From: a virus | Direction: 5' to 3' (one strand) | IMG/VR virus record: IMGVR_UViG_3300008740_000712 | Span: 32,001-96,000 of that record | Length of the DNA stretch: 64,000 nt | Shown: piece by piece, positions 1 to 64,000 of the stretch | Numbering within the stretch: the first letter of the stretch is position 1 | Layout: every line of letters begins with the position of its first letter | The notes under the pieces: model-generated | Seen by the model: only the letters and a program-made list of their open reading frames with translations | What the model was told of the DNA's origin: nothing | Databases searched by the model: none | Made by a program: the position numbers and the translations under genes

Positions 1-810
1 TCCGTCAGAATGAAGAGCAAATGGGTGTCGGACAAACTCAATTTTATCAATAGCAAATTCACTCGCAGTGGCGCTGGCATGGGTTAGTCCGACAAAACGT
101 ACATAAAGAGTTTTGCCAGCATATCCAGATAAATCCACTTCTGCTCTCTTCCAATCTTCATCCTTGGCATCATGCTCGTCGGAAAGTGCCGATACTGAAC
201 TCGGTGAACCGTCGGCATCTTTGGTCATTGTGGCCTGGGTCCAAGAGGACGCGTCACCACTTAGATACACCCTTAGTGCGTTAGCATTCATTGTGTTATA
301 CTGAGTATATCCGTAATAGTAGAAAGACAACCTTCCAACGGCATCGAAACGACTAAAGCTCCTTTGCATAACGTAATATTTGTCATACCTGGGCCCAGCA
401 GTTTCTGTGAATGCAAAATTGTTTCCAGAGTGAGCACTTTCTGGTCCTTTAGAATTTGATGTTATTGTCGTTTGTATACACCATTCAAATCCATTATCTA
501 CATTACTGCCATCCTTATTTCCTGTTCCGTTTGTCCATGTGCCGTCTGTAGCAGGGTTGCCAGGTGTCGAAGATACTGACAACCCCTCGAAGTCTTCTTT
601 AAAAATTGTTGCAGATGCATTGTACGAGCTTGGGGGTGTCGTTACCGTGATTCGGTCAGTCGCACGAATGCTCCCGGAAACATCAAGGGTGCCAGAAACC
701 TGAATTAAGTCATCAGAAGAGTTGCCGAGGGTTACTTTTCCATCTTCAGTGAATCTAAACCCCCAGCTGCCAGACCCTTCCTGTCTGTAACCAATTGCCT
801 TCTTTGCCAT
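1..810 (-). CDS. Fibre/adhesin-like virion protein with C-terminal MAM-like (jelly-roll) domain; probably runs off the window edge
   Basis: Not in the ORF track, so I translated it by hand. ATG at 810 overlaps the upstream stop (TAATG) and the frame is open to at least position 61. It reads MAKKAIGYRQEGSGSWGFRFTEDGKVTLGNSSDDLIQVSGTLDVSGSI...WKRAEVDLSGYAGKTLYVRFVGLTHASATASEFAIDK. The W..a.vdLs.yag....vrF...aiD pattern is typical of MAM/cleaved-adhesin domains. The 3' end is uncertain because one block of the first printed line appears to have only 9 bases. Confidence 0.7.
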   Translation of the reverse strand, partial: MAKKAIGYRQEGSGSWGFRFTEDGKVTLGNSSDDLIQVSGTLDVSGSIRATDRITVTTPPSSYNASATIFKEDFEGLSVSSTPGNPATDGTWTNGTGNKDGSNVDNGFEWCIQTTITSNSKGPESAHSGNNFAFTETAGPRYDKYYVMQRSFSRFDAVGRLSFYYYGYTQYNTMNANALRVYLSGDASSWTQATMTKDADGSPSSVSALSDEHDAKDEDWKRAEVDLSGYAGKTLYVRFVGLTHASATASEFAIDKIEFVRHPFALHSDG

Positions 811-1214
811 TAGTCATTGATTCCCGAACCAGTCATATTAAGGACATCGGGGATAAGGGTCAATTCAGCCGCCAGTTGATAAGTTGTTGCAGAGGCAGAT
901 GATAGATATACTCTTGAGCATCGAACATCTAATTTGAGACGGCTGAGTGGATTGTTTGCACTTGCTCCGGCCGGTGGTATATCTATGAAATGCTTATTTG
1001 TTAAAACATTCCCGTTGGTGTCCGTGTCGAAGTGGACTCGCAAAGTATTGGAGGCGTGTGTGTTGCAAATTGTGACTGCCTTGGTTACGAAGGGAAACTC
1101 GATCTTGACCTCGTTCCCTGCTCCAATGCTTCCTCCAGCCAAGTATGGTCTGCCAGAAATCTGGTATGCACCTGCTTGCATAGGGCCTGGTTTGTAACTA
1201 TATGAGTTTGACAT
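810..1214 (-). CDS. Hypothetical protein, beta-rich, probably virion-associated
   Basis: 134-aa ORF with upstream GGAGAG SD, coupled to the next gene; no family recognised. Confidence 0.75.
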   Translation of the reverse strand: MSNSYSYKPGPMQAGAYQISGRPYLAGGSIGAGNEVKIEFPFVTKAVTICNTHASNTLRVHFDTDTNGNVLTNKHFIDIPPAGASANNPLSRLKLDVRCSRVYLSSASATTYQLAAELTLIPDVLNMTGSGIND

Positions 1215-1231
1215 AACTTTTCTCTCCGTCT

Positions 1232-1444
1232 TTAATTAGTTTTGTTCTTCTTCTTTTCATTCTTTTCATGCTCTCTTTTGAGTCTTTTTTTCATTTCCCG
1301 GTTTTTGTCCGAGGGTTTTTCATAATACCGTCGGTTTCTTATTTGTTCAATAATCTTGAATTTCTTAACCTTCTTGCAGAATCTTTTTATAAATCTTTCT
1401 GCTGATTCGCCGGGCTTTGGTTTCATTTTAATATTTGTTGTCAT
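1232..1444 (-). CDS. rpsU: Phage-encoded 30S ribosomal protein bS21
   Basis: 70 aa from the ATG at 1444 (ATGA overlap with the upstream stop). GESAERFIKRFCKKVKKFKIIEQIRNRRYYEKPSDKNR matches the bS21 pattern (E..e.alrRFkk.......l.e.r.r..yeKPS). Confidence 0.9.
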   Translation of the reverse strand: MTTNIKMKPKPGESAERFIKRFCKKVKKFKIIEQIRNRRYYEKPSDKNREMKKRLKREHEKNEKKKNKTN

Positions 1445-1824
1445 GATCCTGCCAATCTTTTCCAATTTGGATTGTAAATTTTCGATATATCAACTCCAGG
1501 ATCTCTGGGATCTTTGCCACCGAGGGGGTTCGAGGCTTGCGATCCAGCAGATGCTTGCGGTGGTGCAGGAGTGGTTCCTTCGAAAATGTTTGTTCCCCCG
1601 ATGCGCTTGGTCTTCATGGCTTCAATGACTTTATTCGTCTTTTTCTTGATCTCTTCATAGGAAGGTTTCTCGACACTCTCCTTAACAACGACCTGTTGTG
1701 ATGGTTGGATTCCTTCTGTAATTTGCTGCACGACAGACTTCAGGAGTCCCTCCTCCAGCAACATCTCAGTGATGCATTCTTTTATAATAGGTTCTAAAAC
1801 TTTCTTCAAATCAGATTTCTTCAT
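1441..1824 (-). CDS. Hypothetical head-module protein (N-terminal KxxLKxxIxE helix)
   Basis: 127-aa ORF, MKKSDLKKVLEPIIKECITEMLLEEG..., overlapping both neighbours. Confidence 0.8.
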   Translation of the reverse strand: MKKSDLKKVLEPIIKECITEMLLEEGLLKSVVQQITEGIQPSQQVVVKESVEKPSYEEIKKKTNKVIEAMKTKRIGGTNIFEGTTPAPPQASAGSQASNPLGGKDPRDPGVDISKIYNPNWKRLAGS

Positions 1825-2083
1825 TACCTGCTCCGTTATCTGCCAATGCTTTTACCTTTGTGGCCAAGATTTCCATCTTGTCGGGGTTGCCGAGGATGCT
1901 CAAGACCTTTTCGTATTCGCCTTGTTTGACACCTTCTGCGAGTTCACCCAACATACCGATGACATTTGTCTTTAGTTGTTCGGGAGAAACATTGTATAAT
2001 CCTGGAACATTGATCATGTCTTGCTCTAAGAAAGAAATCTCTTCCATGATAATTTCCTTCAATTTGCCTTTAGTTATTTTCAT
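1811..2083 (-). CDS. Hypothetical head-module protein (MKITKGKLKEIIMEEI)
   Basis: GGAGG at 2095-2091 is 7 nt from the ATG at 2083, so 2083 is preferred over the track start at 2089. Confidence 0.8.
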   Translation of the reverse strand: MKITKGKLKEIIMEEISFLEQDMINVPGLYNVSPEQLKTNVIGMLGELAEGVKQGEYEKVLSILGNPDKMEILATKVKALADNGAGNEEI

Positions 2084-2705
2084 TATCATTCCTCCATATA
2101 ATGTCGTTTAAAATTCTGTTTATTTTATCTGCTTTCGTGAAGATGTTCGGCTCTCCACTTACAATTTTGCTCTCTCGCAGTCCCATGAAGGCACCGGTTG
2201 TGGATGGTTCAGAAACAAAGTCAAAGCAAATAAGTTGGAAGTCGTCCTGCACCATAGTAGATCCTCCCTCAGACTCCGTGACCGAACCAAGACCTCTTGA
2301 AGAAATTCCTAACTTGACGTTTGACTGAACAAGTGATTTCAAGATCTGACCGGATGGGGTATTGAGGATCTCTACCTTTCCCTTCACATCGTTGCCATCC
2401 CACCAAATGTCAGTGACGATGTGGGAAGCATTCTTTAAATTAATGACTGAATCATCTGGGTGATCGAGTTCACCGACTGCTCTTCTTTCTCTGACGAGTT
2501 TGCTGTATGTCTCTACTTCTCTTTCCAGTATTGGTCTGGGGTAGACTCTGCCGTTGCCATTCTTGGCATTTGCTCTTTGCATTACTCCAGAAAGAATTAG
2601 GGCATTGTTCTCCTTAATTCTTCTTTTCTCATCTTCGGTAAGCAGGTCTTCGCAGATTCCCCCCTCACATAACTCAAAAAATTCTCTTAGCAAATACTTC
2701 GACAT
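2070..2705 (-). CDS. Prohead core protein protease (T4 gp21-like)
   Basis: Motifs NGNGRVYP, GELDHP, SHIV, LGISSRGLGS and FDFVSEPST are characteristic of the gp21 serine protease family. Confidence 0.95.
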   Translation of the reverse strand: MSKYLLREFFELCEGGICEDLLTEDEKRRIKENNALILSGVMQRANAKNGNGRVYPRPILEREVETYSKLVRERRAVGELDHPDDSVINLKNASHIVTDIWWDGNDVKGKVEILNTPSGQILKSLVQSNVKLGISSRGLGSVTESEGGSTMVQDDFQLICFDFVSEPSTTGAFMGLRESKIVSGEPNIFTKADKINRILNDIIWRNDNENN

Positions 2706-2732
2706 CTCTTTTCCTCTCTGTCAGTTTGTTCC

Positions 2733-2749
2733 AACGGGCATTACCCGTT
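2733..2749 (-). other. Stem-loop AACGGG-TAATG-CCCGTT upstream of the protease gene
   Basis: Perfect 6-bp inverted repeat in an intergenic gap, 4 nt after the micro-ORF TGA. It has no U-tract, so it is not a classical intrinsic terminator. Confidence 0.5.
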
Positions 2750-2753
2750 CGAG

Positions 2754-2804
2754 TCAGCATCCTTTACGGCATCTTCTCACTGGTTGTAGCATCCATTTTT
2801 TCAT
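2754..2804 (-). CDS. Candidate 16-aa micro-ORF MKKWMLQPVRRCRKGC
   Basis: GGAGG SD at 2817-2813, 8 nt upstream of the ATG at 2804; ends in TGA at 2756-2754. Overlaps the 3' end of the 2764..3081 gene in another frame. Confidence 0.45.
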   Translation of the reverse strand: MKKWMLQPVRRCRKGC

Positions 2805-3081
2805 GCCTAATACCTCCATCACCCACAATTTGGATAAGAAAGTAACTTACCCCAGATGATACGCAACCCAAAAGGAGTGGCGTAGTTGGACCTCTATCAA
2901 ACATAAATAGTGAAGTGTGGGGTGAAAATGCCCACAAAAGCACCCCAACCCAGAATCCAATACACATCGGACAACGAAAAAAATGGTACTTCGGCCTTAG
3001 TTTATCGAAAAGTGAACCATAAACTAAAATATTGGTCATCCCGTAAGAACAAAGGATGAAATAAATCATCTCCTCAAACAC
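2764..3081 (-). CDS. DUF1360-like small membrane protein
   Basis: Hydrophobic helices with CPMCIGFWVG, resembling the CPxCxxxW motif of DUF1360. Confidence 0.65.
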   Translation of the reverse strand: MFEEMIYFILCSYGMTNILVYGSLFDKLRPKYHFFRCPMCIGFWVGVLLWAFSPHTSLFMFDRGPTTPLLLGCVSSGVSYFLIQIVGDGGIRHEKMDATTSEKMP

Positions 3082-3623
3082 TATCTATAACCTGGTGTAT
3101 ACCTTCCGTGTGTATCTCTGGTGATGCTTCCCTTCTTCGTGCTGTGGGGGACTTCACCCAACTCTGTTGAGTCTTCCTCTTCCGGATTGAGCAACCTATC
3201 CTGCTCTTGTTGTCGGTAAGCTTTGTCGTATGCGAAATATGGACGTTCCTCTTCCATAAATTTAGATATTGTAAGGAGAACCAAATTATCAGCATCTGCT
3301 GTTTTGGATTCGGGAAACTTTCCCTCAATGGCCCCATAGACGTTGCCACCCTGTACTGTTTCAGGGAGTATCATCCCCTTCTTAACAAGAAAATCAAACA
3401 TTCTATTTTGTGCGCCATAAACGATGTCACTCATCATTTCCTTCGGAAATGCAACAATCTTCTTTTTTTCGGGCATATAAACTATATCTATATCAATGTG
3501 GTCAAAGATCATGACATCTCCGCCCATAGACTTTCTCGCATTCAGTTTTATACTAATGTCCTCGACAACAGGGTCTGATTGTCCCTTGTTGTCAGGAAGA
3601 TCCATTTTAATTTCTATCGTCAT
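3081..3623 (-). CDS. Conserved-looking phage hypothetical protein
   Basis: 180-aa ORF coupled to both neighbours; no function recognised. Confidence 0.8.
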   Translation of the reverse strand: MTIEIKMDLPDNKGQSDPVVEDISIKLNARKSMGGDVMIFDHIDIDIVYMPEKKKIVAFPKEMMSDIVYGAQNRMFDFLVKKGMILPETVQGGNVYGAIEGKFPESKTADADNLVLLTISKFMEEERPYFAYDKAYRQQEQDRLLNPEEEDSTELGEVPHSTKKGSITRDTHGRYTPGYR

Positions 3624-4452
3624 GATTCTCTATTTCCCTTACCAAATCCTGAAATTTTAAAACGTCCTTCAGCATTTCTTCGTTTATTGGTTTTTCTCCA
3701 TGTGATTCCAAGATCGACAAAACCTTGCCGGCAGCTGTCTTCATTTGAGAATCGCACAAGGCATTGTCGGACATCAATCCTTCAATCTTTCTTTTGATCG
3801 TCCCGACCTCTTCATTCAAATATGTCTTCAACTCTAATCCATTGTCAGAAAAAGAAGAGATATACTTCATCAAGAGTGTTTTCTGATTCTCGGACAAAAC
3901 TCCGGAATACTTTTCATTGAATTTTTCCAAAAACTTATTCATAACCAGTTCGTCAATTTGCTCCAACCTCTTCTCCCCTCTCTTGTCTTCGCAAATCATC
4001 TCTTCTATGACTATATTCTCCAACAGAACTCGATCTCGAATGGATGCGTCTGAACTAAACATTTGAGAAATTGTAGCAAGAGACTTAAAGGAGGGGACAA
4101 AAGTGCTAAAAACTCCTGTGTCAAGGTTTTTGTTTATCATTTTTATCAGAGCTGTTTGTTCTGAAAACAGTTTTGTTTTGTCCAGATTGTCATGTCTTCG
4201 TTTTGCCTCTAATATGATCTTTTCTGCAACGGACTTTTCTATCCCCCTGCACTCCAATATAGATCGATAAATTTCGTGCTCTTTAGCAATTTCGGTATCT
4301 TGAAAAAATTCCTTAATAATTTTCATTGCTCTTTGTTTTTTATCGGCATCCTTGTTAATTATCGATTCAGTTATAGTTAATGTAATTGCTTCATAGATGA
4401 AAGCTACATTTCTCTTTTTATTGTGCTTATTCCTCATCATCGTTGTCTCCAA
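3607..4452 (-). CDS. Helical head-module hypothetical protein (KHNKKRN motif), possibly a core/scaffold component
   Basis: 281-aa all-helical ORF directly downstream of the portal gene; function inferred from position only. Confidence 0.75.
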   Translation of the reverse strand: METTMMRNKHNKKRNVAFIYEAITLTITESIINKDADKKQRAMKIIKEFFQDTEIAKEHEIYRSILECRGIEKSVAEKIILEAKRRHDNLDKTKLFSEQTALIKMINKNLDTGVFSTFVPSFKSLATISQMFSSDASIRDRVLLENIVIEEMICEDKRGEKRLEQIDELVMNKFLEKFNEKYSGVLSENQKTLLMKYISSFSDNGLELKTYLNEEVGTIKRKIEGLMSDNALCDSQMKTAAGKVLSILESHGEKPINEEMLKDVLKFQDLVREIENHDDRN

Positions 4453-6364
4453 TCTTTTGTTTCTCCAAACCTTCTACAATTTGTTTTATTTGATTCCTGG
4501 AATTGAAGAGAATTTTCTCTTCGTCTTCTTGGTAATTAGTTGTTTCGTTCTCATAAATTCCATTATCAATCCCTGTATATAACGTAGAGATGTCTGTCAA
4601 TCCTGGTAAAATGTTTCTCTTTGTGGAACTGGCAGTCTCTCTGCTGAATTTGGACTTCATGCTTTTTTGTCTGGCAGCATTTCTTTTCCCTATCTCACCC
4701 TTCTTGACACGGGTTTTTCCCTTCCATCCTTTTTTCGTATACTCTTGCCCCACTTTCACCTCTTCATCTTCCTCAAGTTCATCGGGGGCAGCAAGTAGAG
4801 TCTCCTCTTCTTCCGGCTCTTCTTCGGTATCACCCATGTCTCCTTCGAGATCGTCTCCGAGATCACCGCCCAGATCGTCACCGCCCATGCCACCTCCTAA
4901 GTCGTCACCACCCTCTTCGGGAGGTTCTTCGGCCGCGGTCAGGGCAGCAATAAGTTTCTTATCATAAAACATCTCTCTTTGCATACGGATAATTTCCTCG
5001 TCAGTTAATCCGAACAAGTGAGTGGCAATCCATCGATGACTAAAGAACCCCTCTGTTGCGGCCGAGGCAACGTCAAACTTTGTTCTCCAGTGTTCTAATT
5101 CCTGCAACTCAGCAATCTTAGATGGATTGTTGAGAGAAAGTTTAAAGGATACCAAATCATCGCCCCTGAAACCGAGAGTGTAAAGGTGAACAATGCCAAT
5201 CTTCTCAATCTCAGATAAGACACTTCTCTGCAATCTCTGTATGGTTCTGGCAAAACGAACATCCTTTTGTGCGAGGGTCGTCTTTTCTTCGTCGCCACCC
5301 TCTCCGCGGGAGAGGTATGACTGAGGGATCTTGAGAGCGGAGAATAATTTGTCTCTCAAGTATTTTACATCGTCTATGTCTCCTGTAAATGTTCCTCCTG
5401 GTAGATTCTCTATTCGGGAAGAGGCATCTCCTCTGACTGGCAAAAAGTAATCTTCCTCTACAGATAGGGGGTTGTATCTAAGATCAACCCTTCCTGTATT
5501 GACATCAACTACTTGATTTCTCTTCATAGAAGTCATTACTTTTTGCATATATTGTTCAACATCTTGGGGGGAGATGTTGCCAACATCAATGTAAAATACT
5601 CGTCGTTCCGGGGAACGAACGATTCGGTAAGCCATCATAGCATCTTCCAGTAAGGTAAGTTGCCTCCAGATCCTTCTTGCCGGCTCTAAAATAGAAGAAC
5701 CGTAGGGAACATATTTGTCATTTCCGAGGACGCGGAAGTGGGCAACTTGCCAGTTCTCGAAGGTGATACCACCTGAGTTCCACTGGAATTGTATATAATT
5801 CGGGTTTGTTGGATCTTCTCCCTCTAGTCTCTCCACTTCTTGTGGTGGCAGTCCAACCACGTTAGTGACCCCCAGAGTTTCGTCGATATCCATATAGAGA
5901 AAATAGTCTCCATATTTACACATCGAACGGCACCAACCGTATAAATTAAATTCTATGTTTAAAACATTGTGATAAAGATTCTGAAGGATTGTTCTGATCT
6001 CTTCGTTTTTGCAATTTATTTTGAGCATCTCTTGTAGAACTGTTGATGTCGTCATCTCGTCGGCATAAATATCCATTGCCGAGGCAATCTCAGGAACATA
6101 CTCCATTTGATCAAAGTCCGTATACCTCTCTGATCTATTTCTATTCATCATGTTTTCTGAATAGAACCTATCCATCGGGTTGTATGTCGTCTTTTGGAAG
6201 TTTAGTCCCTGTGCTGATTTAAATTTATACTTGTCTAAATCTCTGCGGCGTTGACGCCGGTACATCTGGACTCTCCTGTTTTGGAGTGGTCCTGAAAGTA
6301 ATCTCGTTAGGCTCCTAAAAAGTGGTGATTGATTGTTTCTTGGATTCTTTGTTTGATCTGCCAT
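4427..6364 (-). CDS. Portal vertex protein (T4 gp20-like)
   Basis: Motifs LLEDAMMAYRIVRSPERRVFYIDVGN, LSVEEDYFLPVR and IDDVKYLRDKLFSALKIP; acidic Gly/Asp/Glu C-terminal extension. Confidence 0.95.
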   Translation of the reverse strand: MADQTKNPRNNQSPLFRSLTRLLSGPLQNRRVQMYRRQRRRDLDKYKFKSAQGLNFQKTTYNPMDRFYSENMMNRNRSERYTDFDQMEYVPEIASAMDIYADEMTTSTVLQEMLKINCKNEEIRTILQNLYHNVLNIEFNLYGWCRSMCKYGDYFLYMDIDETLGVTNVVGLPPQEVERLEGEDPTNPNYIQFQWNSGGITFENWQVAHFRVLGNDKYVPYGSSILEPARRIWRQLTLLEDAMMAYRIVRSPERRVFYIDVGNISPQDVEQYMQKVMTSMKRNQVVDVNTGRVDLRYNPLSVEEDYFLPVRGDASSRIENLPGGTFTGDIDDVKYLRDKLFSALKIPQSYLSRGEGGDEEKTTLAQKDVRFARTIQRLQRSVLSEIEKIGIVHLYTLGFRGDDLVSFKLSLNNPSKIAELQELEHWRTKFDVASAATEGFFSHRWIATHLFGLTDEEIIRMQREMFYDKKLIAALTAAEEPPEEGGDDLGGGMGGDDLGGDLGDDLEGDMGDTEEEPEEEETLLAAPDELEEDEEVKVGQEYTKKGWKGKTRVKKGEIGKRNAARQKSMKSKFSRETASSTKRNILPGLTDISTLYTGIDNGIYENETTNYQEDEEKILFNSRNQIKQIVEGLEKQKIGDNDDEE

Positions 6365-6367
6365 TTA

Positions 6368-7963
6368 TTATCCCTTATATAACCATGAGTACTCTGATCT
6401 CTCTCTCAGAGCCCTCTCTCTTTCGGTTCCCCTGTCGTGGTCTAGTGTTCTAGTATACCCTGTTTGGCCAGGAATTTTAGTACTTATTTTAGTATTTGTC
6501 ACAACCATTGCATCAAGACAAGCCTTGTTATATTCCTCCGCACGTTTGTTCGCAATCAGGGCAGTATCTCTGACCCAACAGGCAATTGCAAGAGACATAA
6601 CGAGGTCGTCGTTGTATCCCCTCATTGCTTGGGGTTTACCATGAACCCAAACAAAAGTTCGGATTTCATCCAATACCCGATTGGAATATAGGATAAGTAG
6701 TTTGTTTCTGACGAATTCTTCCAATTTTGCAATAATCAGAGGTCTGGTTTTCATGGACGTGGTGAAGCCAGGGACAACATTTGTTCTATTTTCTGCCCCA
6801 ACGGGGTCTACCGATTCGTGTGTAGTTTTGTGGGAATAATATAAATTTGGGTAATTCTTTTCTATTAATTTTTCCAAAATATTGAAACCAATATTGTTAT
6901 TTTCAACAACTAGCAAACATTGACCATATTCGTTTGCCGTGGACGCAAGGAGATTTGCAAACATCTCTGAATTTGGTTTTCCCTTGTACTCTGCAACGAC
7001 CTCCATCGTTTCCAACTTTATGACGTGAAACACCGAATAGTCTTTTCCATCTCCCCTTGCAACGTCGGCAACGAGAAGATACTTATTCTCCTGTTTATAC
7101 TCTTCCCAAATCCATAGGTTGCGATCAAATGCTGTCCTGTGCTTTGGTTCAATAACGGCACCCATGATTCTTTCAATATCATCGGGATGAATAACTGTCT
7201 CCCCCGATGCGAGGAACGAACATTCCAGTTCTTGTGCTATTTCTCTGCGTGACATGTTTCTTGTTTCTTTTTCGAACCATGCTCGATCCCTATCGGGGTG
7301 GGTATCCCAGTTGAGAGTTGTGTGATGGAAATCGTTGACTTGGTTTTCTGAATCTATGAATGTCTTGTGAAACCAATTTCCCACACCGTTTGGTGTAGAG
7401 AGAGCAATGCACCTACCACCAGTTGATAAGGTTGGATACAGACCGGTCCAGAGATCGTCAAGTCCCTCAACGAAAGCAGCTTCATCGACGACGAGCAGGG
7501 ATAGTGCTTCCGAACGGCCTGCATCACCGGAAGTGGAAGTTGCTTTAATTTGGGAACCATTCGATAATTCAAAGGAGGTTCTGTTATCCACAGAGATGGT
7601 CGAAGTCAACAACCATGTGGGCAGATTCTTAATAATCTGCTTTACTTTTTTAACGAGATTTGTGGCAGTTCCGAGTTTGGTTGCAATTACCAAAACATTC
7701 TTATCTTTGTGAAACATCATCAACCACGCAACATATGCAGCAGTGACGGTCGATATGCCCAACTGCCTTGCCTTCAGGATGACATTAAATCGATAATCAT
7801 TAAAGTCTTTTAGGAGTTGGGTTTGAAAATCATATGTTTTGAACGGTATTTGCCCACGCATTGGATGGGTGATACGAGCATAGGTGTTTGTGAAATAGAC
7901 TGGATCTTTGCCAGATTGGAGAATCTCGCTAACAATCTCTTTTTTTGTTAGCTGATAGCTCAT
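6368..7963 (-). CDS. terL: Terminase large subunit (T4 gp17-like)
   Basis: Walker A region ILKARQLGIST, Walker B LLVVDEAAF, motif ALSTPNG, nuclease motifs ADVARGDGKDYS and NDDLVMSLAIA. Confidence 0.96.
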   Translation of the reverse strand: MSYQLTKKEIVSEILQSGKDPVYFTNTYARITHPMRGQIPFKTYDFQTQLLKDFNDYRFNVILKARQLGISTVTAAYVAWLMMFHKDKNVLVIATKLGTATNLVKKVKQIIKNLPTWLLTSTISVDNRTSFELSNGSQIKATSTSGDAGRSEALSLLVVDEAAFVEGLDDLWTGLYPTLSTGGRCIALSTPNGVGNWFHKTFIDSENQVNDFHHTTLNWDTHPDRDRAWFEKETRNMSRREIAQELECSFLASGETVIHPDDIERIMGAVIEPKHRTAFDRNLWIWEEYKQENKYLLVADVARGDGKDYSVFHVIKLETMEVVAEYKGKPNSEMFANLLASTANEYGQCLLVVENNNIGFNILEKLIEKNYPNLYYSHKTTHESVDPVGAENRTNVVPGFTTSMKTRPLIIAKLEEFVRNKLLILYSNRVLDEIRTFVWVHGKPQAMRGYNDDLVMSLAIACWVRDTALIANKRAEEYNKACLDAMVVTNTKISTKIPGQTGYTRTLDHDRGTERERALRERSEYSWLYKG

Positions 7964-7969
7964 GGATTG

Positions 7970-8158
7970 TTACTTGTCCCTTCTTCCTTTTCGGACATCG
8001 AGAACATGTTGTCTCAAATCCTTTAATAATTTTGACGCGTCCATTGCCTTTTTTCGCAACCTAGTTCCCGGTGCATCCATGCCTCGGTCAAACTTTTCAC
8101 TGTCGGCAACTGCGACGGTCAATAAATCTAAAATCTCTCTCAACTTCTCTGTTGTCAT
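7970..8158 (-). CDS. Histone H1-like Hc1-family nucleoid protein
   Basis: DSEKFDRGMDAPGTRLRKKAMDASKLLKDLRQHV matches the Hc1 core pattern (daeKf..Gn.aAgtR.Rk.......l...lR..v). Confidence 0.7.
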   Translation of the reverse strand: MTTEKLREILDLLTVAVADSEKFDRGMDAPGTRLRKKAMDASKLLKDLRQHVLDVRKGRRDK

Positions 8159-8160
8159 CT

Positions 8161-8535
8161 CTAATCATTCTCCATTCGTTCGATCCACTTTTCCTCTCTG
8201 CCTTCAACATGTTGTACATAACATTTGAAGCAGCACCTAAACTTGTTCATGTAAAGGTCGTCTTTTGCACTAAAAGAATATTCCTCACAGGAAGGACAAG
8301 TCCTCTCTTCTCTCCTAGTAAGTAGTTTTTTCGAGATTAAAACACCCTCATGTTCCACTAGGTCGTCCTTAGAACGATTTTCCCTCTCTAACTTAGCAAT
8401 TTTCTTGAGTTGTTCAATGTATTCTTTTTCTTTTTTTTCGTCCCAATTGCTTCTGGGGTTCTGAACTGTTTCGTCTCCATACTTTTCCGCGATTGCCATT
8501 TCGTATTGGCCTAGGTTTGTGCCGTCGTTTTTCAC
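8161..8535 (-). CDS. Hypothetical protein with a CxxC...CCxxC zinc-binding motif
   Basis: Likely GTG start at 8535, after a GAGG SD and just past the upstream stop. Motifs CPSC...CCFKCYVQHVEGREEKW. Confidence 0.75.
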   Translation of the reverse strand: MKNDGTNLGQYEMAIAEKYGDETVQNPRSNWDEKKEKEYIEQLKKIAKLERENRSKDDLVEHEGVLISKKLLTRREERTCPSCEEYSFSAKDDLYMNKFRCCFKCYVQHVEGREEKWIERMEND

Positions 8536-8540
8536 TTCTC

Positions 8541-8978
8541 TTACCTCGTAATTTGGACAGAAGCATAAAAAATGCCCACAGAAAGGAGAATCCCGGAAAG
8601 GGCACCACCAGCAAACCAAAAAGAAGAGTAGTCTTTACTTTCTTCTTCGACAATCTTGAGGAGCCTGTCGTTCTCCTTTTTCTGCGTTTCGATAATAAGG
8701 TCTTTCTTGCTGACTTGAGCAGATAGTTCCGCTTTTTCTCTTGCAGTGTCAAGTTCACATTTTGATCTTGTTTTGTCTTTTTCATAATCAACTTTGACCT
8801 GACACTTCTCTATTTCAAATTCCCTCTCGGCAAGAATCTTTGCACCTGTCTTAGAATCAATCAAGATCCCAGTGAAGGGTGCTTTTGTGTCCTTTTTTAT
8901 AACCACGATCTGTGATTCGTCAGCAAAGGATGCTGTTGTAAATGTAAATATCGCAATGAGTGCTAAAATTCTCTTCAT
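8541..8978 (-). CDS. Spanin-like protein: signal peptide, coiled coil and C-terminal transmembrane helix
   Basis: MKRILALIAIFTFTTASFA|DE looks like an SPase I signal with no lipobox Cys. It is followed by a charged coiled coil with two Cys and a C-terminal hydrophobic segment FWFAGGALSGILLSVGIFYASV. Confidence 0.5.
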   Translation of the reverse strand: MKRILALIAIFTFTTASFADESQIVVIKKDTKAPFTGILIDSKTGAKILAEREFEIEKCQVKVDYEKDKTRSKCELDTAREKAELSAQVSKKDLIIETQKKENDRLLKIVEEESKDYSSFWFAGGALSGILLSVGIFYASVQITR

Positions 8979-9340
8979 TAGTTACCAAATTCTTTCATTA
9001 GTTCTTCCGCAATTTTGTCGATGTCGTCTGTCAACTCTTTTTCTCGTGCTTCGATTTTGTTATCGACATTCGTTTCATCTTTCTTTTTCTTCTTTTCGAT
9101 CTTTCTCATGTCGGTGGTGTGTTTGTCTGCTGCCTTGGTTTTTGCAGCATCTCTTTCGTCATACACCTTCGTAAGTTTGTCTAAGGACTCTTGGTGATCC
9201 TTTTGTGCGGAGGTGATTAAACCGAGAAGAGTTGCTATCTTAGACCTGTATACCACGAAGGCAACAAGCAAAGATAGCAGCACAAGTGGGATGTACCAAT
9301 AATGCTTTAGGAATAACCATACTCTTCTCAATGTCATCAC
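8978..9340 (-). CDS. i-spanin-like membrane protein (N-terminal TM, periplasmic coiled coil)
   Basis: Basic N-terminus, TM helix WYIPLVLLSLLVAFVVY, then a long heptad-rich helix; lies next to the holin. Confidence 0.55.
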   Translation of the reverse strand: MMTLRRVWLFLKHYWYIPLVLLSLLVAFVVYRSKIATLLGLITSAQKDHQESLDKLTKVYDERDAAKTKAADKHTTDMRKIEKKKKKDETNVDNKIEAREKELTDDIDKIAEELMKEFGN

Positions 9341-9580
9341 TTATGCCTTCTTCCATGCAACGGCCAAGTCAACTGCTGCCTGACTGCCAATGTATACTAA
9401 GGAAATAGCAACCCAATCACCGGATGCTAATCCACCTGTGAGTAATAGTGCTGAACCTGTCAACCATACGAGAAGTTTTCTCGATGTTATCTTGCTCACT
9501 GCTTGGTCAAGTAGCCCACCTTCGGGTACTGCCGCTGTCAATGCTTTCATTGCTGTGCTTGTTTTCTTTCTTGTAGCCAT
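9341..9580 (-). CDS. Putative holin (two TM helices)
   Basis: 79 aa; SRKLLVWLTGSALLLTGG and DWVAISLVYIGSQAAVD with a basic C-terminus (WKKA). The SRK-TM-TM pattern is typical of small holins. Confidence 0.65.
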   Translation of the reverse strand: MATRKKTSTAMKALTAAVPEGGLLDQAVSKITSRKLLVWLTGSALLLTGGLASGDWVAISLVYIGSQAAVDLAVAWKKA

Positions 9581-9592
9581 AGTTTGTTTCTC

Positions 9593-12500
9593 CTAACTAT
9601 TAACGCAAGCATAACCATCAACTTTATCGATGTCGATAGTCATGTCCACGCAGTCTTTTAAACTGTCGAGGTGGGAAATGAGGATAACATTTTTAAATTG
9701 TGATTTTACCAAGTCGATAATCCTGATAAAACCTTCCATGTTTTCCTCATCAAGTGCCGTTCCCGGTTCATCGAGAATGAAAATGTCTCCCTTTGGTAAG
9801 GATGACACGTTCAATAACGCAAGACGGATTGCCATTGCAGCAAGAGTCTTCTCGGCACCTGAACCCAACTCAATAGGTCTAGCATCATACTTTGGATGCT
9901 TAATATAAATATCAAGCTTTTCCTCTGAGTTCTCAAAGAAAACTTCAAATTCTACAATGTTAGACAAAATCTTCGATATCTCCTCGTTAATAATCGGTAA
10001 TTTATTTTTGATTATTTTATAGGAAATTCCGTTTGGATGCATACATCTCATGAAAAGATCATAAGCAGCATACTTCTTTTGGTATTCCTCAAGTTGTTCT
10101 TTCTGCTCGTTCAAGTTTTTAATCTTCTCCTCAAATGTCCCCTCCTGCTTATGAAGTGAGATTAGTTGCTGTTCGCAACATTCAATCTCCTCTTCAACAG
10201 AAAGAAGCATCTCCTTCTTCTGTTTTACCATACTTTCGAGATTATTTAAGTTCTCAATTATTTCTTTGTTTGCGTTGTATAGTTCAAGCTTATTATTAAG
10301 TTCGGACAAGGAAGTCATGTGACCCTTGATAGTTCCATTGTTCTTCTCCATGCTCAATTGAAGTTTTGTTATCTCTGTCTCCACACCGCCTCGGACAAGC
10401 ATAAGTTGATTATACTTCTCGATATGTTCCTGTAACTTGTTGGGGTCTTCTTGTTGAAGTTGTCCCCTCTTCTTTGTAACAAGAGAGTCAAAACTTATAA
10501 ACTGTGATTCAAGGTCTTTTAATTTGGATTTAGACTCATGGGCATCGCATATAAATCTACAATGACTGTATTCGTCTCCACATGGAACCTCTTCCAGCCT
10601 AAGAGACTTCTGTTTTGCGGAATCAATATCTCTTGAAATTCGATTCATTGTTGTAGTAAGAACAGACACTTCGTCGTTTAGTTCATCAAGTTTCCTCTTT
10701 CTTTCCTTTTTATCTTCGTACCCAAAAGATGCAGAGAACTCTGTGATAGAATTTAACTTTCCTCTCTTGAGAGAAATGAGGTTGGCATGTTCCTTGTTCT
10801 TGTCTCGACACTCCTCAATCACAATTTGCTTTTTCTCAATTAACGACATCAGGTTTCCAATATCGATAATCTCCCTGGGGATGCTGTCAATCTTTTGCTG
10901 GATTGAAGTGATGTCCTTCTTTATCCGCCGGGTTTTGGCCTTCAATTTCTTACAATCTGCCGATTGATCGGAGATAGAGTTGGCAATCTTCATCTGACTG
11001 ATGGTGGCATCTTCGAGTTCATCAGCATAGTTTCTCTGTTCCAACTTCCTGAGAAGTGCTTTTGTCTCTGCTGCCTCTTCTTTTGCAAGAAGATGTTTCT
11101 TGTTGAAAAACAGAAGATCGAGAAACTTGGCAAGGATCTTTTTACGGTTCTTGTTACCCTCCGATACAAAGGTGAGAGAACCTAACTGAGATGACATAGA
11201 GGTGGTGAGGAAATCCTCAAGGGTTCCGAACTGTTTTCTAATGTTGTTATCAGTGTCCGTTCTCGTTAGTCCGTTCAATGATTCGGTTTCTCCCGATGAC
11301 AAGTCGTTAGACGAAAAGTCTAACATGGTCTTGGCTTCGGTTGACTCAACACCGTGAAGTCGTTTCTTATACTTTTCCAAGGTTCTGTCAACCAAGAACA
11401 ACCGATCATTAACTTGGATGGTTGCTTTGCCGTGGGCATAGTCTTTCTGTTGGTTGATGATACCTACACTCTTCCTCTCGTTCTTGGAGGTGCTATTAAA
11501 TAAAGTGTAAAGCAGTGTATCGACGACACTACTCTTTCCTGAGAAGTTCTTTCCGAATACACCGATGACACCACTCAGCATGTCGAAGTCTAATGAATTA
11601 CCCTCACCGTAGTTAAAGAAGTTATCGAACTCAAGTTTCTTCAAGCTCCAATTAACATAACGAGACACATCCTCTGATTGCTCTACCTCGGCATTGTATT
11701 TCTTGTTGAGGTTAAAAACCTCTTGTAAAGTTTCCTCGTCGGGATTGTAATCCGTAAGGTATTCACGGATAAACTTTTCCTGCACACCTGTGTCTCGAAG
11801 GTTGCCCTCTTCGGCAAAGATGTTTTCATGTTCGCCAGAGGATGAACCAATGGTAGAGTTGTTAAAAACAACACTTTCTGGTTTGAACCTTGATGCAACA
11901 ACGGACTTTGCCTTCATGATAGCATCAAGTGGCAATTTGTTCTTTGCTTGCAACCTAACTCTCGCACCAGGTGGCAAGTCAGTTCCACGAGGGAGTTTTC
12001 CCTTGGGAGTTAACACAATTGTGATGAAAGGCTTTGGATTAGGGATCGCATAATGAGTGCAGGTATACTTATCCCTGTTCTCGATATCCCAAATTACAAA
12101 ACCCTTATCATTTGATTCACCAAAGTTTTGCTGAACTGTGGATCCGGGATATCTAATCTTGCCCTTCTTATCGAGAATTTGGTTTGTTTTGTGGATGTCC
12201 CCCAGGAACGCATAGTCGAAGTTTTGAAGGGTTTTTAAATCCACCTCCCCGTTCTCCATAGTCCAACCTAAGTCGGTCTTACAACCCGACACAGACCCAT
12301 GAAACAGGGCAATATTGATCTTGTCATCGTTAGTCGGTTCAATCCAATTATCTTTATCGAAAACTGAGAGGACGTTTAGTGTAATCTCTTCGTTCATCTG
12401 TACCTCTTGTGAGTCTCGATGGATGAAGAGATTGGGGTGTTCCAATGCTTCTGCAACAGGAGTTACTGCATCAAGACGGCCTTGGTTCTTCAAGTTTCCG

Positions 12501-12745
12501 TCGTGGTTCCCAAGAATGACATGTGTTGGTGCGATGTCTGCCAAGGATGACAGGAAGTCACCGCACATGTCGAAGTACTCAGGGGACAGTTGTGTCTTTG
12601 TGTGAGCAATATCACCGCAATGAATGATATAATCCACTTTCTTCTTTTTTAATAACTTGTACATACGAGAAAAGATTTCTCGATATTCTTTGTGATACTT
12701 ATAATTTCTTATGTGTGTATCTGCAATATGTGCTATTCTAACCAT
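9593..12745 (-). CDS. Fused Mre11/SbcD nuclease and Rad50/SbcC ATPase (T4 gp47-gp46-like)
   Basis: N-terminal phosphoesterase motifs ADTH, GD, GNHD, FHG and GDIH. Then Walker A GKNFSGKSS, a long coiled coil with a central Cys cluster, Walker B ILDEP and H-loop ISH, all in one 1050-aa frame. Confidence 0.93.
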   Translation of the reverse strand: MVRIAHIADTHIRNYKYHKEYREIFSRMYKLLKKKKVDYIIHCGDIAHTKTQLSPEYFDMCGDFLSSLADIAPTHVILGNHDGNLKNQGRLDAVTPVAEALEHPNLFIHRDSQEVQMNEEITLNVLSVFDKDNWIEPTNDDKINIALFHGSVSGCKTDLGWTMENGEVDLKTLQNFDYAFLGDIHKTNQILDKKGKIRYPGSTVQQNFGESNDKGFVIWDIENRDKYTCTHYAIPNPKPFITIVLTPKGKLPRGTDLPPGARVRLQAKNKLPLDAIMKAKSVVASRFKPESVVFNNSTIGSSSGEHENIFAEEGNLRDTGVQEKFIREYLTDYNPDEETLQEVFNLNKKYNAEVEQSEDVSRYVNWSLKKLEFDNFFNYGEGNSLDFDMLSGVIGVFGKNFSGKSSVVDTLLYTLFNSTSKNERKSVGIINQQKDYAHGKATIQVNDRLFLVDRTLEKYKKRLHGVESTEAKTMLDFSSNDLSSGETESLNGLTRTDTDNNIRKQFGTLEDFLTTSMSSQLGSLTFVSEGNKNRKKILAKFLDLLFFNKKHLLAKEEAAETKALLRKLEQRNYADELEDATISQMKIANSISDQSADCKKLKAKTRRIKKDITSIQQKIDSIPREIIDIGNLMSLIEKKQIVIEECRDKNKEHANLISLKRGKLNSITEFSASFGYEDKKERKRKLDELNDEVSVLTTTMNRISRDIDSAKQKSLRLEEVPCGDEYSHCRFICDAHESKSKLKDLESQFISFDSLVTKKRGQLQQEDPNKLQEHIEKYNQLMLVRGGVETEITKLQLSMEKNNGTIKGHMTSLSELNNKLELYNANKEIIENLNNLESMVKQKKEMLLSVEEEIECCEQQLISLHKQEGTFEEKIKNLNEQKEQLEEYQKKYAAYDLFMRCMHPNGISYKIIKNKLPIINEEISKILSNIVEFEVFFENSEEKLDIYIKHPKYDARPIELGSGAEKTLAAMAIRLALLNVSSLPKGDIFILDEPGTALDEENMEGFIRIIDLVKSQFKNVILISHLDSLKDCVDMTIDIDKVDGYACVNS

Positions 12746-12757
12746 ATATAAAAATTC

Positions 12758-13702
12758 CTATATCCCAAGAGCCTCGATGATTAACATCTGCTCTTGGGTC
12801 ATTATTTGTGCCGATTCTTTCCTCTCCTGAAAGACAGATCTTGGCATTGATCCGACATCATCAAAACCCGAAGTATCTATTTTATACACTTCGAAGTCAT
12901 ATGTCAAGAGTTTTTTTATTATTTTTGTTTCCTTTGATGAGGCATCTGCATCGAGTGCCATGTAGATCGGAGTATCATGTTGCACCAACTTCTTGAAAAG
13001 TTTAGAGTCTTCACGAAGTGTTGACCCCAAGAGTGGAACTGAGTTTCCTGCTACAATGGCATCGAAGACACCTTCTACAATAACTAAATCGTTGGTCCAA
13101 TCGACAAAGAGTTCATTGAAGACAACATCCTTGCTTGCGGGAGGGTTCTTGTACTTCATCCAATTGTCATCGTATGCTCGTGCAATGAAGTAATTCAAAT
13201 CTCCTTCGGCATCGAATGATGGGATGATTATGCGACCTGAGAATTCTCCCGCATCACAGTATCCTATTTTCCAAGTGAGAACATCATCGTTTGTTATCTC
13301 TCTCTTTTTCAAATACTTTTTCGGATAGATTGCAGTTGGTTTGCAATGCCTCGATGTGAGACTTTTAAAACTATCGGGCATAGAGATAATATCCTTTATC
13401 TCGACTTCTTCGACTTCTGTCTTAAAGAGGTCTTCTAGGGATGCCGCATTAGCTAAATCTATCTTGTCATCCAGTTTCTCCCAGTCGCGGCGGGACTTGA
13501 AGTCACCATACCGACGAACAAGTCGGTGGATGCCCCTAGAACTATAGTCGCAAATCCAGCACTTAAAAGCATTCAGTTCAAGGTTGACTGACATCTTCCT
13601 CTTGTGGTGCTTACATTTTGGACAATAAAATAAAATTTCATCCCCGGATCGGTAATACCCTCCGAGGACTCTTTTAAGAACATTAAGTTTCTCTGTATCC
13701 AA
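12758..13702 (-). CDS. DNA primase (T4 gp61/DnaG-like)
   Basis: Zn ribbon CPKC...CWIC, RIIIPSFD, TOPRIM motifs VEGVFD and ALDAD. Confidence 0.92.
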   Translation of the reverse strand: MDTEKLNVLKRVLGGYYRSGDEILFYCPKCKHHKRKMSVNLELNAFKCWICDYSSRGIHRLVRRYGDFKSRRDWEKLDDKIDLANAASLEDLFKTEVEEVEIKDIISMPDSFKSLTSRHCKPTAIYPKKYLKKREITNDDVLTWKIGYCDAGEFSGRIIIPSFDAEGDLNYFIARAYDDNWMKYKNPPASKDVVFNELFVDWTNDLVIVEGVFDAIVAGNSVPLLGSTLREDSKLFKKLVQHDTPIYMALDADASSKETKIIKKLLTYDFEVYKIDTSGFDDVGSMPRSVFQERKESAQIMTQEQMLIIEALGI

Positions 13703-14201
13703 GAAAACCTGCCTTTGCTACAATATAACTATCTGCTTTATCGAATGAACCGGGTTTGGGATTACCAAACTTGGTATATTCTATCACAAAATCATCCACA
13801 CTTTCAGCTACAAAATTGAGAACAAACTCTTTTGCCCTAATTCCCCTCGGAACTTTTACTCCGCAATGCTTTCGTGCTGTGGTGGAAACAATAAATTCGG
13901 GATTAAATCCGAATCTCTCCCTACAAATCCAACTAATTATCCCGTTGAACTTTGCGAGTGTTGTGATGACTTTTGCCGACGAGCCTCCAGTGCCAAAGAA
14001 ACTACTGACAGGCTTTTCGATGATAACTCGAACAGTATCATCAAACTGTGTGCTACATAACTCATTTTTTACTACCTCTGCCTTTGTAAAGTGATCCTTG
14101 TATTTTCTCAAGTCCCATGCATTACAATACACTATTTTGCCATCGTTGTCAAGTAGTGTTGCTCCAACGATGGATGTGCTAACATCCAGTCCCAATATCA
14201 T
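13683..14201 (-). CDS. RuvC-like Holliday junction resolvase
   Basis: MILGLDVSTSIVG (first catalytic Asp), IIEKP and DKADSYIVA. Confidence 0.85.
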   Translation of the reverse strand: MILGLDVSTSIVGATLLDNDGKIVYCNAWDLRKYKDHFTKAEVVKNELCSTQFDDTVRVIIEKPVSSFFGTGGSSAKVITTLAKFNGIISWICRERFGFNPEFIVSTTARKHCGVKVPRGIRAKEFVLNFVAESVDDFVIEYTKFGNPKPGSFDKADSYIVAKAGFLGYRET

Positions 14202-15280
14202 AAATCAAGTTTTAGTTTGAAAGTATAACTATCTCTTTCTCTTTTTCTTATTGGTTTTGCCATTTTAGCAGTAGCAATAAGGTTCCTGTCCTCGTCATAA
14301 ATGCCGATGGTTGAAATGTAGGTGGTTTTCTCGAACGACCCTGTATCATTATACACCGTATTAGTTATATTTTTAATTTCTAATTTTGGATTTTCGATGT
14401 ACGAGTAAGAACCTGTCGTTTTCATAAGTGGCTGATCTTTTAAAATAAATGTCGGATTAGAAGAATTGTTAAGCTCACCCTTATCGGCATGAGCAAACAT
14501 GGTCATGACGGGAATATCATTTGTCCCCTCGAACTCTACTGCAAAACTTGAACTCGGAATGCCTGTTTTAGTGGTGCCAAAATGTTTCCACCTCGGATTA
14601 TCCGCACCACTGCCGTAAGACTCAGTATGGCCGGTATCGATTGCCCATGCTCCAGTCAAGAACATGAACCCTTCTCGATATAAAACAACCCCAGCTACAG
14701 ATCCCGATCCATTGCTACCAGCTGGTCCTACTTGAATCATCTCTCCGTTTCTATTAACATCATGCAATTCGGCGGCAAGTGTTCCGGAAATATAGAACCT
14801 ACACTTTGAAGTTCCCTTCTTTATTTCCGATCCCATGAAGATGGTGGGGATTGCCACAAGACTAGCATCTTGTTGTGCCTTGTTTCCAAACTCAGTCGTA
14901 TCAAATGCGAAGTGGCGACTGAGTGGGGTATACGAGTTGAAAGAATTGCATAATCCCATTACTCTTTCGTTACGATTGTTGGCATATGGGCCAACATAGT
15001 TACTCACAACAAGCGAGGATGTTTGTGGAAGGGAGCCTGTAAATTTGGTTCCGAAGATTGCCTCATCGAAACTCAACTTCTTGATAGTCTTTAGGAAATA
15101 TCTATCTCCCTTTTTATAAGTAAAGGGCACAGTGCCAGCAACTCCCCCGTAGAGAGATATGCTCGTGTCGGTCGTGTTATCCAGATACACCTGTCCGTCA
15201 TAAATAAAGAACTCACTTCGAGGGTGAGTTCTCAACCTATTCACCATTATATCACTGGACTTGAACTCGTAGAAAGACAC
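14198..15280 (-). CDS. Tail/baseplate structural protein with tail-collar-like C-terminal motif
   Basis: C-terminus YISTIGIYDEDRNLIATAKMAKPIRK...FKLKLDL; GTG start 5 nt after GGAGG. Paralogous to the next gene. Confidence 0.7.
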   Translation of the reverse strand: MSFYEFKSSDIMVNRLRTHPRSEFFIYDGQVYLDNTTDTSISLYGGVAGTVPFTYKKGDRYFLKTIKKLSFDEAIFGTKFTGSLPQTSSLVVSNYVGPYANNRNERVMGLCNSFNSYTPLSRHFAFDTTEFGNKAQQDASLVAIPTIFMGSEIKKGTSKCRFYISGTLAAELHDVNRNGEMIQVGPAGSNGSGSVAGVVLYREGFMFLTGAWAIDTGHTESYGSGADNPRWKHFGTTKTGIPSSSFAVEFEGTNDIPVMTMFAHADKGELNNSSNPTFILKDQPLMKTTGSYSYIENPKLEIKNITNTVYNDTGSFEKTTYISTIGIYDEDRNLIATAKMAKPIRKRERDSYTFKLKLDL

Positions 15281-15289
15281 GGTGTCCTC

Positions 15290-16312
15290 CTAGTAGTCTA
15301 ATCTTACACGGAGAATCATCTCATTGGTCGGATCTTTCTTTAGTGGTTCTGATAACTTTGCGACTGCAAGAAGTTCATTGTCTGCACTATAAAGACCGAC
15401 GGTTGTGATGTAAGATGTTGGATTATCCAACGTGTTATTCTTTACCCTGATTCTACTTCCCGACGTATATGTTGGGTTGGCAGAATAATTGTATTCATTA
15501 TGGTTGACCCGACAAAAATAAATTGAAGAATTTAATTCCGTCGTATTGTTGAATGTGAGGTCATGTACTCTGTGTCGAAAATGATCTGCACTCTGTTGAA
15601 TGGTTTTTGTGGGCAATGTTGTGAGAATATTGTTCGTAGCTCCATTCATTTGCGCGGTGCCGAAGATGGAAGCAGTTAAGACTGCAACTCCCGCCTGATA
15701 ATAGAGCAATCCTACTTTCGTAGTATCAGCATATAAGATGCCATACTCGCCAGCTGGTGAATTTGTTTTGTAAGAAGTTGCGGCACCGGTATCCTTAATC
15801 GTATTTAGTCCACCTGGTTGTGCAGCAGTATATACAGATGCCGTTCCTATTGTTAATGAGAAGGTTCCCTTCTTAATCTCATCTTTGACCAGTAATCTTG
15901 AAAAATTAAGAAAATAAACTTCATCAAGTTTTGTACCACCAGTTAAGTCACCATCCTGATCAAATCTCATGATAGATCCAGTAACGTCGTGGCCAACGAG
16001 GACTTGTGCCATCTGGTTGTAAATTGCTAATTTTTTGCTCTCTTGGTTTACACCGACACCACCACTCATAGCACTCTTGGGTGAATACCCGCAAGTTATG
16101 TCGAAAATATGATTCGACGAAGAGGACAGATAAGGGTAGTCGTAGACTGACTGAAACATTCCGTGGGAATAGTTCTTAATGTTAGTCTCTGCGATCATGT
16201 GTGCCCCGTAAGTTCCAGAAAGTATTGTTCCTGTGAGGGGGATGGATTCATGTAACAGTGTCCTCGTGGAAGACATGTCGTCATTTAAAAAAGGTTTATA
16301 AATAGTTGCCAT
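15290..16312 (-). CDS. Tail/baseplate structural protein, paralogue of 14198..15280
   Basis: C-terminus YITTVGLYSADNELLAVAKLSEPLKK...RVRLDY, similar to the DUF3751/tail-collar iteiGl.d.dg.L.Ava pattern. Confidence 0.7.
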   Translation of the reverse strand: MATIYKPFLNDDMSSTRTLLHESIPLTGTILSGTYGAHMIAETNIKNYSHGMFQSVYDYPYLSSSSNHIFDITCGYSPKSAMSGGVGVNQESKKLAIYNQMAQVLVGHDVTGSIMRFDQDGDLTGGTKLDEVYFLNFSRLLVKDEIKKGTFSLTIGTASVYTAAQPGGLNTIKDTGAATSYKTNSPAGEYGILYADTTKVGLLYYQAGVAVLTASIFGTAQMNGATNNILTTLPTKTIQQSADHFRHRVHDLTFNNTTELNSSIYFCRVNHNEYNYSANPTYTSGSRIRVKNNTLDNPTSYITTVGLYSADNELLAVAKLSEPLKKDPTNEMILRVRLDY

Positions 16313-16326
16313 CAGTTATTCTCCTG

Positions 16327-17259
16327 CTATTGCTTCTTCACAAATCTTACTGGAATGTCAATTGAGGCACCAGTAGTTGCTCCCCGTACTCTCACGAGGG
16401 AGTCGATATACTTGACCGTGACAGAGGCAGATACTCCGCCAGACTGTCCACTCATAGATTTTGAACTTCCCAAAGTATCAAATAGGTAGTCACTCGTATT
16501 TAGTTCTACCGACGATTGTAGGAGAAATTCCAAAATTGTTCCTCTCGGACCAGAGATCGATTGCTTGTTGCTTGTTGATGTGTCCCCGTTTTCAGAAACA
16601 AAATCAGGGTCTGTTCCCAAAGTTAGAAAATAACTTGCAACATTGTCGTCATCGATATACGAAATTGTTGCGACAGTGCCACCCTGTGATGCCACCTTTG
16701 CTAGACGGTTATCGATCTCAATGGTGAATTGCGTTTCGAGAAGGTCGGAATCTATATTGAATTTGGGGGAAATTTCTGTAGTGTCCAATCCCTGATCAAC
16801 TCGAACATAGGAACCTCCGGTCAGTGTTTCACCATTAACAATGCCCTGTACGGGCTTAAGTGGTGATCCAGTTTGCCCAACTGCTTCTTCGGTATCCTCA
16901 TCGACTGCGACGATAAAAACTCCGTCCGAGTGTCGGGCTGTGTCGGTCGAGTACGACTCGTTTAGTTCCATGATAGGGAGATATAATAAGTTATTTCTCG
17001 GAATAGAGATGAGTCTGCTCTTCATGGAGGAACCGTTGTTGGTAAATGCTTCCAGCACTGGTGCTCTCAAGATCTCTAAATCATAATAGGCACTTCCACT
17101 TGCATGTGCCCTGTTGTAAAGTTCATAATTAACCTCATCGTCACCAAGAGCAAACTTTGCGATCTTAAACGAACCGTCACCTTTTGCCAATCGAAAACGA
17201 CCGGTGTCAGTTAGCACCGCATCGAGAATAATATCACCTGAGTTGTCTAAAAATGCCAT
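16327..17259 (-). CDS. Tail/baseplate structural protein
   Basis: N-terminus DAVLTDTGRFRLAKGDGSFKIAKFALGDDEVNY resembles the tail-collar N-terminal pattern (lT..G...la......i..falGD). Confidence 0.7.
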   Translation of the reverse strand: MAFLDNSGDIILDAVLTDTGRFRLAKGDGSFKIAKFALGDDEVNYELYNRAHASGSAYYDLEILRAPVLEAFTNNGSSMKSRLISIPRNNLLYLPIMELNESYSTDTARHSDGVFIVAVDEDTEEAVGQTGSPLKPVQGIVNGETLTGGSYVRVDQGLDTTEISPKFNIDSDLLETQFTIEIDNRLAKVASQGGTVATISYIDDDNVASYFLTLGTDPDFVSENGDTSTSNKQSISGPRGTILEFLLQSSVELNTSDYLFDTLGSSKSMSGQSGGVSASVTVKYIDSLVRVRGATTGASIDIPVRFVKKQ

Positions 17260-17278
17260 CTATACATCCTCCACGTAG

Positions 17279-17287
17279 ATAAATAGT
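17279..17287 (-). promoter_or_regulatory. Candidate late promoter ACTATTTAT
   Basis: Exact 9-mer in the intergenic gap, 20 nt upstream of the ATG at 17259; same 9-mer at 43552 and 55031. Confidence 0.55.
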
Positions 17288-17312
17288 AGTTATATCACAA
17301 ATAAAGCACATG

Positions 17313-20060
17313 TTAAATTACTTCATCCGTCGGTTTCTCAAATTCTTGAGTAAACTTGAAATTTAAATCCATCTTCTTGCCTGAGTTCTTTGACGTTACT
17401 CTTACTTTAAACTTCTTTCCCCACACAGAACTGCCCTTTGGACCCATTACCGCATTAACCACTTTGTTGGCAGACTCCACGTCTACATCTGTTCTGGCCG
17501 GATCAATAACCATATTAGACATCAAGGGAGAGATCCTTATGTACCTCTTCAGATCTCTTAGGGTGTTCTTCTCCTTCTTCGTTGCGGAGTCATAGGAGTA
17601 GTTTCTTATCACAGGATAAACGAACTTGTCCTTAACAATGGTCACTTGGATAACTTCAGATGGATTTGAAATATTGCCATGATTGTCAATTGATCTAAAA
17701 AGATAATAGTAGGTCTTGTTTGGTTCAATCTTGTCGATAAAGGAGGTGTTGGGGGTTCTTGTTCTTAATCCACCAACGAAGTCTTTTGGACTAGATGGTG
17801 GAATGGTTGTTCTGTACACTTCATAGAATCTGCTTATGCCGTCTTGAGAATACCAAATCTTGTCTTGCCCTTTTCTATTTTGAGATTTCTTTAATTTATC
17901 AATTCTCTTCTGTTCGGAGTCAGAGAATACAAGTGGAACCAGAAGTCGATTTCCGACGGAACCATTGAAGTTAAACCCAATTGCGTCGTCTTTGTTGAAG
18001 AACGGATAAACATTTACATCCGGAACAGTGGGGGGATCACTCAAAATCAAGTTGGTGGTTTCTGCAATCTTGTTCTCAATCACCTTTAAGGATGGTGTCT
18101 GGTTCACCTTTACTGCAACGTCATACTTATACATCTTCTTATCCGTGTAAGAGTAGGAATTCCCTATTACCAGATTGTAAGAATATATTTCATAAGTATA
18201 GTTCTCGTTTACTTTGACTTGAGTATCCACAAATCTAAATGTCTCTAGGTCTGATTTGTTTAGGAAAAAATAATTCTTTATTGGTTCTCCGGCCGGAGTT
18301 CCAATGTGCTTGGCCACACGATACAGCACAACCTCAGAGTGTGCTTTTTCTCCGTTAATCATCTCTTCGTATGTTCTAAAATTCTGCCTTATGTATTCCT
18401 GTATCTTTGCGTAAAAAGCAAGGTTCACAATCTTGTTGAAAAAGAACATGTTCCTTTTGTTCGACAAATTGTTCAGGGCATAATCGTCCCCAAGCATTGT
18501 GACACTCTTATCAAACAACTCCTCAGTTGAACTGTTGTCGGAGAAAATTTCGTTTGACAAATCCCACACTTTCTTTTGTAGAATCTCGGTATCTCTGGCA
18601 CCGCTTGGTTCAGAGGTATTCACTACAAACTCAAGCATTGAAGATTGCTTAGAAAGAATTAACTGAACCATATTTTTAGTGAATTCATCTTCCATTTTAG
18701 CTGTCTGTAATATATCAACGAATCCCGAATCTGGGTCGATTGTGAATTCTATCTCATTATACATTGGGAAAAACTCTCTTTTATAGTCTGCCTGTAGCAT
18801 CTCCTTTATTTGTAAAAGTGGGAAAATAACATTTGAACTTTGTGCAACGACTTCATCAATCTTCCCCCCTTTCTTTGCTTCCAGAAACTTTAATCCATAT
18901 TTCTTTAGATATTCTTGTAAAGTTGATTCCTTCACAGCACTCTTAAACATGCCGCGGGGAGTCCTTATAAATGGATTCTCACCCTCTATTATTCCCCCAA
19001 GTGTATTTTGATCTTTGACTTCCTGCGTTGTGCTGTCAGAAACAACCTCTGATAGAAAGTTGTAAAGATTGGGAAGAGCATTGTGGGGCACATCACTATC
19101 TGCAAGAAAGTCTTCGTACTTCTCGTTATAGAAATTGTAAACAGATCTCGACGTAACGAAATTCTTCTTCGGACTGGACTGTTCTCCTTCTGTTATGTTC
19201 TCATAAACTGGAGTTGTATTTTCGTGAAAGTGATCTGTGTAGATGACATCTTCCTGTATGGTTGGTTCATAATTTCGATGATTGTAGTTGCCACCCAACA
19301 TATATGCTTTCCACAAAAATCTATTAAATTTTGATCGACTTCTTTTTCTGCCGCGCAGGGAACGGAGTCCTCTCTCTAACTTGAATTTCCGTTTGTTGGG
19401 TAACAGAAGAATCCACTCAGATGTTTCTCCATAATCGGAATCAGTAGAAACATTAGCAGGTTCGGAAAACATAAAGACATATGGTGCATGGCCATGCATG
19501 GTCACATGGTCTTGGCTGCGGCGGTTTCGGTGTTGCTGTCCACGGGATGTCATTCTAGATGTCATATCTGGAGTTATCAAACTGTTCTCGATGGTCATGT
19601 AATACTTTGCTGCTCTTCCTCTAAGGGGATCGTCGATAAAAGTCTCCGACGGGTTTCGGAGCACGTTGCGATAATAGTACACCCGACCCCTATCTTCGTG
19701 GTTCGCAGACTCCACCATAAGAACCTTGTTGCCCGAACCTTTGGTTTTTTTAATAGTCTGCATCAATCTTCTCCAGACTCGTCTTCTCTCCAGAGAGTCG
19801 TCGAGATCAAAGTCAATTCTCATGTCTCTGGACGAATAATCAAATGTTCTATTATTTCTTCTTGCTGCTCGTAACAACATCAAGTTCTGTCTTGCAGAAA
19901 GTCCCGATCTTGAGTTTCGATACCTTCTGGTTCGTTGTCGTTTTCCGGTGTATGTAGATCTGGCATCGTTTCGGGCAACGTAAGCATCGACACTCTCAAT
20001 TGGTTTTTCAACCTCATCTGGGGGTGCTAGTAGTTTTTCAACAAACTTCTCTTTCATCAA
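17313..20060 (-). CDS. Large virion-associated protein with an Arg-rich N-terminus and FN3-like C-terminal segments
   Basis: 915 aa. FIDKIEPNKTYYYLFRSIDNHGNISNPS and FVDTQVKVNENYTYEIYSY are FN3/Ig-like strand patterns. Confidence 0.6.
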   Translation of the reverse strand: MMKEKFVEKLLAPPDEVEKPIESVDAYVARNDARSTYTGKRQRTRRYRNSRSGLSARQNLMLLRAARRNNRTFDYSSRDMRIDFDLDDSLERRRVWRRLMQTIKKTKGSGNKVLMVESANHEDRGRVYYYRNVLRNPSETFIDDPLRGRAAKYYMTIENSLITPDMTSRMTSRGQQHRNRRSQDHVTMHGHAPYVFMFSEPANVSTDSDYGETSEWILLLPNKRKFKLERGLRSLRGRKRSRSKFNRFLWKAYMLGGNYNHRNYEPTIQEDVIYTDHFHENTTPVYENITEGEQSSPKKNFVTSRSVYNFYNEKYEDFLADSDVPHNALPNLYNFLSEVVSDSTTQEVKDQNTLGGIIEGENPFIRTPRGMFKSAVKESTLQEYLKKYGLKFLEAKKGGKIDEVVAQSSNVIFPLLQIKEMLQADYKREFFPMYNEIEFTIDPDSGFVDILQTAKMEDEFTKNMVQLILSKQSSMLEFVVNTSEPSGARDTEILQKKVWDLSNEIFSDNSSTEELFDKSVTMLGDDYALNNLSNKRNMFFFNKIVNLAFYAKIQEYIRQNFRTYEEMINGEKAHSEVVLYRVAKHIGTPAGEPIKNYFFLNKSDLETFRFVDTQVKVNENYTYEIYSYNLVIGNSYSYTDKKMYKYDVAVKVNQTPSLKVIENKIAETTNLILSDPPTVPDVNVYPFFNKDDAIGFNFNGSVGNRLLVPLVFSDSEQKRIDKLKKSQNRKGQDKIWYSQDGISRFYEVYRTTIPPSSPKDFVGGLRTRTPNTSFIDKIEPNKTYYYLFRSIDNHGNISNPSEVIQVTIVKDKFVYPVIRNYSYDSATKKEKNTLRDLKRYIRISPLMSNMVIDPARTDVDVESANKVVNAVMGPKGSSVWGKKFKVRVTSKNSGKKMDLNFKFTQEFEKPTDEVI

Positions 20061-23000
20061 TATACATCTCCACTCTGCTCTTCAATGTCAGTATTTCTCA
20101 TACTTCTATTTGGAACGACTCCCGTTCGAGCAGAAGAGTTGCGGTTTTCTTCTGACTCTCTTTCGTCGGATATTAAATTACAAACCATGTTCCCTCTGGA
20201 AATGGTAGTTGATGTCCTCGACAGTCTTCTTCTCCTTGACTCTGGTATTTTAGATAGTTGCAAGGCATTCATCCTTCTTATCTGATCATCTGGTATTCTA
20301 CCTCCGTGGCCTCTTCGTATCATATCTTCCAATTCTTTTGGAGATAATTTACTGTAATCGAGTGCAAGATCTGATTTGGTTGCCTTAGATGAAAGAGAGT
20401 CACTTTGACGGGAATCGGCAATGGTCAGGGCATCGGAGTCTCCTCCTCCCTGTGATAGTGATTCACCATAATCATCAAGAGGTAGTTCATCTCCATCAAA
20501 CTCTATCTCCCTCTGTATATCCAGTACGAAGACTTTATTATAAACATTTAGATCAAATCCGGGAGTTGGGCGATGACCAAGTTTACGATTCGAGTATGGC
20601 ACCACCTTACACAAAACCCTTTTGCCCGACAAGTTGTCGTAAGTCCTCTTTGTTAGTAGTCTCCACATTGGTTTGGTTCCAGAATATCCAGAAAGATACA
20701 TTACTTTTGCAAGTTTACCCATTGTGAATTTGTACTCCAAAAAACCATCAATAGCATAATTCCTAGCCATATCTTCCAAGAATTCACCAGTTACTTTTGT
20801 TGAACTATTATCAGACTTTCTCAAAAATAATGCCTTTAATTGATTTGGCAGCCTGCTCCATAGGTAGGAATTCATTATTGCTGGATTTCCTTTTAGGTTG
20901 GTTATCGAGAAAGAGGTCTGTTGACTTCTTCTCGACATTGCCCTCAACTTATTTCTCAGCATCGGGTTGGACTTAAACGAGTTCGATCTCGACAATCCCA
21001 TAGATAATACTTTTACTGCCCTAAACGGGTTCGATTGATTGATCTCCCTTTCCCTCTCCTTGAATTGCCTTCGGTTCCTGAGAGGACTCACGTTTCTTAC
21101 TATTTGCTCTGACTTTAAACCTGCTAAGTAGTCGTAAAATCCAATAGTCTGTAGTGCTTGCCAACGGTTTATTCGGCCGGATCTATCTCTCACTTGTGGG
21201 GGATAGAGTGAGAGTTCACCTGCTTTCCCAGTTCTGGAGATGGTAAAATTATACTCATCGGATAGCATACTGTTTCGTTCGAGAACATTTTTTGCCATCG
21301 AGTCGGTAACAATCCTTTCCATCAAAAGGGAGTATCCATTAATTTTTCCCACAGAAGAGATTGAGAATCTCCTGAGTATATTGTTTCTTGAATGTTTTTC
21401 TCCCGTATCGAGAAAGTCGTAGACAACACCACTATCGATAAAGGACACGGGAGTCAAGAAAGAATGTGATGTCTTCGAGATGGTATCGTTGGTGGTTAAA
21501 CTCTTTCCTCCGATAGTCAAATTGATGTTTACACCCTGATCTGAAAAGAATCTTTCATTTTCGGACTCGATCCTGTCATCATACTCTGTGTTGCTGATGG
21601 TCTTTAGTCCGAGATCCCCACCATCTCCAGCATCTATGTCCAGATAATTAAATCCAAATTTTCTTGTCATATTGGAATCAAAAGTTTCGTCAAACCTCTT
21701 TGAAGCAGTAAAAGTTTTTGTGGGAGTTCGTCTCTCTCCATCTATCGACTTATTTGTTGTAGACTCGGATGTGGAGGAAGAAATGGTTGGTTTTGAAGGA
21801 AGTGCCGCGGCATCTTCCACCCTCTTCATAAAAGATTCGACCATCTTAATTATTGATAATATATTGGTGGGATTACCAGTGATGGGAGACATCGAGTACC
21901 TCATGGAAGATGCCATTTGTGATTTCCTATCCTCTGGAAAGTTCGATGTGAATCCAGAAACAAGATCGATTATGGTAGACGGTGCTGTAATCCAGGGGTA
22001 GTTCATTGGTGATCCATACCTTTTTCTCGCAACCTTAGAAAATCTCCTGGTAAACTTATTGGAATATGCTTCATAGTGACTTTTGTCAGGTGCTTCGGTT
22101 GTTCCTGCCTCGACTGCCAAATCAATATGGGGATTAGATATTTCTGCCTTTTCCAATGTTGGACCTGTGAGGATACTAAAATTATAATATTCGTTCAACT
22201 CCCTGAGTAGACCCTTTAATTCTGAAATCTGCTCTATCAAATATGGCTGTATTGTATCTGTCACTTCGACTGTGACCTCGTATTGATAAAATCCGTCCGT
22301 GATGCCAGAGAAAGTCCTATCCACTCCAGAAAAAGTCCTCATACCCCACGTTCCACGAGCAAAAATTTCCTCTTCCACAAACGATGCTTGCGAATTGTTC
22401 ACACTCTGAATCTCTCCTGTGGTTTTCTCACCAGTCCTCAATAGAACAAGGGGTGGTTCATTTTTATCAAACACCTCGCCCTTTGACTGTTCTGAACCGA
22501 CCCTGTTAGAAGATAGACTTGCCGGTTTGACCCTCACTCTCCTCACCTCAAGATTCTCAATCACCGATCTGTTCAAAATATCTTTTCTCTTGCTCCAGTG
22601 AAGTCTCGAAAACAGGGGTCCGTAGACGGAATTACGAAGCAGAATATTAGAAGTATTGATGCTGAATAGGAATCTCACGTTGTCTTCCTCGTCTTTTGTA
22701 TGCTGCAACGGTGTAAAATACGAATGCACCCTCTTGGGTTGGAGGTTGTCTCTTGAAACCTTGTTCTTTGATGACACGGAGAGAGACAAGTCCCTGAACT
22801 CTGTCTGTATTTGTCTTATCGACATGATTTCTCTCTCGTCAATAATCTTCGGATTTCTAATTGTTTTCGTGATCAATACACTATTTGGTCCCCTAGAGTC
22901 TGTCAGATACCTTCCCCTAGTGGGAGAATACCTTACGGAACCATCGTAAGGTCTGCCATTTTTGAAGAAAACTTTAGATCTACGAATTGCTTTACGGGAA

Positions 23001-23674
23001 GATATGACTCTCTCCAAATCCACCGATCCGTTAAAGGACTCTAGTCCTGCTTTTGAAGTATCTACACCAAATGTTTCCCCGAAATCACGGACATCCATTT
23101 TTACATAACTGAAGATACTGACATGTTCTTCTATTTGGTCTAGTTCAAATTTTGTTTCATAATAAATGTTTGCTACTTCGGTATTGTCGATTTCTATTTT
23201 CTCTGATCTTATAATGTCCCTAACACTTCCCTTAAAGTCTTTAGACAAATTAAGGATTCGGACCTCGACGTGGTTGTCTATTAGTCTGAGAATTCTGTCT
23301 TTTTCTCTCTTTAATCCTGATCTGGATTTTTCTAGTAACCTCGGTTTTTTCAGTCTAATGACCTCTTCTGCCAGTGACTCTCTCTCTAGTCTTCCGACAG
23401 TCTTATCACAAAGTCCCACGGCATCACTACCAAGAGACAGAATGTCAGTTACTTCCGGGTTTTTAGAAATTACCACAACGAGCTTTAATAAATTGACCAA
23501 TTTTTCATTGTTGAACCAGGTGCCTTCCAATTGTTCGTCGAGTTGATCTCTTGTGAGGATCTCCACATCGATGCTGCTCTTTGTCAGCACCATACGGGAA
23601 ACATTTGCCGTGGGCAACTCATCTCCGATTAAAGATAGGATCTTATCCGACATTATTCTTCCTCTTCTCCGCAT
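20057..23674 (-). CDS. Large hypothetical protein in the tail module
   Basis: Uninterrupted 1205-aa ORF, Arg/Ser-rich; no family recognised. Confidence 0.7.
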   Translation of the reverse strand: MRRRGRIMSDKILSLIGDELPTANVSRMVLTKSSIDVEILTRDQLDEQLEGTWFNNEKLVNLLKLVVVISKNPEVTDILSLGSDAVGLCDKTVGRLERESLAEEVIRLKKPRLLEKSRSGLKREKDRILRLIDNHVEVRILNLSKDFKGSVRDIIRSEKIEIDNTEVANIYYETKFELDQIEEHVSIFSYVKMDVRDFGETFGVDTSKAGLESFNGSVDLERVISSRKAIRRSKVFFKNGRPYDGSVRYSPTRGRYLTDSRGPNSVLITKTIRNPKIIDEREIMSIRQIQTEFRDLSLSVSSKNKVSRDNLQPKRVHSYFTPLQHTKDEEDNVRFLFSINTSNILLRNSVYGPLFSRLHWSKRKDILNRSVIENLEVRRVRVKPASLSSNRVGSEQSKGEVFDKNEPPLVLLRTGEKTTGEIQSVNNSQASFVEEEIFARGTWGMRTFSGVDRTFSGITDGFYQYEVTVEVTDTIQPYLIEQISELKGLLRELNEYYNFSILTGPTLEKAEISNPHIDLAVEAGTTEAPDKSHYEAYSNKFTRRFSKVARKRYGSPMNYPWITAPSTIIDLVSGFTSNFPEDRKSQMASSMRYSMSPITGNPTNILSIIKMVESFMKRVEDAAALPSKPTISSSTSESTTNKSIDGERRTPTKTFTASKRFDETFDSNMTRKFGFNYLDIDAGDGGDLGLKTISNTEYDDRIESENERFFSDQGVNINLTIGGKSLTTNDTISKTSHSFLTPVSFIDSGVVYDFLDTGEKHSRNNILRRFSISSVGKINGYSLLMERIVTDSMAKNVLERNSMLSDEYNFTISRTGKAGELSLYPPQVRDRSGRINRWQALQTIGFYDYLAGLKSEQIVRNVSPLRNRRQFKEREREINQSNPFRAVKVLSMGLSRSNSFKSNPMLRNKLRAMSRRSQQTSFSITNLKGNPAIMNSYLWSRLPNQLKALFLRKSDNSSTKVTGEFLEDMARNYAIDGFLEYKFTMGKLAKVMYLSGYSGTKPMWRLLTKRTYDNLSGKRVLCKVVPYSNRKLGHRPTPGFDLNVYNKVFVLDIQREIEFDGDELPLDDYGESLSQGGGDSDALTIADSRQSDSLSSKATKSDLALDYSKLSPKELEDMIRRGHGGRIPDDQIRRMNALQLSKIPESRRRRLSRTSTTISRGNMVCNLISDERESEENRNSSARTGVVPNRSMRNTDIEEQSGDVY

Positions 23675-24762
23675 TCAGCAGAAGTTGGGTTTGGTGGAAC
23701 CTTATTATAAATACTTTCTGACGAAGTTTGTTCTTCTTTAGTACCCATGTCCTTTAGAGATTTTCCTGACATTCGTGCTATCTGATCCGGATCTAATCCT
23801 GCTGCTAGGGACGAACCCACCAGTCCGTGGGGGGAATCCTGCTCGTCCTGTAGGAACTGACCTGATATGCCAAATGTTCTTATCTCATCCATGTCCGTCA
23901 TAGTAGAGTTGCTTCCAATTGCTCTTCGGAGGAAGTCCATGTCGATTCCCATGTCCGACTCAATGGATAGGAAGTTCTCTACATATGTTTCATCCACATC
24001 TTCATACTCTTCCTGTACATCGTCCAAGAGAACATCATTGACAACCATCTGTCGTTCTTTCTTGAACTTCAGGGGAACTAGATTCTCTTGCCCATTTTCT
24101 TCATCGACTAAAAACACCTCGACTTCGAACTTATCGTTAGACAAGGGAGAATTACTTTCCTCTACTTTTATCAAAAGTTCACCATCACTTTCGTCAATGG
24201 TCAGTGCGGTTCCGTCTTCGAAAAGGTGTCCATAAACATCTGCATTGAAATCTGGCTTTGATGTCGATTTTATCTTATACTTCAAATCTTGTAAATTTAT
24301 TTGCGGTATCATGATATAGTTCATGTTCCCCGTATCATTTACGACCCTTGTGCTTGATTCGATTCTTGAGAAGTAACTCTTGACACTCCAAGCAGGTGCA
24401 TAGTCTTTTGTTGTATCCGACTTGCCCAGTGCGTTGAGGAGGGAATAGCTCTTCTCCTTTACTTGTTGAATGTTTTCTGGAGTTATATTTCCATTTGTTC
24501 TTCTTATTTTATCGATTTTCTTATTTATGTCGGTTTCTATGCCAATATGGGCACTCTGAATCTTCATTCTTGGGGCATCTTTTATCCTAATACTAGCACT
24601 GTGTGCTTGCTCTGATACAGATCCCCACGAGGCGTCATATATGATGTCGTCATCAAAAAATGCGTAATACTTCGGACGGAACTTTCCATTGGCATACCTC
24701 TTCTTGCCAAATTGGGTTAGATTTATCTCTATCACTTCTTCTTTTTTGTTAAAAAACTCCAT
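23653..24762 (-). CDS. Tail/baseplate structural protein, distant paralogue of 16327..17259
   Basis: N-terminus EVIEINLTQFGKKRYANGKFRPKYYAFFDDDIIYD parallels ILDAVLTDTGRFRLAKG...KFALGDDEVNY. Confidence 0.65.
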   Translation of the reverse strand: MEFFNKKEEVIEINLTQFGKKRYANGKFRPKYYAFFDDDIIYDASWGSVSEQAHSASIRIKDAPRMKIQSAHIGIETDINKKIDKIRRTNGNITPENIQQVKEKSYSLLNALGKSDTTKDYAPAWSVKSYFSRIESSTRVVNDTGNMNYIMIPQINLQDLKYKIKSTSKPDFNADVYGHLFEDGTALTIDESDGELLIKVEESNSPLSNDKFEVEVFLVDEENGQENLVPLKFKKERQMVVNDVLLDDVQEEYEDVDETYVENFLSIESDMGIDMDFLRRAIGSNSTMTDMDEIRTFGISGQFLQDEQDSPHGLVGSSLAAGLDPDQIARMSGKSLKDMGTKEEQTSSESIYNKVPPNPTSAECGEEEE

Positions 24763-27700
24763 TAACTAATACCTTTAAACTTTTTTGGTTTTCTCGGTGG
24801 ACTCTTCTTCGGAACAGGAGAACTCCTATAGGGGTTTCCAGCCTTCTTTTTTGGACCTCTTTTTGGCCTGTGTGGTGAAGTCACCTTTCTTGGTGCTGAA
24901 ATTTGTTTTGCCAACTTCTCAATATGCTCCTTGCGAGCTTTTTTCTTTTCCGGTTCTGGTGGTGGTGGGGGAGGGGGTTGTGGTGGTGGTGGGTTTTCCA
25001 TCTCCAACTCCATTGAGATGCTCGCATTCTCGATCAAACTAAAGAAATCATACGGCCAATTGTAACTATATTCTGGAACCAATGCAGATGTTCCTCCCTT
25101 TAAGTCAAACTTGAACCTGTCATCGTCACCGGCATCTTTAGTTGTTTCAAAGTAATTTGTTTTTGCCCTTCTTTTCACCTTAAAGATTATGAAAGATAGA
25201 TCCCCAACAATGACTTCTCTAAGTTGTTCATTGGAACCGAAGAAATTATGTCTGTTTATGTCGTGAGATATTTCGATCTCCGATGTTTCAAAATTGACAG
25301 CAATGTCAGGAGAGATATTTTGCCAGATGTTGTTTAAGTCTTCCTGATCGAGTGTGTGTGATACTTCCATGAAATACATAGCATAAGGTTTCCTAATGTT
25401 GGTGTCTTTTCTCATGGGATCAAAGTGTGGTGGTACTATATATTTTTTCAGTCCATCGATCATCCTAGATATGGAAGTCTCTCGGATTTCCTCTCCGGAA
25501 AATGAGTCCTCTTTTTTAACTGCGATTTTGCCCAAAGACTCTTCATAGGTTTTTCTCTGTTTATCAAATTCAGTTCTTTCTATTTCTATTAAATTATTCT
25601 CTACTGCAAACCTTGTGCGGTTTGATATGACTTTAAAGAATTCACCGATGGAGGACTTGACCCCCAGATCACTGGAGTATCTTTGTAAATTAGGAGTGTT
25701 GAACCTTACCGTCGTAATCAATATTCGATCAGCCGTTGAAACCTCTTTGTAATAATCACGGTATAATTCGTAACTTGTTTCAGGCGAGTTTTTAGATGAC
25801 TTTACATAAGGTATGATACATATTGCCTCACTTATCTCCTTCGAACCCCTAACTCTGCCAATCTTTTTGGAATCGGCAGTAAATCCAGTATTTCCTATGA
25901 TAGAACCAATTTTTTTAGATTCATCCTGATATGCGGCTGGTGAGAAACTTTCCTTTATTTCGAAGAAAATTCCGTTTTGGGAAGATGGGGTGACTCCGTA
26001 ACTTGTCCACATCGTTCTTGGCAATTCCAGATCCTGATCCAGATTTATCCCGTGGGCATTCCATGCTCTTCCGTCGTTTGACGAATACGAGGAACTATAA
26101 TCTGCCACCGATGCCGTAAAATCCAGTACCGGTGTTTCAAACTTTGTTGAGATGACCCACCTTTTATTTTCCTCCGATACGTCGTTGGAGACTGTTGATG
26201 GTACGGCAGTATCTCCAGAACCGAGGACTTGGAACGTCGTCGTGGGATCAAATGTTCTGCCAAATAAGTCCACAGAAGAGGCAACAGTCGATGCTGATTC
26301 TTTCTGGTTTTGCGTGAATTCGTTCTTAATAAAGTGAGTACCGTATGTAGAAACCCTTGATTCCTCTACCTCGTTGACATACTCAACATTCGCATTGGAA
26401 AAGATTTCCTCTACTCCATATTTCCCGGATACAGAGGGAGTGAAGGACACTCTTGCAATTGCTGTACCGTAAAAAGACGGGGGAGTATAAGCACAATATG
26501 CGGGATCATGAGGGAAGTCAATCGGGAGTCCATATAATTTACCATGCTGTTTGTAATCATAATAAGATTTGAACTCCAACGAAGCAGAAAACTGTGGTGA
26601 AGATATTGGTGTCTCGTCTGGATTGAAAGTCCCTATGTGGTTGCCTTGTTTCAGGTATGCAGAACCAGTGTGCATAAATATGTAAGACTTTCCAGATGCC
26701 TGTGAAGGTAGGTGATCGTTGCTCTCACTCTGTCTCGGTGAGGAGAACACGAACAGGGACTCCCCCTTGTTGTACGGATGCTCAGATCCACTTATGATTT
26801 TCAGAGTTCCCCTAATAGAATCCCTGAGTGCTGTTCCACCATACACATAGTCGGACGACATCCCCTGCAATGTTCTCACGGGCAGGAATGCTAAGCTGCC
26901 TGTGCCTGAACAATTGCCATCGAGTGCGGTAACGCACAACGCACCCTTGGCATTCAGGTGTGGGGATCTGTCCGAATTATCGGCACTTCCAGAGTAGATT
27001 GCCCCGTCGATGCCGAAAGATAGGTAAACTTGGTTTTCTGTTCCGTGGTCGTGATGTGAGGATTCGATAGAAAGCAAAGATCCCAACCCCAATGAATACC
27101 TTTGCCCGTATAAGGAACCTTGGGCACCGAACTCGACAGGGTGGTTGCTTGCTGAGATTGCTGATCCGGTGAGCCAATCTAAGTTTATTTCAGCTGTTTT
27201 GCTGAATTCTAATCTCGGAGGTCCGTCTCGAACAGTCGCAACAATCACTGGTTCCCCAAACTCATTATTAACTACACTGCCAACATCATCACGTTCCGGA
27301 ACATCTTCGTAGTCCTGAAATACTTTTCCTTCAAAAAGGTGAATTGCTCCAGCTTTTCTGTTGGGACTGGAAGTGGTGTTTGGTAGTGAAGTAACGGCAA
27401 AGTAGTACTTCTGGTTTGGTGCGGTCCCATTCATACATGCAGACACCACAGAACCAAATTTGTCGTTGTTGCCACCGTCTGACAACTTATAGTAAGCAGA
27501 AGCAGTTCCATGAAGGGAACCGGAGTACCACAGCATTATGTCACCCCTTTCGGCACCACTGGTTCCACCAGCTGGGGCCCGGCCGCATCCACCGACTAGA
27601 AGAATTCCATTCATGCTGGAACTGTTTTCGGTAGTGGTATCCTTGAAATCCAAATTGATCATGTCGTATGTTCCGGGATATCCCATTCTAGCATTGTGGT

Positions 27701-30700
27701 GGTTCAAGGCACTCTGACTATTGAGTCCAGCTCGTGACTGGTCGAGTCCCACATTGTGAATGATGTGAGTCTCTTTTATCCCATTGACTGAGGAACTCTC
27801 ATTTAAGAAGAATACTCCAGTGTTGTGCGATGTGGATATGGACGCGGTGAGTTCTGATGATGGATCTAACCCTCCACTCATTGGGGATTTGAGATTAACC
27901 GCAATACCCCCATGTGCCGAGTCCGAGGTTATAACGTGGTATCCGTCTCCGTCTAGTTTTGGAAGTATACGGGTTTCGACACCGTAAGCATACAGTACTC
28001 TGCCTGCGCTGGTTGGGGTTATAAGTGACCCGGTGACATCATCGTAGTCCACAGGATCGAACATATGCTGTCCCGTGGATTGTGATGGTCTATATTTGTA
28101 GACTCTTACCGATCCAAGAACACCGTGGGTGTAATCCTGCTGGTTGCCGATGGCACAAAAGATGCCTTGACTTCCCGAACATGCAGAAATTCTTCTGGGC
28201 AGATCACCTGTGCTGTCGTTGTCCCAAGTTATTGTATCGCATATTTCCCAGCCATCAGGGCCGAGTTTGTTCTTATAGAGGGATAGTCTATTTGGAGTAG
28301 ACTGTTCTTTTTCTCCGTAAGCAAAAGCAGCACAATAATACCCATCAGAACCAGAGAAGAAATCCGTTGCTGTTCCTCCAGCATCGTTAATAAAGGTATC
28401 TCCAGTAACATCTGAATATCCCTTGTAATTGACAAAACGATCCATCTCGACATTATCTCTAAGGACAACATCCATGTAATATGTCTTGCCGGCCTCAAAC
28501 TCTTGAAATTCTTTTTCTGGTTTTGAGATAAAATAATTTAATGTGCCTTCATCAAGGAAGAAGTCAACCGTTTCTGCCAAGAAGTTGTGCATTGCGAGTT
28601 GATAATTTGGTTTTGATGTGCCACCCCACATGGCATAGTATGGAAAAGTTGGGGACACCGGTTCAGTACTAACGTAGGAGGGAGTAAATCTGATCGGAGT
28701 TGATTCCGGAAGGTTGCCTTTTGGGTCATACAGAGTCTCGAATGGGAGTCTGTAGTCTGGAGTTGTGGTTAGGGAAAATTCCCTTTGAGGATTTTGTGCA
28801 GTTGTGGTGACAGTTGTCGCAGTTGGGACACTACCAGTGTAGACTGGGTAATCGACAGCATAACCCGATTTTATAGAGTTATATAGAATTCCCGGAGACA
28901 TAAATGCTTTTGCGAGAGCTTGGAGTCCCTGTGCTGGCTGTTGCGTGTTGGAGTCATCCTTGTACCCTCTGATGCTATCAGAAAAGGAGGAACTTAACTC
29001 GTGCCCTATCTGAACTGTTCTAGTTGCGGGGAAAAATCCATTATATGGTAAGAGTTTTTTTACTGCATTGCATTTAATCTTCAATTTCGATACCATCATT
29101 TCCGGATGATCATCGATAACCTGCTTGGCATGAGTCATCGGTTCGGTGGTCATGTGAGTGTCGAAGAAGTTTTCAGTACCGGTGTCGGCAATGTCACCTG
29201 TTGGCAGATTTGCCCCCTGTATACTAAAATATTCTGCCGGTGGTTTGTTGAAATTTAAATCTGAAAGATACTCCCCGATGTGATTTGATATTCTAAATTC
29301 TGGTATGATTCCCATGCCTACCGTAAGGGGTCGGTGGTTTTCCCTAAAAGAATCATAAGTTTCATGGCCAGGAGTTCTTTCTGCTATCTTCTCCGTTAAT
29401 CTCTCGACGTAATCAGTGAGAACATACCCGGATGAAGAAGATACATTTATGTTAGTATGTTCGACGAAACAAAGTGACGGTTGCGGGTCAATAGTGTAGG
29501 CACTCTCATCCGTGTCATGCATCAACTCACCCAATGCGGAAGAGTAGCTTGCAGATTGGGGAAATGAGCTTGCTCCATCAGTCTGCAACGGGAAGAATGC
29601 CAGGCTCTCCTTTTGTCGCGACAAAGCTGTTTGAGTTATTTTTAAATTCCGTATTGCCCAGTGGTCGTACTGGTATCCGGAGTAAGAGGTTTGAGCAATC
29701 CTTATTTCTGCACCGGTGTCTGGAAATACATTTCCACTGGAATCGACAATCTTTAGGCCGTTTGTGGGAATGTTACTCGACAAGCTTGTCCACATTGTGT
29801 TTGTGGCAAATTTAGTATAACCATCGTTTCCGAAGCGTGCCACTGTTGCCAGAAGGATTGCGTCTTCGGTGTTTCCAGTATTGCACTTCACCTTAGCAAT
29901 GGACCACGAGTCAAGTGAGTTGAGTCTATATTGTATAATTAAGTTCTCACCAGAATCAGGGTTCTCCAACCCAAGGGCATTGTAGGTTCCCTGAATAACA
30001 TCAAAATCCAGGTAAACTGTTCCCTTGACAACATTATTGAATTGCAAAAATCTTGCGGTAACTGACGTGTTTGTTGTGCCGAAAAGGAATGCCCAATTGC
30101 CTGCGGTTTCATCAAAGAGGACTCTTGATGATGCATCGGAAATAAAGTCTGTTGGAAGTGTCGTATTGAAATCGTACTCTGTCGTCAGTTCTCCCGTTAT
30201 TGACAACCCAGTGGTGTAATTTAAAGAATTTTTTGCTCCGGTGGTTCTCAATCTTGTTGGGTGATAGAACTTATTCTGCTTTCCGAATTGCTTATCATAC
30301 CCATAAGAACCGGTGCCGGACTCCTCGTCGTATTTCTCCCTTTTTCGCACTCGTTTAAGCCCCGAATATCTCCCGATTGGGAAAATAACTTCCGAGTACT
30401 TAACCCCGTTCACTTCTCTCAACGGATTGTTGGATATATTTGGATCAGGGTTTATGTACAGTTTTTTCAAACTATCATAAAAGGTTCCCTTCTCACCAGA
30501 AGAGATGCCTAAAAATGTTTCAACATCTACACCCTTCTGACTATCGAAGTAAACCAGTTCATTCGAAAACGTGCTTTTCATCTCATATTCTGCGTTTGTT
30601 GGATCGTCCCTCAATTTAACTCTGTGCTTGATCGGAAAGTATTTTGTTGTTACAGGAGTCTGAGTTATTGAGGTTATTGATTCTGGATTCTTGTTGTCCT

Positions 30701-31868
30701 CTCTCAGAAAGGAATATTGATTTGTTTCCCTAAGATATTTGGGATGTTGGTTGTCGTGCTTTCGGGTCTGTTCCCACGAGGAATGGCCATAACCAAAATT
30801 GTGATTATTGTTAGCAGAACTTGTAAAACCCTGAGATGTTGCGGTCAGAGGATCGTAATCATCCGTGATCGCTATTCTTCTCGGCTTCACCTCTAGTGCA
30901 AGATCATTGCTGTCTCTCTGGTATCCATATGCCACACTGGAAGTTACATTCTTATTGATCCAACTATACCCTAATTCACTTTGGGGGATGGCATGTTGAA
31001 CATAGTAATTATCATAAGAGCTTGTCGAGGATATTGGCAACTCGATGCCTCCGACTAATTTTGACAACGGGTTTCTGTTGACACCATGAAGTGAACCTGA
31101 TTGTATTGCCGAGTTTGAGGACGGCATATGGGTGGCAAGATTCCTTCTGTTAGCAATACGAACACTCTCATTCCTGAACGGTGTTGCATTGTAAACGGAA
31201 AACTCCTCTCCCGATGGGTTCAAAAAACCCCTAGACATAGTGTATCTGTCACCTGGTGCCGAGAACCTGCTTACAATAATTGATTTGTGCTTCGTTCTCT
31301 CTGGCAGATCAAACAAAGAATCCCTTGCTACAGGAAGGCTGTTGACGACATTTGATTCGAACGACTTTCTCTCCTGGAATTGTTGATAACTCTCCACACT
31401 TTCGGCAAAGTGTCGAGGGTTAGTGGTCCTTCCAACAGTTTGAACAACCTCGTAATTGTTAGAAAAGTTTCCAATGGCAATCGAACCCGTTGAGGTTCGA
31501 ATGTTGCGTATATTTACTGGCCTTTTGGCAAACTCATCCCTGTAGTAAATTGCCCTCGACTGATCGTTACCAAGTTGGTCAGAACCATATATCCTGAGTT
31601 GTCCCGATGATGGTACAATAGAGAATGCTTCTCCCCTAACAGATCCTTCTGTAAACAGTTCCTGGTGTCTTCTTTGGTGTCCTCCCACGAATTCGTTGGT
31701 AAACGGACCCTGCATAGAGGCATCACCGAAGGTTCCATATGAATCCATATGTAGGTTGGTAACATCAACACCTGATTTAAATTGGGCAAGAGTGCTATGG
31801 TATCCTCCGTCTGCGGAGGAACTATGCATCGTGAATGGGGCTCTATTTCTTGCTTTTTCTTTTGTCAT
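24762..31868 (-). CDS. Giant (2368-aa) virion protein with Reelin-like and beta-propeller-like segments
   Basis: Uninterrupted ORF, Ser/Gly/Thr-rich; poly-Pro and Lys-rich C-terminal tail. See findings for the domain evidence. Confidence 0.7.
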   Translation of the reverse strand: MTKEKARNRAPFTMHSSSADGGYHSTLAQFKSGVDVTNLHMDSYGTFGDASMQGPFTNEFVGGHQRRHQELFTEGSVRGEAFSIVPSSGQLRIYGSDQLGNDQSRAIYYRDEFAKRPVNIRNIRTSTGSIAIGNFSNNYEVVQTVGRTTNPRHFAESVESYQQFQERKSFESNVVNSLPVARDSLFDLPERTKHKSIIVSRFSAPGDRYTMSRGFLNPSGEEFSVYNATPFRNESVRIANRRNLATHMPSSNSAIQSGSLHGVNRNPLSKLVGGIELPISSTSSYDNYYVQHAIPQSELGYSWINKNVTSSVAYGYQRDSNDLALEVKPRRIAITDDYDPLTATSQGFTSSANNNHNFGYGHSSWEQTRKHDNQHPKYLRETNQYSFLREDNKNPESITSITQTPVTTKYFPIKHRVKLRDDPTNAEYEMKSTFSNELVYFDSQKGVDVETFLGISSGEKGTFYDSLKKLYINPDPNISNNPLREVNGVKYSEVIFPIGRYSGLKRVRKREKYDEESGTGSYGYDKQFGKQNKFYHPTRLRTTGAKNSLNYTTGLSITGELTTEYDFNTTLPTDFISDASSRVLFDETAGNWAFLFGTTNTSVTARFLQFNNVVKGTVYLDFDVIQGTYNALGLENPDSGENLIIQYRLNSLDSWSIAKVKCNTGNTEDAILLATVARFGNDGYTKFATNTMWTSLSSNIPTNGLKIVDSSGNVFPDTGAEIRIAQTSYSGYQYDHWAIRNLKITQTALSRQKESLAFFPLQTDGASSFPQSASYSSALGELMHDTDESAYTIDPQPSLCFVEHTNINVSSSSGYVLTDYVERLTEKIAERTPGHETYDSFRENHRPLTVGMGIIPEFRISNHIGEYLSDLNFNKPPAEYFSIQGANLPTGDIADTGTENFFDTHMTTEPMTHAKQVIDDHPEMMVSKLKIKCNAVKKLLPYNGFFPATRTVQIGHELSSSFSDSIRGYKDDSNTQQPAQGLQALAKAFMSPGILYNSIKSGYAVDYPVYTGSVPTATTVTTTAQNPQREFSLTTTPDYRLPFETLYDPKGNLPESTPIRFTPSYVSTEPVSPTFPYYAMWGGTSKPNYQLAMHNFLAETVDFFLDEGTLNYFISKPEKEFQEFEAGKTYYMDVVLRDNVEMDRFVNYKGYSDVTGDTFINDAGGTATDFFSGSDGYYCAAFAYGEKEQSTPNRLSLYKNKLGPDGWEICDTITWDNDSTGDLPRRISACSGSQGIFCAIGNQQDYTHGVLGSVRVYKYRPSQSTGQHMFDPVDYDDVTGSLITPTSAGRVLYAYGVETRILPKLDGDGYHVITSDSAHGGIAVNLKSPMSGGLDPSSELTASISTSHNTGVFFLNESSSVNGIKETHIIHNVGLDQSRAGLNSQSALNHHNARMGYPGTYDMINLDFKDTTTENSSSMNGILLVGGCGRAPAGGTSGAERGDIMLWYSGSLHGTASAYYKLSDGGNNDKFGSVVSACMNGTAPNQKYYFAVTSLPNTTSSPNRKAGAIHLFEGKVFQDYEDVPERDDVGSVVNNEFGEPVIVATVRDGPPRLEFSKTAEINLDWLTGSAISASNHPVEFGAQGSLYGQRYSLGLGSLLSIESSHHDHGTENQVYLSFGIDGAIYSGSADNSDRSPHLNAKGALCVTALDGNCSGTGSLAFLPVRTLQGMSSDYVYGGTALRDSIRGTLKIISGSEHPYNKGESLFVFSSPRQSESNDHLPSQASGKSYIFMHTGSAYLKQGNHIGTFNPDETPISSPQFSASLEFKSYYDYKQHGKLYGLPIDFPHDPAYCAYTPPSFYGTAIARVSFTPSVSGKYGVEEIFSNANVEYVNEVEESRVSTYGTHFIKNEFTQNQKESASTVASSVDLFGRTFDPTTTFQVLGSGDTAVPSTVSNDVSEENKRWVISTKFETPVLDFTASVADYSSSYSSNDGRAWNAHGINLDQDLELPRTMWTSYGVTPSSQNGIFFEIKESFSPAAYQDESKKIGSIIGNTGFTADSKKIGRVRGSKEISEAICIIPYVKSSKNSPETSYELYRDYYKEVSTADRILITTVRFNTPNLQRYSSDLGVKSSIGEFFKVISNRTRFAVENNLIEIERTEFDKQRKTYEESLGKIAVKKEDSFSGEEIRETSISRMIDGLKKYIVPPHFDPMRKDTNIRKPYAMYFMEVSHTLDQEDLNNIWQNISPDIAVNFETSEIEISHDINRHNFFGSNEQLREVIVGDLSFIIFKVKRRAKTNYFETTKDAGDDDRFKFDLKGGTSALVPEYSYNWPYDFFSLIENASISMELEMENPPPPQPPPPPPPEPEKKKARKEHIEKLAKQISAPRKVTSPHRPKRGPKKKAGNPYRSSPVPKKSPPRKPKKFKGIS

Positions 31869-31907
31869 ATGCTTTAACGATTATACCCTTCATTGGTTAT
31901 TTTTTAA

Positions 31908-34900
31908 CTAAGCAATCCTTTTGATGTTCACAGTGGATCCTGGGTTTGCGCGAAAATTAGTGCTCGTTTGCGAATCTATCGAGATCTGGATCGTGTCCGC
32001 TGCTGCCAGTGTGAAATATCCCGTCAAGGTTCTCGTAGCAGGATCAACCGAGCCATGGATGAAGGATTCGGTTGTTAGTATACTTGAATCATTTTTCCTG
32101 ATCTCGATGTCTATCTCCCCGCTGGCAGTGGTGCTGCTTTTGAGTTGCAAGACGCAGGTGACTTCGTAAACTCCCGCATATGCTATTGTGAAATCTCCAG
32201 TTGAACTTGCATAAGTTATCCCGTTTGATGCGTGGGTTGTTGTTGTTCCATTGTTCAATGTCGAATCAAATGGGTTGAAGGCGGTGGATTTATAGTCGGT
32301 GGCCGCCGTTATTGAGGTAGAAATGTATTGCTGCATCCTGTTAGCAGATATTTCTCCGGAAAAAGATGCCGATGCGTTGGTGAGGGTGAAACTGTCATCA
32401 AAAGTGCCAGCATCGGTGACGGAACCCATAACAATTTTTTGACCAGATTGTTTCCACCCGATCCAGCCACGTTCGTTACTGGCTTCACCGAAACCAATAA
32501 ATGCGTTTACACCAGTACCAGACTCTAACGAAATTCTCTTATTACTGCCATCGTCGGTTACTCCCAGGTTTCCTCCAACTGCCAAGGCGACTGTTGGAGT
32601 GTTCTCTCCAATACCAACTTCACCCGAGCTATCAATTGTCATTCTTCTTGCGTTGGCTGTCCCGAAATAGAGAGGCTGAGTTGCAGTGACATTAATGTAC
32701 CCTGCGTTATCCATATTGATAGAGTTGCCGTCAAGATACATGTTGCAGGCTTCGTCTGTAATTTTTACTGTCGCATTCCCTAGAGTTAGTCCACCGATGT
32801 CACCTACAGTTGCGTTTCTGTCAATGTGAAGTTGGGCAGCAGGAGAAGTCGTGCCAACACCAACTTTTCCATCGTCCATGATTTTCATTCTTGTGGTCGC
32901 ACCTGCGTATCTTGGAGAGGAGGCTTGACTGGTGTTTGTTTTTAGTTCGATTCCACCACCTGATGCGACTGAGTTAGCAAGAGTTAGGACATTGCTAGTG
33001 GTATAAATTGCACTCCAAGCACTTCCGCCATCTTGGATAAATTCTATGTAGGGAGTGTCTCCCTCCGCGTTATTATCTGTGTCTGCCTCTAGTCTCAGCA
33101 TTGCATCACCGGAAGTTCCAGCACTGACTTTTAACGCACCAGAAACTTCCACCTGCCCGTCGGCAATGACCATTTCTGTGCCTCCTCCGGCATCGCAAAT
33201 GGTTGTATTGCCAGTGTTTTCGGACCATCCTATTCTTCGGTGTCCGTCAGAATCCTGTATCTCAGCAGTGGTATTGGTCAACCGAAGTTGGCCTGTTTGA
33301 AGTCTGTTCGCATTTGGATTATACCCTATGTACTGATCTGTCTTGAAGGTTTGTCCACTGGTCGTGGTATGGTCATCTACAAATGGTATATACCGAGTAG
33401 TGTTCGTGGATGCATCTGCGGTGGTGTCCAGTGTTGAACCTCCCCCGATGCCTGTTAGGTTTGAACCATCTCCGTAGAAGGCAGAAGCAGATATGTTGAT
33501 GGAGGCAGACATGTTTCCAATAACTTCGACCGAAGTTTCGTAATCGTTTGCGTAATGGATTTTAAGCTTGGGGTTGCCATTCCTATCATCAAAAATTGTA
33601 GAAGCTCCGTCGGCAATTGAAATTCGACTTGTGCCACCGGAGTCTTTGATGTCTCCACCAGAAACGGTGAAGTCCCCATTGATAGCTAAGTCTCCGTAAA
33701 AGTATCCACCCCCCTTGTAATAGAACCCATAAGTTGAGTCGTACTTGAGATAGTTTGACGACGGACCTGTAGAAAGATAAACTGTGTCCCCTACCCAGAA
33801 GTCACCTCCTCGAACCTCTGAACCAGATACTCCGAGGGAGGCAGAGAAGGCACCGGGTACAGAAAGGGTGCCAGCTGGTGAAAGGACGGCCGCTTTGCCG
33901 GAAAGGATGTTGCCGGAAGAAGCACCATCAAGAAGACCAAGTTCCCCCGAAGTGAGTGATGCCAGTTCTGCCGCGGCACCAGACTGCATTCCCGAAAGAG
34001 TATCTAAATCTGCATCGTGCGCCTGAACGTCCGATCCGATTGCTACACCAAGATTGGTTCTTGCACCAGAAGAATTTGAAGCACCAGTACCACCATTAGA
34101 TAGTCCGAGATCGGTTCCTGACCAGTTTGCGTTATTGATTTTCACAGCAGAATTGAGTGCTGTTGCGGAAAGGACTTCATTGTTGTTTATTTTAAAAACC
34201 TTCCCGTTCGCAAGATCAATATGTTCACTTGAAGTCCAAGCATCTGTGGCATTAACCCAATTAAGTGTCTTATCACTGTCAGATGACTTGAGGGTAATTC
34301 CCCCGCCATCGACAGCTGAGTCATTCCCTTCCGAACCGCCGGGAGAATGTGCTAAGTCGATATTCTTGTCATCAATTTGTAGTGTGGTTGAGTTTACAGT
34401 AGTTGTAGTTCCGTTGACAGTTAAGTCACCAGTAACAGATAAGTCACCTGTGAAAGACCCTGTTCCAGCAACGTCAAGGGCAACAGAGGGACTTGCTATC
34501 CCCATGCCAATTTTTCCGTCATAAGTAATCACCATTCTTTGGGTTGGATCACCCATATGATCGGTATTCTCTTTTGTGTAAAACTGTAGTTCTCCTTTTG
34601 CTTCGGTTCCGAGATCCTTATAAATAATGGATGCCCCAATGCTGTCATCATTAATAAATCCAAGGCCAATGCCGTCATTGGTGGAAGTGCCTCCCTCCAA
34701 GAGAAGGTGATAATTGGTCCAAATGCCAACGTCAGAAAAAACATTCTTTGAAGGATCGTAAATCAACGTTGTATCTCCCAACATTGTTTTTCCATCTACC
34801 TCAAACTTATATAACCCCGTGGTGGGAACCTTATTGATTCCAACCTCCCCGTCCTCGGTGATCACCATTCTCTGAACTGGATCTGCTGAATTGCTTACGG

Positions 34901-36365
34901 AGGATTTTGTATAAAATTCTAGCCGTCCCCGTCCATAACCTCCCACGTCCTTATAGATAATAGCTGCTCCAACATTATCAGAAGATCCTAGTGCAATACC
35001 TGCACTTTGGTCGGTGTTATCATCACACCTCAAATACAAATGGTAGTTTGCTATGGCACCTACATCGGTGAGAGCGTTCAAACTTTCGTTGTGAATAGTT
35101 TGCTGTTTTGATGTTAGTTTTGTGCCATCGAAAAGCAAATTGGCAGATCCGGCGAAAGCACCACCGTTGTTATATTGAACATGAGTGCTTGAGCCCGCGG
35201 GTGAAGTTGTGATGTTAGACAGAGTAGATCCGTCACCATAAAACCCAGAAGCAGATATGTTGATGGAGGCAGAGACATTACCTGCGAAGGTTCCTGTTCC
35301 CTCCACGTAGAAGTTGCCGTCGCCGGGATCAACCATGCTAGATCCAACACGCAATGCTTTGGGTTTGAGGAAATCGTCTACCCACATATCCCCATAGGCT
35401 TGAACGTAATTTGTTCCAATGGTAAACATGGGTGTTCCATCATGTGCTCTAAATATGGTGTTGGCATCGTCACTCACTTGAATCCTTGATTGCCCTCCGC
35501 TGTCCCTGATGTCTCCTCCGGCAAGGTAAAAGTCACCTGATGCAGAGATGTCACCGACAACATTGAGTGCGTAATCAAGTCCAGAGTTTGTGTTGATTCC
35601 CACCTTATCATTAACGGCATCGACAAAGAAGGTGTCAGTATCCACTGCCAGATCTCCATGATCGTCAAGTTGCATTCTTACGGTATTGTCATCAAACCAT
35701 TTGAAATATCTATTCGTGTCATTGCCATCGTCGTCGATGTAAAAGAACATAGCACCATTGGAACGCAATGACATTGTGTTTGTGTCAGTGCGTAGAACCG
35801 GCGAATCTAAAGTTTGTCCATAAAAACCAGAGGCAGATACGTTGATGGAAGCAGAGAGATCCCCGATGACAGACAATTTGTGGTCAGGTGATGTTGTTCC
35901 AATTCCAAAGCTACCATTAGACAACATTCTCATCTTGGTGAATTCGGAGATGGTAAAATCAATATTGGTTGTTGCATCTAATTTTATTTCACCGGGAGAG
36001 TCAATTTCAAAATCATTTCCATTGCTGTAAATCTTTGCCCTATTGGAGTCTGCTTGTCGGAATTGAATGACTCCTCCGTGGGTGGCATGGTTAATTGTTA
36101 TAGTAGAATACCCTGAGTAATTTTGAGGAGAAGTTGTCCCGATGCCGACATTGCCGGTGATGTTTACCGTTCCAGTGAAGGTGTGCTTGTCATCGGAGGT
36201 GTTGCCAAACTCTGTGGAACCTGAGTTGTGAATTTTCATTGCTTGGATTTTTGTTTCTATGTATTCAAAAGATCCAGTTATTGCGTTTACCTTATTCCAT
36301 CGTTTTGAAGATGATCCTAATTCACCTTCCTTGTCTGCTCTTGGTACTATGTTTTTTGTAGCCAT
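31908..36365 (-). CDS. Long tail fibre protein with a C-terminal C1q/TNF-like domain
   Basis: Repeated GNVGIGTTSP/GKVGVGTTSP beta-helix motifs and SASINISASxFYG repeats. C-terminus FNPFDS...GITYASSTGDFTIAYAGVYEVTCVL matches the C1q fold pattern. Confidence 0.85.
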   Translation of the reverse strand: MATKNIVPRADKEGELGSSSKRWNKVNAITGSFEYIETKIQAMKIHNSGSTEFGNTSDDKHTFTGTVNITGNVGIGTTSPQNYSGYSTITINHATHGGVIQFRQADSNRAKIYSNGNDFEIDSPGEIKLDATTNIDFTISEFTKMRMLSNGSFGIGTTSPDHKLSVIGDLSASINVSASGFYGQTLDSPVLRTDTNTMSLRSNGAMFFYIDDDGNDTNRYFKWFDDNTVRMQLDDHGDLAVDTDTFFVDAVNDKVGINTNSGLDYALNVVGDISASGDFYLAGGDIRDSGGQSRIQVSDDANTIFRAHDGTPMFTIGTNYVQAYGDMWVDDFLKPKALRVGSSMVDPGDGNFYVEGTGTFAGNVSASINISASGFYGDGSTLSNITTSPAGSSTHVQYNNGGAFAGSANLLFDGTKLTSKQQTIHNESLNALTDVGAIANYHLYLRCDDNTDQSAGIALGSSDNVGAAIIYKDVGGYGRGRLEFYTKSSVSNSADPVQRMVITEDGEVGINKVPTTGLYKFEVDGKTMLGDTTLIYDPSKNVFSDVGIWTNYHLLLEGGTSTNDGIGLGFINDDSIGASIIYKDLGTEAKGELQFYTKENTDHMGDPTQRMVITYDGKIGMGIASPSVALDVAGTGSFTGDLSVTGDLTVNGTTTTVNSTTLQIDDKNIDLAHSPGGSEGNDSAVDGGGITLKSSDSDKTLNWVNATDAWTSSEHIDLANGKVFKINNNEVLSATALNSAVKINNANWSGTDLGLSNGGTGASNSSGARTNLGVAIGSDVQAHDADLDTLSGMQSGAAAELASLTSGELGLLDGASSGNILSGKAAVLSPAGTLSVPGAFSASLGVSGSEVRGGDFWVGDTVYLSTGPSSNYLKYDSTYGFYYKGGGYFYGDLAINGDFTVSGGDIKDSGGTSRISIADGASTIFDDRNGNPKLKIHYANDYETSVEVIGNMSASINISASAFYGDGSNLTGIGGGSTLDTTADASTNTTRYIPFVDDHTTTSGQTFKTDQYIGYNPNANRLQTGQLRLTNTTAEIQDSDGHRRIGWSENTGNTTICDAGGGTEMVIADGQVEVSGALKVSAGTSGDAMLRLEADTDNNAEGDTPYIEFIQDGGSAWSAIYTTSNVLTLANSVASGGGIELKTNTSQASSPRYAGATTRMKIMDDGKVGVGTTSPAAQLHIDRNATVGDIGGLTLGNATVKITDEACNMYLDGNSINMDNAGYINVTATQPLYFGTANARRMTIDSSGEVGIGENTPTVALAVGGNLGVTDDGSNKRISLESGTGVNAFIGFGEASNERGWIGWKQSGQKIVMGSVTDAGTFDDSFTLTNASASFSGEISANRMQQYISTSITAATDYKSTAFNPFDSTLNNGTTTTHASNGITYASSTGDFTIAYAGVYEVTCVLQLKSSTTASGEIDIEIRKNDSSILTTESFIHGSVDPATRTLTGYFTLAAADTIQISIDSQTSTNFRANPGSTVNIKRIA
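33482..35855. repeat. Three dispersed 28-nt direct repeats inside the tail fibre gene (33482-33509, 35246-35273, 35828-35855)
   Basis: CAGAAGCAGATATGTTGATGGAGGCAGA is identical in the first two copies; the third (CAGAGGCAGATACGTTGATGGAAGCAGA) has 3 mismatches. Confidence 0.9.
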
Positions 36366-36384
36366 CTATAAGTCCTCCAAATCA

Positions 36385-39300
36385 CTACGATTTCTTTAAT
36401 GCAAACCCGAATTTTATTTTCTTTTCGGGAGTGACTTCTCTTTCGCACTCAATATTGCTAGATACGACATCGGATGATTCTATTAATAAGTAATCGCCAG
36501 AACCAAAAGTTGTCTCTTTTACTGCATAATCAATTGCATTTATGTTGTCAGAAAGTTGCTCTACATTGTCCACAATCAAGATTGCGGCCTTGTCTCTCTC
36601 TTTCTTGTAAGTGTTGCTCATGGAGTCAAACAGACTTTGCCTTGCGGGAGTAATACTAGAACTCAAATTGGTATGCGACTTCTCTGCCCTCTGGTTCCAC
36701 CATTGGCAATTCTGGGATTGTAATTGTGATATTGGTGCATGTCCTCTGGACCACCGATATGTCATGTCTCCCGATCCCTTAGCAGGAGATGAAATGGAAG
36801 CAATCCTTTCCTCCAGTGCAGGGTACTGGTGCTGATACTTGTTTCTCTCCATGACGTGACTTTCAATTATGTTAGCATTTGAATCTACCAAGTCAGCAGA
36901 AAGGGGAATAAATTGTTTTACTATTTCGACAATGGAGTCGTCAATCCATTTGTAATACTCCATGAAATTTTCCACATCAGGATCATTTCCGACTGTTTCA
37001 AAAAAGTGAGTGCGTAACCAATCCAACTCTCTGTATCTGGGCCTATATTTGTTTACTGGTTCTCCAACCAGATTATTGAAATCCCTTATTGTAGATACGG
37101 TCTTCAACATCTCTTCGGAAATTGAAGAATACATGCTCTTTTCTAGAGAGAAAAAATACTCTTCTGGAGATGCAGTGCGTGAAAAATATTCGTCATCATT
37201 GGAGAGAACTTTAATCATATGATCCCCATTTACAATTTCTGGAATGTTCTTCTTTGCGACTGAGAGGTATTCTTTGTTCACCACCTTGGTGCTATTCACG
37301 GGGAACCCATATGCTAATCCGTCGTGCTGTGCTGTTAAACTATCTGTCTCCCTAGACAAAGCGGGCATAATTTCCATACCGATAACGTCCCAAAACTCAT
37401 CCGATTGGGGAGTAGCTACTGGTTGTATTTCTCCACCACTTATCTCAAAAGTCACAGAGGTTCCGGCGGGCACACCGTCAAAGGGGAACAGTTCAGTATG
37501 GGTTGTTTCAAACAAGTACGACTTGGCATACTCTGTCAGGTTTAAAGAACCAGAAGACAAGTCTGTCAACACAAATCCGCCAGAAGAGTCGGAGGTGGTG
37601 GTGTTGTCGAGATCCCAATGTAGGATAAGGGACTCTTTCCTCCTCTTTTTTTCGTGGTCGTCAATTCGACCTCCCTTTGTGGCCGATCTTGGTCCATAAA
37701 TTGTCGGATCTTTGGAGTGGTCTATTATTTCAGAATCCTCCAGATAAGTGTCCCAATATCTCACAGAAGAAATGAGGACATCCGAGGAGTCTAAAATTGC
37801 CCCTATGTTGTTCTCTCTCCTGGCTCCAACATAAATTCTCCTATCGTCGGACAAGTAGTCCCTCCCCTGTGCAGTGCTAATGGGGGCAGACAGTGAAAAT
37901 TCGTTTTTCCTATAATCATAACTGTGGTTTACTCCATATAATTCTACCACATAATCTTCAGAGCTTCCAGAAACGAAGTTTGCATAAGGATATTTTTTCG
38001 GCTTAATTCGGAAAGCAATGTTCCACTTTTCATTATCGTATACCCCTTTAAATGTCTTTGACTTTATATCAACACCGAAGAGGGACGAAGTTAGTTGAAA
38101 GTAGGCATCCGGACTGTTCACAAGTGGCCTTACAGCATATACAGAAAAATCCGTGTTTCTTGTGGGCCATTCCGCAGATCCTGCGTCAGAAGACGTAGCA
38201 GAATTAACCCCCATGAGAGACACCTTCCTAAACGGGGTGTCGAAAAAGTAAGAATATTTCGGATCGATCTTTTTTGGAAAAATAAATTCTGCTTGGAAAG
38301 TGTTTGCGTCATAGGGGGTCATTGCACTTCCACTTAAAAAGGATCTCTGGTCCAGACTTGTGCTTGATGTCATTTGAAAAATTGTTGCACCAAATCTATC
38401 TGGATAATTGAAATCCGCATACCTTTTTGATATTGACTTTTGGGTATAATTCTCATCGAAAGTGAAGAGGGAATTGTTAGAATACATATTGAGTTTCAAG
38501 AGATCCTCGTTTATGCCGAAACATCTTGTGATATTTCTAATTGATTTTTCTGTTCCTTTCGAACGATACAGATAGAGGAGGTTGTTGTAGATATTTTGGT
38601 AGATCATGTTCTTTGTTGTGTTCAACTTCTCTTCATACACAACCTTGTCTGATCTGTCTGTTATGTACTCAAGAAGGTTTGAATCCACAAACAATTCTGG
38701 CATGTTCAGGCCCTGACTAGCTAGCAGCTGCTTTCCATATGGAAAAACCTTCTCACTACCACTGGGGTAGGTCAGGTGCCTAATTTCTGGGAGGGACTTT
38801 ATCTGCAAATGAAGTTCATCAAAGTACTTTGACATTATTTGAGTCAGGTATTCTAAATCAGAATCATCCTCATCAACAATCCACGATGGCAAACTATTGA
38901 ATAAATTCGTGTTGTTGTGCTTGTCGTGAAGAGAACCTGACTCCTGTAGTCTCGTGCTCAAATCGACGACATCCGGGTGGGAAGAGTACATAATTGGATC
39001 TTTTGTTTCCTTAGATAAGACTCCCGACTCGACATAGGCAGATGTCGTCGATCTGGATGTTGTCGCATATCCAAACCAATGTCCCAAAGTTGTTCTTCCT
39101 GAGTAGTCAATAACTTTTTTATCATAATTGTTTTTTGTTGTGACATCGTAGATGCCCTCGTTAAACTTGTAATAAACTGTAAGATCTGTTCCACTCTCTG
39201 TGTCCGTATTAGATCCTCCATGAACTGGTCCTCTCCAATTCTCACCTATCTGCTTTTTCGTTCTTGCTTTTTTCCAAAATCGAAAATCATCAACAGAACC

Positions 39301-40269
39301 AGACAACTTTCCGTATCCGTGGCCACCATGGCCATTGACGGTGGTGATGAGGGAACCAAGGTGTGCTTGCGTTTCACCATCGAAATTACTAATGGACGAT
39401 CCAGTTGTAGCAGTTGCTGTTTGAGCACCGTCAACATAGGAGCACACCGTTAACTCGTTGCCCTGATTCTTTACTGTCACAGCATAGTGGTGCCACGCAT
39501 TGTCATTCATATCTATTCCCGTGGAGAGTGGGATGTAGTCTGCTCCAGAACTTCCAGACGTGGCCTGTAGGATCAGTTTATTTCCAGAACCGGTAACTTC
39601 GATCCTAAATCTGCAATAATCATTTTGCCCTTGGGTTTTTCTATTCCACAAATCAAAAACAACCTGCTTATGTGATTCAACAGAGGAAGAGAAAGAACCC
39701 TTCTTTAACCAAAACTCAACCGTCACGCCAGCCTTTCCCGTGAAGGACAAGTTATTTTCTTGCAAGGAGTCTGTGTCGTATGTGTTAGACCCTGTAAAAT
39801 TGTGGAATAGCGGGTTTTTGGAGACTTCTAGGGAACCAGTGTTCGGGCCGCCAGAGAATAAGATGTATTCTTTTTCTGTCGTATTATAGTACCCTCCACT
39901 ACCTGCTCCGGTTCTTAGGTAGTTTTGACCGAGTTTGGCATGACCTGTGGATCTTGGATAGGAATTCTCAAAAAGATATAAATCTAAATATGACGCATTA
40001 TTTTCCCACTCATACTTCTCCGCAGCAGATCCATCGAAAGGATAATACCCGTAAATATTCACAAGTGCTTCTGAGTAATATTTTTTTGCTGATCCGTAGA
40101 AGGAGAAGTTCTTCGGGTCAGAATAGTCTACCCTCGGTATGAACCTGTTGTCTGCGGTGATTTTGTTTCTTAAAAGATCCGCACTCTCTATCTCTTCTTT
40201 TATTTGTTCTAAATTCTTAGAAGAGACAGGTTTTAGTCCTTTTTTTCCAAATAAATCTTTTAATGCCAT
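36385..40269 (-). CDS. Baseplate/tail protein with LamG (concanavalin A-like) domains
   Basis: VTVEFWLKK...WHHYAVTV...YVDG...SGSVDDFRFWKKART, plus a second degenerate copy (KWNIAFRI...ISSVRYWDTYL). Confidence 0.8.
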   Translation of the reverse strand: MALKDLFGKKGLKPVSSKNLEQIKEEIESADLLRNKITADNRFIPRVDYSDPKNFSFYGSAKKYYSEALVNIYGYYPFDGSAAEKYEWENNASYLDLYLFENSYPRSTGHAKLGQNYLRTGAGSGGYYNTTEKEYILFSGGPNTGSLEVSKNPLFHNFTGSNTYDTDSLQENNLSFTGKAGVTVEFWLKKGSFSSSVESHKQVVFDLWNRKTQGQNDYCRFRIEVTGSGNKLILQATSGSSGADYIPLSTGIDMNDNAWHHYAVTVKNQGNELTVCSYVDGAQTATATTGSSISNFDGETQAHLGSLITTVNGHGGHGYGKLSGSVDDFRFWKKARTKKQIGENWRGPVHGGSNTDTESGTDLTVYYKFNEGIYDVTTKNNYDKKVIDYSGRTTLGHWFGYATTSRSTTSAYVESGVLSKETKDPIMYSSHPDVVDLSTRLQESGSLHDKHNNTNLFNSLPSWIVDEDDSDLEYLTQIMSKYFDELHLQIKSLPEIRHLTYPSGSEKVFPYGKQLLASQGLNMPELFVDSNLLEYITDRSDKVVYEEKLNTTKNMIYQNIYNNLLYLYRSKGTEKSIRNITRCFGINEDLLKLNMYSNNSLFTFDENYTQKSISKRYADFNYPDRFGATIFQMTSSTSLDQRSFLSGSAMTPYDANTFQAEFIFPKKIDPKYSYFFDTPFRKVSLMGVNSATSSDAGSAEWPTRNTDFSVYAVRPLVNSPDAYFQLTSSLFGVDIKSKTFKGVYDNEKWNIAFRIKPKKYPYANFVSGSSEDYVVELYGVNHSYDYRKNEFSLSAPISTAQGRDYLSDDRRIYVGARRENNIGAILDSSDVLISSVRYWDTYLEDSEIIDHSKDPTIYGPRSATKGGRIDDHEKKRRKESLILHWDLDNTTTSDSSGGFVLTDLSSGSLNLTEYAKSYLFETTHTELFPFDGVPAGTSVTFEISGGEIQPVATPQSDEFWDVIGMEIMPALSRETDSLTAQHDGLAYGFPVNSTKVVNKEYLSVAKKNIPEIVNGDHMIKVLSNDDEYFSRTASPEEYFFSLEKSMYSSISEEMLKTVSTIRDFNNLVGEPVNKYRPRYRELDWLRTHFFETVGNDPDVENFMEYYKWIDDSIVEIVKQFIPLSADLVDSNANIIESHVMERNKYQHQYPALEERIASISSPAKGSGDMTYRWSRGHAPISQLQSQNCQWWNQRAEKSHTNLSSSITPARQSLFDSMSNTYKKERDKAAILIVDNVEQLSDNINAIDYAVKETTFGSGDYLLIESSDVVSSNIECEREVTPEKKIKFGFALKKS

Positions 40270-41744
40270 TAATCAACCCTAAACTTGAATACTTCGGATT
40301 GCTCGTCATAACGATCATTTATTTTGTAAACAAACTTTAGGGCATATGAATATCCTTTTTCTAATATTGACATGTCAACATCAAAATAATTTCCATCGTT
40401 ATCGTATGACATCCTCGTGTGATTCAAACTTCCTGTACCGTAATCGATAATCGTCTCATTATCCATTACTCGATATATCTTCCAGTATGCATCCTCGACC
40501 GTCTTACTTTGAATATTCTTTGTAGCTACAGTGTAAATTGTTGGATTCCAATCTCTATCCCTAACGTACAATCTCATCCTGGCCAATTCTCGGTTGGTGT
40601 AGGATGGTTTTAGATTAGTTATATTAGAGACATGATCTCCTATCCCCACCTGAACGTCTGCGTCGTAACTTAATACTGTTATTTTACTCCCGGTAACATA
40701 CTGTGTTACGGAATTGTTGTGCCACACGTCATACAAATACGAAGAAGTGGTGTCCAAGGCAACAGATGCCGAATAGATGCCAGTTGAAACATACCCCCCC
40801 GTCAGTGCGGTGGTGCCGTCAAACAATGTCAATGGGTTTCCTCGTGGACCAGAGGCACCAGTTAAATACAGACTGACATAAATGCTTCCTGTGCCGACAG
40901 CCGGGATGTTTCGCAATTGTCCTCGTACACGATTATAAATATAGATCGTGTTCAGGTTATCCTCAGCTGGAACCAATGAACTGCTGGCATAGAAACTGCT
41001 TCTACGATCCTTCTTCGAGGAGTCCCATCGAGCTTCGATTGTGGGTCTTTTGTAAAAATGGTGAGTGCCTCTTCCGAAGAACCTCTTTGTGTAATAGCTT
41101 CTTCTTGCTCCATCGGTGTTGTGGATGTGAGAACCACTGTTTAATCCGGATGAGTTTGACAGATATGCTTCATAGGTTGGCGAAAACTTTATGCACAATC
41201 CGTGATTGTCTTTTGTTCCTGCCATCCACTCCTCGACGAAGGAGGTTATATCTATTTCCAAATCCTCCAAACCTGTATCAAGAGACTTTACATAAGATGG
41301 TGATGCATGATAGTCTCCACCGGGAGTCACCCATGTTGATGCCGAGGTGTTGGAAATCCAGTTCGACTCGCCACTGTCTGAATAATCTTCCATATCCATT
41401 CCCGTACCCTCGTTCCACGACGAAGAAATTGCAAGAATAGAAACCTGACTATTCGCCGGAACTGTATTGGTGTGTTCCGCATTTGACATTTTTAAAATAA
41501 AATTAACACCTCCAGATAAAGGAATTGCTCCAGAAGACCGATCAGAGGAGATGGTTCCTACTGGAAACTTCAACATCGCCCTAGACAACTCGGCCGAAGA
41601 AGTTGTCTGTTGTCCGTAGATAGAGAATACTTCTAAAATATCAGAAGCACCCATGTTGGAACCAGTACCTCGGATGGAAGTAGTTATTCCTGCGGCATTT
41701 GTAATGGTGTTGTCGGCATTGGAAAAGTATTTTTTAATAGACAT
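40269..41744 (-). CDS. Virion protein with a DNRLRE/CBM-like domain
   Basis: ADNTI...SRAMLKFP...SSWNEGTG...W.TPGGDY...DITSFVEEWMAG...NHGLCIK is a pattern seen in DNRLRE-type domains. Confidence 0.55.
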   Translation of the reverse strand: MSIKKYFSNADNTITNAAGITTSIRGTGSNMGASDILEVFSIYGQQTTSSAELSRAMLKFPVGTISSDRSSGAIPLSGGVNFILKMSNAEHTNTVPANSQVSILAISSSWNEGTGMDMEDYSDSGESNWISNTSASTWVTPGGDYHASPSYVKSLDTGLEDLEIDITSFVEEWMAGTKDNHGLCIKFSPTYEAYLSNSSGLNSGSHIHNTDGARRSYYTKRFFGRGTHHFYKRPTIEARWDSSKKDRRSSFYASSSLVPAEDNLNTIYIYNRVRGQLRNIPAVGTGSIYVSLYLTGASGPRGNPLTLFDGTTALTGGYVSTGIYSASVALDTTSSYLYDVWHNNSVTQYVTGSKITVLSYDADVQVGIGDHVSNITNLKPSYTNRELARMRLYVRDRDWNPTIYTVATKNIQSKTVEDAYWKIYRVMDNETIIDYGTGSLNHTRMSYDNDGNYFDVDMSILEKGYSYALKFVYKINDRYDEQSEVFKFRVD

Positions 41745-43543
41745 TATTTAACAGCCCCCTTGATGTCCTTGTTGGGAAATTTTATCTCCCAAATCACGTT
41801 CTTGGGAATAGAGACATACCTCCCATCAGGAGATAAATTGTTATTTATATCAAAAGAAATATCTGCATAACTGTTTCCCGACTTCTTGAACACAGAAACC
41901 TTCACAACATCGACGACACCATCTGTCTCATTCAGGGTATTGTATATGTCTGTTATGAAGAAGTCTTCCCCTATTTCAAAAGTCTCCAATGTGAATCTGT
42001 CCTTTAGGGCAGTAATGCAACCCTCCAATACATCTGTAGAATCTTTTTCTGCGTCCGCGACAACTTCAAAATTTACACCAAGATTAAGGATCTTTGCATC
42101 CAATATATCTATAGTATCATTAATCATCTTGTTTTTATTCAACCAAGTTTTCAAATTTCCCTTAGTTGTCTGGTTGCACGAAGCAAGCTTGCCTTTGTAG
42201 TCTTCACTAACAACATATAAATTCATATTCCTTCTCAGAGAGTCGGGATCTCGGTGGATTGCTGCTCTCTTTATTGCCCCGAATCGGGTTGGCATTGCGT
42301 ACACATTTGCAACATAGTCTTGCTGGGTAACTGCTCTGTTTTGGCCTGCGAAATTATTAAGTACTCGGTTCTTCAGTTCATCAACAGTAACGTCTTCGGT
42401 GTCACCCGTTATTGGCTCTTCGTTTGTACACTCGACGGAAGACTTGACAAAATCCAGTGTTACCTTGTCTAGAGACAGTTCATCAGGAAATTCAAGTTCT
42501 GCATTAACAACCCTGGTCATCGTGTTGCTTGCAACATTTACATTGTCAATTGTGTTCTGTCTGTAGACAACTGTCAACGTCGTATTTGCGGGGGAAAGAC
42601 CAAAATTATCACTTTGTATTAATTTTGTGGGGTCTATAACTTGGTCTGTAATGTGCCCTTTGCCGTGGACTTTTAATGAAACACTCTTTGGATCTAGAGA
42701 CAAATCTGTAGAGTAGTCTTCTTCTTTTCCAGATCCAAACTGCATCTCTATATAATTTGGAAAAATGTCTGTCGTGAACCTTCTTGCTGCGACGAATGGT
42801 TTCAACAACATGCTTGACTGCTCCTTTGTCGATGAGTCTCTATTCGTAATCGAACGATATATGGTGTTTTGTGATAAGTAATCTACCTCATAATATTCAT
42901 GACCCTGGGTGTCGATTACTGACACTATCTCGCTGACATTTGAGATGTCTAGTTTCACTTTCGTAAACCTCTTGAATTCACCAATGACAACATCTGTCTG
43001 TTTCAATATTCCCGATATGACACGACCATACGACTTAATCGCATAATAAGAGGGAGCACCGGTTGCCTCGTTGACTCTCGCAACAACTGTCGGTCTGTTG
43101 GTGAACGTAACATCTTCTTCAAGAACAAACGTGGCACCATTATCTGCGACGAATTCAGATCCTTGTTTCAAAACTGGCAAGTATCTTGTGTCTGGGGAAG
43201 TACCAGCAGTGGTGGCTGGTATCAACACAAAGAAGGATGCCAATGTGTTGGAAGATGGGTTGTTTTTGTGTTTGTACCCTGACTGTTTTGAAAGTCTCAA
43301 TACGTTGTCGAACTCGGCCGCGTTTTGGATAAAAGTCTCGTTGGCCTGAAAGTCTAAATAGAAAGACAGAACATCTCCTATGTAGGAAACGGAGTCCAGC
43401 ATGAGGGCACCGAAACCGGATTCATTAAAATCCTTAAAGGTTGTCGGATAGTATCTCTTTGCGTGATCGACCAAATCATTCTTGATTGTTTCGAAACTTC
43501 TGCTTGTGTATTTTATTGGAACATTCTTTTTTGGCATGGGCAA
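41744..43543 (-). CDS. Baseplate wedge subunit (T4 gp6 / baseplate J-like)
   Basis: YTSRSFETIKNDL...DFNESGFGALMLDSVSYIGDVLSFYLDFQANETFI, and QNRAVTQQDY. Confidence 0.92.
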   Translation of the reverse strand: MPMPKKNVPIKYTSRSFETIKNDLVDHAKRYYPTTFKDFNESGFGALMLDSVSYIGDVLSFYLDFQANETFIQNAAEFDNVLRLSKQSGYKHKNNPSSNTLASFFVLIPATTAGTSPDTRYLPVLKQGSEFVADNGATFVLEEDVTFTNRPTVVARVNEATGAPSYYAIKSYGRVISGILKQTDVVIGEFKRFTKVKLDISNVSEIVSVIDTQGHEYYEVDYLSQNTIYRSITNRDSSTKEQSSMLLKPFVAARRFTTDIFPNYIEMQFGSGKEEDYSTDLSLDPKSVSLKVHGKGHITDQVIDPTKLIQSDNFGLSPANTTLTVVYRQNTIDNVNVASNTMTRVVNAELEFPDELSLDKVTLDFVKSSVECTNEEPITGDTEDVTVDELKNRVLNNFAGQNRAVTQQDYVANVYAMPTRFGAIKRAAIHRDPDSLRRNMNLYVVSEDYKGKLASCNQTTKGNLKTWLNKNKMINDTIDILDAKILNLGVNFEVVADAEKDSTDVLEGCITALKDRFTLETFEIGEDFFITDIYNTLNETDGVVDVVKVSVFKKSGNSYADISFDINNNLSPDGRYVSIPKNVIWEIKFPNKDIKGAVK

Positions 43544-43551
43544 TCCTCAAA

Positions 43552-43560
43552 ATAAATAGT
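43552..43560 (-). promoter_or_regulatory. Candidate late promoter ACTATTTAT
   Basis: Exact 9-mer in the gap between gp25 and gp6. Confidence 0.5.
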
Positions 43561-43572
43561 TTTCATGATATT

Positions 43573-43986
43573 TTATACTAAAAACTTTGGTCCTCCGGTT
43601 GAGGTGTCATTTTTTGCACCCACTGATAATTCGTCTTCTGTGTTTAGACTTGGAATCTCATATCTTATAGTGACTCGTATCAGATTCTCACCCTCATCCT
43701 TGATATCTGTGTCGATAAGGGAGATAAAGGGTGCGTATCGCGATACCTGAGATGCTATGGATTGTTTCAATCTTCCCTCGAATGAACCAACATTTTCAAA
43801 CAGATAGGTTGAAACTCCAACACCAAAGTCAGGGTCCATCGATCTTTCTCCGGGAATTGTCAAAAGAATATTCTTCAAGTTCTGTTTTACCAAGTCTTCA
43901 AGATTTCTTATATAATCATAATCAAAAGAACTCCCCCTTGACAAAGGGAGATGCGGTGTGTAAAATTTATCTAAATTATTTGCCAT
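43573..43986 (-). CDS. Baseplate wedge subunit (T4 gp25-like)
   Basis: QNLKNILLTIPGERSMDPDFGVGVSTYLFE is the gp25/GPW signature. Confidence 0.92.
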   Translation of the reverse strand: MANNLDKFYTPHLPLSRGSSFDYDYIRNLEDLVKQNLKNILLTIPGERSMDPDFGVGVSTYLFENVGSFEGRLKQSIASQVSRYAPFISLIDTDIKDEGENLIRVTIRYEIPSLNTEDELSVGAKNDTSTGGPKFLV

Positions 43987-43995
43987 CGTTTATCC

Positions 43996-46900
43996 TCAAC
44001 AGTTTGATTTCCCATATCCACCGACACTAACGGGGTCTGGCCCTGATGGGGCACATGAATCATCTTCATCGGGTTTTTGCTTTCTTGGGGTTCGTCCACC
44101 TGATTCTTCTTCCTCTTCTTCCTCTTCCGGTATGCACAATGGAATTGGATCTTGCAGATTCAATCCAGCATTTTCAAGACCTCTTTGAAGGTTTGGATCG
44201 TTCTTCATAAGTTCATTTGCCCACGGGGACATTAGCATGAGAAGAGGATCAACTAATAAATAGTATATCAAACCAAATGGTGTTGGTGGGAATGGAGGTA
44301 ACATAACCAAGCAGGGGGCAAAAGTGACACCGAGGGCAACAAGTTGCGTAAAACCTGGGAATCCAATCTTCTCTCCTGGAAACGTCGGGAGCATCAATGT
44401 TTCGCAATCGACTGGATCGGTGAATGGTATTTCTATTTTTTGCTCCACCATTTTAGGAATTAGAAATCCAGCTTGGCCAAGTTCAACAATTGTCTGAGTG
44501 ATGAGTACATGGGGATCTGCCATCTTTGACCACCCCTTGTAGATGTGCAGTGGGGTCATCAGCAAAAGCAGTAGCAAAGAGGGGTTCCACAAATCATCCA
44601 TGTTGGAGTTGCCCATGTTGAACATGCTCTTGGCCATTTGTGCCTCGTTACATCCGGTGGCACTATTGAAGTAATTTGAACCCTCCGAGGCATTAAACAG
44701 ATAATTCTCCAGTCTACGTTTGGTTACGTCGAACATCTTCTGCATCTCTCTTGTGCTGTTAGCTAAAAAGGAATAAGATGAAATGACAGATGAAACATCC
44801 TGTAAATTAAAGCAATACTCGAACATAACTCTAAAGTCTTCAGTGTCTATCAATTCTCTCGATAGGTGATCAAAAATCTTTCTTGAAACTTTGCCCGTAA
44901 TAGTGTCTTGACCCTCTTCTATGTCACTGTCCTGAACCAGTTCGTGAACATGATTTTCTCTCACTACAGATCTCGGAAATACATATACCTCGTTCTGCAC
45001 CTTGAAATCAACAATTTCGTGCTCGTGATCCACTACATCATACTTGTTATCATCACCGACCAAAACAGCAGTGGTGTGGCCGTTGCCGTTGGCATCAACC
45101 TCATATTCGTGATAGTGATCTGGGACTCCTACATTTTTTCGTTCGGCGATGCCGGGTCCAGTGAAACCCTCTAGTGCAAAGCACTCAACCTTGTCCGAGT
45201 CGTCTCTTGAGATTCCCAACAGACCCAAAAGATCATCGGCATCCACTTCATATTCAGCAAGTGGGTGAACGAAAAATGTCTTAGTCTTGTTTGGTCTGGG
45301 TTTGGCATTCCTAATTGTATACTCCTTGTCATAGTCCTCTTTTTCTTTTCTCCAATATCTCTTATGTTTTGTGCCTCCGTCTTTGGGGTAATTGAATCCG
45401 GCCAGGAACTCATTGTCATTGACAACATATGCGTCATCCTTATTGGAAGCAGCCAAAGTAATCAATTCCTCTATGCTTACTTCCTCTCCGTCGGGGGTTG
45501 TCCTCTCCCTCTTGTGATCTGCCAATTCCACATACACAAGCCTAATACCATATTTTTCTACTTTCGAATTTAATAAATGCTTTGAACTGTTGAGGTTTAC
45601 ATCTTTTTGTCCAATGGTTTTCACAATATTTCCACTGGTGTTTCTGATGTATCTTTCTAGGTAAATCTGTCCTCTGCCCAATATTTCGAGCCGGTTTTTG
45701 TCCTTGTATCTTGCTTTTTGACGAACTGCTCGGTTTTTTAACAGTTCCCTCCTTCTTTTCTGCTTTTCTTTAAATCTCTTTCTTCTGTCCTTTAACGCAT
45801 CTCTTCTGTCCTTATCGCTGTCAAATATGTCTACTAAATCATATTTCTCCATTATCTCAACGCCATGATCTCGAACAATCTTGTTTGTCATTCCGACCAA
45901 CCTTTTGGTTCTTCGGATTGCCCTCTTGGTTCTTCTTAGTGAATTTCTCTGATTCCTGTTCAATCCCACCCTTATCTTGGAAAATCGATTATCCACAACA
46001 TCTAACATAGAGATATTATCAATCAGAATCTTCTTCAACTCTAGTGCGAAATTACCAGGGACACCCTCGGTGTTGGAGTTGGATGCGGGGTTAGGGTCGG
46101 TTCCTGTCTCCCCTTCATCTTCCGATGTGTCCGGTGGGCACTCTTTCAGAACTACTTGTCGAAGTTTCTCCAACACAAACGCATACTCTTTCCTGAGAAT
46201 TGGCATAAAAGATTCGTCAATCGTTTCCGATGTGTCTTCTTTCAATAGACCATACTCTGCCTTGAGGTTTTGCATCTCCAGTGTGTTGTCCGAGAACTCT
46301 TTAAAATAGCCCGGCCTTTTTCGCATGTCGTTGCGGATTTTATCCATGAGCATCTTTTCTGTTGTGGGGTCAAGTTCAGAATTGAACTCTATCACCGGAA
46401 ATATTGCTTGCAGAAGATACTCTAACGAATACAATCTTGCGACCATATTGGGGTGTGCTGCTCGAAGGGCCATTGACAGGGGAGTTTTGTATTTCCTTTT
46501 ACCATCTCGATTTACTTCTCCAAGTTTACAATCCTTAAAGAATTTGTAATCATCTTGCACCTGTTTCGTAAAGGATTTAAAATCCATGATTCTAGGATCT
46601 AATCCATGCTTCTTATGTATTTCTGATTGAGTTGGGTTGAAATCCGCAAATTGAATACCAATTGCAGAGTCTCCAGTGTCTTCGTTTTCCGTCCCCTCTA
46701 TCTTGGAAAGGAGGGGTGTGTTTCTCACTTCAGTGGCCAGTGAGATCATGACCTTCCTCATTATGTCGTCATAAGTAGACCCCATCATGTCATCGTCATC
46801 CCCATCGTCGATAGAGTCCAACAACTCACTCTTTATAAGTCCTTCGTCTAAATCTCTCCCGTATGCGGATTTCCACTTTGAAGAGATGACCTTGGAAAAA

Positions 46901-49900
46901 ACATTTTCCTGAGATGTGTATTTCGTTTGAATAATCTTTCCGGTTGCGTCGTCACACTCAGAGGGGTCGTAATTATATTTTGTTTCCAAATGCGATTCCA
47001 AAAGAGGATCGATACTATTCTTCTTCACAGCATTAAGTTGCACCGGATCTTTGCCAAACCTCCTGATGCTTAGTAGGGAATTGTTTTCATACTTTGTTCC
47101 GAAATCATTTGCATAAGTTACATTGAATGTCGGAAGTTTTGGAGCAGGGTCTGTATATCCTCTCGATGATGCGACTTTTTTGAGAACCGAGTTTTCCGCA
47201 ACTCCGTCCAAACCGTAAAATGCCTTGTCTGCATATATATCCAAATTTGAGGAGCCGGAAACAGTGTGCTTCAAGTAGGCATTTTTCTTTTTCTTCATGG
47301 ATCTAGACAGTGATGCTGTCTGCTCCACAGAAGAGGAGAGTGCCTTCATTGTATCCGAACCACCAAAACTGAATCCGAAAAAAGTTGTCTTTGAGTTGTG
47401 CTGCCTCTGTAATACCCTAAGTCTTGCCTTTGCTCTTTTGAATTTCTTCTTTATCTGATTGTACTCTCTCAGTAGTTTTATACTCTTTTCGTCATTGTTT
47501 CTTGCCTTGAACGAAAACTCACTTCGGCCGGAGAAATAATTTTCTTCGAGGTTTTCGGGTTTTAGATGCCTTCGGACATTTGCTGCTACGGAAACTTTCT
47601 GTATATCCTTGAATGCAAATGGGCTGCCACCGGTATCTTCATCGTAATCGGTGTAGGGCCCGAGTGCTCCAGGAAGATCATCAACAGATGCGTCACCCTT
47701 AGATTCCCCGTCCTCACCTTTGCCAAGTGGAATCCTCTCACTTTTAGACATCCAATCTTCATCCCAGGGTGGCCACCATTTTGTTTTTAATATTGCACCG
47801 AACTCGGTTCCGTCAGGTTTGCCGTCTTTTTTCATAGGAATGTGACCGGAAGCAATCATTGCCTTAAACTCCGGATTCATTATCGTCTCTTTCAATTTAC
47901 CCTTTTGTGATGCAACTTTGCCGTCCTCAAATGTCGTCACTTGTATGTCCTCTCCTTGCCAGAGGATCTTGGGGACTCTCCTGGCAGCAGGCAACTGCTC
48001 AGACAGAGCAGGTTTATAGAGAAGCATGTCAGCATCGTAAGCCATAACAAGAGGAGAGATTGAAGACTGTATTGTCCTAGCTAGCATCTCCTCAACTATC
48101 TCTGGTTCTGGGACGGAATCATATACATTTTTTTCACACTTCTTTTCGTCTTCGTCGTCTTTGTCGGTGGTGGGATCTTTGCCCAAAGACATATCCAACA
48201 GGTCATTAAATCTTCTCTTTCGATCTTCCTGTGCTTTTTTTAACAAGTCTTCTATCTGCTCCTTTGATAGTTTACTGTTTAAGACATCTCTCATGAACCT
48301 CTCTTTATCGAAGAGATCCTCTTCCTGACTTGAGAAGCAGAATGTGGATGAATTCTTACCCAACTGAGTGGCATCATCGGCAGCTGCCAAAACTTTGTCC
48401 CTCAACTTATCCAGTCCGGTGAATACTCCCAATATTCCAAATGCCTGGTTAAAGAATTCTGGATTGTCGGATAAAAATGAGAGGTGTGGATACTTCGTAT
48501 TTGTCACCTTCGCAACTACCTCCAGAGTATTGATGGATGCCTCACCCGCAAGGAGTCTGAGTATCTCATCTGGTGGTACGAGGGAGGAAACATCCCTCAT
48601 TATGCTGCCCAAGTCTTTGGTCGGGTTGCAGAAAATCTGCTCACGCAATGCCTGTCTCGGTGTCCCCTTTCGTTTCTTGAGGGGTTTAGCAGCATACTCC
48701 TCATCGTTATCTGACTCGTTCATCCACGACTCTGAGATTCCTGATTTTCTTGCTTCCACTTCTTGGGGGGTAACAATATCAAAATCTTCCACGGCCGCAC
48801 TGTAATCTCTCTCTTCACCCGTAATCGGATCTCTGTACTTTGTTACAACACCATTCTTTATAGCTTTTTCTAAAAATTGCCCGGTTTCGTTCATGAACTC
48901 CTCAGTCTGCTTCATTATATCAGCAGTTACTCCGATTAATTCCTGTGAGAGTGGGTTTTTAGAAATCTCACCTAAATCACCTGTAGCAATTTTGTCTAGC
49001 AAGTCTCCGAAGTTGTCGGCAAACTTTGCCATCTCTGTGCCTGCAAAATCTCCCTCCAACACTTTCCCTATGTCATTACATGAAACAGACAATTGCTCAA
49101 ACAAGTTCATGAAAATGGACATGGTAGTATCCACGACCAACCTCACGACTGCCTCCTCAAGAAGTTTCAAGAGGGCTCCGAAAGGGTTGTTGGTCGGTAG
49201 TTTCGGAATTCCCATAGGTCCACCGAATTCAGGAATGTCGATACCGAAAGCATTAAAGACTGCCATCAAGAGAAGTTGGCAAAAAACTTCGAGATCAAAG
49301 ACCTCTTCGATAATTGCAACAAGTTCATCGAGCATCCCATCATCGAAGGGGTGGGCATCGTAAATCCCCGATGACCTGCGATTAAACCTTTTTGGAGTCC
49401 CATGCATATCATTTAACTGATCGTGGATTCGGTTTAATCTAGTGAACGAATTTGAACTCCTGTCTATAATATCCCTCTGATCGTCTCCCATCCTCCACCA
49501 ATGCATTGCGTTTTTCGTTAAGGACGAATCGTTTCTGAGGACAAGCTTGGGGTTAGAGAGAGTTTTCGCGTTTGTGGAGTTTAACTCCTTTTTGAAAATT
49601 ACAACTTCGTCAAGGAATCCTGTGTAGTTTTTCGTCTTATTTCCTGAGCAGGCAAACGTAATTGGGGCAGAAGAGTTAAAGACTTTAGTAAAGTTAGAAT
49701 AATTCCTTACTTTTGAATTCTTGTCTTCTTCTCCGTTTATATATATCTTTATCTTGCCTCTTGGTCCGTTAAAGGTAACAAGAACATGGTGCCAATCTGA
49801 ATCGAAAACTCTCTTGCTGGATATGATCTCTTTTCTGTCTGCATAGTGGCCATTGCCGTGGAAAGTTACCTTTATATTTCTCTCCGATCCCACCTTGACT

Positions 49901-51180
49901 GCAAATGCTCTCTCTGCCTCCGGTCTTGTCCTATAGTGACTAAAGATATGGGTTCCATTCTTGTTGTCATCCGATCTTGCTCGGACCCACAGGGAGATAG
50001 AGAATTCTTGAAGATTTTCGTGTATCCCACCGGTGATTGGTTCTGCCTGCATATACGATCGCCCAGTGAACTTTATTGCCTTCACATTCTGTTGCTCTCT
50101 TAATTTCTCCCACTTCTTTCGAACCGTTCTAAGCCTGGGGTCGAAAGTCTCGAATTGTGAAATTGTCGGAATTATTCTCTTTATGCCGAATTCTTTCAGG
50201 AGTTCCCGGCACTCTAGTGATGGCAGGGTACACTCCATCACTTTGCCCATTATGGTAGTGGGACATACCTTATTTAATATATCTGTCCAAAGTTTATGAT
50301 GCTTGATCTGATAATCCATCGTGGCACCAAGTCTAGATCTAATTGCTTCGAGGTTTTCTTTTTCAAAAAACAAATCAGATGATTTGGCAAATGATGTCTT
50401 CTCCCTCTCGTACTGCTCCCCAAAGATGGACAAAGTTTCGTTAGAGGGGTTCCTCGTTATCTTCTCGAAGTAACCTTTCTGCTCTGACCGATCAGAAAGA
50501 GACATTCTCAATTTATCGGCATTTGGTGGTTCATCTAGAGAATCTCCAACTTTCTCAACCGTGACCCACGAAGTGAGGTATCTATCTACAAACTGCTTCC
50601 ACCCTACTGGTGATGGGGTTGACTTGTGAGACTGCCCCCTGCGTTTCTTAACCTCGTCCTTAACGAGTGGAAGAACTTTCTCTTGCACAAATTCGGGCAT
50701 CACGCATCCTGGCTCATCAAGAAGTGACTTGTCGGGAATCTTTGCTGGGTTTACTGTCTTTTTCGCAAGCTCCACAATCTCATCTAGATTTCCAAGAATT
50801 ATCGTCAAGTTCGAATTTTTGACCACAAGGCTGTGCTTTTTTGGGTGGGGAATGGCGTGATGTTTGCTGTCCTTCCCAACAAGTTCATATTCCCCATTGC
50901 TGTAGATGTAGTCGTCGTATTTCTCTATCTCCTCCAACGCGTTGACTTCTTGCAAGTGTTCCATAATCTCGTTGTCTAGGGCACCTAGTTTGTTTCCTAT
51001 GTTTCTCTCAAAATCAAAACCGACGACTTTGTATTGCTTATTTCGAATCGATTCTTTCATCTCATCATTGAGGGTATTCATATACTCCCTGACGATTGAG
51101 ATCTTCTTCCCAGTCTTGGACTTGGAGAAACTCTTCTTTTCTGATAAATCTCCAATGTATATTTTTACATAATTTCTCAT
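43996..51180 (-). CDS. Giant (2394-aa) baseplate-associated protein with a LamG domain and a His-rich motif
   Basis: LamG pattern FSISLWVR...WHHVLVTF...IYING...GFLDEVVIF at roughly 49500-50030, HxH repeats near the C-terminus, long helical regions. Confidence 0.7.
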   Translation of the reverse strand: MRNYVKIYIGDLSEKKSFSKSKTGKKISIVREYMNTLNDEMKESIRNKQYKVVGFDFERNIGNKLGALDNEIMEHLQEVNALEEIEKYDDYIYSNGEYELVGKDSKHHAIPHPKKHSLVVKNSNLTIILGNLDEIVELAKKTVNPAKIPDKSLLDEPGCVMPEFVQEKVLPLVKDEVKKRRGQSHKSTPSPVGWKQFVDRYLTSWVTVEKVGDSLDEPPNADKLRMSLSDRSEQKGYFEKITRNPSNETLSIFGEQYEREKTSFAKSSDLFFEKENLEAIRSRLGATMDYQIKHHKLWTDILNKVCPTTIMGKVMECTLPSLECRELLKEFGIKRIIPTISQFETFDPRLRTVRKKWEKLREQQNVKAIKFTGRSYMQAEPITGGIHENLQEFSISLWVRARSDDNKNGTHIFSHYRTRPEAERAFAVKVGSERNIKVTFHGNGHYADRKEIISSKRVFDSDWHHVLVTFNGPRGKIKIYINGEEDKNSKVRNYSNFTKVFNSSAPITFACSGNKTKNYTGFLDEVVIFKKELNSTNAKTLSNPKLVLRNDSSLTKNAMHWWRMGDDQRDIIDRSSNSFTRLNRIHDQLNDMHGTPKRFNRRSSGIYDAHPFDDGMLDELVAIIEEVFDLEVFCQLLLMAVFNAFGIDIPEFGGPMGIPKLPTNNPFGALLKLLEEAVVRLVVDTTMSIFMNLFEQLSVSCNDIGKVLEGDFAGTEMAKFADNFGDLLDKIATGDLGEISKNPLSQELIGVTADIMKQTEEFMNETGQFLEKAIKNGVVTKYRDPITGEERDYSAAVEDFDIVTPQEVEARKSGISESWMNESDNDEEYAAKPLKKRKGTPRQALREQIFCNPTKDLGSIMRDVSSLVPPDEILRLLAGEASINTLEVVAKVTNTKYPHLSFLSDNPEFFNQAFGILGVFTGLDKLRDKVLAAADDATQLGKNSSTFCFSSQEEDLFDKERFMRDVLNSKLSKEQIEDLLKKAQEDRKRRFNDLLDMSLGKDPTTDKDDEDEKKCEKNVYDSVPEPEIVEEMLARTIQSSISPLVMAYDADMLLYKPALSEQLPAARRVPKILWQGEDIQVTTFEDGKVASQKGKLKETIMNPEFKAMIASGHIPMKKDGKPDGTEFGAILKTKWWPPWDEDWMSKSERIPLGKGEDGESKGDASVDDLPGALGPYTDYDEDTGGSPFAFKDIQKVSVAANVRRHLKPENLEENYFSGRSEFSFKARNNDEKSIKLLREYNQIKKKFKRAKARLRVLQRQHNSKTTFFGFSFGGSDTMKALSSSVEQTASLSRSMKKKKNAYLKHTVSGSSNLDIYADKAFYGLDGVAENSVLKKVASSRGYTDPAPKLPTFNVTYANDFGTKYENNSLLSIRRFGKDPVQLNAVKKNSIDPLLESHLETKYNYDPSECDDATGKIIQTKYTSQENVFSKVISSKWKSAYGRDLDEGLIKSELLDSIDDGDDDDMMGSTYDDIMRKVMISLATEVRNTPLLSKIEGTENEDTGDSAIGIQFADFNPTQSEIHKKHGLDPRIMDFKSFTKQVQDDYKFFKDCKLGEVNRDGKRKYKTPLSMALRAAHPNMVARLYSLEYLLQAIFPVIEFNSELDPTTEKMLMDKIRNDMRKRPGYFKEFSDNTLEMQNLKAEYGLLKEDTSETIDESFMPILRKEYAFVLEKLRQVVLKECPPDTSEDEGETGTDPNPASNSNTEGVPGNFALELKKILIDNISMLDVVDNRFSKIRVGLNRNQRNSLRRTKRAIRRTKRLVGMTNKIVRDHGVEIMEKYDLVDIFDSDKDRRDALKDRRKRFKEKQKRRRELLKNRAVRQKARYKDKNRLEILGRGQIYLERYIRNTSGNIVKTIGQKDVNLNSSKHLLNSKVEKYGIRLVYVELADHKRERTTPDGEEVSIEELITLAASNKDDAYVVNDNEFLAGFNYPKDGGTKHKRYWRKEKEDYDKEYTIRNAKPRPNKTKTFFVHPLAEYEVDADDLLGLLGISRDDSDKVECFALEGFTGPGIAERKNVGVPDHYHEYEVDANGNGHTTAVLVGDDNKYDVVDHEHEIVDFKVQNEVYVFPRSVVRENHVHELVQDSDIEEGQDTITGKVSRKIFDHLSRELIDTEDFRVMFEYCFNLQDVSSVISSYSFLANSTREMQKMFDVTKRRLENYLFNASEGSNYFNSATGCNEAQMAKSMFNMGNSNMDDLWNPSLLLLLLMTPLHIYKGWSKMADPHVLITQTIVELGQAGFLIPKMVEQKIEIPFTDPVDCETLMLPTFPGEKIGFPGFTQLVALGVTFAPCLVMLPPFPPTPFGLIYYLLVDPLLMLMSPWANELMKNDPNLQRGLENAGLNLQDPIPLCIPEEEEEEEESGGRTPRKQKPDEDDSCAPSGPDPVSVGGYGKSNC

Positions 51181-52088
51181 TAATTTACCTTATTGAACTT
51201 ACTGTTTATATAACTTTTTCCATGAGGCATCATATATGTGTCTCGAAATAGTTGCAAATTCTTAGTGAAGTCCAGAAGTCCCATTGTCACATCCTGGAAG
51301 TGGTTTTGGAGGGTTTGCAATCCCTGATCTATTAACGTGTCACTTGGCAGTGTCGGGATTCCATAGAACGGGGAAATATGAAAATGAGTCATCGTTGCGA
51401 TATTGAACGTGTCTTGCTGCATGGCAAAAGAATTTAGTATTCCAGACAGATCGTAAACAAGGGCAGTCAGTTCATCAATGGCCATGACCAAATTATGACC
51501 CTTTGGGATGGGCTGTAAGTCCGTGTCGTCGTTGTTCGCAATAATTTCTACGCCAGAATATGTCTCTATCTTTCCATCCTTGGAGTTAGTTGAATCTCCT
51601 CCGGAAATTATTTTAATCCCCTCTCTGCCAATAACTCGAACGGCATCGGCCTTGACGGCAATTGCGGATCTTTCATACGATGGGCCTAAGTCTCCAGCAC
51701 AAATTCCAAAGTTTGAATCAACGTCTGTTTTTTGTGAAATGTGGATTCTGGCAGCATCATTAGTAAAATCTGGATTCACATGCTCTTCCGCATATCCGAC
51801 TCTGCCGACGACAAGATCCATCGAACTAGCACCAGTGTGTCCTAGTCCACCATATCCACTACCCATATGGGATGGTCTGTCTCTACCCACTACGATATTA
51901 GCATTAGCTGTCTCTCCGAAAACCTGTTCCGAATCAGTCCTTATCAGTTGAGGAAATCCTTCGGAGATTGCTCCACCGGCCAGGCCAGATGTTGCAATAT
52001 CTTGAATTGGTGACTTCCTTCTGTGCTTCGACTTAGCATAAGAATCACTAAAAGAATTATCTATGTTTTTTGTCCTGTTTCTCGTCAA
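51180..52088 (-). CDS. Putative baseplate central spike protein
   Basis: Beta-repeat segment (AIAVKADAVRVIGREGIKII) and a C-terminal HxH motif (THFH), as in metal-capped spikes; sits beside the gp5-like gene. Confidence 0.55.
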   Translation of the reverse strand: MTRNRTKNIDNSFSDSYAKSKHRRKSPIQDIATSGLAGGAISEGFPQLIRTDSEQVFGETANANIVVGRDRPSHMGSGYGGLGHTGASSMDLVVGRVGYAEEHVNPDFTNDAARIHISQKTDVDSNFGICAGDLGPSYERSAIAVKADAVRVIGREGIKIISGGDSTNSKDGKIETYSGVEIIANNDDTDLQPIPKGHNLVMAIDELTALVYDLSGILNSFAMQQDTFNIATMTHFHISPFYGIPTLPSDTLIDQGLQTLQNHFQDVTMGLLDFTKNLQLFRDTYMMPHGKSYINSKFNKVN

Positions 52089-52098
52089 TGGTTTTTAC

Positions 52099-53310
52099 CT
52101 ATGATTTCTTTGCAAAGCTTTTGTTTGCTTTTTTCCTCTGTGCCAGGGAACCGTGTCCCTTTAATTCTATGTGAGCCGGGTCCCATCCTATGCGATACTT
52201 CTTCCACAATGTCTGCTGTGCTGCTTTTCCACTCGGTGGCCATTTGCCTCCCCAAGTCAGCCCGCCGACCCTTTCTGCTTCTTCTCCGAGTGCTTTCCAA
52301 AACTTGGCAATTTGTTCTGTCTTGCCATTTCCCCAATGTAAACTCTTTCCAGACCTAAAGTCTCTCGGATGTCCGTGTATGATGTCTGCACCCATTGATG
52401 CAGGGGCATTGGGGCCTGTTTCGTTATTGTGGAAACTAAATTGCACCTTGCTCTTGTTGGTGTCATATAGATGCTTTTGTACGGCAGAAGATCTCCACCC
52501 GAAAAAGACATAGGCAGGAAAACCTCTTGCCTTCAATCTAGAGATAATTAACTTTACTTTTTGCCTCAACACCGGGTGCATACTTTCAAGAATTTTGTCT
52601 TGTGACCAATTATTCGCATCAGACTTGCCAGACCAGTCCTTGTTAGATGGGGCGGGTTGGGTAGACACTGTTGTTTCTGTTGACTGACCTTGTTCTGTTG
52701 GTGGTGGAGCAGGTGACATGGATATTTCAGGAGCTGTGTCGAAGGTGGCCAACAAACTATCCACTACCGACTTGCCGATTTCAAGGATTCCGGACATGAA
52801 ACTACCCGGCTTGTGATAAACATCAACAATAATTCCTTCCGTAAAATCTTTCCTGTTTCGGAAGTCACACTCAACAAGATCACCAACTTGGGGAGTTGCT
52901 TGGGTGTTGTCCATCATAGTGAAGGTATCATGCATGTGAACATACAGATCGTCAAAGGTCGGGTTATCTGGATCAAAAGATAAGTTCGTTGGCTCTGGAA
53001 TTGCTGCGTGTAACTCTGGTATTCTTACTATGAATTGCCTTATTTCTGTTCCTCCAGGAACTCTAAGGTTTGCTTTTTGGTGTTTAGAGAAGTCTTTAGT
53101 AGAATCCTTATTGGACAGAACCTTCAGTACATATCCCGTCCAAGTTTGAATATCATTTACATCAGAACTCTCAGTCCCGGAAATGATCTTCCTCAGTCTA
53201 TCTAGTTGACTTACTTCTTGGGGATTGTCATAGGCAAGAGAGTCGGTATCTGACTTTATGGTATTGAGGGTGCCGTGTTTCCATTTTCTTACCTTCTTAT
53301 CATTCGACAT
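52099..53310 (-). CDS. gp5-like baseplate hub protein with an M15 (L-Ala-D-Glu-type) peptidoglycan peptidase domain
   Basis: N-terminal OB-like segment (IVRIPELH...PQVGDLVECDF), a Pro/Thr linker, then GWRS...SFHN...GADI...WGGKW...DPAHIEL (His-Asp-His Zn ligands of M15). Confidence 0.8.
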   Translation of the reverse strand: MSNDKKVRKWKHGTLNTIKSDTDSLAYDNPQEVSQLDRLRKIISGTESSDVNDIQTWTGYVLKVLSNKDSTKDFSKHQKANLRVPGGTEIRQFIVRIPELHAAIPEPTNLSFDPDNPTFDDLYVHMHDTFTMMDNTQATPQVGDLVECDFRNRKDFTEGIIVDVYHKPGSFMSGILEIGKSVVDSLLATFDTAPEISMSPAPPPTEQGQSTETTVSTQPAPSNKDWSGKSDANNWSQDKILESMHPVLRQKVKLIISRLKARGFPAYVFFGWRSSAVQKHLYDTNKSKVQFSFHNNETGPNAPASMGADIIHGHPRDFRSGKSLHWGNGKTEQIAKFWKALGEEAERVGGLTWGGKWPPSGKAAQQTLWKKYRIGWDPAHIELKGHGSLAQRKKANKSFAKKS

Positions 53311-53602
53311 TCTCTTTACTCTCCTGAATCAAGTCAAAGAGATCTTCCTTGTCCCTCATTGAAAGTCCGGTGTCGGAGGTGGTTTTCTTATGCATTATAC
53401 CAACAAGTTTAACCAATTGCTCGTTTGACCTCTGTAGTGTTTCCACATACTTTGCTGCGACGGTGCCGACCTCGACGTGACGTTCTTTGGAAGCACTCAA
53501 GTATTCCATAATATCATTGAGTAAAGTTCTAGTTACTGCTCTGTCGTTCTTTATGTTGGAGATTGCTTTTGCTATTTCTTTTTCAATCTTATCAGATGCC
53601 AT
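53300..53602 (-). CDS. Helical hypothetical protein
   Basis: 100-aa ORF coupled to both neighbours. Confidence 0.75.
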   Translation of the reverse strand: MASDKIEKEIAKAISNIKNDRAVTRTLLNDIMEYLSASKERHVEVGTVAAKYVETLQRSNEQLVKLVGIMHKKTTSDTGLSMRDKEDLFDLIQESKENVE

Positions 53603-54290
53603 CTTTATCCCACCTCGTTTTAAATTGAGAATACTTTTGTCTTAATCTATTAAGTCCGCCGACAACTTGTTTCGTATTTAACCCGGTTATTTCTCTTATA
53701 TAGAAGTAAATAGCTTTTTTGTTGAAAATTTCAATGTTGTCGGATGACTCAAAAAGTTGCTTGATGGCACCTAGAACCTTTCTTTCGTTCTCTTTTAGAT
53801 CCATTTTTTCCCATTCATCGATGTTGTCCCAGAACAGGCTCCAAAATTCTTTAGATTCTCTAATCTCAAAATAGTGATTTGTGGTTGACATATGTGCCTG
53901 CTCCAAATCTTTTGGCATTTCGTCGTAATACACTTCTCGCTTGTTTTGTGCCGTGTTTCTCTTTACCTTGTGGATGAACCAATTTTTTGTAATTACCGAA
54001 AAATATGAGAATGCTTTCGAACCCTTATTGGGATCGAACTTGTCCAAAATAGTTGTTAGAAAAACCTTACACTCCGATTTAAGATCTTCTATGTTTGGCA
54101 AAGTAGTGAACTTATATGTATAAACAATCTTGTCCACCATCTCATTAAATGCTGGGTTTATAAGATCTACATATAGTTGTGTCTTCTTTTCTCGACTATC
54201 CGTTGTAGAGTATTCTACTATGGCATCTTCGTGAATTTTGGTAAAATATAATTTACCCTTCTTCTTGCGTTTTGGTGTTTGCATCGTCAT
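53592..54290 (-). CDS. Phage late-transcription sigma factor (T4 gp55-like)
   Basis: YFT...AI.EY N-terminus and EDLKSECKVFL...KFDPNKGSKAFSYFSVITKNWFI, matching sigma region 2 of gp55-like factors. Confidence 0.75.
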   Translation of the reverse strand: MTMQTPKRKKKGKLYFTKIHEDAIVEYSTTDSREKKTQLYVDLINPAFNEMVDKIVYTYKFTTLPNIEDLKSECKVFLTTILDKFDPNKGSKAFSYFSVITKNWFIHKVKRNTAQNKREVYYDEMPKDLEQAHMSTTNHYFEIRESKEFWSLFWDNIDEWEKMDLKENERKVLGAIKQLFESSDNIEIFNKKAIYFYIREITGLNTKQVVGGLNRLRQKYSQFKTRWDKDGI

Positions 54291-54528
54291 TTGTCTCTTG
54301 CATTTCTCCCAAAAAGATTGATAATTCTTTTGAGTGCTCTAAAAGGGAGCCTAGGGTGTCATCTCCGTAATATGTGTCTAAGTTGTAAACAATTTCCAGA
54401 TGCTCACGGAAGGACTCGACGGCCTCGAAGCTTTCATCTACCCTTGAGTATGTCTCCAGTGCTTTTCTGGAAACTACAAAAAGGAGTAGTGTTAAAATAA
54501 TGTTTAAAATAATAGATATATATATCAT
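54253..54528 (-). CDS. Small membrane-anchored hypothetical protein
   Basis: Likely start is the ATG at 54528 (ATGA overlap with the FmdB-like stop): MIYISIILNIILTLLLFVV, then LDTYYGDDTLGSLLEHS. Confidence 0.7.
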   Translation of the reverse strand: MIYISIILNIILTLLLFVVSRKALETYSRVDESFEAVESFREHLEIVYNLDTYYGDDTLGSLLEHSKELSIFLGEMQETNDDANTKTQEEG

Positions 54529-54782
54529 TCGATAATCCTCGACGAGAGAGTTTCTCTTTCTCCCTTGATTTCTTCTTTTGTTTCTTCTATGAATTTTTTC
54601 ACTTCTGTGCCCGCGGGCTTTTCTGAGTTTGTCTCTTTGGTTTTGCCTAGAGAAAAGTCGGAAATCCTTTTTTGGATTTCTCCCTTTCCACACTCTACAC
54701 AATTATCTACTCTTTCCGCCATGCCATGTCGGACTTCGAAAATCTCTTTGCAGGATAGACATTCATAAATATATTTCGGCAT
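54525..54782 (-). CDS. FmdB-family zinc-ribbon protein
   Basis: MPKYIYECLSC...CVECG...IQKRIS. Confidence 0.85.
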   Translation of the reverse strand: MPKYIYECLSCKEIFEVRHGMAERVDNCVECGKGEIQKRISDFSLGKTKETNSEKPAGTEVKKFIEETKEEIKGERETLSSRIIE

Positions 54783-54970
54783 TAGAGGGAACTATCTTCC
54801 ACTCCAGATTCATCAATCTTGAAAGTGGGGGGGTTATTCACCACCAACTCACCCTCAGAACTTACGTCAAATTCAAGTTCGTCTAAGATTACAGTTATAT
54901 CAGACTGCTCCAATAGACACTTCTGTAGTGCCATCATGAGAGTGCCATTTGCTTGTTTGCTCAATTTCAT
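54782..54970 (-). CDS. Small hypothetical protein
   Basis: 62-aa ORF with an AAAGGA SD upstream. Confidence 0.7.
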   Translation of the reverse strand: MKLSKQANGTLMMALQKCLLEQSDITVILDELEFDVSSEGELVVNNPPTFKIDESGVEDSSL

Positions 54971-55030
54971 ATTATAATTCCTTTCACATATGATTTATAT
55001 TATAGGGTAAATGTTCTATAAATTTAAGAA

Positions 55031-55039
55031 ATAAATAGT
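55031..55039 (-). promoter_or_regulatory. Candidate late promoter ACTATTTAT; a TATAAT box also lies at 55004-54999
   Basis: Exact 9-mer in the AT-rich gap separating the glycan cluster from the morphogenesis operon. Confidence 0.55.
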
Positions 55040-55426
55040 CTAATCACCTTTTTGGATACGATAGCTGTCCTCATCGAAATGTTGTGTTGAAAATTCAAAC
55101 AACTCTGAATTGTCGATCGCGATCATTTGGTGTCTCAATCCCCTGTAGACGTGAAAGTTTTCACCTGGTTCAAGAATTATCTCTTTACAATTCTCCAAAT
55201 CGTCTTCGTCGGAATAGAGAACCCTCATCCTCCCCGACTGTAAGTAGAAAACCTCGTCTTTCAATTTGTGATAATGCCAAGAGCATCGTTTTCCGGCCTC
55301 GAAGAAAAGTAACTTTCCGCAATATTCTTCGCAATTAACAATCCATCGTTCCCATCCCCACCCCTTGTCAACGTGGTTCATGGGTAATTCTACACTGTTC
55401 ATATCACTGTCTCCTATTTCTTCCAA
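55040..55426 (-). CDS. Cupin-fold sugar isomerase-like protein
   Basis: KGWGWE...SWHYHKLKDEVFY...GLRHQM (HxH...E...H cupin ligands). Confidence 0.8.
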   Translation of the reverse strand: MEEIGDSDMNSVELPMNHVDKGWGWERWIVNCEEYCGKLLFFEAGKRCSWHYHKLKDEVFYLQSGRMRVLYSDEDDLENCKEIILEPGENFHVYRGLRHQMIAIDNSELFEFSTQHFDEDSYRIQKGD

Positions 55427-56409
55427 AAATCATAAATACCTTTATCCAGTTCGTAATTGTCCCACACAAATCTATCTTTCATTGGCTGCTTTTGTGCCCA
55501 ATTCCACATCAGGGTTAATCCTTCTTCCAAACTTATCGAGTGTTCGAAACCTAACAAGTCAACTGATTTTTGCCAAGTGGACCATGCATGTTTGGCTTCG
55601 TGCCTTTGCTCCAAATAGACCGGTTTCAATTTAGTTCCTGCCACTTTTATCAAAGTCTCACACGCTTCATTAATCGTGCTCTCCTTAATCCCACCTAAGT
55701 TTATTATCTGATCGATACATTGGGGATTTTGAGATGCATTCCAAAACGGCAACAGAGAATCGTCAACATAACTGAATGCTCTTTTTTGCTCTCCGTCACC
55801 GAAAATTGTGGGACTAACCCCATTCATGATCTGGTACATCCAAATTCCCAGAACATTTCGATATTTATCCCAAATATTCTGATTTCTTCCATAGAAGTTG
55901 TGGGGTCTTATTATTGTATAGTCTAGACCATGCTGGTCATATGCTATTTTCAAATCCTGTTCAACAGAAAATTTTGCTACCCCGTAGGGATCTATCGGGC
56001 ACTGCTGAAGATCTTCGTGAAATGGTGGTTCATATTTATCTCCATATACTGACATCGAACTTGCGAATACGAACCTCTTAACGTCAAATTCAATGCTAGC
56101 GGTGATCAGATTCGTAGAGGATATTAAATTGTTTTCGTAATTGTATTTTCTTATAAAAGGACTAAGACCTTCCGCAGCATAGGCTGCGAAGTGATATACA
56201 ATTTCTGGTCTTTCTTTTTCGAATAAATCCTTAACTTTATCAAGATTTTTTAAATTGAATTTGAAAAACTTAACTCTTGAGTTTACGTTGCTCATATATC
56301 CACCGCTCAAATCATCGATGCCGATGACTTGGTGGTCTGTGTTTTCGAGAATCCAATCTGCCAATCGGGAACCTAAAAGACCTGCTACACCTGTAATTAA
56401 AATTTTCAC
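55414..56409 (-). CDS. NAD-dependent nucleotide-sugar epimerase/dehydratase
   Basis: Rossmann motif TGVAGLLG, ASSMSVY, catalytic YGVAK, RPHNFYG. Confidence 0.92.
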   Translation of the reverse strand: MKILITGVAGLLGSRLADWILENTDHQVIGIDDLSGGYMSNVNSRVKFFKFNLKNLDKVKDLFEKERPEIVYHFAAYAAEGLSPFIRKYNYENNLISSTNLITASIEFDVKRFVFASSMSVYGDKYEPPFHEDLQQCPIDPYGVAKFSVEQDLKIAYDQHGLDYTIIRPHNFYGRNQNIWDKYRNVLGIWMYQIMNGVSPTIFGDGEQKRAFSYVDDSLLPFWNASQNPQCIDQIINLGGIKESTINEACETLIKVAGTKLKPVYLEQRHEAKHAWSTWQKSVDLLGFEHSISLEEGLTLMWNWAQKQPMKDRFVWDNYELDKGIYDFWKK

Positions 56410-56410
56410 C

Positions 56411-57304
56411 TTATTTAAACCTACCCTTCAATAAACTGGACACGTCTTCGGTGGGACTCAATCCCTTATTTTTATGAACCGAATACATGAGTGCTGGGTC
56501 AATAGTGTGGCAAAAATAGAACTGTAATTGGTCTTTTACATTAAGTGGTGATATATCACTGATTTTTCTTGCATCTGTTTTTTCCCATGTCATTAATTCG
56601 GCACCCTTATCAGAAATAAAGAATTTTGCGAATGTTACGTCGTCACCAATACACTTTACCTCGTAAGGACTGCGTACCATATCCACCCTGTTCTCTCTCT
56701 CCTCTTTAACTAACTCTTCAATAAGTTTTCGACTGACCAGGAATGCGGAACCACTAGCAAACATTATGACAGGTGGTTGATTTTGATTGTGCCCGTTGTC
56801 GTAAACACCTGGACTACCAGCATACACATTGTCTCTTTTCCCCAGAGATTCAACATATTGTTTTAAGATATTCAAATCTATATAAGTTCCACAGTTTGTT
56901 CTCAACACATAGTCAAACTCTTCATTATCCAAAATCCACTCAAAAGCATCAATTGTTTTGTAATATATATTTTCTCGGCCCTCCTGGGTATCGGAGTAGA
57001 TACAATCATCAATTGCAAAAGGATGTCGCTTTCTTCGCACGTTGGTGCTGGCATCTTTAGGTGGTTGCCCTTCGTATATACAGGAGTCCTCGACCACATC
57101 TCTGTATTCAGATTCTTCAGGAAAATCAGTTCCTGGTCGATGCCCATATATGTAAAAAACTTTTACCCCGTCTACCTGCTGGGATGCCCACGTTCTACGG
57201 ACTGCTGTTACCATATCTGTGTAACTAGATGCTCGACCATCCTTGATGCATCTTCCGCAGACACATACATCATCATTCGATAAAACTATAACTGCTATTT
57301 TCAT
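56411..57304 (-). CDS. GT-A glycosyltransferase, GT31/galactosyltransferase-like
   Basis: KTIDAFEWILDNEEFDYVLRTNCGTYIDL, FASGSAFLVS and GDDVTF resemble GT31; the usual DxD is replaced by NCG. Confidence 0.6.
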   Translation of the reverse strand: MKIAVIVLSNDDVCVCGRCIKDGRASSYTDMVTAVRRTWASQQVDGVKVFYIYGHRPGTDFPEESEYRDVVEDSCIYEGQPPKDASTNVRRKRHPFAIDDCIYSDTQEGRENIYYKTIDAFEWILDNEEFDYVLRTNCGTYIDLNILKQYVESLGKRDNVYAGSPGVYDNGHNQNQPPVIMFASGSAFLVSRKLIEELVKEERENRVDMVRSPYEVKCIGDDVTFAKFFISDKGAELMTWEKTDARKISDISPLNVKDQLQFYFCHTIDPALMYSVHKNKGLSPTEDVSSLLKGRFK

Positions 57305-57344
57305 TCTGTCTCTCTCCTTAATTTACCCACCATTGGTAATGTAT

Positions 57345-58130
57345 TTACCATGCTGATCTTCCGCCATTCATCACTATGTTCTCACCCGTCATATAGGAAC
57401 TTGCCTCAGAACACAGAAAAACTATGGCACCTTTATATTCGTCCCTTTTAGCCATACGACCCATAGGAATTAGATTTGCAAGTTTCTCAACAAACTCAAC
57501 TGGCTGATTGTTGTAAACTCCTCCCGGACTCAAGCAATTAACTCTAATATTCTTTTCCGCAAAATAAGTGGCAAGATACTTTGTCATTCCCACAATTCCA
57601 AATTTAGAAGCAGAGTATGTTATCGGTTTTTTGCCATTTAAGTATATTCTTTGGTCAGGGGCAATGACACCCAAATCTGAGGAGATGTTCACAATTACAC
57701 CGGAGCCGTCGGATGCGAACTTGTTACAAAACACTTGGGAACACAAAAATGTTCCATCCAAACAAGTCTCTATTCCACTCTTCCATTCTTTTAGAGTCAT
57801 TGTCTCAAAATCTCCCCCTACTTTTCCCTCTGAAGAAACTGTGGGGTTTTTTGCTGCGTTATTTATTAAGACATTGACAGTAGGGTGGGCAGAGGCAGCT
57901 GCTTCAATTGTCTTTCTGTCTGTCACGTCCACAAAAACGGATCGTACTCTTTTTTGATCAAATTTCTCACACAATTTATCCGCAACCTCGGTGGCTTTTT
58001 CTAAGTCGTTATCTGCTATCACCACTGATCCTCCATGCTCCAGAATTGCCTCGGCGTGCATTTGACCCAACATTCCGGCACCACCAGTTATAAACACCGT
58101 CTTGCCCTTTAAATCAAAAATACTTGTCAT
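57345..58130 (-). CDS. Short-chain dehydrogenase/reductase, PtmA-like
   Basis: TGGAGMLG, NNAA, catalytic YSASK, SPGGVYNNQP. Confidence 0.85.
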   Translation of the reverse strand: MTSIFDLKGKTVFITGGAGMLGQMHAEAILEHGGSVVIADNDLEKATEVADKLCEKFDQKRVRSVFVDVTDRKTIEAAASAHPTVNVLINNAAKNPTVSSEGKVGGDFETMTLKEWKSGIETCLDGTFLCSQVFCNKFASDGSGVIVNISSDLGVIAPDQRIYLNGKKPITYSASKFGIVGMTKYLATYFAEKNIRVNCLSPGGVYNNQPVEFVEKLANLIPMGRMAKRDEYKGAIVFLCSEASSYMTGENIVMNGGRSAW

Positions 58131-58890
58131 ATAAATCCTTGAATATTTTTGTATGATTTCTTATTGTCGATAATTCATCACCCGGCTTTTCTCTGGCAGT
58201 CTGTAATATAAATTGCCCAGAATAGTCCACGGAACTTAATTTTTTAAATATTAGATCAAAATCTGTATCTCCGGTAGTGGGGGAGACTGTTTGTCTGTCA
58301 TATGTTCTGTCCTTTATGTGTACATTTACAATCTTTTCCCCGAAAAAATCTATAAACTCCTCGTGGTCAACACCGCAAGAAGTGATGTTTCCTGTATCAT
58401 ATGTAACACAAAAGTTATCACACAGACGCACTATGTCATTTAATTTATCGATTGGCATTTCGGACTCAAAAGCAAATTTTATCTCAGGATACTTATCTCC
58501 ATACTCCTTCACTATCTTACAAAAGTCCTGCCTCTCTTTGTCGTCATTTAAGTCACTTTCATCTAAAACAGGTATTGTCAAAATATACACCCCAATCGTC
58601 TGTGCCTGTCTGCAAACAGGATCTAAGTATTTTGCTAAGAACTCCCTGTTTGCTATGAAATTGCTGACTAACGTATCAAGACATATCGACAACACTGGTT
58701 TTTCTCTAATGTCATCGGGATTAAGAAATAATGGATTCTTATCAAAGGAATTGGGAGTAACCAACCACTCGACACCAGATAATCCTATTTTCTCCAAGGC
58801 ATCGAATTCGTTTCTCCAATATCTTGGGAACTCCTGATATAGACCGTCGGTGGGCCTCGTCAGTCGTCCTTGTAGCACCCCTATCTTCAT
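58114..58890 (-). CDS. Sugar-phosphate isomerase/epimerase (xylose-isomerase-like TIM barrel)
   Basis: MKIGVLQGRL, VEW, FESE, YDTGN and VHIKD metal-ligand pattern. Confidence 0.8.
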   Translation of the reverse strand: MKIGVLQGRLTRPTDGLYQEFPRYWRNEFDALEKIGLSGVEWLVTPNSFDKNPLFLNPDDIREKPVLSICLDTLVSNFIANREFLAKYLDPVCRQAQTIGVYILTIPVLDESDLNDDKERQDFCKIVKEYGDKYPEIKFAFESEMPIDKLNDIVRLCDNFCVTYDTGNITSCGVDHEEFIDFFGEKIVNVHIKDRTYDRQTVSPTTGDTDFDLIFKKLSSVDYSGQFILQTAREKPGDELSTIRNHTKIFKDLYDKYF

Positions 58891-59612
58891 TGCACAAACA
58901 TCCTGTTTAACCTCACCTCTTCAGAAATCATATGTCCGTCGTAAGAAATAACATGATGAGTATATTTTGCAACATCCTGAGTCGTCATAAAGGTATCATA
59001 AATTTGCCCCAACTTTTCAACTTCCTTGCCCATGTCGGTCTGAATCGATCCTGGGGAGATGCAGTACACTCTCACACCATCTTGCTTCAATTCCTTGAAC
59101 AAAGACCTAGACAAACCCAAGAGGGCGTGCTTTGAGGCACAATAAGCAGATGTCTTGGGGGAACCACCGTAGGCTGAAGAGGAAGCAATATTCACAATTC
59201 TGCCCCACTGATTTTTCTTCATGCCGGGTAAAAACTCTCGAATAATAACAAAAGGAGATTCTACATTCACCTTCATGCAATTTTGAAAATCCTTCGTTGT
59301 CATATCCTCGATAGAAGATATGGGAAAAGTGGCAGCTGCGTTGACTACGACATCGATGTTCCCAAAATCATTTTTGATTGTAGATGTCATACTCAGTACA
59401 GACTCACTATCCGACAATTCGCAGACATAAGTTCCAATCTTCTGTTCTTTCATTGCGATAAGTGATAACTCGTCTTTTAAATTCAGAAGCTTTTTCCAGT
59501 CTCTTCCCACCAAAACAACATTGTTTCCTGTTTTGAGAAACTCTTCACACATCGACTTTCCAAGTCCTCCATACGCACCTGTTATAAGAATATTTTTACC
59601 CTGTAGTGTCAT
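58887..59612 (-). CDS. Short-chain dehydrogenase/reductase
   Basis: TGAYGGLG, VNAAA, NIASS, catalytic YCASK. Confidence 0.88.
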   Translation of the reverse strand: MTLQGKNILITGAYGGLGKSMCEEFLKTGNNVVLVGRDWKKLLNLKDELSLIAMKEQKIGTYVCELSDSESVLSMTSTIKNDFGNIDVVVNAAATFPISSIEDMTTKDFQNCMKVNVESPFVIIREFLPGMKKNQWGRIVNIASSSAYGGSPKTSAYCASKHALLGLSRSLFKELKQDGVRVYCISPGSIQTDMGKEVEKLGQIYDTFMTTQDVAKYTHHVISYDGHMISEEVRLNRMFVQ

Positions 59613-60429
59613 CTTTTTTTCTCAACTTTTTAGCAATTGGGATTTCCGAATCATAAACAATCTTTGCTCCCGTTCCTAGCATCAGTTCCATTTTTCGAAT
59701 GCCATCAATTAAGGAATCGGAGTCTTCAATCGAAGCAGACTGATCTGAACCGTAGGCAGTCCTATCGTTGGTTATGTGAAATTCAATGCACTCTGCACCA
59801 AGAGCAACTGCACCGACGCAGGCGTCTAATCCACTATAGTGATTTGAAAAACCAACAGATAAATCAGGATAGTTTCCCTTTAGTGTTCGAATGTGTCTTA
59901 GGTTTATCTCTTCCGGTGCTGTGGGGTATGTGCTCGTACATGCTAGAACGATTTTTAAATTTTTAAGAATTCTTATTGCAGCAGAGATTTGCTCCGTAGT
60001 ACACATTCCGGTAGACAGAATAACAGGTTTTCCTGTTTCGTTTAATTTGTTTAAAAACTCCTTATCGGTCGCAAGTGCAGATGCCACTTTATGATATTTG
60101 ACATTTAAGTTTTCTTCAACAACATCGACACTATCGATATCCCAACAGGAAATAATGAATTCCATGCCCTTCTTGGCGGTGTATTCTTCCAACTCTTTAT
60201 ATTGCTCAATGGAGAATTCCAGACCTTCCTTCTGCTGTCGATTGGTGGTGCCCCAGGGTGATTCCCTACCATTGTCCAACTCCTCTTTGGTATAGACAAG
60301 TTCTATTGTTCTTTTTTGAAACTTAACAGCATTAGCACCAGATGATGCTGATTTATCTATTAGTTTCTTTGCCAGCTCTATATCACCGTTGTGGTTGATT
60401 CCTATTTCTGATATTACATATGTGGTCAT
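59596..60429 (-). CDS. neuB: N-acetylneuraminate/nonulosonate synthase (NeuB family, short form)
   Basis: SEIGINHNGD...AVKFQK, KVASA, ILSTGM, CTSTYP, GFSNH, IEFHIT; 277 aa, lacking the C-terminal SAF domain. Confidence 0.92.
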   Translation of the reverse strand: MTTYVISEIGINHNGDIELAKKLIDKSASSGANAVKFQKRTIELVYTKEELDNGRESPWGTTNRQQKEGLEFSIEQYKELEEYTAKKGMEFIISCWDIDSVDVVEENLNVKYHKVASALATDKEFLNKLNETGKPVILSTGMCTTEQISAAIRILKNLKIVLACTSTYPTAPEEINLRHIRTLKGNYPDLSVGFSNHYSGLDACVGAVALGAECIEFHITNDRTAYGSDQSASIEDSDSLIDGIRKMELMLGTGAKIVYDSEIPIAKKLRKKDDTTG

Positions 60430-61640
60430 TAGTCTCTCCTATTATTGAAATATTCAATTGTTTTTCTCAGTGCATCTGCCTTGCTCTTTGCGATCCCTAG
60501 ATTACGATAATTTGTCTTAATCTGCATTAATCTTGGTTGCAACTCCTCTGCCACCGGGCATATCCCCTTTTGGTAAGATACGTTGGAATAAATTTCCGGA
60601 TACCTTTTAACATATTCCCTATTATACATGAGGGGTTCTAGATACGGATTTTTCCAAGCGGCATAATATCCATCACCCCCAAGTTCGACATACTTGTCTC
60701 TAAACTCTTGCCAGATTACTCCCATGTGTGTGTCTCCATCATATCTTACTCCCAAAGTATAATACGAATGGACTGAATTGTAAAGAACTTTCTGAGGGGT
60801 TAAATAATCACACTCCCCAATTGCTTGCAGAAATAGATTTGCTACTGATTTTCTCATTTCTATTTTCTCTTCCAAGTCCTCGAATTGTGCCAAGGCAATT
60901 GCTGCGGAAAACTCACTGAGTCTGTAGTTCCAACCTAATGAGTCGTGTCTTTCGAAATCGGGATCTTGAAAATCATATTGGTTTGAGAACTTTATTTTTC
61001 CACCATCAGCGCTCAAATTCTTATAACCATGTCCTGCTACTTTTCGAGCAGACATTGCAAGATTCTCATCATTGGTCAATAGTATGCCACCCTCTCCGCA
61101 ACTCATTTGTTTAGCATTCTCGAAACTCCAACTAGAAAAGGAATTAGAAACACCTACTCGGTTTCCCTTATGTTGGGACAAGAGGCATTGCGCGTGGTCC
61201 TCAATGACTGGAATATTGTATTTTTCGGAGATCTCATTGATCCTACCCATGTCACAAACGGCACCGTATAAAGTGACGACAATAATTGCCTTTGTTGACG
61301 GAGTTATTTTTCTCTCTATATCCTCCGGATCTATAACAAAAGTCTCCGGATCGACATCTGCATAGACTGGGATTGCATTACACTGTATGATAGTGGATGT
61401 ATCCATGATTACCGTAAGTGCCGGTGTTATAACTTCGTCACCAGCACCAACACCGAGGGCCTCTAGGGCAGCATGTAAGGTTGCGGTGCCGGAATTCATG
61501 GCAATAGCATACTTGCATTCAAAAAAATCCGAAAACTTCTTTTCCAGTGTTCTGCACCAGGTGCCGTGTTCTGCGGGTTGGCCATCCAGTACCATCTTCA
61601 GGTATTTTAATTCATTTCCTGTATATTTGTCACTCTTCAC
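60429..61640 (-). CDS. DegT/DnrJ/EryC1/StrS PLP-dependent sugar aminotransferase
   Basis: NSGTATLHAAL, IEDHAQ, SFENAKQMSCGEGG (PLP lysine), GWNYRLSE. Confidence 0.93.
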   Translation of the reverse strand: MKSDKYTGNELKYLKMVLDGQPAEHGTWCRTLEKKFSDFFECKYAIAMNSGTATLHAALEALGVGAGDEVITPALTVIMDTSTIIQCNAIPVYADVDPETFVIDPEDIERKITPSTKAIIVVTLYGAVCDMGRINEISEKYNIPVIEDHAQCLLSQHKGNRVGVSNSFSSWSFENAKQMSCGEGGILLTNDENLAMSARKVAGHGYKNLSADGGKIKFSNQYDFQDPDFERHDSLGWNYRLSEFSAAIALAQFEDLEEKIEMRKSVANLFLQAIGECDYLTPQKVLYNSVHSYYTLGVRYDGDTHMGVIWQEFRDKYVELGGDGYYAAWKNPYLEPLMYNREYVKRYPEIYSNVSYQKGICPVAEELQPRLMQIKTNYRNLGIAKSKADALRKTIEYFNNRRD

Positions 61641-62397
61641 TTTTGCTCTCCTTCAAAATTGGTTTATTAATATTTTCCTGATTCTTCTTCCACTTCTCAT
61701 CAAGATAAAAATTAATATTTGCTAATTCAGGATTATCGCAAATCAACTTATATGCTTCTTGGAAGTTAATTGTTCTACCCTCTTGCAACAATCTTTTTAT
61801 CACAGATTCAAAAAAAACCAAGTCGTCTTCGTAATCCAGAGTCATTCTTACATTCTTTTTTCTATAACATTCTGGCACATCTTGTATTCTCTGGACATCG
61901 AACAGATCTGTTTCGGTGAAGTATGGTCTGATATATTCCGTCTTCTCTGTTGCCTTGATGTCGCAGACTTTTTTTAGAGAGTTGTAGGAAATTCCATAAG
62001 CATCATTATACAGTCCATGACCGTCTATAAAATCGACGTTGCTATTCTTGTTCTGCTCGAATATCAAATCAGCAAGTCCACAATCAAACAACAAATCATC
62101 TCCATCTACGTTCACAAAAAAATCAACCCCATACTCTTCACAGGCAGACTTCCATCGAACTAACTTGTCCTCGTTTGCGCCGCGGAAGAAGGATATTCCA
62201 TTCTCAGTTGCTATGTCGCACAAGGCAGTGTCCTCTTCTCTCTCGGTCGTACATAAAATAATTCTATCAGCATGTTTAGACTTCTTTAAACTGTCAATCA
62301 AGTAAAAGATAGTTGGTTTATCAACTATTTCCCTCATGGCCTTGAAGGGCAGCCTACTAGAATTTGCCCTAACAGATATAAAAATGCAATTACTCAC
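61630..62397 (-). CDS. CMP-nonulosonate cytidylyltransferase (SpsF/KdsB/NeuA family)
   Basis: SVRANSSRLPFKAM, FFRGANED, NVDGDD, RMTLDYEDD. Confidence 0.88.
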   Translation of the reverse strand: MSNCIFISVRANSSRLPFKAMREIVDKPTIFYLIDSLKKSKHADRIILCTTEREEDTALCDIATENGISFFRGANEDKLVRWKSACEEYGVDFFVNVDGDDLLFDCGLADLIFEQNKNSNVDFIDGHGLYNDAYGISYNSLKKVCDIKATEKTEYIRPYFTETDLFDVQRIQDVPECYRKKNVRMTLDYEDDLVFFESVIKRLLQEGRTINFQEAYKLICDNPELANINFYLDEKWKKNQENINKPILKESKSEE

Positions 62398-63155
62398 CCT
62401 ACACCACAGTCCAATAAATTGTCATGATTAAGATCCAGCATCGTATTCATGTACGGATCTATTTTAATGCAAGAATTTAGGGACAAGAGTCTCTTGAAGT
62501 AGGAGAGTTGAACCATCGCAGCATGGCTACCGTGACCAAAGGTTCTCCCATCCGTGTCGGCCTTGTCCATATGACCAGGGCAATAAAGGTCTTCATATCT
62601 TTCACCACCGGTATAGAAAGAGAATCCGGTTATAAGCAATTCTTTGATAGGATAGTTAAGTAAAGTTACGATGCTTGCCATGCCTGTGTGAAACTCTACA
62701 CCTATTTCTGCATATATCCTATTGTAATCCCTCACCCCAATCCAATAAAAAGGGAGGTCGTATTCGTTAATATCTTGAAAATTATGCACCACCTGACTTA
62801 CGTGGTTGTCCGGCCAATTGAGAAAATCTACGTCTTGGTGGGATGCTTTGGTGGCAGAACACACGACAAGTTTTAGATTTTTAAAATACTCTCGTCTGTC
62901 CTCCGACTCGATCTTCCTCTTTATACCTGGCATCCATTGCGTCCCGAAATTGCAAAACATAATATCTGTCCTGTTACCATAGTCCAACCTCTGTTGTTTT
63001 AGGGGAATGATCTCATTTGGTCGGCAGACTACATCATAGTCATCAAGATGCTTGTGAAGATTTTTTCCCTGTAGGTATCCGGCCGGACCAATTAAAGCTA
63101 CCGTCTTTCCCTGCACAATATCATACAAATCCTTGTTTATCTCCAACTTTTTCAC
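62394..63155 (-). CDS. GT29-like sialyltransferase
   Basis: Sialylmotif-L-like TVALIGPAGYLQGKNLHKHLDDYDVVCRPN...DYGNRT and motif-S-like HTGMASIVTLL...ITGFSF. Probable GTG start at 63155 coupled to the upstream TAG (track start 63239). Confidence 0.72.
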   Translation of the reverse strand: MKKLEINKDLYDIVQGKTVALIGPAGYLQGKNLHKHLDDYDVVCRPNEIIPLKQQRLDYGNRTDIMFCNFGTQWMPGIKRKIESEDRREYFKNLKLVVCSATKASHQDVDFLNWPDNHVSQVVHNFQDINEYDLPFYWIGVRDYNRIYAEIGVEFHTGMASIVTLLNYPIKELLITGFSFYTGGERYEDLYCPGHMDKADTDGRTFGHGSHAAMVQLSYFKRLLSLNSCIKIDPYMNTMLDLNHDNLLDCGVG

Positions 63156-63802
63156 TATTTGTAATCCATTGTGCAAACTTCTGCTTTTTTTCTTAGAATA
63201 GTCATACCATTGCATCTTGGAATTGTAGAATATTCCCACTCATCTAAATCCAACTCGGCAATTGCTCGATATGGGCCACCATGATCCCACTGTTTATCTT
63301 TCGAGTCCTGAACCGATCTATATTGGGGCTGTGAATTATAGTACATAAGATCGTGTAAAAGGAACAGGTCATTGGGTGTGGCATACTTGGAGATCAATTC
63401 TATCTCCCTCTTAACATGTTCATATGAATGCCAATCGTCAATATAAAAAATCCTAGACCTAGAAGAATTAGATGTTTCTTGCAATACTTCTTCCAGATCT
63501 TCTTCCAAGAATTTTATAGCATCTTTTTGGTGGAACTGCCATCTCTGCTTCCAGTGATCGGGGAATTGGAAGTCTGGTACTACCGGGTCAATATCGACCG
63601 AGATCAATTTTGAATCAATGATGTCGCAAGCACACAAGAAAGGCAAAGTGCTTCTAGCAGTACGGACTCCCAATTCTAAAATGAGACACGGCTTCATGGA
63701 TATCGAAAGTGAGAAGAGTGTCATAAGATGTTCATCGATATCTCCCTTGCCGTGTACCACAAGGTGCGTCAGTAAGTCAATTGGATTAATATTTTTATTC
63801 AT
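63155..63802 (-). CDS. Class I SAM-dependent methyltransferase (Methyltransf_24-like)
   Basis: ILELGVRTARST, ISVDID, YIDDWHSYE, LLHD. Confidence 0.88.
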   Translation of the reverse strand: MNKNINPIDLLTHLVVHGKGDIDEHLMTLFSLSISMKPCLILELGVRTARSTLPFLCACDIIDSKLISVDIDPVVPDFQFPDHWKQRWQFHQKDAIKFLEEDLEEVLQETSNSSRSRIFYIDDWHSYEHVKREIELISKYATPNDLFLLHDLMYYNSQPQYRSVQDSKDKQWDHGGPYRAIAELDLDEWEYSTIPRCNGMTILRKKAEVCTMDYK

Positions 63803-63829
63803 ATCTCTTTTCTCCTGAATCTATTGTAA

Positions 63830-63977
63830 TGGTGGAGGAGAGAGGATTCGAACCTCTGTCTCTTGTGTGCGAATTGGGTGTTTTTCCAATTAAACTACGG
63901 TATTTAACCGACAGACTCGAACTGCCATCTCTCAATTCATAGCACACACAATTGTTTTCCCACTAAACTACTCCCCC
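63830..63977 (-). ncRNA. 148-nt double-elbow tRNA-like RNA with alanine acceptor identity and no anticodon loop
   Basis: Acceptor GGGGGAG/CTCCTCC with G3.U70, A73 and encoded CCA. Two D arms (63970-63954, 63897-63880) and two T arms with TTCGA loops (63926-63910, 63857-63841). Confidence 0.85.
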
Positions 63978-63989
63978 TTTATAATTCTC

Positions 63990-63998
63990 ATTGTATCA
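63990..63998 (-). promoter_or_regulatory. Extended -10 promoter TG-A-TACAAT for the tRNA-like RNA
   Basis: TGATACAAT ends 12 nt upstream of G1, leaving a short 5' leader; the -35 region is outside the window. Confidence 0.55.
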
Positions 63999-64000
63999 CA

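What the first reader, a model, noticed from the sequence alone, without database searches (positions are those of the whole stretch)
63830..63977. A tRNA nested inside a tRNA: alanine-identity, anticodon-less, double-elbow RNA
Minus-strand sequence, parsed by hand: GGGGGAG TA GTTT-AGTGGGA-AAAC AA TTGTGTGTGC TAT GAATTGAG AGAT GGCAG-TTCGAGT-CTGTC GGT-TAAAT-ACC G TA GTTT-AATTGGAA-AAAC A CCCAATTC GCACACAA GAGAC AGAGG-TTCGAAT-CCTCT CTCCTCC A CCA. Seen in the sequence: the outer molecule has a full 7-bp acceptor stem, D arm 1, variable loop and T arm 2. Its anticodon stem (TTGTGTG/CACACAA) does not close in a loop. It continues through GC/GC and GAATTG/CAATTC into an inner module ordered variable loop, T arm, capped 3-4-bp mini acceptor hairpin, D arm, which is a circularly permuted tRNA core. 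Both cores keep U8/A14, the D-loop GG and a TTCGA T-loop. The Levitt pairs co-vary only in the nested fold (outer G15-C48, inner A15-U48), which argues for selected structure rather than a decayed duplication. Established: G3.U70 plus A73 is the AlaRS identity, and AlaRS does not read the anticodon. Inference: an alanylatable RNA that cannot decode and offers no anticodon loop to anticodon nucleases. It could be a decoy against tRNA-targeting defence, a bivalent elbow ligand for the ribosome, EF-Tu or RNase P, a stalled-ribosome alanine donor without an mRNA domain, or a non-ribosomal Ala donor. I do not recognise this architecture as a named family.
Basis: partly seen in the sequence, partly recalled or inferred. 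Interest (0 to 1): 0.93.

Follow-up and report, generated by a model that had tools for sequence, protein, structure and literature searches.

The report
Anticodon-less double-elbow alanine tRNA-like RNA
A marine phage encodes a conserved 148-nt RNA built like an alanine tRNA whose anticodon loop is replaced by a second tRNA "elbow"; it always sits next to a Fem/MprF-like transferase gene inside a sialic-acid-like sugar pathway, so it is probably a private alanine carrier for sugar decoration rather than for translation.

Summary
It belongs to a family of 32 complete copies in marine viral and metagenome contigs (102-156 bits with my covariance model; ordinary tRNAs score 52 bits or less).

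All seven helices covary: 29 of 42 pairs show double changes, and 95.8% of cells pair against 61% or less in slid controls. G1-C72, G2-C71, G3.U70, G4-C69 and A73, the AlaRS identity set, are invariant in 25 of 25 distinct sequences.

Rfam 15 has no family for it. Default ARAGORN calls nothing.

The main new result is genetic linkage. Every locus encoding a homologue of the upstream 255-aa protein (down to 28% identity) carries this RNA just downstream, always inside a nonulosonic-acid gene island. That protein models as a tandem-GNAT fold closest to FemX, Sbb17/Sba18, FemA and MprF, which are aminoacyl-tRNA-dependent transferases.

Best reading (about 0.55): a non-decoding carrier charged by AlaRS that feeds alanine to this transferase for sugar tailoring. 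Main rival: an intron-containing tRNA-Ala, since the buried triplet reads NGC in 22 of 25.

The inner "mini acceptor" hairpin is missing in most relatives, and the Levitt covariation is a single event.

The scan noted this stretch only in overlapping windows of the same genome.

The parts
63830..63977 (-). Whole 148-nt nested tRNA-like RNA, single copy in the 119-kb contig
   Evidence: Sequence. CM hit of 155.4 bits at 63827-63982. ARAGORN -i calls c[95830,95977] in genome coordinates.
63971..63977 (-). Outer acceptor stem, 5' strand (GGGGGAG), including G3 of the G3.U70 wobble
   Evidence: G1-G4 are invariant in 25 of 25 family members, while pairs 5-7 covary.
63830..63840 (-). Outer acceptor 3' strand (CUCCUCC), discriminator A73 and encoded CCA
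   Evidence: U70 and A73 are invariant in 25 of 25. CCA is encoded in only 6 of 25 distinct sequences, so it must be added in the rest.
63954..63970 (-). U8-A9 and outer D arm (GUUU / AGUGGGA / AAAC) with G18 G19
   Evidence: Helix 2 is 96% paired. U8:A14 holds in 25 of 25.
63942..63952 (-). 5' strand of the outer anticodon stem and its 4-bp extension (no loop follows)
   Evidence: Helix 3 has 9 pairs, 8 with double changes, and is 93% paired. The 5' strand carries 0-2 extra bases in different members.
63939..63941 (-). Conserved 3-nt bulge (UAU) between the outer and inner helices
   Evidence: The bulge columns are U19/C4/G2, A23/U2 and U22/G1/C1. The flanking pairs are nearly invariant in sequence: G45, G50, A51 and opposite U124, G126.
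63931..63938 (-). 5' strand of the inner 8-bp helix (the 'anticodon stem' of the inner body)
   Evidence: Helix 4 has 8 pairs, 7 with double changes.
63910..63930 (-). Inner variable loop (AGAU) and inner T arm (GGCAG / UUCGAGU / CUGUC)
   Evidence: Helix 5 has 4 of 5 pairs with double changes and is 98% paired. The T-loop UUCRA is conserved.
63898..63909 (-). Mini hairpin (GGU-UAAAU-ACC, then G) in place of an inner acceptor stem
   Evidence: It is present here but replaced by a 4-nt linker in most relatives, so it is not a conserved part of the family.
63879..63897 (-). Inner U8-A9, D arm (GUUU / AAUUGGAA / AAAC) and A26
   Evidence: Helix 6 is 98% paired, with 3 of 4 pairs showing double changes. 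The inner U8:A14 holds in 25 of 25.
63862..63878 (-). 3' strands of the inner and outer helices, containing the conserved U-C-G-C-A that reads as U33-CGC-A37 if the inner module is skipped
   Evidence: Column 124 is U in 25 of 25. Column 125 is C19/A5/U1 and covaries with column 50. Column 126 is G in 25 of 25. Column 127 is C22/U3.
63841..63861 (-). Outer variable loop and outer T arm (AGAGG / UUCGAAU / CCUCU), with A49-U65, G50-C64 and A51-U63
   Evidence: Helix 7 has 3 of 5 pairs with double changes. G52-C62 and G53-C61 are invariant.
63978..64000 (-). Part of the 54-nt spacer between the upstream Fem-like gene and the RNA. That gene lies just outside the window, at L001:1833-2600, minus strand.
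   Evidence: ORF list. A weak promoter-like site was found. In relatives L007, L009, L015, L017, L019 and L021 a TTGACA-17-TATAAT site sits 8 nt upstream of G1.
63155..63802 (-). First downstream gene, a CmcI-like methyltransferase that begins the nonulosonic-acid island
   Evidence: Pfam Methyltransf_24 and RMNT_CmcI. The rest of the island is annotated.

Best explanation
The RNA is a dedicated, translation-inert alanine carrier. Shown: it is a conserved structured RNA with a complete tRNA acceptor/T/D body. The first four acceptor pairs, including G3.U70, and A73 never vary. The anticodon stem runs on through a conserved 3-nt bulge into a second, acceptor-less tRNA elbow. Its gene is always coupled to a gene for a tandem-GNAT protein with a Fem/MprF/Sbb17-like fold, inside a phage nonulosonic-acid (NulO) island. 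Inferred steps follow. (1) The transcript is matured like a tRNA: RNase P at the 5' end, 3' trimming, and CCA addition where CCA is not encoded. (2) Host AlaRS charges it. AlaRS reads G3.U70 and A73 and ignores the anticodon, so alanine is one of the few amino acids an anticodon-less tRNA can carry. (3) With no anticodon loop and a roughly 70-nt second body on the anticodon arm, it cannot decode, so the Ala-RNA pool stays out of translation. (4) The adjacent transferase moves alanine from the 3' end to an amino group of a NulO precursor made by the DegT aminotransferase. It is the only N-acyl-transferase candidate in the island. (5) The product is CMP-activated and transferred by the GT29-like enzyme. 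The second elbow most likely acts as a recognition handle that separates this carrier from host tRNA-Ala, or as an anti-determinant for the ribosome. That part is the least supported.
For: Structure and selection: (32 copies; 29 of 42 pairs with double changes; the fold is recovered without the model). Alanine identity: G1-C72, G2-C71, G3.U70 and G4-C69 in 25 of 25 while pairs 5-7 covary, and A73 in 25 of 25. That G3.U70 with A73 defines AlaRS recognition independently of the anticodon is established knowledge. Linkage, protein first: 31 of 31 loci with enough downstream sequence carry the RNA. Two more show its start at a contig end. This includes homologues at 28-31% identity (L037-L039). 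Gene order around the pair changes, but the order transferase then RNA does not. Linkage, RNA first: a pattern scan of the viral contigs finds only contigs that also have the protein. Partner fold: Foldseek top hits are MprF C-terminal domain, Sbb17/Sba18 and FemX (E 7e-6 to 1e-4). VIA-align gives FemX Z 15.5, Sba18/Sbb17 15.2, FemX-Wv 14.2, FemA 14.1 and MprF 14.0, above tandem-GNAT acetyltransferases (13.5 or less) and single GNATs (about 11). Atlas structural neighbours carry Acetyltransf_6 and FemAB. Island content: NeuB, DegT, cytidylyltransferase, GT29-like, methyltransferase and SDRs, with no other acyltransferase. Precedents: staphylococcal non-proteogenic tRNA-Gly with A49-U65 and A51-U63 serving Fem enzymes, and FmhB reading the D/T elbow (PMC7826273). 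This RNA has A49-U65 and A51-U63, and 51:63 is A-U in 17 of 25. Against a decoding role: GCG is the rarest Ala codon in the phage at 7.5%, and no other tRNA is present in the 119-kb contig.
Against: Charging, maturation and transfer are all inferred. The partner protein has no significant sequence match to FemAB, DUF2156 or any PDB chain. Its model is only moderate (pLDDT 74.8). Tandem-GNAT acetyl-CoA enzymes score only about 2 Z units lower, so it could be an ordinary N-acetyltransferase. The buried U-NGC-A motif fits a relic or functional Ala anticodon. A plain tetraloop would suffice to block decoding, so the conserved second elbow is not explained by this model alone.
Confidence: 0.55

Rival explanations
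1. It is an interrupted tRNA-Ala gene. The 63-80-nt inner module is an intervening sequence that is removed, leaving a normal decoding tRNA-Ala(NGC).
For: Read across the junction, U33 is invariant, G35 is invariant, C36 occurs in 22 of 25 and A37 in 17 of 25. The triplet is CGC, AGC or UGC, all alanine anticodons, in 22 of 25, which matches the acceptor identity. A 5-bp stem at 27-31/39-43 is kept.
Against: No splicing route is known for such an insert in bacteria or phages. There is no group I intron signal and the insert is far too short for one. It is not a bulge-helix-bulge, because both bulges lie on the 5' strand. The 'intron' keeps a full tRNA elbow under covariation (helices 4-6). Position 34 covaries with its helix partner: GC 19, UA 2, AU 1. 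L037-L039 keep the Ala acceptor identity but read UAG or AGU. Position 37 is U in 6 of 25. In this window ARAGORN reads Arg(UCG) instead. GCG is the rarest Ala codon. Linkage is to a transferase gene, not to tRNA clusters.
Confidence: 0.12
2. It is a structured tRNA-like element with a role unrelated to aminoacyl transfer. Candidates are an RNase P processing or stability signal inside the glycan operon, a titrator or decoy for tRNA-binding factors (anticodon nucleases, modification enzymes, EF-Tu), or a regulator. The neighbouring GNAT would then be an ordinary acetyl-CoA N-acetyltransferase of the NulO pathway (a PseH or LegH analogue).
For: NulO pathways need an N-acetyltransferase and the island has no other. 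Weak Pfam hits are to generic GNAT families. Tandem-GNAT acetyltransferases reach Z 13.5. The RNA sits between genes of one operon.
Against: A processing signal or decoy does not need an invariant G3.U70, A73 and G1-G4 while the rest of the acceptor covaries. It also does not need an encoded CCA in some members. Nothing links a decoy to a sugar island, yet the pairing with this one protein family survives rearrangement of every other neighbour and 28% protein identity.
Confidence: 0.2
3. It is a YrlA-type Y RNA that tethers a Ro60/Rsr protein.
For: The inner module plus the long helix gives the only non-tRNA Rfam hit (YrlA, 20.6 bits, E 0.075). The order T arm, hairpin, D arm is that of the YrlA tRNA-like domain (PMC4201824). 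Similar permuted modules in other phage tRNA clusters score 35 bits.
Against: The score is far below the gathering score of 69. No TROVE/Rsr gene is present in the contig, which is 66% complete. The part that would bind Ro is replaced by a complete aminoacylatable tRNA body. The partner gene is a GNAT, not Rsr.
Confidence: 0.03
4. It is a minimal tmRNA-like ribosome-rescue RNA that donates alanine without a message.
For: An alanine-identity acceptor ending UCCACCA, and a long helix leaving the position of the anticodon stem as in tmRNA helix 2. There is a weak partial hit to permuted tmRNA (15.8 bits).
Against: There is no tag reading frame or pseudoknots. ARAGORN in tmRNA mode finds nothing. 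A full D arm is present, unlike the tmRNA tRNA-like domain. Genetic linkage is to sugar genes.
Confidence: 0.02

Closest known systems
Non-proteogenic tRNA-Gly isoacceptors of Staphylococcus aureus and S. epidermidis, which serve FmhB/FemA/FemB (PMC7826273)
   Same: A dedicated aminoacyl donor for a Fem-type transferase, kept out of translation. It has weak-EF-Tu T-stem pairs (A49-U65, A51-U63, also present here). The transferase reads the D/T elbow.
   Different: The staphylococcal tRNAs are ordinary 75-nt cloverleaves with an anticodon loop. Here the loop is replaced by a second tRNA elbow, the amino acid is alanine, the owner is a phage, and the presumed acceptor is a sugar rather than lipid II. 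The function here is inferred, not shown.
YrlA Y RNA-like family (Rfam RF02553; PMC4201824)
   Same: A tRNA-like elbow written in permuted order (variable loop, T arm, capped acceptor-like hairpin, D arm), closed by a long helix.
   Different: The match scores 20.6 bits against a gathering score of 69. There is no Ro-binding helix and no Rsr gene. The closing helix leads into a real acceptor/T/D body carrying the alanine identity. Most relatives lack the hairpin.
tRNA-like domain of tmRNA
   Same: Charged by AlaRS through G3.U70. The 3' end is UCCACCA. It is non-decoding, and a long helix leaves from the anticodon-stem position.
   Different: There is no mRNA-like domain, pseudoknots or SmpB link. 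A complete D arm is present.
Fem-like aminoacyl-tRNA-dependent amide synthases acting on amino sugars (Sbb17/Sba18, PDB 9wqw-9wqy), together with FemX and the MprF C-terminal domain
   Same: These are the best structural matches of the partner protein (Z 14-15.5). They set a precedent for transferring an amino acid from aa-tRNA onto an amino sugar.
   Different: Those enzymes use ordinary cellular tRNAs. There is no detectable sequence similarity. Catalytic residues were not mapped.
Disrupted tRNA genes: intron-containing and circularly permuted tRNAs of archaea and Cyanidioschyzon (PMC3978253)
   Same: An insert at the anticodon loop, with the inner part in the order 3' half then 5' half.
   Different: Those rely on bulge-helix-bulge motifs and the archaeal/eukaryal splicing endonuclease. 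No such motif is present here, and the host is bacterial.

Membership tests
Canonical decoding tRNA (Rfam RF00005 / ARAGORN default) | Cloverleaf with a 7-nt anticodon loop closing a 5-bp stem, detectable at the curated threshold | tested here: not met
   ARAGORN default finds 0 genes. Rfam tRNA gives two partial hits of 27.7 and 19.4 bits, below the gathering score of 29. The anticodon stem continues as a helix.
Canonical decoding tRNA (Rfam RF00005 / ARAGORN default) | Acceptor stem, D arm and T arm with U8, A14, G18G19 and a UUCRA T-loop | tested here: met
   All are present in the outer body and, apart from the acceptor, again in the inner body. They are conserved in 25 of 25.
AlaRS substrate (tRNA-Ala identity) | G3.U70 wobble pair | tested here: met
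   G.U in 25 of 25 distinct family members, while pairs 5-7 of the same stem covary.
AlaRS substrate (tRNA-Ala identity) | A73 discriminator with G2-C71 and G4-C69 | tested here: met
   Invariant in 25 of 25.
AlaRS substrate (tRNA-Ala identity) | Actual aminoacylation with alanine | not testable with these tools
   This needs an in vitro charging assay.
YrlA (RF02553) | Score at or above the Rfam gathering threshold (69 bits) | tested here: not met
   20.6 bits, E 0.075.
YrlA (RF02553) | Association with an Rsr/Ro60 (TROVE) gene | tested here: not met
   No PF05731 match in the 119-kb contig, while positive controls matched. The contig is only 66% complete.
tmRNA | mRNA-like tag reading frame and pseudoknots | tested here: not met
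   ARAGORN in tmRNA mode finds none. The only hit is a 15.8-bit partial match to the T arm and acceptor.
Intron-containing tRNA | A recognisable splicing signal: a group I core or a bulge-helix-bulge | tested here: not met
   No intron family appears at E up to 10. The insert is 63-80 nt. Both bulges lie on the 5' strand of the helix.
Intron-containing tRNA | A consistent anticodon matching the acceptor identity once the insert is removed | tested here: inconclusive
   The triplet is NGC (Ala) in 22 of 25, but UAG or AGU in L037-L039. Position 37 is U in 6. ARAGORN's own calls vary among Ala, Arg, Leu, Val, Thr, Asn and 'stop'.
Fem/MprF-type aminoacyl-tRNA transferase (the partner protein) | Tandem GNAT-like fold of Fem / DUF2156 | tested here: met
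   Foldseek gives E 7.5e-6 for 5vrv, then 9wqx and 7z5y. VIA-align gives FemX Z 15.5 (rmsd 2.7, 174 aligned), Sba18 Z 15.2 and MprF Z 14.0. The model has pLDDT 74.8.
Fem/MprF-type aminoacyl-tRNA transferase (the partner protein) | Sequence membership in Pfam FemAB, FemAB_like, Acetyltransf_6 or DUF2156 | tested here: inconclusive
   There are only sub-threshold hits: FemAB_like E 0.045 in 1 of 10 members and Acetyltransf_1 E 0.0075 in 2 of 10. No PDB sequence hit was found.
Fem/MprF-type aminoacyl-tRNA transferase (the partner protein) | Catalytic and CCA-binding residues, and aa-tRNA dependence | not tested
   No residue-level superposition was available. Invariant W240, K241 and R243 near the C-terminus are candidates.
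Non-proteogenic donor tRNA (staphylococcal type) | T-stem pairs 49:65, 50:64 and 51:63 of the weak EF-Tu-binding type | tested here: inconclusive
   The window has A-U, G-C, A-U. In the family 49:65 is A-U in 15 and G-C in 10, and 51:63 is A-U in 17 and G-C in 3. The comparison values come from PMC7826273. Affinity was not computed.

The most novel reading that the evidence does not exclude
Marine phages carry a two-gene module: a Fem-like transferase and its own private aminoacyl-carrier RNA. The RNA is a tRNA-Ala body fused through its anticodon stem to a second tRNA elbow. The host AlaRS charges it, the ribosome cannot use it, and the transferase recognises it through the extra elbow. The module alanylates a nonulosonic-acid sugar. 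This would be the first viral tRNA-dependent glycan tailoring system and the first natural tRNA remodelled into a pure carrier.
Probability: 0.45. Interest if true: 0.9.

Novelty: new variant of a known kind. Interest (0 to 1): 0.85.

Why it matters
Dedicated non-translational tRNAs have so far been documented only in staphylococci (PMC7826273), and those are still normal cloverleaves. This RNA would show a different solution: remove the anticodon entirely and add a second elbow. That route is open mainly to alanine, because AlaRS ignores the anticodon.

It would also extend tRNA-dependent chemistry to viral sugar pathways and explain how a phage could build an N-alanyl nonulosonic acid.

It offers a compact natural scaffold, a two-elbow tRNA, for structural work on elbow recognition. 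The family is absent from Rfam and invisible to default tRNA finders, so it is a gap in annotation as well.

Tried and rejected
- **Close DNA relatives in GenBank phages:** blastn found only generic tRNA pieces.
- **Exact 3'-end pattern in the viral contigs:** nothing found.
- **Neighbour proteins as single queries in the viral contigs:** no relatives. An alignment query was needed.
- **The look-up of sequencing runs:** As a result there are no expression or processing data, and read laying was not used.
- **Literature:** I found no paper describing a nested or double-elbow tRNA, or a tRNA-linked NulO pathway. One search failed on syntax.
- **T4 stable RNAs species 1 and 2 (rnaC, rnaD):** considered as relatives. 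The model does not match them, so they were rejected.
- **Cellular genomes:**
  - The protein pattern scan and the RNA pattern scan of 185,579 species genomes found no member.
  - Among 802 sampled genomes of two phyla, one distant fused homologue appeared, with no RNA within 1.5 kb.
  - All these searches are limited by pattern or by sampling, so the result is 'not found in those searched'.
- **P0001 against GenBank phages by tblastn:** no match.
- **A tandem reading as two side-by-side cloverleaves:** rejected. The two middle segments pair only with each other, and most relatives have just 4 nt where two acceptor strands would be needed.
- **K-turn reading of the UAU bulge:** rejected by inspection. 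The pairs after the bulge are Watson-Crick G-C and A-U, not sheared G.A.
- **Complex prediction:** not used, because it cannot take RNA.
Full report
**1. What is at the coordinates**

- a 7-bp acceptor stem (GGGGGAG / CUCCUCC) with G3.U70, A73 and an encoded CCA;
- U8-A9 and a D arm;
- an anticodon stem that does not end in a loop, but continues through a UAU bulge into a second helix;
- an inner module in the order variable loop, T arm, 3-bp capped hairpin, U8-A9, D arm;
- then back down both helices into a variable loop and a second T arm.

Default ARAGORN finds no tRNA or tmRNA in the window or in the whole 119-kb viral contig. Rfam 15 has nothing at gathering score.

At permissive thresholds the only hits are two partial tRNA matches (27.7 and 19.4 bits, gathering score 29) and a weak YrlA match (20.6 bits against 69). 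The YrlA match covers the inner module and the long helix.

The single-sequence fold is only modestly better than shuffles (z -2.0). The window alone is therefore suggestive, not proof.

The contig is a distant T4-like tailed phage. It encodes a portal, large terminase and primase, and its portal is 42-43% identical to those of Flavobacterium and Microcystis myoviruses. The RNA is single copy.

**2. Relatives, and the linkage that explains them**

DNA searches and single-protein queries found no close relatives.

The upstream 255-aa ORF ends 54 nt before the RNA, just outside the window at L001:1833-2600 (minus strand). It has homologues in the protein database. An alignment of these (A1) retrieved 5 viral and 29 marine metagenome loci.

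Every one of the 31 loci with enough downstream sequence carries the same kind of RNA on the same strand:
- In most it lies within about 5-60 nt of the stop codon.
- In L012, L013 and L016 one gene intervenes.
- L033 and L034 are cut by the contig end just after the RNA begins.
- L040 holds only a protein fragment.

The linkage holds for homologues at only 28-31% identity (L037-L039).

An RNA-first pattern scan of the viral collection recovered only contigs that also have the protein. The same scan of 185,579 species genomes found no member.

The surrounding genes are always a nonulosonic-acid island: NeuB synthase, DegT aminotransferase, CMP-type cytidylyltransferase, GT29-like transferase, CmcI-like methyltransferase and SDRs. 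Their order differs between loci, while the order transferase then RNA is constant.

**3. The fold is under selection**

A covariance model built from five sequences scores all 32 complete copies at 102-156 bits. Ordinary phage tRNAs score 52 bits or less.

On 25 distinct sequences (alignment A4), pair counting gives:

| Measure | Observed | Control |
|---|---|---|
| Cells forming standard pairs | 95.8% | 43-61% with 3' partners slid by 1-3 columns |
| Pairs with changes on both sides | 29 of 42 | shuffle mean 18.2 |
| Cells with changes on both sides | 147 | shuffle mean 40.5 |
| Shuffles reaching any observed measure | 0 of 500 | n/a |

Each of the seven helices has compensatory changes. This includes the two helices joining the bodies (8 of 9 and 7 of 8 pairs) and the inner T and D stems.

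That alignment was fitted to the model, so I repeated the test on a plain MAFFT alignment with RNAalifold. The same nested fold came back, with 36 pairs, 23 of them compensatory.

A side-by-side reading as two cloverleaves is impossible. The two middle segments pair only with each other, and most relatives have only a 4-nt linker between the inner T and D arms.

**4. What is and is not conserved**

Invariant in 25 of 25:
- G1-C72, G2-C71, G3.U70, G4-C69 and A73;
- U8:A14 in both bodies;
- the GG of both D loops, and G53-C61 with the UUCRA T-loops.

Acceptor pairs 5-7 covary freely. The frozen G.U therefore reflects selection on identity, not on pairing.

CCA is encoded in only 6 of 25, as in ordinary tRNA genes that depend on the CCA-adding enzyme.

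The inner 'mini acceptor' is dispensable. Relatives have either no hairpin (4-nt linker) or one of 3-6 bp. The inner module is thus an acceptor-less elbow, and it cannot itself be charged.

The junction is unusually conserved in sequence. On the 5' strand it reads G-Y, then the bulge Y-A-U, then G-A. On the 3' strand it reads U-C-G-C-A. The columns for A51, U124 and G126 are invariant.

The outer 15:48 pair is G-C only in this window and A-U elsewhere. The inner pair is always A-U. This is consistent with the nested fold, but weak.

Several relatives have a TTGACA-17-TATAAT site 8 nt upstream of G1. Others abut the transferase stop codon. The RNA is therefore either separately transcribed or co-transcribed, and then trimmed.

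**5. The partner protein**

Pfam, PHROGs and a PDB sequence search give nothing significant.

An AlphaFold2 model from the alignment (pLDDT 74.8, pTM 0.74) was compared with the PDB:
- Foldseek's best hits are the MprF C-terminal domain (5vrv, 6lv0), the aminoacyl-tRNA-dependent peptide synthases Sbb17/Sba18 in complex with an amino sugar (9wqx, 9wqy), and FemX, with E 7.5e-6 to 1e-4.
- VIA-align ranks FemX (Z 15.5), Sba18/Sbb17 (15.2), FemX-Wv (14.2), FemA (14.1) and MprF (14.0) first.
- Tandem-GNAT acetyltransferases come next (13.5 or less), then single GNATs (about 11).
- The ESM Atlas places it next to Acetyltransf_6 and FemAB clusters by structure.

The ranking is consistent, but the margin over acetyl-CoA enzymes is small.

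A whole-library profile search finds 472 cluster representatives, 11 of them close. Distant members are fused to sulfotransferase or asparagine-synthase domains. This is an undescribed tailoring-enzyme domain family.

The window's island contains no other N-acyl-transferase, although NulO pathways need one after the aminotransferase step. That last point comes from established knowledge of the Pse and Leg pathways.

**6. Most likely mechanism**

Combining these results, I read the RNA as a private alanine carrier:
- It is matured like a tRNA.
- Host AlaRS charges it, reading G3.U70 and A73 and not the anticodon (established).
- It cannot decode, because it has no anticodon loop and carries a second body on that arm.
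- The adjacent Fem-like enzyme uses it to alanylate an amino group of a NulO precursor.

The closest precedent is the set of staphylococcal non-proteogenic tRNA-Gly species. They serve the Fem enzymes, bind EF-Tu weakly through A49-U65 and A51-U63, and are distinguished by FmhB through the D/T elbow (PMC7826273).

This window has A49-U65 and A51-U63, and 51:63 is A-U in 17 of 25.

The role of the second elbow, as a recognition handle or a steric block, is inference only.

**7. The main rival**

With introns allowed, ARAGORN calls these loci tRNA-Ala(CGC or UGC) with a 63-80-nt insert. For this window it calls tRNA-Arg(UCG).

Read across the junction, the triplet is an alanine anticodon (CGC, AGC or UGC) in 22 of 25, with U33 invariant. 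This is striking and keeps the intron reading alive.

Against it:
- There is no group I signal or bulge-helix-bulge.
- No splicing route for such an insert is known in bacteria.
- The insert keeps a covarying tRNA elbow.
- Position 34 covaries with its helix partner.
- Three members with alanine acceptors read UAG or AGU, and U37 occurs in six.
- GCG is the rarest alanine codon in this phage, at 7.5%.
- The linkage is to a transferase gene, not to translation genes.

I read the motif as a relic of descent from a tRNA-Ala, now fixed within a conserved junction.

**8. Comparison with known families, and novelty**

It is not a member of the Rfam tRNA, YrlA or tmRNA families. The T4 species 1 and 2 RNAs do not match.

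I found no description in the papers searched. The scan's own notes mention it only on this same stretch.

It combines two known modules, a tRNA-Ala body and a YrlA-like permuted elbow, in an arrangement I could not find described. The proposed working principle, a dedicated non-translational aminoacyl donor, is known from one bacterial genus only.

I therefore class it as a new variant of a known kind, of high interest. The structure and the linkage are established by computation. The function is inferred.

Noticed in passing
L003:6905-7024 (-) and L005:2757-2876 (+), IMG/VR contigs 3300014206_001120 and 3300014204_006750: A permuted tRNA-like module with an anticodon-like hairpin (loop CUGCUAA), T arm, 5-bp capped acceptor hairpin and D arm, closed by a 9-bp helix. 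It gives a weak YrlA hit of 35.5 bits.
   Followed up: partly
L003:6764-6897 (-) and L006:8185-8313 (-): Rfam calls full-length tRNAs of 134 and 129 nt (42-44 bits) with inserts of about 55-60 nt at the anticodon loop. These lie in phage contigs where default ARAGORN sees nothing at that place. They may be other kinds of interrupted or extended phage tRNAs.
   Followed up: no
L006:11360-11834 (-): A GOLLD RNA match (131.7 bits, just under the gathering score of 150) with a tRNA-Arg embedded inside it, in a phage tRNA cluster. A YrlA-like elbow module (34.9 bits) sits directly after another tRNA-Arg at 8612-8670.
   Followed up: no
L002:1171-1235 (+) and L004:3977-4009 (-): An acceptor-less T-arm / 9-nt linker / D-arm module closed by a helix, lying inside an 18-26-gene phage tRNA cluster.
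   Followed up: no
window 55040-63802 (-): The 11-gene nonulosonic-acid island has an aminotransferase, a synthase, a cytidylyltransferase, two glycosyltransferase-like genes, a methyltransferase and SDRs. It has no recognisable PseH, LegH or NeuD-type N-acetyltransferase.
   Followed up: partly
P0029, P0036, P0044, P0086: Distant relatives of the partner protein's domain are fused to sulfotransferase, DMFA2_C or asparagine-synthase plus DUF1796 domains. This points to a wider, unnamed family of tailoring enzymes.
   Followed up: partly
L007, L009, L015, L017, L019, L021, the 45 nt upstream of the RNA: A consensus TTGACA-17-TATAAT promoter ends 8 nt before G1 of the RNA. In other members the RNA starts 5-10 nt after the transferase stop codon with no such site.
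   Followed up: partly
L012:2241-2891 (+): In L012, L013 and L016 a 216-aa ORF is inserted between the transferase gene and the RNA. These are the only loci where the two are not direct neighbours. The ORF was not annotated.
   Followed up: no
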